A stretch of 49,439 bases of DNA from positions 1-49,439 of the forward strand of contig FLMG01002325.1 in NCBI GenBank assembly GCA_900088475.1, in the 5' to 3' direction. The position numbers were made by a program, and so were the translations under genes. This DNA comes from Hyphochytrium catenoides. Taxonomy: Eukaryota; Protista; Hyphochytriomycota. Under the pieces are notes generated by a model. The model did not search any database. It was not told where the DNA came from and saw only the letters and a program-made list of their open reading frames with translations. Shown here one piece after another: positions 1 through 49,439 of this stretch. Position 1 is the stretch's first letter; the number at the start of each line of letters is the position of its first letter.

Positions 1-448
1 TCGAACAGCAGCGATCACAGACAAATCTGAAGCTCTTCATCGTACAGAGCTTCTTGCGCTCAGTGATTTCTCTATACACCACGGCTACGGACTCTTCGGA
101 GAAGCCGATAACAAAGGCCAAGGCTTCTCAAGCCTTTCCATCTAGTCTGCCGGCAGTTTCACCGGCTGGCTCCCGGCATCCAGTGGTGCTCTTCAGAGAT
201 ATTTACCTTTCAAGCCATCTAAGAGACAGTGGATAGGGCAGCTGAAGAGTAGTAGAGATGGACTAAGAGCGGTCGCATACGCTCCGCTGTCAGTTAATCT
301 CCGTCTCCTCTCTGCTATTTCCCAATCTTCCAGCTCCTTTCTCGTCAATACATTGCGTTCTGGCTTCAATACGAGGCGGTTTACACCGGAGAAGGATCAA
401 GGGGATCTGTACATTGAACTCTAGGACCTGCGCGAAGTCACAAGGAAA

Positions 449-841
449 ATGGATCAAGCGATAGAGAAGCTCCATAGTCTTTCTCTCGCTGAGGGCTCTG
501 GTGGGTTCTTCGGCAATCAGCAAGCCATGCTACTGAAGAAAGACTATGAACGCATGGCTATGGAGCAAGAGAGAAGAATTTACCACGCTACTAAGGAGAA
601 TGAGCAGCTCAGGCATATTTTAGCAGCCAAGGAGGAAGAGAACAACCTTCTGCGCAAAGCGATCAACATCTTAGAGAAGAGAGCCAGTGACGCCTCACAG
701 GAGGCAGAGGAGGCGAAGGTTCTCCGGCAGAAAGTGAAGCAACTCGAACAGGCAAACTTCGCCCTTACAGTGCACCTCCAGACTCTCCAGGGAAGCAATT
801 CAGAAAGCTCTCTGAGAATGCGGCCGCCAGACGTGTTCTAA
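449..841 (+). CDS. Coiled-coil protein resembling the C-terminal half of plant-type CUE-domain proteins; the true start may lie in upstream exons
   Basis: The ORF ends LEQANFALTVHLQ...RPPDVF*, like the NNYAL.MHL...PDVF end of that family. MDQAIEKLHSLSL resembles the last CUE helix. There is a possible in-frame acceptor ctag at 421-424. Confidence 0.6.
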   Translation: MDQAIEKLHSLSLAEGSGGFFGNQQAMLLKKDYERMAMEQERRIYHATKENEQLRHILAAKEEENNLLRKAINILEKRASDASQEAEEAKVLRQKVKQLEQANFALTVHLQTLQGSNSESSLRMRPPDVF

Positions 842-1481
842 GCAACGTCGTGAGCATGGCCCTTTATATATATGATGAGGCTCCTGCCGTTTTACTGCTT
901 GGCAACCTTGGCGCTGAGGCTTTATTGCTTTTTTCCATTCCTTGCTACTCTCGCCTTCCAACTTCCCCTGCCTTCAGTCTGCTCTATTTTGACGGCCCTC
1001 AGTCAAGGGAACCTCCATGCAGCTTCTTTGGAAAGGAATCCGCTGGAAGCTACAGCAGTGAAGAGCACTCTCCTACTTGCTCTCTCTTTCTCTAATGGGA
1101 GTGTAAGCCTCTCCTGACGTCGGTATGGCCAAAGAGAGGACGGCCAATCTATCTTCAGCCTACTTTGAACTCTCAGTCGGCACATCACGGCCTTTCCACT
1201 TAATGGCCCACCATTTCTGTGCCCTAACTCTATTATCTAATAGTTCCAACATCATTTATCTGCCACCCACGACTTCCTTCTCTGACAGACGCTGAAGATG
1301 AACTTAAGAGAGAGAGAGATGGAGAGAGAGTATCAGCAGAGTGTGAGGATATATCGTTAAACAGAGCGTCGCTCCCAGCAAGGAGTGCAGAAGGGAGAAG
1401 ATAGCGATAACCCAATAAGAGCAGAGTGTGACTCTTTGCTCTCTCTTTTTGTTTCTCTTTCTTATTTATAAGCAGATTAAT

Positions 1482-3294
1482 TTAGGTTGTCGGGGTAGGA
1501 GGCGGAGTAGGAAGGGGAGCTTCTACTTCTCCTTTAAGAGGTGTTTTCTCTATCCAGCCCAGGACCTCTCTTAGCCCCAGACCTGACATCGCGCTTGTCT
1601 CCTGCGCCGTCACTCTGCTGCCTCTTGAGCCTGGCAACGCCGGCCCGCTGCAGTCTAACATCGTCAGAGCCCGCAGATGGCATCGAGGAATGAGGTTGGG
1701 CAGGTCACTACGCCAAAGCAATGGGATGACGGACGACGGCCGATGGAGGAAGAGACAGAGAGTAGAGAGCGTATGTGTGTGAGACAGAGCGTATGTGCGT
1801 GTGAGGGAGAAAGAGAAATGAAGAGAAGAGACAGAAAGAGAGAGAACGGGTTAAATGGGTGAGGATGACAGCCTCAAGCAAAGACTGAGCCAATGCATTA
1901 GTGAGAGTACTACGGAGAGCCAAGAACATCGACGGAGGGAGATGAAAGGAGATGGGAGTAAAGGAGAAGAAGAGAGGAGGAGTGACCGAGCTACCATTTG
2001 CTAATGACGAGAAGAATGGGGATCTTCGCTGCGTCCGCGTGACCAAGCACTTCCCAGAGCTCCACACAGGAGGCAGAGAGTTGATGAGGATTGGATGCGT
2101 CCATTACATACTGAGGAGGAGAGAGTTGACGGGTAACATAGAGAAGGAGAGAGAGAAGCAACAGAGAGAGATGGAGAGTATTTGAACGCGTTAGAGGGGG
2201 AGAAAGGGGAAGAAACGAAGAGGCAGAGAGAAAGGAAGGTCCTCACGTAAAGAGAAAAGGCAGGAAAGAAAGAGAGAGGGCACGGAGACATACAGACAAT
2301 ATGAGAGCAACAACTCGGCAAGAGATTGCGAGAAAGATGGACGTAATAGTGTACGGCAGTAGCACAAGATGCCAGAAAGAGCGACATGGAGAAAGTGACA
2401 TGGTGCCGTGGAGAATCAAAGAGAAAGAGAGAGAGAGAGAGACGCCCATAAGGCAAGAAAGAGCCATACGTGAAAGAAGTCACTCTCCTAGCGCAGAGAT
2501 AAAGGAAGAGAGAAGGAGAGAGGAAGAGAGAGTACCAGGATGAGGTCTGTGGAGCCATAATATGATGGCCATGTGGGGATCATGGACCCGCCAACTTCCT
2601 TGAGAGTGACAGAGAGGCTGTTGACAGTGACTTTGTCGATTTCCACGCCGACCTGGGCCGTAGAGCCCCACAGAGAAGGAGACAGAGAGAGACAGGCACA
2701 CCGACAGAGAGAGACAAAGAGCGAGCGAGCGAGAGGGAGGGAGAGACACAACACGGACAGAGGAAGAGATGGGAATGGGAACGGAAAAAAGAAGAAACTA
2801 ATGTAAGACGAGAGTGCCTTTTAGAAGAGGATGGCTAACACCAGAGAGGCAGGGCGAAGAGGAGCCATGGCAAAACGGAAGAGAACGCGGAAGAGCTGAC
2901 AGAAGAAGAATATGTTCTGAATCCTATTCGAGGGGAAACTAGTAAAATCGAAAGGGGAGAGAGAGGAGAGAGAGAGAGAGAGAGNNNNNNNNNNNNNNNN
3001 NNNNNNNNNNNNNNNNNNNNNNNNNNNNNNNNNAGAGAGAAAGAGAGAAAGAGGGAGAGAGAGAGAAGCAAGATGTATCAGCCAGTCACTGTAAGGAAAA
3101 GATACCGTAGGAGACGTCGTTGTATCCTTAAGATTGAAGATCTTTCCTTTCCTAGGATCGTCCAGGATTGCTGACAGAGAGAGAGATATATAGTGGTGTC
3201 ACTCACTGGAGAAGGGTCGTACCTCTTTACTCTTCTCTACCCTGGTCAGCCTCATCTCTGAATGTCATTCTGTTCTGCCTCTCACACTCTCTCT

Positions 3295-3332
<38 letters not shown>

Positions 3333-3578
3333 ATTTCTTTCTCTCTCTGTGTATGTGTACGTGTTGGTCTCTTCTGTGTCTCCTCTTTCGCTCCCGCCTT
3401 TCTCGCCTTCTTGTGTCTGACTCTAGCTCTCCCAGAGCGCTCTCTTTCTCTCCATCCTCTCATGTTTCCTCTCTCTCTCTTTCTCTCTCTCAGGGTCTCC
3501 CTCGCTCTTTCCTTCTCTCTAATATATAAACAAGTCATACATATTTCTCGGTCTCTTCCTCTTCTTTCATTTACCCTC

Positions 3579-3615
<37 letters not shown>

Positions 3616-3727
3616 CTCTCTTTCTCTCTCTTCTCTTACCATTGAGTGCTCTCACAAGAAGAGTCTTTCCTGTGCCCTCACAGCCGAGGACCAGGACGGA
3701 GCGCTCAGTGAAGGCTGGAAGGGACAT
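1482..3727 (-). CDS. ARL16: ADP-ribosylation factor-like GTPase 16; 5 exons (3727-3640, 3170-3106, 2652-2536, 2110-1995, 1707-1482), 203 aa
   Basis: GT-AG splicing gives a contiguous frame with P-loop GCEGTGKTLL, SPTVG, KEVGGSMIPTWPSYY (ARL16-type xExGG instead of DxxG), YVMDASNPHQLSASCVEL, SKCDLP and SAMSGLGLREVLGWI. Confidence 0.9.
3280..3635. repeat. (CT/GA)n microsatellite-rich ARL16 intron 1
   Basis: Long imperfect tctctc runs. Confidence 0.9.
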
Positions 3728-4160
3728 CCTTTCTTACTAACAGGGGCGCCCAAGGCGGCAAGGAATGGGGAAGACGATCTATTATTGGGGCGGCAGATGA
3801 AGCACAGGCAGAGAGAGATTGGCAGTTTGCGGGAGAAACAGAGAGAACAGAGAGAGAGAGAGAGAGAAAGTAGGAGAGGGACAGACCTAGAGATTAGAGA
3901 GAGACAGAGAGAGATGTCTTAGGGTTGAATGACAAAAGATTATGAGCAGAACAGGAGAGGCAAGCTTAGGAAGTATCAGGAGCTCGATGGCTGCGAGTGA
4001 CTCGCAACTCTTCTCCTGCACTCGTCTATAATGAAGATTGGCGTCCAAGACGCGAAACAGTGTATGTCTTCGTGTCACCTCTCTGTTCGCCGCCCCCTGT
4101 CGCGCTGTCTCGGGTCTCTCTCTCTCTTCCCCCCCCCTCTCTCTNNNNNNNNNNNNNNNN

Positions 4161-4192
<32 letters not shown>

Positions 4193-4403
4193 GCCTCCCT
4201 GATACGAGTGCAGTTGTGCTTCTAAAAGCACCGTTACAAGCCATCATGCGCCTTATATAGAATACTGCATGATCTTATCATTTTTCTGCATGAACAGTAC
4301 AACGTTATTCCGCATAGCTTCGTCTTCGCATTATCAAAGAGTTTGGATTCCGTGTCGCTTCATATTATCCTTTCCGTCCTAGGAACTACTCTTCTTATAC
4401 AAC

Positions 4404-4406
<3 letters not shown>

Positions 4407-4445
<39 letters not shown>

Positions 4446-4467
4446 TTCTCTCTCTCTCTCTCTCTCT
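4407..4467. repeat. (CT)n microsatellite
   Basis: Near-perfect dinucleotide run. Confidence 0.95.
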
Positions 4468-4812
4468 GTGTGGCTCCCCTCTCTGTGTCTAGTTCTTGAC
4501 CATCTCTTCCCTTTTTTCTTTTTTCTCTCTCACCATTTTCTCTTTCTGCAGTCCCATTTGTCTTCTCCCTCTCTCTCTCTCACTTTCTATTCTGCCTCAA
4601 TTCTCTCCGAAGACCTTCTCCCTGTCTCTCCTCCTCTCTCTCATCATACTCATCACTCTTCCTTAGTGCTGACAGAAGAGAAAGAAGACAATGAAAGAAG
4701 ACAGATTAGCCGCCGAAGAGAGAGAAGGCAAAGAACGGGAAAGTTCTTTCTGAGTGAGGAAAGAAGGCTGGAAGAGAGAAAGTGGCCTTTCCATGAGAGA
4801 AAGAGAGACCAG

Positions 4813-7800
4813 ATGGAAGGCTCTTTCTTGAGGGAAGGAGAGGAGGAAGGAGAGAGAGAGAGCAGATGGCAGAGACTCTTCAAGAAGCGAGAGCTCTCTC
4901 CTTCTCCCTGGACAGAGCAGAAGGATACAAAGGCCCTTTTCTCTCTCAGGCAGCAGCTCCTCCAGACAGAGACAGAGCATCAGTTCTCTCTCTCTTCTTC
5001 TCTCTCTTCCGTCTCCAACACCACTGCCTCTCTCTTCTCTAGCCCTTCTCTTTCCATGCCACCAAGTCTCTCTCTCCCTCTCTCTCTCTCTCCCTCTCTT
5101 TCTCTCTCTCCCTCATCTTCTCCCGTCCCGGCAGACCCGGACTCAAAGGTATTATCAGACTGGATTCAGAGAATGAGAGAAGAAAGTGAGAGCATCACCG
5201 TCCGCACTCTGCAGACTCTAGCCTCGACTCCAGGGAGGAAAGAGAAGAGAGAGAGAGACCAAGAGAGAGATGAAGAAGCAGGAGAGGAAGCGCGGCAACT
5301 CCTCAAGACCTGGACTCAAGTGAAGAGGGAAGAGGAGCAGATGCGAGGAGGAGAGAGAGAACGAAAGAGAGACAAAAGGTCCCAAGAAAGACTTAGAAAA
5401 AGCTCAAAGAATGCGGGAAGAAGAGTGAACCAGACCGCGGCCTCTTCTTCTTCTCCTTCTCTCTCTCCCTCTCTCTCTCCCTCTCTCTCTCTTTCTCGCC
5501 CTTCCCGAAACCCTCAGCCCTGGGACTTCACCTCTCCTTCTCTTCCCCGGCCGGGCATCAAGGTAGAAATTTCTGTCAAGAGACCCGAGAGGATGCAACG
5601 AGAGAGAGACAAACCGCTGAAGGAGGATGAAAGAAAGACAGAAGAGAGTCTTTCTGAGAGAGAAGAGAGAGAACCAGCAACAGATGAAGGAAACGACAAC
5701 ACGCGGGAAGAAAGAGACACGCCTGAGCACGGCCAGAACAGGGAAGAGACGGAAACAAAGAGAGAGAGACCTGACGATGAGGTTCTCTCTCTTCGCGCCC
5801 GAGTTGACACTCTCCGGCAGCTAGTACTCTCTACTTTCTCTCTCTTGGGACAAGATATCCAGCCAGAACTCCTGCCTCCTTCTTTCTCTCAGGAGTCTCT
5901 CCCAGGTCTCCCTCTCTCTCTCTTGAAAGAGGCACTGAGCGCGCAGGAAGGGAAATATAGGCAAATTCTTAAGGATGCAAGAGATAGGCTGGTGCAGGAA
6001 AAAGCCGAACAGAGAGAGACAGGGGAGAGAGGAGAGAGAGAGAAAGAGAACCTGGAGAAGCCACAGAGAGAAGAAGAGATAGAAGGAAAGAGCCAGGAGG
6101 CACAGACAGAGAAAGAGGAAAGGAAGAAGAGGGAGAGAGAGATCTGGTGCCGTTGGAAGCTTTTCCTCCGTCTAGGAAAGGCCCAGCATCTGGAACAGCG
6201 AAGGAAAGAGAGAGAGAAACGAGGGATTCTAGAGATTTGGAGAAGTGTCTCTCTTCGAAGAAGGAGACAGATGGACAGCGCAACTCTCCGGTGGCGCTTC
6301 CGCGTTCTCTCTCGCTTCTTTCGGATCTGGAGACTCTTCCAGGAGAATGTGAAGAGAGAAAGGGAGTTTATTGCTGCAGAGAGAGACTTACAGGTGCGAG
6401 CCGGAGCCATGGACGCGGTTCTCGTCCGCAATCTTTTGCTCTTATTATCACCTCTATGGCAATCTGCTTCTACCTTTTCTGCCATCTCTTCTTCCCCGTG
6501 TCTTACTACACTCTCCGTGTTTGTGTGTATATCTCCTACCTTGTTGCCTCTCTCCTACGCGCAAAAAGGCATTCTCTCTCTCTCTCTCCATCTCTCTCTG
6601 TCTCTCACATTCTTTCACATCTCGTATGTCTGTCTTTCGCCCTCATTTGGTCCGTTCTCTCTCCTTCCTTAGCTCGAAAGATTGAAGCTTGAGACTGCGG
6701 ACCGGCTGTACAACCGTGTGACTCTCTCTCGCTTTCTCATTTGCTGGCGAGACATAGTACAAGATGAGAGGGAGAAGAGAGACCAAGAAGAGGCGAGAAA
6801 GAGAAGACAGCGAGCACTCTCTCTTCTTGTTGAACGCTCCAAAGTACATCAGGCGGCAAGAGAGGTAAGTGTAGAGAGAAAGAGTTCCGCTGGCACACTC
6901 TCTCTCCTCAGTGCACTGCCTCTCTCTGTCATTTGTTACCGTTCTCTCTTCTTCTGTATGTCAACAGATATCTTTCGCTTCTCTCTCCCTTGCTCTGTCT
7001 CACTACTTGACACTTATGGACTTCGCTCTCGCTCTCTCCTGCTCTTCTCTCTCTCTCTTCCACACCCTCTCCCTTTCTCATTCTCTTTCGCTTTTCTCTC
7101 TATTTCTCTCTTTGACTCTTTCTCTCTCTTTCCCTTTTTCTGCACAACCCTGTCCTTCCTTCTTCCTCTCTTTCTACTCACTCTTCTCGTGCCGCATTTT
7201 CCTTCATTGTCTTACATCCTAATTCCTCTACTCGCTCTGATAATTTTAGGAGAACCCTGGGCGAGAAGTAGAAGAGGAGAAGCCCAACTTAGTAAAGAAG
7301 GAGAGACTGGAACAGGTGGAGAAGGAGGACAAGACTAGGAAGGAGCAAAGATCAAGAGATATGAAGAGAGAAAGAGGGGGAGAAAGAGAGAGAAAGCAGA
7401 GTTTTGATCCAGTAGTCGTTGCCTTAGAAGAGAGAGCGACAGCGAGAAAGAGAGCAAGAGAAGAGCTGAAACAGAAGTACCAGGAACAAAAGCGCCAGAG
7501 AGAAGAGGAGGAGAAGAAGAAGGAGGAAGAGAGACAGGAGCTTGAGCGGCAACTGAGAGTTGCTCAAGGGGAACAGGCGCTCAAAGAGAAGAGGTGATGT
7601 ACACTATGAGGGGTATTTTACCTCTCTGCCGAAAGACTTTTCTCTCTCTTTTTCTCTCTCTTCCCTTGTCCCACTTTCACGGTTCACCACTTTCTCTACA
7701 AAAGTACCAGCTCTAAAGCATCATGTCGCTTTTTTCTTCTCTGATCTCTCTTTTCTATCTGTCTGTCTCTCTCGCTTTCTCTCTTTCCCGCTCCCCTTTT

Positions 7801-9657
7801 TCTCTCTCTTCTCTCTCACTCTCTGTCTTGCTCTTCTCTCTTTTTAGTCTCTCTGTCTTTCTCTCTGCGGCTCCTCTCCTTTCGTAGTCATGGTCCGCTT
7901 ATCCCTCTTGTCTGTCTCTGACAAAGCTTTCTCTGCGTAAATCCTTGCGGTCACTCTCTCAGTAGTTCTTTTACTCTCTCTGAAACCCTCTTCACTCTTT
8001 ACTGCCCTTTGTCTCTGCTTTTGCTCTCTTCCTTCTCTCTCTCTCATTTTCCCTTTGCTTGTACATTGTAGAGATGACGCCGAGAGACGCCAGCGATTGG
8101 CACAGGATCGACTCTTGTTAAGGGAACAGCTGCAGTTGGCGGTGCTGCACAGACAGAGAGCGCTGCTGAAGTTCAGAGGCTTCAGACCGTGGGCCAAGCT
8201 GCTTACCATTGCCCGGTAATAGGAAGAGAGAAAGAAAGAAAGAGCGTATCGAGAAAATCCAATGGAGAGCAGACCGCGACGTGACGGGGGCACACGGCAG
8301 GGAGGAGTGGAGGAAGATAGAGAAAGGTGGAAGAGAGGGGTTCAGAGAGAGACAGAGAAGAGACAGAATGAGAGAGAAAGAGAGAGAGAAGGGAAAAAAG
8401 GGGGAAGAGAGACAAGATGGAGCGGGAGTGCCAAAGAAAGCGATTGAGCAAAAAAGACCGCAAAACGAAGAAAATGGAGAGAATGCGAAGAGACAGAAAC
8501 AGACAGAGAAGTGGATAGATTATGATGACCTTCTAGCTAGAATATATATAGACTTCGGCCGCCATGCTTCGTAGGAGGAGAGCAAGGACAGAGCTAACTT
8601 GACGCCTCACTCTTCAGCTTAAAGATCAAGAAGGCTGAGAACGCCAACCGCTACCGACTGTTAGGGTGGACGGTGGCGAGCTGGAGGGAGAGAATAGCAG
8701 AAAGAAAGAGAGAAAGAGAACAGGAAGCGAAACGGAAAGAAGAGAGAGCCATTGAGCATTGGACTTGGAACACCCTCGAGAAGATATTCGTGACACTGAA
8801 AAGAAGGCAACAACTCTATCAGGTAGGGGAGAGGTTACCACGCGTTTTGATTGAGGGATTGAACTGACCGAGGGTGGTCGGAGGAAGAGAAATTTTTTGA
8901 CAGAGAGAGTCACGGAGAAAGAAAGAGGAGAGATACACAAGAGAGGAGAGGGAGGAAGCGGAAGAGAGAAGAGAAGGATGGGGAAAGGCACTTGTTATCA
9001 AGCTACAGAAACAAGCGCATGGGACAGGACATTGTGTGTGTGTGTGGAGGCAGAAAGAGAGGAAAAGAAAACAGAGAGAGGAGGAGTGTATGAGAGAGAG
9101 AGAGGAGATTGTGGGCGAGAGACAGGGTGAGAGAAGCCTGCCAACTACCAACGGATCAGTAAATTCTCACCGCATCCTTAACTGCAGAGATCGGAGCGCA
9201 TCGTACGTTATAAGAATCGACACCGCAGGGCACTAGAAGCCTTAAGGGAATGGCGGCGAAGGAGGAGGGAGAGAGAAGAAAAAGAAGAGGAACTGAAGGA
9301 GAAAGTGGCTGCTCATCTAGTGAAGTTCCAGCGCTGGTGGTTCTTAATGAGGTGGCGACACTGTGTTAATGTTACAAAGGAGGAGAGGAAGGACCTAGAA
9401 CTTCGAGCGGCTCTTTGGGAAAAGGTATGCCTATGCCCATCTCAAGAGCCTATCCACACTCTCTCTCTCTCTTTCTTTCCTCTACCTCTCTTTTTTCTGT
9501 CACTCTCTCCCATCTATTTCCCGTCTATAGCCTCGAAATCTCCTTCTTCTGCCGCTTTCTCGCTTATTTTACCCCCTTCCTCTCCCCTGGATACGTTAAG
9601 GTTCACTCCTGGATAGACCCGAAGGAAATTGCCCCGTCCTTTCCCAGAGGCCGATGA
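4813..9657 (+). CDS. Multi-exon E/R-rich coiled-coil protein with Sfi1-like Trp repeats, CCDC191-like (putative centriole/cilium protein)
   Basis: Large first exon within ORF 4468-6672, then exons at ~6673-6864, ~7250-7593, ~8072-8214, ~8575-8823, ~9188-9424 and ~9601-9657. Repeated motifs IWCRWK, ILEIWR, LSRFFRIWR, LSRFLICWR, GFRPW, LMRWR. C-terminus LRAALWEKVHSWI. The start codon and family are inferred. Confidence 0.6.
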
Positions 9658-9804
9658 TAAGACCACTGGCATACCGCCCATGAAAAGCCTAAGCTGGGAC
9701 GGGTATAAACGGAGGAGACGGACCTAAGTCTCTCTCTCTGTCTCTCCGTCTCTCTTTCTTACCCCAGCCCGCCTTGACGATGACCCGTGGCCATCCGCCA
9801 TCGG

Positions 9805-12290
9805 TCAGTCTAGGGTCTGCTTTCTCTTCTTGTTGAAGGATCTCATTTGCTCCAGCTGTTCTCCGGGCAAAGGGTCATCACTCACGGAGAGGCGGCGCGT
9901 CTTAGGGACATTTGAGAGAGAAAAGACCTCCGTCAGTTGATGCAAGCGTGACCCACTTCACAATGACGATAGGAGAGAGGAGCTAGGACGAAGAAGCCAT
10001 AACAAAATGGAAGAAAGCATAACTCTCTGAACCTGCACTTGTCAAGGAGTCAAGGAGCCCATTACTAACGGCAACGGGTGGATAACAGGAAGCAACTAAA
10101 CCAAGCTTTGAAGGATACAGGCAGGAGCCTAGCTTTTCCTACATTGATCCAAGGATGCATCATCGCCTCCTCGGCTGTGAAGCGCTGTTCAGAATCCACA
10201 GCCAGCAGCCCTCGAAGCAAGGATTTGGCTAAAATAACGGGTCAAAGTAGTGAGAAAGGGAAGCACATGGAGATTGAGAGGACCAGGAACTACGACGGTT
10301 AATAAGTGGGAAGGGGTTCTCCACGCACCATCGTCTGAGAGCCTGCAGTGAGGAGGGAAGTCAACGGTTGAAGACCTGGCCAGGGGGTCAAAGGTGGGAG
10401 TGGTACCGCAGAGCCTGTTAAGATAATAGATCAGAGAGATAATTAGAACAAGAGAAAGAGGTGGGCGCGAGGACAAACAGGAAAGCAGCAGGAAAGAGTG
10501 CAGGTTCATATCTCTATAGAGAGAGAATATAGGGCGGGAACGACTGGAGGTTGAGCATTGCGCAGTTTAGCAGCTCTCTCTAACATTATATACAGCACGA
10601 CGCCTGCACTCCAAAGATCCACCGCCTGGTCATAACCCAGCCCCCTGCGCACTTCAGGAGCTAGATGTTTGTCGATATTAGATAATAGAAGAGCTCAGAT
10701 ACAGCGGCAGTCCGCAGCACGAGAGGTCGAGGAACGAACAGAAAGCAGTACGAAGATCGGTATAAAGAACGAGACAGTAAGAGATAGGGACGCAGGTAAG
10801 GGTTTGGGAGAAGAGAAATGGGGCAAATGGTAGGCAGAGTCAAGAGCGATAGGGAGATCACACATGGCACACAAAGGAGGCTATGGAGAGAGTGCGGGGC
10901 GATAACTCTCGACAGAGCAGAAGAAAGAGCGAAGAAGGATGCTACCCACCAACGTAATAGTCGCTCCCACAGGCCGTGTACGCTCTATCTCTTCTCCTAA
11001 CCTCATTGCTGTCCCCTGCCGTTATAGCCGCAAAGCCAAAGTTCTCAAGAGTCTTGACGAGGCCGAAATCGCTAAGCTTTATATCAACGATGCTGTCAGG
11101 GTTTGCCAACAGGATGTTCTCTGGTTTGATGTCTCTGTGTATGATGGAGTGGCGATGGAGGTAGGCGATCGCATCTAGGAGGCGAGCCATAACCTCAGAG
11201 GCATCTCTCTCGCTGTAAACCTTTACTTCCTCTAGCTTATAAANAGAGAGAGAGGGGATGGGGGGGGGGCGGAGAGAGAGAGAGAGCGAGAGAGAGAGCG
11301 AGAGAGAGCGAGAGAGAGAGAAAGAGAGAGCGAGAGAGAGAGAAAGAGAGAGAGTGACGGGAGAGAGAGAGTGAGTGAGAGAGAGACAGACAGACAGAGA
11401 CAGAGAGAGAGAGACAGAGACAGGGAGAGAGAGACAGAGAGAGAGAGACAGAGAGAGAGAAACGAATGCTTCACTGACATGAAGGTGGCACAATAGGGAA
11501 GATTTAAGGTTCACCGAAAGTAAGCCAGAAGACAAGACGTCCTCACCATTCCATGACCACGAATAGCTCTGTGTCCGTCTCAAAGAGCTCCTCCAGTGCT
11601 ATAATGTTCGGGTGATGGAGACGGGACAAAGCCAAGATCTCTTCTCTCAGGCGGGAAGCGCCGCCCACTCCTCGCTTGTCGATAATCTTTACGGCGTAGA
11701 GCTGTCCGGAAGCCTTGCGCCGACATACTCTAACTACCGAAACTCCTCCTCTGTATGGTAGAATAGAGACAGAAGAGTAACACGGTTAATAGCTAGCAGA
11801 AAGTCGCCCATCAACAGCTTGAGGTTAACGCAAAGGATATGAGGCTGGGCCAATTCACGATTGCGAAGACTCATGTATATATTGGTTGCTAGGAAGGCGG
11901 TGGATTGAGTCCACCAGTGGCTGTGCCCGCAAGATTACGACGAAGAGACAGAACGATGGCAAGAAGGGGATATACAGCCAAACCATGAGCGAATATGAAA
12001 GACTCAGGGACGCAGATGAGCCAAAGATGGCCTTATAGTAATAACATTTGAGGAAGAGGGACTGCAGAGACAGTAGGAAGCTACGGCGGCCTGCAAGGGC
12101 CACGAGGCGCCTACCTCCCGATGATCTGGCCGAGGTCATAAAAATCCAAAAATTCAGCGGTGCTTGGTCTGCTTTGCGCGATGCCCTCAGTCACTCGCAC
12201 CTGCTCTTGTGAACGGAAGAAGAGAGAGAGCGGGGGAAGAGGGGCGTGAAGTGCTCCTCCGCCAAAGGTCTCCTCTTTGTGCTCAGCCAT
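9805..12290 (-). CDS. CAMK-group Ser/Thr protein kinase (multi-exon; the N at 11244 hides part of one exon)
   Basis: Motifs across exons: YDLGQIIGR|GGVSVV, YAVKII, LHHPNII, HRDIKPENILL, LSDFG, ACGSDYYV|APE, AVDLWSAGVVLYI, LLAVDSEQRFTAEEAMMHPWI. In-frame ATG at 12290. The last exon (..NKKRKQTLD*) is tentative. Confidence 0.88.
11245..11460. repeat. (GA)n/GACA compound microsatellite in a kinase intron
   Basis: Continuous imperfect gagaga/gacaga run next to a single-N gap. Confidence 0.95.
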
Positions 12291-13346
12291 TGTGGCCGGT
12301 ACGAAGCAATCCAGTAATCAAGTTGAGCTGCTTGTTTAGGAGTGCATCTTGGCGTCTTCCTTGATAGGAGCAGGGGTTGATGACAACAGCCCTTATAAAC
12401 CAACTGATCAGCCCTGGCACGAATCAAGGAAAGAGACAAAGGTCCTGCGACCGCTGGGTGACTCGTTACGCCGTGAGAGTACTTGTCGCCGTTCCTCTGG
12501 TTTGTTGCCGTGCAGCTGCTGATTGTCTATCAGATTGGCTGAACACTGCTTTCAAGCTTTGGGTCTACCTGGCCTCACGACAGAGCAGAGTTCCTCGTTG
12601 GGTTACGATCGCCAGACTGCTTCTCAGAAGACTGGCAATCTTCTACTGTTCAAGCAAGCTAGTACCGCCCTCCAGCGTCTATATCAAGCTCGTCCTAGTT
12701 CTGACAAGCGATGTACACTTCCCCGCTCTTACTTAGCTGCTGAGCACCAGAATAGTTCTTCTTGGTATTTCTTTCGCGCACGCTCCTCATCAAGGAGCCC
12801 CTTTCTTCTTCTTACCTGCGACTACTCTCTACGGGGCCGACAGCTCCTCCTGTCTCTGCTCCCTAAGATCTAACCAACGGAGAAGGAGCAGGGAGGCTCC
12901 ACCCTAAGAAAAGTACTGAGAAGCAGAGATGAGAACAAAGCGGCGGCCACACTGCTGAGATCAGAAGATTTCTTCCCAGGTTGCACTTTCCGCCCAATAC
13001 TGCCGCTAACGGCGCTATATTGGGATTCAATCGGGAATATTTTACGGTGTATTCAATATAAAGGAATGCCATATCCCTGATGATGGGGGCCGTGAGTATG
13101 GAGATGACAAATAAGTGAGCTTTAATTAGGGATGATGTAAGTAAAATTCTGTATAGGCTTTTGTTGGGAATATACGTTAGCGGTCTTGTGGCGTGGCTGC
13201 ACTGGCTGCCACCCAACCTTCAGAATCCCAGCGTCACCGGAATCTGGAGCTCCATCATCGCCATCTGCGAAGCTTCCATAGCAAAAAGCAGAGATTATTG
13301 GAGCTTGGGCTTCTCTTCTTGTCGTGATTCATTTAGAAGTAACACA

Positions 13347-14015
13347 ATGAGACCACCACGCGGACGTGGACCTGGTCAGAGAGGTGGTGGCTTCCGCGGT
13401 GGGGGTCGCTTTGGTGGGCGAGGCGGAGGACGCGGAGAAGAAGGGCCTCCTGAATCTGTCTTGGGTAAGTACATGATGCACTCATAGGCTCTGTTGGCCT
13501 CTTTGCCCATCCTGACCACTATTAAACACTTCCTCTTAGAACTTGGAAAGTTCATGCATGCTTGTGAGGGCGAAATGGTTTGCATGTCAACGAACGAAAA
13601 AGTGCCATACTTCAATGCTGCCGCTTATCTAGAAAATAAGACAAAGATTGGGAAGATTGACGAGGTCTTCGGCACGGTGACACAGCTACTTTTCACCATC
13701 AAGACAGACACAGGGGTCACAGCGACTTCATTCAAGAAGGATGACAAGGTGTACATTAACCCAGAAAAGCTCTTACCACTGTCTAGATTCACCAACGATG
13801 GCCCTAAGGGTGCACCTCGAGGTGGTGGTCGGGGAGGAGGAAGAGGTGGCCGCGGTCCACCTGGCCGCGGTGGCCGCGGAGGATTCGGTGGCCGAGGAGG
13901 CGGAGGAGGACGTGGTGGCTTTGGAGGACGTGGTGGCTTTGGAGGACGCGGAGGTGGTGGAAGGGGTGGTGGCTTTAGAGGGGGCAGAGGAGGCTTCAGG
14001 GGTGGACGGGGATAA
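13347..14015 (+). CDS. GAR1: H/ACA snoRNP subunit Gar1; one intron at 13465-13539
   Basis: GPPESVL|[38 protein letters not shown]...KLLPLSRF core flanked by RGG-rich GAR tracts. Confidence 0.97.
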
Positions 14016-14483
14016 GCCCTTGCAGTTTAAAGCGAAGCTGCGCCACTCCATCCGCTTTGGTCTCCGTCCCCTTCGATCAGTGGCAACTACTCTCTCTCTT
14101 TGAGGACCTAGCCCGGTCTGGCCCTGCAGTTTGCCCTGCTTTGTGGCTCCAGTTGATGACGTAGAGAATGGAGCTGCTGGGTTCGGTGTGATTATCATCT
14201 AGGTGCCATTTCTTGGAGTTTTTCGTGGCCTATTCACAACCCTCTTAAGGGGAATGTACCATGCTCACTGAGGTTATACTGCAGGGGGATTACCTTGTAT
14301 ATCAATACTTCTAACCCTTAACTATCCTTTAAACACGATCACAAAAGACTGAGCAGAGATCAGACCAGAAAGCTAGTGGATACGATCAGGGCTGTGCCAT
14401 TGAAGACCAACAAAGTGAAAGCTTCCTCATTGCGGTCATGAACAATCCTCCTCTTAGAACGGACGCAGTTGGCGCCATCTTGG

Positions 14484-16493
14484 TTATGCCTCTGGCCCAA
14501 ACATCGTGCTGGATGCTTCGCTCTTCTTCGTATCCGCGTCTGTATCTCGACAGCTGGTGATGGCCTCAACGTACTGGATGATCTCATCGTAGCCTTCCGT
14601 CATTTCCTTCGTCCACTCAAGGCAACGCTTTGTTTGTTTTGTCTTAGCAGCCGTCAGCTGCTTCACGGTTTCTGTTAGGTGTCCAAAGTACAGGGTTAAC
14701 ACCTGCAATCGCTCTATGCGCAGCATCTCCTCAATAGACTTGTCCAATAAAAAGCGTAGAGGCAGGTAGTCTGAGCTCAATCCTATGAACCGGAAGCCGC
14801 TAGTAACCACTTCAGGGGTAGGAGCTACGTCTTGAACTGAAAGTTGCACAGTGGCTTTTCTCGAGAATATGGCAAAGGGGGATGGAAGAAGGTCGCTTCT
14901 CCTTACTCTAAAGCCGAAGTAAGGATACGTCAGGAGGTCCTCTCGACTTTTGACATATTCTGCAAGGTTCACCAGGCGGACGGCTTTGGAGCGCTTCACA
15001 GCCTCCTCGATTGTGTTGCTCATGGTTGCAATGCTCAGGACAAGACAAGAGAGAGGGATGAGTAGGACAAAGCAAAGGTAGAGCAACTGAAAGAGAGTAG
15101 AATCTCCGTAGTAGCCTAGGTTGTGCTGCTGGTCCGACACCGAGAGAGTTAAAAAGAAAGCCCAGCCGGCTAAATCCAGTGGCTTCTCTCTCGGATACGG
15201 AAACTCTACGGGTTTAGGTGATGCGGTGAGTCGCAGTCCTAAGGTCAAACCGGGAAGTATAGTCAGGACCATAAGGGCAATGGGCCCGATATCCTTCTTA
15301 AGGGCGACTTCATAGGCAATAAATAAGTGGCCAATGCTGCTCTGAAGCTTCATATACTGGAAGGACCAGAGCCACATAAGCAGGATGAATAGAGCTTGCA
15401 AACTCTTCTTTGTTTCCCCTCCTATAGCCATCTCCGAACCAAGTGGTAGCGTCACGCTCAGTGCCAGCAGAAGCCCGATGAACAGGGACATGCGGCTAGG
15501 AGCGCGGCTACTCAGACAGTTCCCACCTTCCTCATCTGCTCCTGCCTCTTTCTTCACCCGTAGACGATGAGCCGAGAGATCGAAGAATAAGGTCAGCACG
15601 AAGAAGAAAACTAACAGTGCTACTGTGAGCCAATTGCAAACCGGCATCCAGCTAGCTGTAGTCGTCTCGTACTGCTGAGAACCGCCTTCGGGATGTAGTT
15701 CAGGAAAGCCATAAAGCACTGAGATGTTAGCGAGTACCATCAAAGCCACGTAGAGCGTGATCTCTACCCAGAGATACTTTCGAAGCTGCAGTAACTTCCA
15801 TTGTAACAGCGCCTTGATCACGGGATGAGTGATAATCTCTACGCGACCCTGAGAGGTCTCTATCAACGAGTGGAAAGGTGTGACTCCTGGTGAAATTCTT
15901 GAGCCGTCAGGGAGAGGAACGGTCGTCAGTGGATGGTCGAGGTTTTCTAAGCCAAGGACATGGTACTCGCACTGTGTCCCAGTGAGCCTCGTAGCGACTT
16001 CAAAGTAGAAAGTATTGAGCACCTTCAGGACGATGTTAGGCCTATTGTCAATGAACTGTGTACTCATTATGACAGCCTCAGCTGGAGCACCACCCGCATG
16101 ACCCAGCAGAAGGTCAAGCATCTGGTGCTGTTTGTCTTCATTGCTTGCGACGGGGGAAAAGAAGGCATGGTACCAAGCACTTCGACCCTTCTGGTCCCGG
16201 ATGGACGGATCTCCCCCATTCCGTAGAAGAAGTTTCACCATCTCATACCTGTACATCTCAACCGCTTTGTTGAGCGCGGTAAAGTCATCATCATGGCGAT
16301 GATTTATGTTTGCACCGCTAGCTATTGCCGCCAGAACACCCTTTGCGTTCCCTGTAAGGCATGCGTCCAAGAGCTTCGCATTCTGCAGACCAACGCCACT
16401 CTCTGGCAATCTTAGGGACTTGCCCCTGGTCTTTGACATCTTCCCCATCGTGTCGCTGTAAGAGGAGAACTTCGCTCCTTCAGAGCCGCTCAC
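14484..16493 (-). CDS. Ankyrin-repeat TRP-family cation channel (TRPA/TRPV-like), apparently intronless, 669 aa
   Basis: 2-3 N-terminal ankyrin repeats, pre-S1 motif IITHPVIKALLQWK, about six hydrophobic helices with a pore loop, S6 end LSIATMSNT, a TRP-like helix and a C-terminal coiled coil. Confidence 0.8.
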   Translation of the reverse strand: MSGSEGAKFSSYSDTMGKMSKTRGKSLRLPESGVGLQNAKLLDACLTGNAKGVLAAIASGANINHRHDDDFTALNKAVEMYRYEMVKLLLRNGGDPSIRDQKGRSAWYHAFFSPVASNEDKQHQMLDLLLGHAGGAPAEAVIMSTQFIDNRPNIVLKVLNTFYFEVATRLTGTQCEYHVLGLENLDHPLTTVPLPDGSRISPGVTPFHSLIETSQGRVEIITHPVIKALLQWKLLQLRKYLWVEITLYVALMVLANISVLYGFPELHPEGGSQQYETTTASWMPVCNWLTVALLVFFFVLTLFFDLSAHRLRVKKEAGADEEGGNCLSSRAPSRMSLFIGLLLALSVTLPLGSEMAIGGETKKSLQALFILLMWLWSFQYMKLQSSIGHLFIAYEVALKKDIGPIALMVLTILPGLTLGLRLTASPKPVEFPYPREKPLDLAGWAFFLTLSVSDQQHNLGYYGDSTLFQLLYLCFVLLIPLSCLVLSIATMSNTIEEAVKRSKAVRLVNLAEYVKSREDLLTYPYFGFRVRRSDLLPSPFAIFSRKATVQLSVQDVAPTPEVVTSGFRFIGLSSDYLPLRFLLDKSIEEMLRIERLQVLTLYFGHLTETVKQLTAAKTKQTKRCLEWTKEMTEGYDEIIQYVEAITSCRDTDADTKKSEASSTMFGPEA

Positions 16494-17760
16494 ATGCTTT
16501 TTATATGGCTAACTTGAAGGCACTACCTAGGAGTCAACGAGTGGCCGGAACTACGGGTGAGCCCATTTGCCCTTAGACCTCATTGCTGCAGAAAGCATTG
16601 ACCCGCATTCTCAACGCAAGCTCCCCTGCCGTCGCCTCACGAATGCCGGTCTCCGTACGCAGCTCAGTAGTGAGAAAACTTCCTCCTCTTTCTCTCGCAT
16701 CTGCCTCCTTTCTCATCTTCACTCGGAAGCCACATACCGCGTCCTGCCGTCCGCCTTCATGAAGGTAAGTGACGGCAATACCAAGGAAGAAGAGGCTCCG
16801 GTCAAGGAAGAAGATGCGGACGCGAACTCTGTAACCCCCAATAACATCAAGGCTATGGGGGTGTATGCTCCCTCCTAAAATAATCAATCTATAGTTATCA
16901 ATAAGATAACTACACTCAGTATAGTTTTTGTACATCACAGACAGAGTGATTAGGTGCGGTGAGAAATAACGCAGCAAGATGTAGAGCATCAGTGTCTATG
17001 TATGGCATGTACGAAACAGATCGTGTTGAGATACGTCTGGACCATGGTGAGAGATATTTACGAAAGGAAGGATGGACATAAATGAGGCAACAAACCCCCG
17101 CGCCACCCCTCCCCTCTTCCTTCCTCCCTGATCAACATCTCTCCAAACACGGTTAAGGATCAGTGAGGCAGCGGTTTAGATGGCGATGTTATAGAAGGAA
17201 AAGAGGCATAGGATCAGGTTTAGGAAGATGCGCTAGGTGATGACAGGTGTCGCTCTGATGGATTGGGCGCTGAAACAAACAGACAGAGACGTGCAAGACA
17301 GAGGCATCAGGACCGCGAGAAAGAGTGAGAACTAAAGCGAGGGAGAGAGACAGACAGAGAAAGGATAATAAAGGGAGAAGATCTGGTAAGAGAAAGGAAG
17401 AGTGGGGCAGACAGACAACGAAAGAGAGAGAGAAGACAAAAAAAGAGAGAAAGAGGAGAGAGAGAGTAATGGACATCTTCCCCGACTTCCAGACGCCCGT
17501 CACTGTCCTTTGTCTGTCACCGTCAGCACTCGGCCAACATTGCCGTTCAGCTACTGTTTCCCAGCGCAGCAAGACTGAGACTCCATTTCTCCTTTTGTGA
17601 CTACTGGCCACTTTCGAGTCAGTGGCTCTTTATAAAAAAGCTCAAACAGCCTGGCGGCGGCATTGGCAGTGAAGGTCTGGGCAATCTTCTCAGGCACCGC
17701 GGTGTTGAAGCTTCGAATGCGCATCAGAGGTCAGGGCTTCAGCTCAACGTAGAAGGATCG

Positions 17761-19767
17761 ATGGAAGACTTCTCGTTTTTGCTGTCCACCGCTATACTCA
17801 GCGTTATTATCGGTGGAGCTGTCGTCTTCTACTCTAATAAGACGAAGTATTATAACTCGGCCGCTAATAGCAAGAAGTCCACATTCTTGCCGAATGGCTC
17901 TGCGGTCCATGCGCAGAATGGTGTCCATACCGTCGAGAAGAAACCAGAGCCCCAACATCACTATCCAGGAGGCAAGGTAGCCCTCTTCTTCGGCTCTCAG
18001 ACAGGTACCGCCGAGGGCTTCTGCAACGATCTGGCCAAAGAGGGCAAGGAAGCAGGCTTTGACACCGCTGTCATTGACCTTGAAGAGTTTGACCTTGAAA
18101 GCTTGGACCAGTACACTTTCTGTGCCTTTCTCTTGGCTACGTATGGGGAAGGTGAGCCTACCGACAATGCAGCGACTTTCTTTCGTTGGCTGAAGGACAA
18201 GAGTGGGGAGCTCACCCCGGAGACGCTAACCGGGAAGAAGTTTACTGTCTTTGGCCTTGGGAACCGTCAATACGAGCACTATAACTTTATGGGAAGGTTT
18301 GTCGACAAGCGTCTTGAGGAGCTTGGAGGGGAGCGGGTATACAAGTACGGAGAAGGTGATGACGACGGCACTCTTGAGGAGGATTTCGAGGCTTGGAAGG
18401 AGGAGCTATGGCCCTCTATGAAAACTCACTTCCTGAGCTCCAGCGAACAGAGCAGCGTAGACCACGAAGCTTCAGGGCTGAAGCCAGAGTCTCTCGACAT
18501 CGAGGTGGAATACCTAACTGAAGAACAGGCAAAGAAGATGAGCTCAGAGATCTCCTCGGAAAAGATGAACAGAACTACCAAGCATTTCTTCACTGCAGAC
18601 ACTCTCTCTGTCCTTAAAAACCAAGAGCTGCGGCAGGACGCGACCGATGGCTCTACGAAGCACATAGAGCTCGACATCTCTGGTACAAGGGTTAATTATG
18701 AGATTGCCGATAACCTTGCGGTTCTACCTGACAACGATCACGAGGAAGTAGCCAGAATAGCAATGTCTCAGGGCTATAATCTAGACCAGTACATCACCCT
18801 CAAGAAGGTGAACGAGACAGCAGACGTGAAGTTCCCATTTCCATTCCCTTGCACGGTGCGGACTGTCCTTACTCGGTATTGTGACATCCTTACTCCTCCT
18901 AGACGGGCAATGCTCAAATCTTTCGCAGTCTTCGCCTCAGACAAGAAAGAGCAGGACAGGCTCCTCTTTCTTGCAGGGAAAGAAGGGAAAGAGGAGTTTG
19001 TCTCGTGGATAGAGAAGGAAAGGCGGACGATCGCTGAGGTGTTGGAGGCCTTCCCCTCGCTGAAGATCCCTCTAGACCATCTCATGTATAACCTGCCCAA
19101 CCTCAGTCCGCGATATTATACCATTTCCTCCTCGCCATCTGTACACAGTGGTGCCATCCACGTCACAGTCAGTGTCGTCAAGGATAACAAGGGAGACGGA
19201 AGGATTCACCGTGGTGTCTGCTCAAACTACCTGGATGAGCTCGTCCCTGGCAAGAGTAAAGTCCCTGTCTTTGTGAGAACGTCCACTTTTCGTCTGCCCA
19301 AGGACCCGTTGAAGCCCATTATTATGGTGGGGCCAGGGACAGGAATAGCTCCAATGAGAGCCTTTTTACAAGAGAAAGCTAGACAAAAGAAAGAAGCAGA
19401 TAAGGTTGGTCCAGTTGTCCTCTTCTTTGGCTGCAGGAAGAGAAGCCAAGACTTCATTTATAAGGAGGAGCTGGAGCACTATCAAAATCAGGGCTTCCTC
19501 ACTCTCTACACAGCTTTCTCTCGAGAGCAAGAGAAGAAGATCTATGTACAGGATAGACTTAGAGAGAAAGGGGAGGAGATGTGGAAGCTCGTCCATGACG
19601 GAGGAGCTTACATCTACGTCTGCGGTGGAACAGGAATGGGACAGGATGTAATGGCTGCGTTTGTTGAGATTGCCAAGAGAGAGGGGAAGATGTCGGACCA
19701 GGAGGCGTCTGCATATGTGAAGAATCTCCAAGAGCAGCACAGGTACATTCAGGAGTTGTGGTCCTAA
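17761..19767 (+). CDS. CPR: NADPH-cytochrome P450 reductase, intronless, 668 aa
   Basis: N-terminal membrane anchor; FMN motifs FFGSQTGTAE, ATYGEGEPTDNA and VFGLGNRQYEHYN; FAD motifs PRYYTISSS and GVCSNYL; NADPH motifs MVGPGTGIAPMR, FFGCR, AFSR, KIYVQ and YVCG; terminal ELWS. Confidence 0.96.
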   Translation: MEDFSFLLSTAILSVIIGGAVVFYSNKTKYYNSAANSKKSTFLPNGSAVHAQNGVHTVEKKPEPQHHYPGGKVALFFGSQTGTAEGFCNDLAKEGKEAGFDTAVIDLEEFDLESLDQYTFCAFLLATYGEGEPTDNAATFFRWLKDKSGELTPETLTGKKFTVFGLGNRQYEHYNFMGRFVDKRLEELGGERVYKYGEGDDDGTLEEDFEAWKEELWPSMKTHFLSSSEQSSVDHEASGLKPESLDIEVEYLTEEQAKKMSSEISSEKMNRTTKHFFTADTLSVLKNQELRQDATDGSTKHIELDISGTRVNYEIADNLAVLPDNDHEEVARIAMSQGYNLDQYITLKKVNETADVKFPFPFPCTVRTVLTRYCDILTPPRRAMLKSFAVFASDKKEQDRLLFLAGKEGKEEFVSWIEKERRTIAEVLEAFPSLKIPLDHLMYNLPNLSPRYYTISSSPSVHSGAIHVTVSVVKDNKGDGRIHRGVCSNYLDELVPGKSKVPVFVRTSTFRLPKDPLKPIIMVGPGTGIAPMRAFLQEKARQKKEADKVGPVVLFFGCRKRSQDFIYKEELEHYQNQGFLTLYTAFSREQEKKIYVQDRLREKGEEMWKLVHDGGAYIYVCGGTGMGQDVMAAFVEIAKREGKMSDQEASAYVKNLQEQHRYIQELWS

Positions 19768-19949
19768 GAAGGAAAAACAAAAAGACTGACAGATGGAATG
19801 CAAAGGGCAAAGAGTCCTTACTATGGGGAATGGGTCACATTGCTTGCCTTGTGGCAATAAAGTAAGTAGCTCTAGGTGGAAGGACCTGGATGACGAAAGG
19901 TTCCAGCGTCCTAAGAAGACGTGCTAACTTTTTAAGTTAACCAACTGGC

Positions 19950-21754
19950 TTAGCTTTCTTTTGGGAAGAAGAGCTTTATCGTGTTGTTATAGATCTGTGC
20001 TGCGAGCTGCTCCTCATCTTCCACTCCACGCACTCCAGCCACAACTTCAAAGACTTGCCTTTGAGCAAAGATCAGTCAGATGAGAGTGAGAGGGAAAATG
20101 TTATAGGACTTGTGGAGGAGGAACAGAATTCTCTGAAGAGAGAGGTAGACGGAGGAAAGAAGATTGTAAGGTGACCAAACTAAACAGAATCTGCTGAGAC
20201 AGGATGCTCACGCACTTCTGTCAAAACAAGGATGCTATGGAGTCTAGATGCACTATGCCACTGGGCAGCATGAAAATAGAACCCATGCAAGATGGCAACG
20301 AGTTGAGGGAGAGGGGAAAGGAAAGAAAACGTCTACGCGCTAGGATTCATGCCACGGGCCTCCGTCACTCTTTTGTTTCTTTCATCTGATGACAACGATG
20401 GCAAGGGCGATGGATTACCTGATTGTGCAGGGCTCGTTTCTGCCCTTGACCATTTCTCCCTTGATAAACTTCTCCGGCTTCACAGTGTTGAATTTTGTCC
20501 GAAGGAACTTAGAACTGGCGTGCGTGTTCCGTACATCGCACCAGGGTGCATCTAACAATGCACAGGGGTCATAAAGAATAGACTGAGGGAGAGATAACAG
20601 AGAGATACAGAGGCAATACAGAGTGTTGGAAAGGTGCTGAACGTAGAGAGACCTTTACCTGTCTCAAGGAGCAGCTTGTCAAGAGGAATATGCTTTAAAA
20701 CCTCCAGATTCTCTTCCTTTTTCAACGAACAGCCATTAATGCCTGGTCGGAAGAGTGCGTAAGAGCTTCTACTGCCAGTGTTCTAAGGCCCTTCAGCTAG
20801 ACCTCTTTTCTTCTCGACCTTGTTTTAACGTTTGACCCATCATCATTCCTGAGTAATGGGCACGCCAACCTCTCTCTAGATCTTACCAATGTAGAGATCT
20901 AAGTCTAACAATAACTGCAACTCCTCTAGCGTCCCGTCAAACGAGTGCACTACCGCAGCTGACAGCTTTTCCCTATGGGGCCTCAAGATCTCTGCGCCAG
21001 GAAAACCACGTAAAGGAAGGTGTAATGAATTTCCGTCAACGCAGAGGTACAAGGAGAGGACGGGGAGGGGGCGCAAACGATTCTCAAGGTCATCAAGTGT
21101 CGCATTCACCCTTTCGACCGTGCCGGGCAATGAACAGACGGACGCTTTACCTGCAAGATCATGTCCAGCATTTCTGCAATGCAAAAACATAGGCAAGCGC
21201 AGCTCTTTGGCTATTTGGATTTGCCGTTCAAAGTATTGGCGCTGCACCTCCCTGGGACAGAACTCTGTTCGATCATAGTCCAATCCGCACTCGCCAACCG
21301 CAACAACTTTCTTTTCTTCCTGGCCCTGCTTCGACAATTCGAGCAGCTGCTGATAATGCGCATCGGGACCGTTGGGGTCACTCTCGAAGTCCCCACAGCG
21401 GGTAGGGTGGACGCCAATAGTGCAGGTGAGATAGTCGGCCTTCTTAGAGTATTCTAGTGCTTCTTGGCTTTCCTTCAGGCTGGTACCTATCTTAGTGAGG
21501 TTGTTTATAAGCTGAACGTGCAGGCTACGCCCCATCGTCGCTTACCAGTGATAATGATCCGTTCCACTCCTGCCTCATTACTGCGACGGAGCACATCCTC
21601 AAGATCATCCTGCGGAGACTGTTGGTCAACTCTTCACGTGCTTTTAAGGCTGATTAGGCCGTGACCAGGTCCAAACCTCATGCTTCTGCTTCCCACGGTA
21701 TTCCCCTCGAAACATAGGGTCCATAAGATTGACGGCAATGTCTATGAACTTCAT
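19950..21754 (-). CDS. TATDN1: TatD-family DNase (TATDN1-like), multi-exon
   Basis: [84 protein letters not shown]; last exon [15 protein letters not shown]. Confidence 0.93.
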
Positions 21755-23004
21755 CTTCCCAACTAATCGACTGTCTCCCGCCCGAGAGTGATAATCCCTC
21801 CTCGTATTGCCTTGCACTGCACAACACGCACTCCAAGCTTTGCAGTCAACACCTCGGCTCGTATATGCTAAGCACCGTCGGTACGTCAACATCCATAGTC
21901 CAGATAGGGAACTCTAGGGTACCCTTTAGCTGTAGGTCCCAAGCGGCTTGCCTTTGGCAGTTCTTTCTCAGTTCTCTATCCAGTCGCCAGTCAGCCGACA
22001 GACCATCTCATCTCCAGGCTCCAAGAGAGATTTCTGAGCTTCGTCCAATCTTCAGATCTTCACACAGACTACCCACAGATTTACTGACCGCTAACGCCCA
22101 TTTGAAAAGGGTAAAGCACCAGGACAAACCGTTCGAGTAGAACGACGACCGCATTCGGTCCGTGTTGTAGCTTCGGTAGCTAAAAGGTAATCCTCACGTT
22201 TTGCTTTATCAGTCCAATATATTCGGCTAGATCCAGGTAATATCTTGGTGCTTTGCAATCCTTTTCGGGTCTTAGATCTGGGGCGTTACATTTCTCTTGT
22301 GGCTGTGAGGTTGGCAAGTCAGAAGTTGATGGGAGGCAACCAGCAGCACTAAGACTTATGGACTAGAGGGCCAGACCACAGCGCTGAGTGCACCTACATG
22401 GAAGCTCATCCCTCCGGTCTTGATTCATTGGGCTAGCCTGCGCTGTTTCTCTGCATTGGCGGCCCAAATGTGTTGCTGGCCAGTGACTATGGCTCTGGCA
22501 GCAAGTCGTACCATTTCTCCCCTACTCCGTCCCCTCTCTTTCCGTCAGTTCTCTTTCTTGATCCGCACTGTCTCCCTCACTCGGTCTTAGGACTAATTGT
22601 CAGTAGTAAAGGAGCCACTTGCTGCTGCTGCAGCCGAAGTTGCCGGTGACAGAAGAGAAAAGTTTTGGCATTAACAAGACGTGTCCCTCAGTCCTCAGGC
22701 GTAAAGTATCATAGGCGTAATGCACTACTAGTCCTTTGCGAATTATCTATACCGGCGACGTTAGCCAGGACTGGTGGACTGACTGACTGAAGCATCAATC
22801 GCGTAGGAGCTACTCAAGAAGTTCTTGGGGCTTGCTTCTAAAGCTTGACTTGCCTCCTTGTTTTCTTTCCCTTCCATCCGATTAACAAATCTCCGCTCTC
22901 CTGGAGGGCAAAGATGCCTGGTTAATCGCCCAAGTCGTCTGAAGGGGTGTGCATTGCGGAGATTATGCTCATGGGAAGGTTGCCCCAGCTAACTTCTACG
23001 AAAA

Positions 23005-23866
23005 ATGTCCTCCCGATCTGAAGGACTCTGTGAGGGAAGGCCAAGTCTCTTCATGAAAAGAAGCTCAATACAGCCTGCGGATGCCCCTCCTATCAAAGCA
23101 AAGACGAGCCCCGCCATCAGCATCCAGCTTGGGGTTGAGTGTCCTCAGAGTCCATCCTCTGTTGCCATCACGCAAGTAGCGCGTGGCAATAGTGGAATAT
23201 TCAACAGGCGATCAGAACGCATATGCCCTTCACCCGAGAAGCCTAACGAATTGAGTGGACCGCGGTGCTCTCTGCAGTTTGCTGACAAGCAGGCCTCAGA
23301 ACGCGCTCAGAAACTTGTGCCAGCCCGTACATCGCCCAAGTTCTATAAAGCGCAGGGTACGAACTTGACTAGCCTCCTTGTCTCTAACCCTTCTATCACT
23401 CTCCGTTTCCTTTATTTCGGCTCTTCGTCTTATCCTTCTCTCTGCGCACGATGCTTCAGAGTGCCTAGGTTAGATTCTTCTCTGCCACGACCGTGTGATG
23501 CGTATCAGTCCTCCTTGCATTGCTTTTCATTGCTATGAGCAAGAGTACTTATCATCATACTTCTCATATATCATATCGAGGATTAAGTATACCCTATCTT
23601 TATGCACGACAGCGCTCCCTGAAGTCGCCATCACCAATCACCGGGCAGAACTGCCAAAAATCGTCTATAAGGCTCCATCGGGCGCCGTTCGCGCACCCGC
23701 AAGCCCACATGGCACAATTCAGGAACAAGTCGCAGCATCTATGCAATCAACAGAGGAGGACGACGGCGAAACTACCGCTTTAACCTTCACGCCAACTAGT
23801 CGAAGACGAACTATAGCTTGGGCGGAAAATAGCGAACAACAGCCGCCACCTCACCCAGCAGTGTAG
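23005..23866 (+). CDS. Hypothetical Ser/Pro-rich protein, probably spliced
   Basis: Two consecutive ORFs (23005-23538, 23495-23866) with disordered S/P/R-rich composition and a donor-like AG|GGTACG at ~23355. No family recognised. Confidence 0.35.
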
Positions 23867-24062
23867 ATGATGACTTCTTCCTGCTAGCTCCCATACCCTT
23901 CTTCCTACCTCGCTGTTCCCGTTCTCATCCAAGGTGGGGACTCTTTCAGTCTGGAGTCGCACGAATAAGTGTCCTTTCTCTGTGGCTCCCACAACCCTTG
24001 TGCAGACAGCTGCTCTGCTTTAATCTATTATTTATCGCTCTGTACAAAGAGCGTGGTAACCT

Positions 24063-25598
24063 CTACCATAAAGAAAAATGGATGTCTGGAAAGCTGTAGG
24101 ATAGCTTGATGAGATCTGACTGGGTCACAGTCTCCTCTGCCCCTCCACCCGGAGTCATGATCACGACCTCTGTCAAAGTCTCACACCTACTAGCCACTTC
24201 TTGCAGTTGCTCAGCAGTGACGGCGCTGTTACCTATAAAGCATAAGTATGATAGATGACGGCAGATGCGAGAGGATAGGAGCGCCTTACTAATTAGCGCT
24301 GTCCCATAAATATAAAGAGCTTCTAACTCCCAGTCCCCGACACTGTCCCCTAGCTCCATCGGGTCTTCTGAAACGGACAGACCGAGAGTCTTGACTTGTG
24401 GACACCGCATCGCGAGGCTGGGAAGGACGCTCAATAGCTGTTCGAATCTGAGCAATGGACAGTCCAAGACCTGGGCGATGACAGCTTGTTAAAGCTTCTC
24501 CAGAAAATATGGGAGGTATATTGGCCAACGTCTGAGCTTACCAGCAGCTTGGGGCAGTCAAGGTCCAAGGTCATCGGCTCTAGATTGCCATGAAGCTCCA
24601 GTATTTGAAGCTCCGGAAGAGAGAGTGTAAGCTCTTCGCATCCCAATGGCGAAATCAGCTGAAGCTCCCGCAAGACCTTGCAGTATGTAGATATGCTGAG
24701 CATCGTCCTTGGAGGAAGAAAGCAGTGGTCCAATTTGAGTACAGTTAGGAGAGGAAACCTTAGAGAGGTAGATTGCCTCCCAAAGTATTCATTGGCCAAC
24801 TCCAAATGCTGCAGCTCCTTGCACCGCTCACTGAGACGGGCTATGTCTTGAGGTGATATACTCGACGTACTGAGAACAACTTTGCGCAACTGCGGCGCAA
24901 AAACGGAACTGGCTAAGCTAGCAATCATGTTGCGGGGTAAAATCTCCGGACTACGCAGGGCGAGCTCCCGGAGAGATGTAGCTCTATACAGACCAAGTTT
25001 AGCCAATAAACGGCCTTGATTAACGGAGGATGGGGCCTACTTACCTCACGCAGAAAGTCGCAAAGCTCCTGGTGGTGAAGCCAAAGACACGATCTGCCTC
25101 AAGAGCTACGAGGTTCGGGAAGTGATGGGCTATGGTTTCCAAGTCCTTGTCAGAGCAGTCACTAAAGCGCAGACTATGAAGACGTCCCTTGTTGGGAATC
25201 GCCTTGAGCACCTTTCGAAGAGGATATCTTAACCCCAGGCCAGATACGTCCAAATGCCGAAGTCGAGTTCGTCGCGCGACATAGCGGATAGCTGTATCGA
25301 GGGTGGGAGCTCCACTGCCTGGTTCTCCTCCGAGGACGAGAGTGTCATAGTCTCCGACGGCTGTGTAGAGAGTCGTGCAAGTACTGCCCAAGCCTTCCTC
25401 GACCTCCCTCGACGCGAGAAAACTCACAATGGCGAGGACGGCCTCGTGTGGAAGACTAACCAGTGGACAGTCCCTGTTCTCTGGGCTTACCGGCCACGAT
25501 ATTGTGAGAGATCGTTGTACCCTTGTCGCCCCAGTCTTGCCATCGGTATGGCTATGGAACTTCCGCCGTTTTGCTCTTTTCCTCACAGGCTCCATCAA
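24063..25598 (-). CDS. F-box/LRR (RNI-like) protein; introns at 25044-24984 and 24541-24471
   Basis: F-box LVSLPHEAVLAIVSFL..EV..LGSTC..LY, then LxxLxL repeats (LRHLDVS, LHSLRFS, LQHLEL, LTVLKL, LQILEL). Both introns are GT-AG and keep the frame. Confidence 0.85.
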
Positions 25599-26257
25599 AG
25601 TTGCTAGCGTACTACTCTAGGCATCGCTTACGATCCAATTTGTGGCCATGTAGCGCTAGCTGGGGCTCAAGTTCGGCGGAGTGCCTGCTTTGCAATCGAG
25701 GTCTCACAAACTTGAGGCTTACCATCCTTGAGTCATGAGGGCCATAGTCTCTTCATGCACACCTGCTAAGTAGCCTCTGAGAATCTTCAGAAATGGGAAG
25801 AAGATGCAGGTGGCACATTATTCGAAGAACTGCAATGAAATGAGCTCGTCCTCCTCCTATAATACAGCTCGCATTACTTGGCGATGAAAGGAAACACTGG
25901 GGAATCGAGTTCTCCTCACAATATTTATCTAGTAATTGGATCTATTGATCCTCGGTCATTGATCTGCAGACGTGCAGTCAACCTCCAGGATTGCCAGATG
26001 TGAGGTAACTAAGTCTCTTTTTATTACAAGTACAAGTACAAATATTTGGACCTCAGCGAGCAGCAGAACCTGGCGCCAGAATGAATGATGATCAGGACCA
26101 GAAACAGAGCCAAGCAAGAGGAGATTTGATGAAGATCTCTGCAGCTTCAGAGCGATGCGTCAAGCCTGGATCCTGCAGAATTTATCTTTCATTACAAAAG
26201 ATCAAGTCCACTTCTCCCATCACATAGATAAGCAAAGCACGCTATCTTGTAGAGACC

Positions 26258-26883
26258 ATGTCTACATTCAAGATTGAAACTGTTACTCCTGGGTAAGCAA
26301 AGATATTGATGACGTACATAGGTTTTCAGTACCTCTTCCCAAACAGTGGTGCTATAAGGAGCAGGCGTTAATGCGTTCTTCTCTTCACAGAGACGGAACC
26401 AACTATCCCAAAGCTGGACAGACCGTCAGAGTACACTATGTCGGACGAGTAAGTATCAGGCTGACATGTAGGAGAATAGGAATACATTAAATCTGACTGC
26501 GTATGTGTCCTGCACAGTTGACTGATGGCTCAGTTTTCGACTCTAGCCGCGACAGAGGTCGTCCTTTCGAGTTCCAGGTAAGGAAACAGAAAGCAGGTAT
26601 CCTAAGCTCGTTACCTATGGCTAATTGAGGTGGTCCTTCTGTTGCAGCTTGGGCAAGGGAGAGTTATTAAAGGTATGAGCCCATTAAGAAGCATCTCGGC
26701 CCCACTTCTGAGATATTTGTTAATTGTACAGGCTGGGATGAGGGTGTAAAGCAACTCAGCCTTGGGCAGAAGGCATTATTGACCTGCCCTCCTGACTATG
26801 CGTATGGTGCTAGGGGTTACCCTCCTATTATCCCTCCGAACTCAACTCTCGTCTTCGAGGTAGAGCTCTTGGGCTTCCAATAG
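26258..26883 (+). CDS. FKBP12: FK506-binding peptidyl-prolyl isomerase FKBP12; 5 exons (26258-26292, 26391-26448, 26518-26577, 26648-26672, 26732-26883), 109 aa
   Basis: Spliced product: [109 protein letters not shown]. Not present in the ORF track. Confidence 0.97.
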
Positions 26884-27013
26884 TTCTCGTTGGAAATCTT
26901 GCATTTGCTTGTTCATTTCCCATGGACCGTTGCAATTTGCATTCAATAAATAGCTGAAATAGAGCTTGTAAAAAGAGCTCTCTTGATTACGCCAGAGCGG
27001 ATGTGGAGAAGAG

Positions 27014-27352
27014 CTACCGGAATTTGTAAAGCGGCGTTGTCTTCTGGTAGCTTTCAGGTTTTGGCGGCGATGGCTCCTCCCAGCGGATATAATGTACTTC
27101 TTCTGGCCGCCCGTGTTCCATTGATTGACTGAAGTGGGTAGGGATTCTCGAGCGCAGCCAGCAACGACATAGGAGAATCAGCAAGAGAAGGACAACCGCT
27201 CCCAGGACGGAGACCGCGACCGTCCATCCAAGTAGAGAGGAGTCATCTGTGTCATCCAATTCGTCATCCTCATACTCCTCCAGTATCTGAAATATCCATG
27301 GCCACGATGGCTGCTTCAGGGTTGTTACTTGAGCTTCTGCGGATCGGGCCAT
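27014..27352 (-). CDS. Small single-pass membrane protein of unknown function
   Basis: Acidic segment EEYEDDELDDTDD, hydrophobic helix WTVAVSVLGAVVLLLLILL, juxtamembrane CRC and basic residues, and a Tyr/Pro-containing tail. The 5' end is uncertain. Confidence 0.55.
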   Translation of the reverse strand: MARSAEAQVTTLKQPSWPWIFQILEEYEDDELDDTDDSSLLGWTVAVSVLGAVVLLLLILLCRCWLRSRIPTHFSQSMEHGRPEEVHYIRWEEPSPPKPESYQKTTPLYKFR

Positions 27353-27659
27353 CGTCAAGAGCCGTAGGGCCCGCGCTATGCTTCCCTCCTGAAATGCGCC
27401 AATAACCTTTCAGGACATGGGTTGCGACGGGTGGACCCCCAAACGTACCATTACAGGGGAGAGTTTGAATATACTAGCCTAAGGCATATGCAGCCACCAC
27501 AGAAGTTAAGGTGTGCAAGGATAAGGCGACTGGAACACGGGGTAGGCCTTCATAAAAGTGTCTGGGGTACCTGGACACACCCCACAGGATGGATTCCGAC
27601 CCTACACCTACTATGGCTTAGTACGTATCGCCTCTTATGAGCGAAACGCTAGGACCAAA

Positions 27660-28680
27660 TTAGTGCTCTCTTCGTTCCTGCTTCTGAACACAGAACGTCG
27701 GCTTGTCTTTGCGGTATGTTTCTGGTGCCGAGGGCGCACAGTGATCTACTCTTCGCTGTGAGACTAGAGCCTCATTGGTAACTCCAGGGTCCTTAATCTC
27801 ATGACATGGCGCGCCCAGCAAACGCTTCTCATCATCAGTACGGAGGATCGGCGCATCACCAGCGGCGGTGGGTGAGATGATGAGATGCACTGGACAAACA
27901 CTTTCCTACCTGTAGAGGGCAGAATGAAGAGTTGCGAAAGGTTGCACTCTAGGAGATCTGAGAGGTAGTGGTAATATCTCTTACTTAACGGGCTTTCTAC
28001 CCGTTCCTTATAGTAATAGTATCCCCTCGACAGGTTTGCCAAACGACACCAATAAAAAAGGTTTGCTGCACTGTTGCTTTATTAGATTCGGAGCCATTAG
28101 AGCTTTTTCGCGATGGCTCTGTCTTCTTTCATGCTACTCCTACTTCTGTTATTTATTGCTTTCGAACCTCTATTATCGGGCTCTGGCTTAACTTCCTTGT
28201 TGTCCGGCCAAGGTACCGTCTTGGCTACTGGTGGGCTGGTCTTCTTCTGCCAGTCTTTTTCATATTCATCTTCTTCCCCAGCTATTTTACTCCTGGGAAT
28301 CCGCTCACAGGTCTTTCAGATTGGGGTCCTCCTCCTTCTCTTCTCGCTTGATGAAGAAACCATCATCTTGCTATCAAAACCGTTCGGCAGAAATTCCTTC
28401 GAGAGTAATTAGGATTCGAATTGGACTCTCTGATGATTACTACCCATCGGATTCGTAATTGATGGTAGAAAGAAGGTGGATTGGAAGCCAAACGTAATCT
28501 TTTCTATCTGGTTCTGGAGGAGAAGCGTTGTGAGTTCCAAAAGCAAAAGATGACTATGTGTTTAGTAGGGCCCAGTGCTGTCTTGTCGCTTCAGAAAGCT
28601 TCAAATAATGCGCTTCATTGTGCTTTTAGCAATATAAATCACAGTAGCACTAAGGGTGGTCTGGTGTGATTGACACCTTT
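27660..28680 (-). pseudogene. Degenerate reading frame with many in-frame stops (decayed gene or element relic)
   Basis: The frame of ORF 27660-27890 extends upstream as protein-like text interrupted by ~20 stops, clustered in a Q/E/R-rich stretch. The region is visibly AT/TpA-rich. Confidence 0.45.
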
Positions 28681-28844
28681 CGGCAGGAAGGGTAGTACTC
28701 CTCCCTAGCCGATATCGGTAACTCTTCCAACTAAGCCAAGCCCCTGGCATCTCGCTTCCTGTTTAGCTTCTGTCCCTTCATCGAAGTGGTGAACGAGAGT
28801 GGTTGGTCTTTGTTTGAGAAGAAAGCTTTTTTCTTGAAGGCACG

Positions 28845-30474
28845 ATGAAGAGAGCTGCTTCGTCTCGCGCTCGATACGGGAGAGGCTCAACTGCTTGTTC
28901 TTCCGGCAAACGAAGGCACGATGAGAAAGAAATATATTCCGAAAGTCTTGACTGCGAACAGACTCAAAAAGACCCGCCACAACTACCCAGAAAGAGGAAC
29001 GACCTCAAACAAAAGACGAAAGTCACTGCTACTGGTGTCAACAAGAGCAAAAGAAAAGCCACTACCCAGATTCCTGGTGAGGTCATTTCAGAGTTCTTCG
29101 GATACGCAACGATACTTATGTCACTGCAGTCAGATATTAACCTTACTGTTCCTCAGTCTAACGCTCTAAAATGATTTGTTACCCTCCTCTTATTAGCGAA
29201 ACAACAGAGCATGGGCACTGAAGGTCGGATCTTGCCGAGAAAGACTTCAGCATGGAAGCCAAAGGTAGGGTAGTCATTGTCCTGATTACCATCATTGACC
29301 CAGCCGTCGTCCAAGACCTTCGCTGACCCCATTGAAGTTATCAAGCACCAGCAGCAGTAGCGACGAGGAGGAAAGTGATTGGAGTCCAATACCGACTAAG
29401 AAGACAGAGGCCAGAGATCACTTACAAGCCACAGTCCGAAGACAGCAGGAAGCTAACGTAACGGAGGAGGACGATGGACAAACCGCACTGAGCTCAGTAG
29501 ATGACGCGGAGTTGGAGGATCTTCCACCACCACGAGGTTCTCGTACTGCATCGTCGTCTGCTATTGAGGGTGAAGGTGGTCATGGCAAGGTACATTAGAA
29601 TCAGTATACCTATTCCCTTCACGCCACATTGCAATTCATCGCCGTACCCCATGCAGGAGGGAGTTCTGGACGATGAAATGCTAGCCATGCGAGAAGTGAT
29701 AGCCAAGATACACCAAAAGGTATATATAGGAGGCTAGACAAAAGGTCACACCACAACTACATGGCCATCTCATGATGAGGCGTTGTTACTACCAGAAAGA
29801 GTCCGAAAAAGCATCCAAGAAAGCAGAGCTGCAAAAAGCGTGAGGGCTTTCAGAACTCCACCACCTACTAATAGGTAGAAGTTTTGACGATGCTATGCTA
29901 CACACTCTCTAGATTCGAAGCTTCTTTCCAGCGAGACTTTAAGAAACTGGAGCGGCAACACTTTCATAAACCTCTAGAAGAGAGCCGAGCTATCGTGAAG
30001 GCACTGGATCAAGAACTTTCGCAGCTGAATGCGGTCACCACAAGTTACAGGTTGGCCTCTGACTTGATAAGGTCCATCATCGGGTCTATGGATAAACACT
30101 TGCGCCTGCCATTCCCAGTGAACTTCTAGAGGAGACCTCCAACGGCTGGAATCGTGACGACAAAGCCAGGCTGACGAACCTCCTCGCCGATCTGAAGAAT
30201 CTAGCCGAAGAGATTGAGGCTCATCAGTCGAGAAATATGGACGATTTACAAAAGCAACAAGACCATGAAACTGCCGAGCTTGCTAAGGCGCAGAGCTTGT
30301 TGGACAGAGGGATCAGCACAATACTGGATGACAGCAGCATTATTGCGAAGTACATCACTCTGTTCAGTGATGTACTCACAGTGAGTTCCTGACCAAACAG
30401 GATCATTCATAGGCCCCATCCGAGTCTGCCCATTGCTGATCCAGTACGTCCTTCGAGTAGAAAGCGCAAAATAA
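28845..30474 (+). CDS. Hypothetical multi-exon protein with a basic/acidic disordered N-terminus and a C-terminal coiled coil
   Basis: GT-AG joins link MKRAASSR..., LSSTSSSSDEEES..., EGVLDDEMLAMREVIAKIHQK, FEASFQRDFKKLERQ... and LTNLLADLKNLAEEIEAHQ.... The 3' end is uncertain (30393 or 30474). Confidence 0.55.
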
Positions 30475-31658
30475 GAAATGATGGGTTACCTTGGTGGAAG
30501 AAACTTGTCCTCTTGGCCTTGCCATGGAGAAGCTGCCGGTAGCCTGCGAGGAGTACTGAAAGATGAGATTGTGATTGTCCGCTCATAGAGTGACTGTTGC
30601 CTTATCACAAGTTACTCGAGGATTTGGAAGCGCTGCGGCAGGAGGGGGCGGGGGTGGCAGGAGGCGGTGGCTAAGTACTTTAAGAACATCCTTCATGGCG
30701 TCATTCACACGATTGATTGGGTTCTGATAGCTGTTCTGATTTCTGAGGGCATATGGTGGGGCGTTACAAAGATCAAGGGCTTGATAATCAAGACCTACCT
30801 ACTATGGTTACTAGCAGAAAATAATTAGATTCCGGTGGAAAGAATCTGTAATTTGAAAACTCTCTACAGAGAGGGGTCATTAGGAGCTTTGCCAGACTCA
30901 CATGGACGAGATAAGGTCATTAGACGATGTATTCTACCTCCATTATAGGGTCACCCTGCACCTAACCGCCCCACCCACCCTGCCATCAGCGGCTGCCCTG
31001 ACATACCCCACCTCTCCCCACCCGCCTGCGGTCTTAGCTTCTTCTTCCTTCCCACCCACCTTGGGCCTTCTGTCCTCTAAATATATCTAAGAGTTCTCTC
31101 ATGTTCCTACCCACATTCACCTGGCGGGCCCATCCACACCCATGATCACATTCCAGCTGCCGCCCTGCCGCCCCGTCACCTTCTCACCCTTCCTCCCCCC
31201 TCTGTGCCCTTGGCTGCAGACCTGTCCACAGAGACTTTCAAAGAAAAACTTCATGCCATAGTTCTACACAGGCCAAAACTCATTGGCATCATACACAGAG
31301 CGAGAAGTAGCGCTTCGCTTCAGGTCTGAAGGTGTGTGTAGGCCGAACTAAGAGCTTCAAGGCCCCAACCCACCGTGGCTGCAGATTCTGATCAACTGAC
31401 AGAAGCAATTGCAGGTTGATTGACCAACTGGGCGTTCTCAAAAGGTGCGAAGGCTGGCAGCTTAACCTTCAATTATATAGAGAAGCTCAAGAATAGGGCG
31501 TCTGGGTGGAGAGAGTCAAAAGGCGCTTTGCAGTTGGTTGCATCGCTGAACTGTAGATCAAGTAGAAGGCTTTTAGACTCTCCTGTAGCAGTGAGAGCTT
31601 TGGCCAGCTGGCGCTAATCTTCTTCCTCTCTGTAAAATCTTGGACCGGCTTCAGAAAG

Positions 31659-33060
31659 ATGTACAGCGCAAAGCAGATGCGGAAGTGCAAGTTCAAGACC
31701 TGCAATAACATAGCAGGCCTAGGCGGCGTTTGCCTTCTGCATGGAGTGAAGCTTCGTAAGTGCCGGTTTGACGGCTGCGATAAAAGCCCAAGCCGCGGCA
31801 ACTTCTGCCTGGACCATGGCGGTAAGGTTAAGGCAAAACGCTGCGCGGAGGAAGGCTGCGATAAGAAGGCTCAGAAAGGAGGAGTGTGTGTAGCGCATGG
31901 AGCAAAGATTGTCCACAAGCGCTGCGCAGTTGAAGGTTGCATAAAGAAAGCACGACAAGGAGGCGTTTGTGTTCGGCACGGGGCTCAGGAGAAGCTCTGC
32001 ATGATGAAAGACTGCGACAAGAAGGCAAAGCGGGGTGGCCTTTGCTTGGCACACTGCTCGAAGATGGAGATGAGAAAATGTAATTCAGATGGCTGCATTC
32101 GGTGGGCTCTTCAGGATGGCGTCTGCCAGCTCCATGGTGCTAAGGTTGGACCCCGGGTGCCTCCCATGAAGAAGATGCAGTGCCTGCAGCCAGACTGTCG
32201 TCGTTTTGCGAAGGTGGGAGGGTTTTGCGCGGCTCATGGAGGCAGGCCGCCGAAGTGCAAGATTGAAGGATGCGGAACCCCAATCACAAAGGGCTCGTTG
32301 TGCGATGATCACCGGCGTAAGCGCTGTCATCGGCAGGGTTGCAAGAAGTTGGCAGTTGAGGGAGGAGTGTGTCTTGAGGTAAGCGAGCAAAGCGATCTTA
32401 CCTGTTCCTGATCGTCTCTGGAGGCTCGAACTTGCCTAGCTCTTCGCTAATGTTTGGGTGCATGGACTGTGTAGTATCTTTGGTTTAGCTCTGAAGCCTA
32501 TGGTTTGCTGCCCTTGCCGCTGCTTTTTTTATTTTGCCTACACCTCTTCTCTCTCTCTCTCTCTTATGTTGGCTCTCATTGTCGTGGTCTAAGTGGCGCT
32601 GACTGGGCTTCATTTGTTCCTGCAGCATGGCGCGCGCATTGATCTGTGTTTGCGGGATGGCTGCGGGGGCATGGCCACCATGGCGGGTGGATTCTGCTTC
32701 GAGCATGGTGGGAAGATGCAGACGCGCAGGTGTAAGGTGGAAGGATGCACGAAGAAGGCACAACGACGAGGTGTCTGTGTGACCCATGGCGCAAAGGTCA
32801 TCCACAAGCGATGTAACTTCCAAGGCTGTGATAAGAAGGCGAGACAAGGCGGCGTTTGTGTCTCACATGGTGCCCAGGAAAAATCATGTCGCGTTGACGG
32901 CTGCGCGAACAAGGCCAAGAAGGGTGGGCTGTGCAAGCGGCATGGTGCTTATTCAGACGAAAGAGTCCTTCATGGCATTGTCGGACATCCGAACGTCATG
33001 CAGTTGGCCGCGGCGCACCTTCATCCCGCGATGCCTCCCCATCCGCTCGTATTGGTCTAG
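31659..33060 (+). CDS. WRKY19-like zinc-finger repeat protein (13 C-x4-C-x9/10-C-x2-H units); intron at 32379-32625
   Basis: Units such as CAEEGCDKKAQKGGVCVAHG. Splicing GAG|GTAAGC...CTGCAG|CAT completes unit 9 (CLE|HG). No WRKY DNA-binding domain is seen. Confidence 0.9.
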
Positions 33061-34200
33061 ACTGCTTCTTTTATCCACTATACTTACAAGCTATGTATGT
33101 CTCTCTGGAGCTAGCACTGCTGATGCTACATCTGGTGCATAGACAGACCTTGCCGTCTGTTAAGCCAGAGCTGCCCCAAACAACCTGTCCTCCTTGTATA
33201 TACGCTTGGCATTGCTATGCCCCATGGTTCATTTTCGAAACTTATTAACTCACAGTCTCTCTGAGAGGCTGCTATACATTTTATAAGATAAATGTGAAGC
33301 TCAATTGTCGCCAAAGGCTCACTCCACGATAGCTACATCAGCCTCACGAAGTGAAGTCTCGACCTAGAGCTTTCTTTCTTAGTGATCCTTCGTCTCCATC
33401 CTTGTCCAAACGCCTCCCTTCCTCCCCGTCCGACGTCACTGCTTCCTATTCTTTTTGTCAATTTCCATCTATCTCTCCTACAATTGCCCTCTGCCCTTCT
33501 TCCATAGATTGCCCCTTCCCTTCAGTACTGACTTACTAACTCGAAGATCTGGAGCCATAGATGCCTAGACGCGACTGGCTAGGAACCCAGCCCGGATGAA
33601 TTAGTCGCCCTCTGTGAAGACGCAATGTGAAGATCAATCTTCACATCGCCAATGATCAATGACTGAGGGTTGCTGATGACCCGATAACTCTCCTCAGAAA
33701 GCCAATAAAGGAAGATCCGTGTCTCTTCAAGGCAAGAAGATTGTCACAGCTCATCATGTTGATGAGGGAGTATCCCCGTCATCATAGGTGTAGTACCAAC
33801 CTATGGACAATTGGCCCTTCAAACCGCCCTATAGCGATTTTGTAACCTCTTCGGCCACTCAGGGCATGTGAGGGTCCTCCACTAAGTTGCGGTTGGCTTG
33901 TCACGTCGGCTTGCGAAGCGCGGGGGAAGGTGCAGCAGATGACAAGGGCAGGGGATAAGAGGAAAGGGAGACAGAGAGAGAGAGAGAGACAGAGAGAGAG
34001 AGACAGAGAGAGAGAGTCCCCAGTCCCCAGGAAGATAAAGAGCAAGAAGAGTGTGAGTAGAGAAGGTACCCAGGAAGGTCAGACTCCAATTTCCTGTCAA
34101 GAGCGGAGAAGACGACGCTGAAAGCTCGGGCGAAGCTCTCAGATCTGTGCCGCTATCAAGCACCTCTAGGCTTGGTTTCCTCCTTGAAGTCTATCCCAAG

Positions 34201-36522
<2,322 letters not shown>

Positions 36523-37155
36523 GCCCCAGCTAATTATCTAAGAAGTATATTGTACTTGAACATCTGCCACAGCGATTCAGTGTTCTGGCATTGAAAAGGT
36601 GCTAAAACGCAGCCAGTTTATCGGTCTGATTGCGTTAGGCTGTCATCATTTCTTCCTTCTCCAAGCGGTAGATCTGCTATGCGATGGAGAGAGTGAGGAG
36701 AAGATAGCGGTTCCTTCCATCAACCACAAGGAAGAAATCCCCTTGGCTCTTGAGCTGTCAGAGTTGGGCTCTCATGTCTTCTTGACTCCCTGTATCGGCT
36801 TCTCTCTCCCTTCGACCTTCTTGTCCTTCTTCAATAGGAGATCTCCGCAGGACCATTGGAACCGTAGCAAGTAAGAGGAGACAGTATCATGGCCTACTCT
36901 TGACATCAAAGTTCATTATAAGATGTTAACATCTAGATAGGGTGTGTCCTGGCACTGCAGCTGTTGAGTGGGTTCAGTGCCGGACCCTCGATGGTGCTAT
37001 TAAAAAGATAAGGTGTGGCCTGCAAAGACAGCGATAGAGCGAAAGTATAGAGAGAGAGAGAGAGAAAGGGGACACTCTAAGGAAACAGAGAGGAGGAAGG
37101 ATAGATAGCAGAGACGTTGTGGTTCGTCCTGACTTCACTCATTTTCTCTCCGTCT

Positions 37156-40100
37156 CTAACTCTGCGGGCCCTCGATCGTCGCTCCCGCAAGTGGCTCGCC
37201 TGTGAGCGTGTGAAAGACTTCAGTCCAGGGCATTGAGTGCAACGCATCGACAAGGATACCAAGATCTGGTCGCGAGAGAGACTGCAACTCTGCGACGATC
37301 TGAGGAAGGGAGAGAGAGGGAAGCTTGTGCAGCACAGAGAGAAGAAAGGGTCTCTCCTCCTCATCTCTATATGGCAAGCCTGCTACCGCGATAGAGAGAG
37401 AGAGAGAGCCTAATGTAGGGATAGAGGACGGAGACTCCTCTTCATGATCCCTTGTTGGCTTTCCTTCCGCTTTCTCTCTCTTTTCTGCTGTCTCTTTGCT
37501 TAGCACTGGCTCCATGGTAACTGTAGGAGAAGCAAGAATCCCGTTGCTTGTTTCTTCTCCCCTCTCTACCTCAGGGATGTCAATTTGCCCTGTCTGTATG
37601 CGGTCTTTGCTTACCCCCTTCTCTATGTCTTTCTTCCCTTCTCCATTCTCCCCATCTCTCTCGCTCTCTTCACTCTCTCCTACGTACTGCACATCAAAGG
37701 TTCCATTCATTCTGATCCTCAGGATCCTCGCTCTCCGCCATTCTCTCTCTACACTCTCTAAGGCTTGGGAGAGGACAGCGACAGTGCTTCCCTCTTTCAA
37801 AGAGAGAGAGAGGGTGCTCCGTATAGAAGAAGGGAGCTCGGGACATAGCGAAGTAGTGTCTTTCTTCCCTTCCACTTCCTCCCCTTCCTCTACGACCTGC
37901 GTGTGCTCATATGGCTCAGCGGGTGTCGAACTTTCCTTTGGCATAGAGAGAGAAGGGGAGACAGCCGCTGTTTGAGCTATTGGGTTCTGCTGTGTCTCCG
38001 ATGAAGAAAAAAGCAACCTCTCTTTCTTTACACCTTTCTCTATCCGCTGGTCGTCGCAGAATCTGACGTCAAAGGTCCCATTCATACGGATTCGCTCTAT
38101 CAGCGCCAAGGCTGGGGTCCCAGATGGAAGAAGGACAGAGAGAGTCATACCCTCTCTCGGAATACCACGGACAGACGTTTCTTGACTGGTATCTTTCTTT
38201 CTATCATCATTTCCCTTCGGCGTGTCTCTCTCTCTAGCCTCCCGAGGAAACGCAAGCTCTATTGCATTCTTCAGACAAATGCTCTCCGGCACTCTATCCT
38301 CCCCCTTCTGCCGGTTGTCCTCTTGAGGGACGCTCCTTTCTCCCCATGGCGCTGTTCGCTCTCTCTCCTTTACTGTCTCCTGATCATCCAGCTGCGACTC
38401 CTTAGTGTTCTTCTCCTCGTCAGACTCTTTCTCATCATGAGAGAAGGGTGTCTTGCCTCTATCGTTGTCTTGTTCGACCGCAGTAGGAAGAGGAAGTCTA
38501 GCTTCTTCAGAAAAGGGATCGCTGAAAAGGCATTTGTCTTCTCTCCTCTCTTTCTCTGTCTCTGACACGCTCTTTCTTATCTCTTGCGCCCTCCCTTGTT
38601 CAGTAAACAGTGGAAGAAGAGAACGAGGAAGGTCCTCTGTCCCGTTAGTCCGACAGTCCAGTTCTTTCTCTGCAGGAGAGAGATTCTCCGACAGGAAAGA
38701 AGATTCTGTTTCGTGGCTCCTTTCTCTACCGTTTCTCTCAGCGTCGTTCTCTCTTCCTTTCTCTTTCAAAGGAGAACTTCTGCTTGTCCCTAGAAGATTC
38801 TCTAGGGCTTCTTCTTCCTCCGTCCTCTCCCCCATCTCTTCTCTGAAGGTAAGAAGACGGGCAGAGGCAGTCTCCTCTGATAGAGCAAAGGCTCTGATGG
38901 CAGTCGCTAGAAGATCATCGGAGAGAAACTGGCCCTCCTCCTTCTCCCTCTTTCTCTCTTTCTCATATGTCGCGTGTTCCTCTCTCTCTTCTCTTGGACT
39001 TGGCAAATGTAATGAAGGGACTGTTCTGCTTTCGTCAGCTTGTCTCTCCTTCTCTATCGCCTCCTGACCGTCTGCGTCCTTACTATGGACTATGAGGTCT
39101 TCTCTCTCTTTTGACTGCGCCTGCTCTGGCTCTTTCTCGTCTAGGGCCACGCTCATCGCTGGAGGCCTAAGGACGCCTTCTTGCTGGTTCCTGATGATGG
39201 TTTCCTTTCTTTCAAGCTCTCTTTCAACNNNNNNNNNNNNNNNNNNNNNNNNNNNNNNNNNNNNNNNNNNNNNNNNNNNNNCAGGTTCTCTTCTGATCCC
39301 TGCTGCTCGTCTCTCTCGGAAACAGGGGAAAAGGAGTCGCTCTTGGTCTCTTCCTGCTCGGCTCTTACCTGGAAATGAGCCTCTGCTCCTCTCTCTTCTC
39401 CTTGACTACTTCTTTGTTTGTCTGGGAGACCGGTCGACGATTCTCTCTCCGTTTCTTCTCCGTTGTCTCCGGAGAGTCTCCCTTTCTCATCCCGTCCTTC
39501 ACGTTCTTTCTCATTTTCTTCCAAGAGCCTCTGCTCCTCCGAAGTTCTTTTCAGTATAACTTCCCTGTCCATTCTTCTCTCTGTGTCTCCTCCATTGTCC
39601 GTGTTCTCTTCCTTTTCTTCATTTCGTTGTTCTACTTCCTCCTTTTCTCCCTCATCTCCATCGTACTCAGTGTATCTTTGAGTCTCTTCCTTCCCATTCT
39701 GCGCATTGTGCTTGCTTGCACTAGAAGCCTTCAGCGGTGCTTGGCTGACGCCACTGATGTTAGCGGTAGGCTCAGCAATATCGGGAGCAAGGACAGGAGA
39801 CAGAAAGAAGCATGAGCCCACAGGAGGTTGGAGAGCAGGACCATGTGAAGAGCAGGAGGGAGACAACGAGGAAATGGTCAAGGAAGAGCTGGTGTCCTTG
39901 ATGTCTGGATGGGCGACAAGAGAAAGAGTTGAAGCTTCGTTGCCCCGATGAGGAACGGCTCCCTGCTGCACCTGAGAAAGGTCCTGATGCTTTCCGTGTC
40001 GTGTCTCTCTTGCTTCCTCTCCATCTGTTGGCTCTTCACCAGTCTCTCTTCCGGCAGCCTCGGTCACTTCTAGCTGAGGCTGGGCGGGAAGGAAGGTCCC

Positions 40101-43100
40101 TTCAGGAGAGAAAGAACATGGAAGAGCAGATGAGGTCTCTCCTTCCTTCAATGATTCACGTACGGAGGGGAAGGGAGCCGTGGTGGATGTTTCTTCCCTC
40201 GGCCTTTCTATGGAGAGTGAGGACGGCGCTGCAAGGGAGGTACCGGCCACCTCAGGGAACGAAGAAGAGACAGGAGGCGGCATGCTCTCTCTCTCCTCAA
40301 GCTTTTCGTCTCTGATCTCCTGCACTCTCTCCTCGTGCGCAGGCTGATCAACCTCTCGCTCTCTAACTTCTTGGTAGTGTTCGCTGGAGCACTCTCCCTC
40401 AGAGTCCTTGATCTGTCTCGCGGTCTGTTCCTTTATTTCTTCTTTGTCCCAGCCTCTGGTTATTTTATGAGAACTTGTGGAGATGGTTTCCTCTCTCTCC
40501 GGCACCGCTGCTGGCGCATTATCCACTCTCACACACTCTTTCTCTTTGTCCTTTGACTGTTCCCTCAATTCCTCGTTGAGGGTCTCACTCTGTTCTGGTC
40601 TCAGTTCAATGAAGTCTGCCTCCGTCGTGGTTCTCTCTCTCGTTTGCTCTTCCTCTCCAGCCACTTCCGCCTCTCCTTTTCTCTTTACCTCCCGTCCAGC
40701 GGGAGCCTCTCCGTCTTTCTGAGCTTCAAATCCTTGCGCTCTCCCTTGCGCTGTTTCTCCCTGGCTGAGATCTCTCATCTCCGGGAAGCTTTCCTCTTGC
40801 ACTGTCTCTTCGCAGGCTGACGTCGTGTCAGTATCTCTTCCTTTCAGACACTGAGCTTCCTCCGCATCTTCCGGCTGCTCTGCCTCGCCATTGATTGGCG
40901 CTGCGTCTCCACGTAGCACTTTTTCTTCTTGTCGCTCAATTTCGTGCTTCACCTGCGTCGCTTGCACGTGTTCTTCTACGTTCTTCTCCGTCTCTTCTCT
41001 CATTGACTTTTCTTTCTCTCTGGAAGATTGGAGTGTGTGTCTTTCGTCTCTCTTGATCGTAGCTCTCGCCTCTTTGTCTCTCACTCTTTCCTGTTTCTCT
41101 TCTTCCTCCAGAGATCTCCTGTCTTCTACTCCTCCGGCTCTAGATGGATTCCCTGCATTATGAGGCCCACTAAGCGAGAGGGAGATGTTCTCCTTGTTTT
41201 CTTCCTCAATTGTTGGCGCTGTCTTGCAATGGGAGAGAGAAGAACCGCCAGCTTTGCCAGCAGAGAGAGTGAAAGGGCAGCTTGAGCTCGCGGTTTCTAC
41301 AATCTCTACGTCTTCCCGAGCATTACCCAGGGTGTCCCTCCGTTCCCCTTGAGTGGTCTCCCTTTCTCGATCCTCTCCGGTGGCATCCACTCTCTCTCCC
41401 CCATGGAGCTCAGAGGTCTCACTAGCCTGCAAGAAAGAAGGAGCTGCCTTCTGCCTCCTCCGTCCTCTCTCTCTCTTCAACCAAGCTCTCACGGCTTTCT
41501 GCAAGACCTTGGCAGCGGAGGCGTGAAGCTGATGGAGCTGGACAAGGAGTGTACGCCGAGAGGTGCGAAGAGACGTAGAAGGAGAGAGAGGAAGAGATGA
41601 GGAGCTAGCGGCCGAAAGAGGCGGAAGAGATTTGGTCCCCAGAAGAGGAGAAGATGAACGGGACGAAGGAGAAATAGAAGACGAAGGAGGAACTCTACTT
41701 CCAAGGAGAGGAACCGATATAGCGTGGCTGCCGTCAGCTAAGGGAAGAGAAGAGGAAGAGGAAGAGAGAGCAGAAGACAAAGGAGGTGGAGCAGGGGTGT
41801 GGACAGGCATCCGTCCCTCGGTATCCTGACTCTCGCTGGTCAGAGAATCATTTGCTTTCTCTCCATCTCTTGGCTTTCTTCTTCGTAGCTCTCTTCCTGT
41901 CTGGGGCAATTCTTTCAAGCTGTGCGGCTGGCTAGTTCCCTCTCGCGGCCTATCCTCTTTGCTCTCTCCCATCGTGCGCCCGTCCATACTCTCCCTGAGC
42001 TCCTTCTCAGGCCCCGGCTCTTCCTTCTGTCCCTCGACACTGGTCAAGCTCTCTCCTCTTTCCACGGCTTTCTCTGGGTCTCTCTCACTTTTTAGGGCCA
42101 CTTTTTCCTGCCTCTCTCTTTCCTTTTCAAGCTGGTCCTCGCCCTTCTCTTCTCTCTCTCTCTTGGGCAACTGCTCAACGTCATCTTCTGGCGCCTTTCT
42201 CTCTTCCGTCGTATACCCTGCTTTTCTCACAAAGTCTTCCCTCTCCTTATCAATTTTCGTGGTGGTACTTGTTTCTCTTCTTCCTCTCTCTTCAGCTCCT
42301 TGACCGTCCACTGGGGTCTCTGAAGAGAGAGTTTCGGATGAGAGAGAGAGAGAAGACGTCAAGAGTGACTCTTCCTGTCGTCTGCAGACACCCTCTATGA
42401 ACTCTTGCATGGAAGAAAGCTTCTCGTTCAATGCAAAGAGAGAGAGAGTCGGGCCATCGTCCTCTTCCTCGCTCCCTTCCTCTTCTTTAACTTTGCTTTG
42501 CGCTGTCTTCGGTTGGACTTCCTGGCTCAGACCTCCCTTCTCTTCCCCTCTCCGCAGTCCTGTCCATCCTTTGGCTAAATGATCAAAGTCATAGAGATCA
42601 TCTCCATCGTCTTTCTTAGGTGGGAGATTGGGAAGAGACTCTTTCTTTCTTCGTTCCTCCAGCCTCGTCTCCCTCTTTTCACGGCCTTGATTGGCTTTGG
42701 AGGAAGGTGAGAGCCGTTGTAGGACTAACTTTGCAGCCTCCTGAGCTTCCAGAAGCCGAGCTACAGCTTGATCCACTGCCCCACTCTCCTCGTCTCCTTC
42801 TTCGTCCCTTTCCCTCTCCTTGTCTCTATCTCTCTTCCCTCTTTCTGTCCACGTCTCCTCCTCTTCGTCCTCTATTAAGTCTTTTCCTTTATGCTCTTCT
42901 TCATAGGCAGATAGAAGAAGCGCCGCTGCCCCCGCGATCTTCCCTTTCAGACTACCTTCCGACCCCCGTGTAGACTTGGATGCAAGCTCTCGCAATCTTC
43001 TGACATGAGAGACTGAGACGGAGCCTTCTCTCTCTTCGATGATCTTTCTCTCTTCGCCTACGTCCTGCTCCTCATCTCCAGCTCTCCTTAGGTTCTGTTC

Positions 43101-46100
43101 CCGAAGAATCTCTAGGGAAGGAGTAGAACCTTCAGGGAGAACAGGGGTGCCAAGGAGAGAGAAGAGAGACGCGGAAAGAGAAGAGCAGTGCAAAATGAGA
43201 GACGAGGCGTCAGTCAAACTAACTGTCTCTCTTAATAAGGCTTGATTTGCAAGCGTCCTCTTTGATCTCACCCCTTTCAGCCCTTCTCATGAGTTCTCTC
43301 TCGCTACTGCTCGCAAGGTCACTCTCTCTCCTAAGCGGCGGTGCGTACAAGCCGTAGCTCCCCAAGCCAGGCAATGCTGTTGAGGGTGCTTTCGTTTCTG
43401 TTCTTCCTTCGTCCTTAATGCCTACATTCATTAGCGACAAGCAAAGTTACTCTGTGGCGGCCAAGGACAGCACCAAGGTAGGGATCCCAAAGAGGAGAGA
43501 GAAAAATAATAGCACCGATCTCTTATTCTCTTCTCTCTTTTAACTTCACTAAGGAGAAGAGAGAGACGAGCGAGAATGTAGGTTGACTGAGACAGGAAGA
43601 GAGGGGATAGAAGGGAAAGGAAAGGAGAGAGAGAGGTGATGAGAAGAAGAACAGAAAGTCGATCAGAGAGCTTATAGAGCTCACCTCTAAAAGATGAGCC
43701 CCGAGAACCACGCGGTGTTCTCTTCTCTACTCCATACTCTAGATCACGCTTAGCCTGAGTGTCCCGTCTTCTTGCACTCAGATGACCGCTCCCTCCCAAG
43801 CTGCTCCTGACCAGACAACAAGCTCAGAGAAGAACAACCACAGAGGACAGAAGCAGAAGACTAGAAAAAAAGTATGAGGTACAGCAAGCACCTTTGTGGA
43901 GAAGCAGGACGATGAGGAAAGAGAAGGAGTAAAATTGCGAGTGCAGGGTATCGACACTAATGTTAGGTCCCTCCGGATCATGGGGTTGTCTACCTGCTTC
44001 TGTCTTTAGGGCTTCTAGGGGACAGATGAACCCTGGACAAAGCCTACGACAGCAACCAGGTCATCCCAGGCGAGAGAAGAGACAGAGAAAGAACGTAGAG
44101 TGCGGAATGGAATCGTACGAGGAATGGGTATTTGCTTAAAGCTTATAGCAGGAAGGCGGTTGGAGAAGATGTTTGATGGAAGACAAGAGAGAGACTTAAT
44201 CGACCCGGCACCTGCTTCGCCTCTTCATAGGCTCTCTCTATGCTGTTACAGAGCTCTGCCATCTTCTCTCTATGCTGGCTCACAATATTGTGGGCCCGCT
44301 GGTACCACTAGATATGGAAACTTAGTCAGAAGTGTGAGAGGAAGGAAGAGAAACAAAGAAGGAGTGAATGCAGAAGAACAAAAAGATAAAGAAACAGAGA
44401 GATCGAGAGCGGCATGGCAACTCTAGCAAAGAAAAAGGGAAAGAAGCAGTGTGATCTTGTTTGTCCTTGTCTGTCATCTTGGAGGTCTGCCATTTCTAAG
44501 CGTTTCCCTACCTGCAGTGATCCCTCCGCTCTCTGGGTGTACTCTGCCTCTACGCCGAGGTTATAAAGGGCAATCGCAAGGGTTGTCGTCGTCTCCATGC
44601 GCAGAGTCTCTATCTCTTCTTTGTCCACCTCTTTTATGCCCATGTCGTGGGTCTGTTTCCCTTTCGCTTCACTCTCTCTCTCCAACGTACGCAGCTCTTC
44701 TTGGGCGTGAAAGACTGCATCATGAGCATTCTCGTATGCTTCCTCGTGTCTAGTAGCAGAACAGTCAGGGGCGGAGAGGCTCAGTGGCATGCAAAATAAA
44801 AAGGGAGCGATGTTCAAAGGGAGATCGGCGCAGAGAAGAGAAAGAGAACGAGGGAGAGAGACTCGCAAAGAAAATAGAAACAGAACTGCATGGGCGAGGA
44901 CACTGGCGCCAGAAGGCCCAAACAGGGAGCTACGAGCTTAGAAGGAGAAAGGATATTCAGGAACGATAAAGGAGAAGCTAAAGGAGGAAGAGAGAGGAAG
45001 AGCGAGAGCGAGAAAAGAACGAGAGACGGAAAGTAGGAGAGAAAGACAGAGAGAGACAGAGAGTCAGAGAAAAGGTTTGGCCGAAAGAGATATACCTTCC
45101 AAGCTCGGAGAGTACGGCACAGAGATTGAGGTACGCCAGAGCTGTGTTCCTCACTTGGGGGAAATCTGCTGAGGCTTGAACTGCGTCTAGAAGATATTCC
45201 AGGGCAAGCTTCTTCCTCCCCGTCCTGGGCAAAGAAGAGCAGGAAGGAGAGAGACAGCCACGGGCGGAGGTCATTGAGAGAGCCCAGAAGAGGCATGAGG
45301 ATGTTTATGAGACGGAGTCAGAAAGGGGAGATAGTATATCTCTGACTAAACAGATCAAGAGCGCAAGAAAAGACAGGGAGGAGCTGCGAGGAAAGCGGAG
45401 ACTTTCTATAGAGAGAGATGTATCGGACTAGCTTCGCCTTAGAAAGCTAGCGTCTGTCGTTCCTTGTCTTCTCTTACCTCCTGTGCATACAACCGATGTT
45501 GTTCAAGGTGAGGACCAGCAAGGGCTGCAGGAGTGGCGAGGGAGAGAAGCTTTCTAGGAGCTGATTTGTCTCAAGAAGGACGCGTTCACACTCCTCTGTC
45601 TCCCCTTGGAAGTACAAACGTGAGTTAGCTTAAAGGGCAAAGCGAGTAGTGGAGAGAAGAGGGGAACGAAGACACCTGAGGCTGAAAGCACGAAAGGAAA
45701 GAACGACGAGTGAGGAGCGATAACGGGAAAGAGAGAGAGACACAGAGAGATGGACCGATCCCGAAAGTGGAAAGTTACCTTGAGCTAGCAGCTCCATGGC
45801 CAGCTTGTTGCTCGCCTTAGCATATTTGACAGCAGCTGCGGCGGTAACCTCGTCCTGCAGACGAGGAAGGTTAAGAGCTAAGTTGAGCGGAGTCGTTACC
45901 CCGATCTTTCTGCGTACACTTCATATAGGACACTCTCTCCTCTTCCTCTTGGCTCTTCTTCTTACTCTGTTTGAGGTTACTTAGCCTACCATAGATGCCT
46001 GCTCATCCCTTCCTTGCTGCTTGTCTCTCCTACTCTTCTCTTTCTCTCCCTCTCTGGAGAGTCGGCTATGTGTTCCCCTTCCCTTACAATCTCAGGCCAC

Positions 46101-46269
46101 TGAACTTGCCTCGTCGCTAAGAGTCTTTCGCTTTATCCGAAGGTTCTGCTCTAGGTAGGCCAAGGTCTGCGGACGGGAGAAGAGTGAACTTATGGTAAAT
46201 GGACGAGGGACATACATTCTTTACATCAAGAGCCAGAGCTAAGACTAAGCAGTAATAGAAGAGAGGAAC

Positions 46270-46318
<49 letters not shown>

Positions 46319-46536
46319 GGAGAAGCAGCAGAGAGACAGCCAGACCGACGGACCTTAGTGGACAGCAAGAGAGACGACATGAACTGAAGAGATGAGAGAA
46401 TTGAGTAGCTTACTTTTTTCCGGGGAGACGGGGCAGGAGGAGGAGAGTTGCGCCGCCTATTCTCTGAGGAACGTGACGAGGGGAGAGACTGCTTCTGTCG
46501 TCCTCCACCTTTTGAAGATGCTGATCGCCTCTTCAT
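37156..46536 (-). CDS. Very large protein with N-terminal TPR repeats, a long E/R/S-rich disordered region with an IQ motif, and two C-terminal Tudor-like repeats
   Basis: Small 5' exons encode TPR helices (LTLNNIGCMHRR, LAYLNLCAVLSELGRHEEA, LAIALYNLGVEAEY, WYQRA). ORFs 39153-43271 and 37156-39156 join across the N gap. IQ-like AAKVLQKAVRAWLKR; two RIRMNGTFDV..IEKGV units. The middle exon structure and both ends are tentative. Confidence 0.7.
45855..46109 (-). other. GC-AG intron in the TPR-IQ-Tudor gene
   Basis: Donor GAG|GCAAGT and acceptor CTGCAG|GAC; joins KTLSDE to DEVTAAAVKY in frame. Confidence 0.7.
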
Positions 46537-46904
46537 CCTTCCACGCAAGTACCCTACTCTCGCTCGCGCTCTCTCTCGACTCTTCCTCCTCCTCACAGCT
46601 GCTTATCACTCTTTTGCTGGGTCAGACCTCTTCTTCCGGCAGTCAGGAGAGCGTCACCCGCACGGAGTATAGAGGACTTGAGCATCGGAACACTCTCGAT
46701 CTTGTCTCCCTCCTTCTCTTCTTGCATCTTAACTCAGAGCTCTCGACACTCGTGAGACAAACAGTCGACGATATCTTTGCCTGCAGCTTGAGCTGCGTCT
46801 TCTTTCCTTTCTCGACCAGACACCGGCTTATCTTTCTTCCTGCACTTTCTCATACTCTCGCGGACTAATTGTTTCTATCTCCTCCATCGCTGTCTCTCGC
46901 TTTC

Positions 46905-47400
46905 ATAGCGCTCTCTCTCCGTCTCTCCGTCTCTCTTCTCTCCTCTCTCCTCTCTCCTCTCTCCTCTCTCTTCTCTCTCTCTCTCTCTCTNNNNNNNNNN
47001 NNNNNNNNNNNNNNNNNNNNNNNNNNNNNNNNCCTATATAAACCTTCCCCCTCTCTCTCTCTCTCTCTCACTGCTTTCTACAAATTCTTCTGTCTCTTTC
47101 TGTCTCTCTGTGCCTCAAAGCGAAAAGCCACAATCAATTCCCACAAGGGAAGCTCATACATTAGGAAAGGGAATAGCATATTCCCTCAATGTCCGTTATT
47201 TCTCCACTTTGCACGATGGGAAGGAGAAGGAATGAGAGGAGACAGAGTGAGGAGAACCAAGGAGGCAAGAGGCTGACTGACTGAGAGAGAAAGAGTGGGA
47301 CAGAGAGAGAAGAAGAAGGAGAGAGAGAGAGAGAGNNNNNNNNNNNNNNNNNNNNNNNNNNNNNNNNNNNNNNNAGAGAGAGAAGAGAGAGGGAGAAAAG
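46905..47400. repeat. (CT)n and (GA)n tracts flanking two assembly gaps
   Basis: A CT run before gap 46991-47032 and GA runs around gap 47336-47374. Confidence 0.85.
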
Positions 47401-47831
47401 AGGGAAGAGAGAAGGAGGAGGAGGGGAAGGGGAGGAGTAGGAGAAGCGTACTGAACGCACGGACAGACTGGAGAGCGAACTAGAGGCAGGTGGTAGATGA
47501 GGTAGATAGATGTCTTGGCTTGGCCTAAGACAGAGCACTGTTAGTGCTAAAGTAAAGGGTGAGGGATAGAGATGATTAGAAGGCAACGTCAAGGGGCCAG
47601 GGCGCTTATATAGATGCTCCCACTGCATTGCATCAACCTAGCATCGCACCGTCGGGTGTACTTTGCCCCCGTCTTTGGCGAAAAAAATCGAAGGTTTTGA
47701 GATAAAGCTTTTATCAGAGAGGTGTCCAAGAGTCTTCAGAGCCCCAGGAGCTGGAGACTAGACACCGAGGTTGCAGACGGAAGACGAGAGGGCCGCACTG
47801 AGGTCCTTCTTTCTTTTTTATTCTCTTTAGA

Positions 47832-49439
47832 ATGCCGCCCAAGGCTTCTGGCAAGGGCAAGAAGAAGAAGAATGACGTCCCTGCAGTGGGTAAGCTAGCA
47901 AACTCTTATGAGGGAAAGCCTGCCACAGTCTGCTCATCCTCACCCCATCCTTTGCTCTAGAGTCTTCAAACATGGCCGCAGTGCTCAAGTACTTTCAGTC
48001 CATGTGCAGGCTCCTTTCCATAGATCCCAACCCGCAACTGCTCAAGCTGCTCAAGAATAAAGTGACGGAGGAAGCAGAGAGCCCCGTCCAGCAGGTGCGA
48101 ACTGTCTGAAAGGACACCTGGCTAACAAGAGCAGGAGATGGAGCACTGAGAATGGGAAGTTTGGGAGGGAGAGAGACTAAAGATGGACAACTGAGAGGAG
48201 TTGGTGATGAGCAGGTAACGGAGTCTCACATGCTAATATTATCGTCTTTTCAGCTCATTCTGGAGTCAGAGATCGGGACATTGTCGGCAGGAGACATGAA
48301 AGCACTCGTCAGCGCACTTTTGATATCCTTTTAGCGTTTTCGAAGGCATCCGTTCTGCAACTCTTCTTTTTTCCTCAGTGGATCTTAGACTATTACCACC
48401 ACCTCTATCTTTATCTCGCTTCTTCTTCTCCCTCTCTTGCTCTGCTCCTCTCTCTCTCGCGCGCGCACTCCCTCTTCTTCCGCGCATCCTCCATCCTCTC
48501 GGCAACTTGACTTCTTCTCCTTCGACGCACACTCCTTCGTCTTTCTTCCCGTGTTGCTTTCTCTGTCTCTTTCTCTGTCTCTTTCCATTCCGTCTCACTA
48601 TTTATCGTCATGTCGCCACCATTATTCCATGTTGTCCTGCCGGATGTGCGATCCACCTTAACTCCTGTTCACGCGAGCACGCCAAGCGTTTCTGGGATCC
48701 CCTACAGACTTCTTTCCTCTCTTAGATTCTGGCAGTGCACAATCACTAACGATGCTGCAGCTAATCTGGTAACTCTATCACGACCATCCCTGTCGTCTTA
48801 CTCTATCTTTCTGTGTCTCTCTTTGTCTCTCTATCTATCTATCTAACCATCTACTATCTCTCCGTCTCTCACACTCTCTCTCACTTTCTCTCTCTCTCTC
48901 TCTCTCTCCCTCCCTCTCTCCCTCTCTACCTATCTATCTATCTATCTATCTCCCTCTCTCTCTCTCCTCTCTCCCTCTCTCTCCATCCTCTCTCTGTTCT
49001 CTTTATGATTTCTTGACTTGCCCCTCTTTGGCTAACTCTGCAGACACTCTATGAACTAACTCCCTGCATCTCCATGTGCTGCCTACCGCCCTTGTCATCA
49101 CCTTAAACCAGTCCGCGCTCATCCGGACGCAAGAGCTTCCACTATTCAAGTTCTTGGAGCTGGTAGACACGCGGATAGGAACTACAGGGTACGGAGGCCG
49201 TCCGTGTGGGAGACTCTCTTCTTTTGGGGTCAAACGTTCCCGTCTACCCACAGGGTCATTCTTTATCTTCCCTACATGCAGATGCACATTCTGGTTTTAG
49301 TTGTTTCGACAGATGTTCTTACTCCTTATCTTCTTCAACGTATGGCGGCGGCCGGGGATTTTACTTCTGTCTGAGCCGAATCTGACTTATTTTGTTTACC
49401 CATCAGCTTTGACGCCTTAGGGAAGGCGCTCTCTATGGA
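47832..49439 (+). CDS. Leucine-rich repeat (RNI-like, LRRC73-like) protein, 5' part; continues beyond the window
   Basis: Exons: MPPKASGKGKKKKNDVPAV | ESSNMAAVLKYFQSMCRLLSIDPNPQ... | LILESEIGTLSAGDMKALVSALL | ASTPSVSGIPYRLLSSLRFWQCTITNDAAANL | SALIRTQELPLFKFLELVDTRIGTTG. Confidence 0.75.
48323..48672 (+). other. U12-type (minor spliceosome) AT-AC intron, 350 nt, phase 0
   Basis: 5' site ATATCCTTTT, branch CCTTAAC at 48656-48662, terminal AC ~10 nt later. Removing it restores the frame. Confidence 0.88.
48800..49000. repeat. (ATCT)n plus (CT)n compound microsatellite in an LRR gene intron
   Basis: tatctatcta runs interleaved with ctctct. Confidence 0.9.

What the first reader, a model, noticed from the sequence alone, without database searches (positions are those of the whole stretch)
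48323..48672. Canonical U12-type AT-AC intron: evidence of a minor spliceosome in this protist
Seen: exon 48254-48322 (LILESEIGTLSAGDMKALVSALL) hits TAG three codons later and is followed by ATATCCTTTT. At 350 nt downstream lie CCTTAAC and then TCCTGTTCAC|GCG. Excision joins in phase 0 to ASTPSVSGIPYRLLSSLRFWQC, a good LRR segment. Established: RTATCCTT, a CCTTAAC branch site close to the 3' end and AT-AC termini define U11/U12-dependent introns, which are rare and have been lost in many protist lineages. Inference: this organism retains U11/U12/U4atac/U6atac. Standard gene predictors would mis-model this gene.
Basis: partly seen in the sequence, partly recalled or inferred. Interest (0 to 1): 0.8.

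Follow-up and report, generated by a model that had tools for sequence, protein, structure and literature searches.

The report
U12-type AT-AC intron in stramenopile gene
A 350-base intron in a repeat-protein gene of a stramenopile protist carries every sequence signal of the rare "minor" (U12-type) class, which is a sound but expected find because its relatives, the water moulds, already have such introns.

Summary
Exon 48254-48322 is followed by ATATCCTTT. CCTTAAC lies at 48656-48662, with its branch A 11 nt before the AC at 48671-48672. Removing 48323-48672 (350 nt) joins two open exons in phase 0.

This is the only one of five introns in the partial six-exon gene (47832-49439, + strand) that is not GT-AG. 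No GT/GC-AG alternative keeps the frame without deleting part of the repeat pattern or using a weak donor. The full motif set is expected about 0.02 times per window by chance, and about 2e-6 per intron at a frame-compatible junction.

I read it as a real U12-type AT-AC intron (confidence 0.85), but splicing itself is not shown:
- No RNA run held the locus.
- No orthologue could be retrieved.
- No minor snRNA lies in this window.

The organism is a deep stramenopile. Its cytochrome P450 reductase is at most about 49% identical to oomycete proteins. Indirect features fit Hyphochytrium catenoides. Minor introns and U11/U12/U6atac are published for Phytophthora, Saprolegnia and Blastocystis, so this is a new member of a known kind.

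The scan has noted at least 18 other U12 candidates, including one in an RNPC3 gene, on other pieces of this genome. All are unchecked.

The parts
47832..47889 (+). Exon 1 (ATG at 47832; MPPKASGKGKKKKNDVPAV, ends in phase 1), followed by a GTAAGC donor
   Evidence: In-frame coding score +22 bits, best of the three frames. All three allelic differences seen in DNA run X2 are synonymous third positions.
47890..47960 (+). Intron 1, GT-AG (GTAAGC...CTCTAG), 71 nt
47961..48094 (+). Exon 2 (..SSNMAAVLKYFQSMCRLLSIDPNPQLLKLLKNKVTEEAESPVQQ)
   Evidence: +19 bits in frame
48095..48253 (+). Intron 2, GT-AG (GTGCGA...TTTCAG), purine-rich, 159 nt
48254..48322 (+). Exon 3, LILESEIGTLSAGDMKALVSALL, 69 nt, phase 0 at both ends
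   Evidence: +8 bits, best frame
48323..48672 (+). Candidate U12-type AT-AC intron, 350 nt, phase 0, pyrimidine-rich
   Evidence: All 60-nt windows inside it score negative for coding. It has no unusual RNA fold (z = -0.61).
48323..48331 (+). 5' splice site ATATCCTTT (the site that pairs with U11 and later U6atac)
   Evidence: Matches the RTATCCTTT consensus at 9 of 9 positions. One of 3 ATATCCTTT in the window against 0.18 expected.
48655..48662 (+). Branch-site box ACCTTAAC (core CCTTAAC; the site that pairs with U12). The presumed branch A at 48661 lies 11 nt before the last intron base.
48671..48672 (+). 3' terminal AC (in context TTCAC|GCG)
   Evidence: Of the three AC/AG ends within 8-20 nt of the branch A (48672, 48677, 48680), only 48672 keeps the reading frame.
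48673..48768 (+). Exon 4, ASTPSVSGIPYRLLSSLRFWQCTITNDAAANL, 96 nt
   Evidence: the proposed frame is the best of three, but weakly, +2 bits
48769..49111 (+). Intron 4, GT-AG (GTAACT...AACCAG), containing (CT)n and (CTAT)n microsatellites
49112..49188 (+). Exon 5, SALIRTQELPLFKFLELVDTRIGTT(G)
49189..49406 (+). Intron 5, GT-AG (GTACGG...CATCAG)
49407..49439 (+). Exon 6, (G)FDALGKALSM..., cut off by the end of the window

Best explanation
Bases 48323-48672 are a true U12-type (minor-class) AT-AC intron in a protein-coding gene of a deep-branching stramenopile, probably the hyphochytrid Hyphochytrium catenoides.

By analogy with characterised systems, the likely mechanism is as follows. All of it is inferred; none is shown here.
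- The U11/U12 di-snRNP recognises both ends of the intron together.
- U11 pairs with ATATCCTTT at the 5' end.
- U12 pairs with CCTTAAC and bulges the branch adenosine at 48660/48661.
- U4atac/U6atac.U5 then joins, and U6atac replaces U11 on the donor.
- The first 3' end at the permitted 11-nt distance, the AC at 48672, is used.

The product reads ...ALVSALL|ASTPSV... and keeps two consecutive leucine-rich-repeat-like units intact. The other four introns of the gene are ordinary GT-AG introns.
For: - **Donor:** ATATCCTTT sits exactly where the exon frame must end, with a TAG three codons on.
- **Branch site and 3' end:** the CCTTAAC core has its branch A 11 nt from a YAC end.
- **Frame:** the join is phase 0 to phase 0. 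Of the three possible 3' ends in range, only 48672 keeps the frame.
- **Gene model:** all six proposed exons have the proposed frame as the best-scoring of three under a codon model trained on other genes of the window. The intron scores negative throughout.
- **Alternatives are poor:** all 15 frame-preserving GT/GC-AG alternatives use weak donors (GTCAGA, GTCGGC, GTCAGC, GC..). All but the two GCGTTT ones also delete part of exon 3 and/or exon 4. Examples are the helix DMKALVSALL, which matches DAAANLSALI of the next unit, or the strand LRFWQC. The two GCGTTT alternatives instead read 11 intron bases and drop the first codons of exon 4.
- **Chance is low:** 0.021 strict motif sets per window, and about 2.4e-6 per intron at a compatible junction, or about 0.16 across some 67,000 introns.
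- **The gene looks live:** allelic differences in exon 1 are all synonymous.
- **The lineage fits:** the cytochrome P450 reductase's nearest relatives are oomycetes at 49% identity. Oomycetes and Blastocystis have minor introns and snRNAs (PMC2846911; PMC10639083; PMC11347168).
- **Unchecked leads only:** 18 first-reader notes describe U12-type introns, and one an RNPC3 gene, elsewhere in this genome.
Against: - There is no transcript evidence. The only RNA run that matched did so on (CT)n/(CTAT)n repeats, and no joint was seen.
- No orthologue was found, so neither the junction peptide nor the conservation of the intron position could be checked.
- The exons gave no Pfam or PDB hit on their own, so the repeat-protein reading is by pattern only.
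- Internal repeat similarity is weak statistically (p = 0.02 to 0.15).
- No minor snRNA or minor-specific protein gene lies in this window.
- Genome-wide, about 0.16 such sites could arise by chance, so this one case alone does not prove that the machinery exists.
- Exon 4's coding score is only marginally positive.
Confidence: 0.85

Rival explanations
1. The intervening sequence is removed by the major spliceosome at a cryptic GT-AG or GC-AG pair, for example the GTCAGC donor at 48308 joined to the CAG acceptor ending at 48735. On this view the U12-like motifs are a coincidence in pyrimidine-rich intron sequence.
For: Fifteen frame-preserving GT/GC-AG pairs exist. Words such as RTATCCTT are favoured by the local CT-rich composition: the real word ranks only 5th to 7th of 105 same-composition words. 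Two other ATATCCTTT sites in the window (11840 and 44956, - strand) have no workable 3' partner.
Against: None of the alternative donors resembles the four GT donors actually used in this gene (GTAAGC, GTGCGA, GTAACT, GTACGG). Thirteen of the fifteen alternatives delete residues that follow the repeat pattern. The other two read 11 intron bases from a poor GCGTTT donor and lose the first codons of exon 4. The joint chance of donor, branch box, spacing, AC end and frame at this junction is about 2e-6.
Confidence: 0.07
2. The locus is a decaying or untranscribed gene copy, so the intron signals, even if once functional, are not in use.
For: No RNA evidence was found. No homologue was retrieved for exon 2. 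The gene is cut by the end of the window, so its integrity downstream is unknown.
Against: Six exons stay open and in register, and all five introns have intact ends. The three allelic differences in exon 1 are all synonymous, and the one in exon 2 is a conservative R-to-K change. The proposed frame scores best in all six exons.
Confidence: 0.05
3. It is an AT-AC intron, but the major (U2-type) spliceosome removes it, as happens for a small class of AT-AC introns.
For: U2-type AT-AC introns exist in animals and plants (established knowledge). The long pyrimidine-rich body of this intron resembles the U2-type introns of this genome.
Against: By established knowledge, U2-type AT-AC introns lack the ATATCCTT donor and the CCTTAAC box close to the 3' end. 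Both are present here in full, at the U12-specific spacing of 11 nt.
Confidence: 0.03

Closest known systems
U12-type AT-AC introns of oomycetes (for example in the peptidyl-prolyl isomerase gene of Phytophthora sojae, P. ramorum and P. infestans; dozens in Saprolegnia)
   Same: They lie in the same supergroup, and probably the sister lineage. They share the ATATCC donor, a branch box near the 3' end, and AT-AC ends. They are rare among thousands of GT-AG introns. U11, U12 and U6atac genes are reported in that clade (PMC2846911, PMC10639083, PMC11347168).
   Different: The host gene differs (here an unnamed repeat protein). The intron is much longer (350 nt). The organism is at most about 49% identical to oomycetes in a conserved enzyme. 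Splicing and snRNAs were not shown here.
Minor introns of Blastocystis sp. subtype 1
   Same: Blastocystis is a stramenopile. According to PMC10639083, 77% of its minor introns are AT-AC.
   Different: Blastocystis has hundreds of minor introns, and from my memory its introns are very short. Nothing tested here shows that the present genome is enriched: RTATCCTT is not exceptional against same-composition words.
Canonical animal and plant U12-type AT-AC introns (Tarn & Steitz 1996; Burge, Padgett & Sharp 1998 consensus /ATATCCTTT ... TTCCTTAAC ... YAC)
   Same: It matches the donor consensus at 9 of 9 positions and the branch core at 7 of 7. The branch-to-3' distance falls within the 10-15 nt range. 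It has a YAC end and no requirement for a polypyrimidine tract between branch and 3' end.
   Different: The base before the branch core is A rather than T (ACCTTAAC against TCCTTAAC). The intron is phase 0, which from my memory of the literature is the least favoured phase for minor introns. Function was not tested.
U2-type AT-AC introns
   Same: Terminal dinucleotides AT and AC.
   Different: These lack the extended U12-type donor and branch box that are present here.

Membership tests
U12-type (U11/U12-dependent, minor-class) intron, AT-AC subtype | Extended 5' splice site /RTATCCTT(T) starting at the first intron base | tested here: met
   ATATCCTTT at 48323-48331, 9/9
U12-type (U11/U12-dependent, minor-class) intron, AT-AC subtype | Branch-site box TCCTTAAC (core CCTTRAY) complementary to U12 snRNA | tested here: met
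   ACCTTAAC at 48655-48662. The core matches 7/7 and the first T is replaced by A.
U12-type (U11/U12-dependent, minor-class) intron, AT-AC subtype | Branch adenosine about 10-15 nt (at most about 20-25) upstream of the 3' splice site | tested here: met
   The A at 48661 is 11 nt from 48672
U12-type (U11/U12-dependent, minor-class) intron, AT-AC subtype | Terminal dinucleotides AT...AC (or GT...AG) with a YAC/YAG 3' end | tested here: met
   AT at 48323-48324; CAC ending at 48672
U12-type (U11/U12-dependent, minor-class) intron, AT-AC subtype | Excision at exactly these sites gives a continuous, sensible coding sequence | tested here: met
   The join is phase 0 with no stop. The proposed frame scores best in all six exons. 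The other 3' ends in range break the frame, and the GT/GC-AG alternatives use weak donors and change exon residues. Homology across the junction could not be tested.
U12-type (U11/U12-dependent, minor-class) intron, AT-AC subtype | Transcripts show the 48322^48673 junction | tested here: inconclusive
   The only RNA run that matched did so on microsatellites. No joint was found and no RNA depth fell on the exons. The spliced-junction pattern is absent from metagenome contigs.
U12-type (U11/U12-dependent, minor-class) intron, AT-AC subtype | The genome encodes U11, U12, U4atac and U6atac snRNAs and minor-specific proteins (65K/RNPC3, 48K, 35K, 31K/ZCRB1, 25K, 20K) | not testable with these tools
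   Only this window is readable, and Rfam finds none in it at gathering score or at E<=1. An unchecked first-reader note reports an RNPC3 gene elsewhere in the genome.
U12-type (U11/U12-dependent, minor-class) intron, AT-AC subtype | Splicing depends on the minor spliceosome (loss on U12/U6atac inactivation) | not testable with these tools
   Needs an experiment
RNI-like leucine-rich-repeat protein (host gene) | Significant match to an LRR profile or to a solved LRR structure | tested here: not met
   Single exons gave no Pfam family at E<=1 and no PDB chain at E<=10. Only the by-eye pattern LxLxx.I..xG..aL..aL and a weak internal repeat (p=0.02) support it. The spliced protein could not be submitted because it has no reference.

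The most novel reading that the evidence does not exclude
The genome, probably that of the hyphochytrid Hyphochytrium catenoides, keeps a sizeable set of minor introns dominated by the AT-AC subtype. It would hold many more than the two or three known in Phytophthora, together with a complete minor spliceosome. That would make it the best free-living reference for reconstructing how minor introns were kept or lost across stramenopiles. A second U12-like site in this same window (GTATCCTTC at 10118, tandem TCCTTGAC, - strand) and at least 18 unchecked notes elsewhere point that way.
Probability: 0.25. Interest if true: 0.45.

Novelty: new member of a known kind. Interest (0 to 1): 0.3.

Why it matters
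If transcripts confirm it, the intron adds a lineage to the list of protists that kept the minor spliceosome. That lineage is apparently the hyphochytrids, for which I found no report of minor introns in the searched literature. It would help date minor-intron losses within stramenopiles, where ochrophytes have lost them while oomycetes and Blastocystis have kept them.

Practically, gene predictors limited to GT-AG and GC-AG introns will truncate or mis-join this gene and others like it. Any annotation of this genome should therefore allow AT-AC introns. It does not change what is known about how minor splicing works.

Tried and rejected
**RNA evidence.** Both run searches and the single read-laying run gave only microsatellite matches in three foreign runs, plus the genomic run itself. 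No joint was seen.

**Orthologues.**
- A full-library phmmer search with exon 2 (44 aa) returned only spurious tandem-repeat proteins.
- The word-indexed protein search cannot find full-length relatives of short exon pieces because of its length filter.
- The spliced protein has no reference, so I did not type it in.
- A scan of metagenome contigs with the exon 2 peptide (after a size slip) found nothing. Neither did a scan with a codon-degenerate spliced-junction pattern.
- The ESM Atlas gave no meaningful neighbour for exon 2.

**Gene family.** Pfam on the four exons and PDB on exon 4 gave no hits.

**snRNAs.** Rfam at gathering score and at E<=1 found no snRNA in the window.

**Minor-intron richness.**
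- The excess of RTATCCTT (9 against 2.1 in shuffles) looked promising. Against same-composition words it ranks only 5th to 7th of 105.
- Most sites lie inside open reading frames, antisense to them, or inside introns.
- I rejected this as evidence of richness.

**Structure.** The intron RNA folds no better than shuffles.

**Organism.**
- An exact look-up of the reductase protein found no record.
- A single-gene tree left the window's protein as a long unresolved branch among stramenopiles.
- An early guess of Physarum or an apicomplexan was dropped.

Full report
**1. The observation**

- An acceptor, TTTTCAG, ends at 48253.
- The exon 48254-48322 reads LILESEIGTLSAGDMKALVSALL.
- The next bases are ATATCCTTTTAG, so the open frame would close three codons later.
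- The box ACCTTAAC lies at 48655-48662, 333 bases after the first A of the donor. TCCTGTTCAC follows and ends at 48672.
- The frame reopens at 48673 with ASTPSVSGIPYRLLSSLRFWQCTITNDAAANL and runs to a GTAACT donor at 48769.
- The excised stretch is exactly 350 nt, and the join is phase 0 to phase 0.

**2. The gene around it**

I could build a clean partial model of six exons on the + strand:

| Exon | Coordinates |
|---|---|
| 1 | 47832-47889 |
| 2 | 47961-48094 |
| 3 | 48254-48322 |
| 4 | 48673-48768 |
| 5 | 49112-49188 |
| 6 | 49407-49439 (cut by the end of the window) |

- The other four introns are ordinary GT-AG introns, with donors GTAAGC, GTGCGA, GTAACT and GTACGG.
- I trained a codon-usage model on two long open reading frames elsewhere in the window. 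Under it, the proposed frame scores best of the three in all six exons, which is (1/3)^6, about 0.001, if frames were random.
- Every 60-nt window inside the 350-nt stretch scores negative. The background model included these same introns, so the frame preference is the independent part of this test.
- The genomic run that holds the locus shows two haplotypes over 47737-47943. The three differences in exon 1 (47843, 47861, 47885) are all synonymous third positions, and the one in exon 2 (48009) changes Arg to Lys. This is what a gene under purifying selection looks like.

**3. Is it more than chance?**

- ATATCCTTT occurs three times in the window against 0.18 in dinucleotide shuffles.
- In 1000 first-order Markov simulations of the window, I counted a strict combination: ATATCCTT, then CCTTAAC within 1 kb, then AC 8-16 nt after the branch A. 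It occurred 0.021 times per window on both strands, with no condition on exons.
- Using the pyrimidine-rich composition of this gene's own introns, I allowed 80 donor positions and 110 acceptor positions and required the frame to be kept. The chance for one intron is about 2.4e-6, which is about 0.16 across some 67,000 introns.
- So a single such site in a whole genome is not by itself overwhelming. At this particular junction, however, it is very unlikely to be accidental.

**4. Alternatives at the junction**

- I enumerated every GT-AG and GC-AG pair that keeps exon 3 and exon 4 in frame without a stop. There are 15.
- All use donors unlike those of this gene (GTCAGA, GTCGGC, GTCAGC, or GC donors).
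- All but the two GCGTTT pairs delete part of exon 3 and/or exon 4. Examples are the segment DMKALVSALL or the strand-like LRFWQC.
- The two GCGTTT pairs instead read 11 intron bases and drop the first codons of exon 4.
- DMKALVSALL aligns with DAAANLSALI of the next unit (p = 0.02 by shuffling).
- Three AC or AG ends lie within 8-20 nt of the branch A: 48672, 48677 and 48680. Only 48672 keeps the frame.

**5. What could not be shown**

- *Transcripts.* The RNA search returned one metatranscriptome with a 0.05 share of words. When laid, it and two other foreign runs matched only the (CT)n and (CTAT)n tracts at 48396-48511 and 48744-48859. There was no depth on any exon and no joint.
- *Orthologues.* A full-library phmmer search with exon 2 found only spurious tandem-repeat proteins. 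Two metagenome scans found nothing. The organism's own proteins are not in the protein collection.
- *The spliced protein.* It has no reference, so I did not type it in.
- *Gene family.* Single exons hit no Pfam family and no PDB chain. 'Leucine-rich repeat' is therefore a reading of the pattern, not a database result.
- *snRNAs.* The window contains none, and the rest of the genome is out of reach.

**6. The organism**

- A single-exon NADPH-cytochrome P450 reductase gene at 17761-19767 has its best matches in oomycetes at 49% identity. Brown algae, diatoms and raphidophytes follow at 44-46%.
- In a quick tree it sits as a long unresolved branch among stramenopiles.
- Several features match the published Hyphochytrium catenoides assembly (PMC5795050), which reports:
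  - a diploid genome with SNP frequency near 0.0275;
  - 312-610x coverage;
  - Illumina GAIIx plus HiSeq data;
  - a Platanus assembly of 4758 scaffolds with N50 of 35.6 kb;
  - 3.64 introns per gene, with mean length 208 bp.
- The corresponding features here are two haplotypes at about half depth each, a word depth near 340, short N gaps, runs dated 2011 and 2017, many small pieces, and no public proteome hit.
- Unchecked scan notes of asfarvirus-like and giant-virus-like insertions in the same genome match that paper's theme.
- I hold this identification at about 0.6. It is inference, not proof.

**7. Comparison with what is known**

- Minor snRNAs and a few U12-type introns (two AT-AC, one GT-AG) are documented in Phytophthora (PMC2846911).
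- Dozens of minor introns are reported in Saprolegnia and hundreds in Blastocystis, 77% of them AT-AC. Ochrophytes and alveolates appear to lack them (PMC10639083).
- A full-text search listed no paper among its best ten that links Hyphochytrium with minor splicing. The genome paper mentions spliceosomal introns only in passing.
- The find is therefore a new member of a known kind, in a place where phylogeny predicts it.

**8. Is the genome rich in minor introns?**

- RTATCCTT occurs nine times against 2.1 in shuffles. Among the 105 words of the same composition it ranks only fifth to seventh.
- Most copies lie inside long open frames, antisense to them, or inside CT-rich introns.
- One other site deserves attention. 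On the - strand, a CaMK-like kinase exon ends ...HPWINVGKARLLP and is followed at 10118 by GTATCCTTC. A tandem TCCTTGAC-TCCTTGAC (10056-10041) follows, with a CAG ending at 10033. That makes an 86-nt U12-like GT-AG intron. The frame then stops after 24 codons, whereas a distal AG at 9901 gives a more protein-like tail, TRRLSVSDDPLPGEQLEQMRSFNKKRKQTLD. RNA data are needed to decide.
- The scan's index lists 18 first-reader notes on U12-type introns on other pieces of this genome, in genes named ICMT, VAC14, a MAPKK, TRPC4AP, DCTN3, TMTC, YAE1 and TRF4. It also lists one note on an RNPC3 gene. None has been checked, and I could not read those pieces. I treat them as leads, not support.

**9. Verdict**

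- The best explanation is a real U12-type AT-AC intron removed by a minor spliceosome (0.85). The recognition steps are inferred from the well-studied animal and plant systems.
- The rivals are a cryptic GT-AG junction (0.07), a dead gene (0.05) and major-spliceosome AT-AC splicing (0.03).
- Interest is modest (0.3). The intron is correct and useful for annotation, and probably a first for its order, but it is not surprising.

Noticed in passing
window 10118-9901, - strand: The last intron of a CaMK-like kinase gene starts with GTATCCTTC directly after ...HPWINVGKARLLP. A tandem TCCTTGAC TCCTTGAC (10056-10041) lies 9 nt before a CAG ending at 10033, giving an 86-nt U12-like GT-AG intron. The frame then stops after 24 codons. 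A distal AG at 9901 (218 nt) gives a more protein-like C-terminus. It may be a second minor intron, alternative 3' sites, or a coincidence.
   Followed up: partly
window 47806-47831, + strand: A pyrimidine tract ending in TTTAG sits one base before the ATG of the repeat-protein gene. It looks like a 3' splice acceptor, suggesting a 5'-UTR intron or trans-splicing. Another reader noted the same pattern genome-wide (s1-347986).
   Followed up: no
window 47737-47943: The genomic run X2 carries two haplotypes here, each at about half depth. They differ by 14 substitutions and two insertions. The three differences in exon 1 are all synonymous. Depth also halves at 48628-48743, around the 3' splice site, but the second allele there was not shown.
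   Followed up: partly
window 5063-5505: (GA)n-rich and (CT)n-rich tracts form long imperfect inverted repeats. They produce sub-threshold plant-miRNA hits in Rfam on both strands. They lie inside a 734-aa 'ORF' (4468-6672) that has no Pfam domain and is probably not a real gene.
   Followed up: partly
window 17761-19767, + strand: An intronless NADPH-cytochrome P450 reductase gene (668 aa; Flavodoxin_1, FAD_binding_1 and NAD_binding_1 domains). Its nearest relatives are oomycetes at only 49% identity, and the exact protein is absent from the public protein collection.
   Followed up: yes
window 37156-43271, - strand: Two adjoining long open frames (666 and 1372 aa) with no Pfam domain. The second frame holds an N gap at 39229-39281, close to where the two meet at 39153-39156. 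They may be one very large gene.
   Followed up: no
window 11840 and 44956, - strand: Two further exact ATATCCTTT copies. One follows a possible start MSLRNRELAQP of the kinase gene but has no frame-compatible 3' end. The other lies inside a CT-rich intron of a TPR-like gene. Neither looks like a working donor.
   Followed up: partly
window 48095-48253 versus 48323-48672 and 48769-49111: Within one gene, intron 2 is purine-rich (GA) while introns 3 and 4 are strongly pyrimidine-rich, with (CT)n and (CTAT)n microsatellites. This echoes other readers' notes on GA/CT-biased introns in this genome.
   Followed up: no
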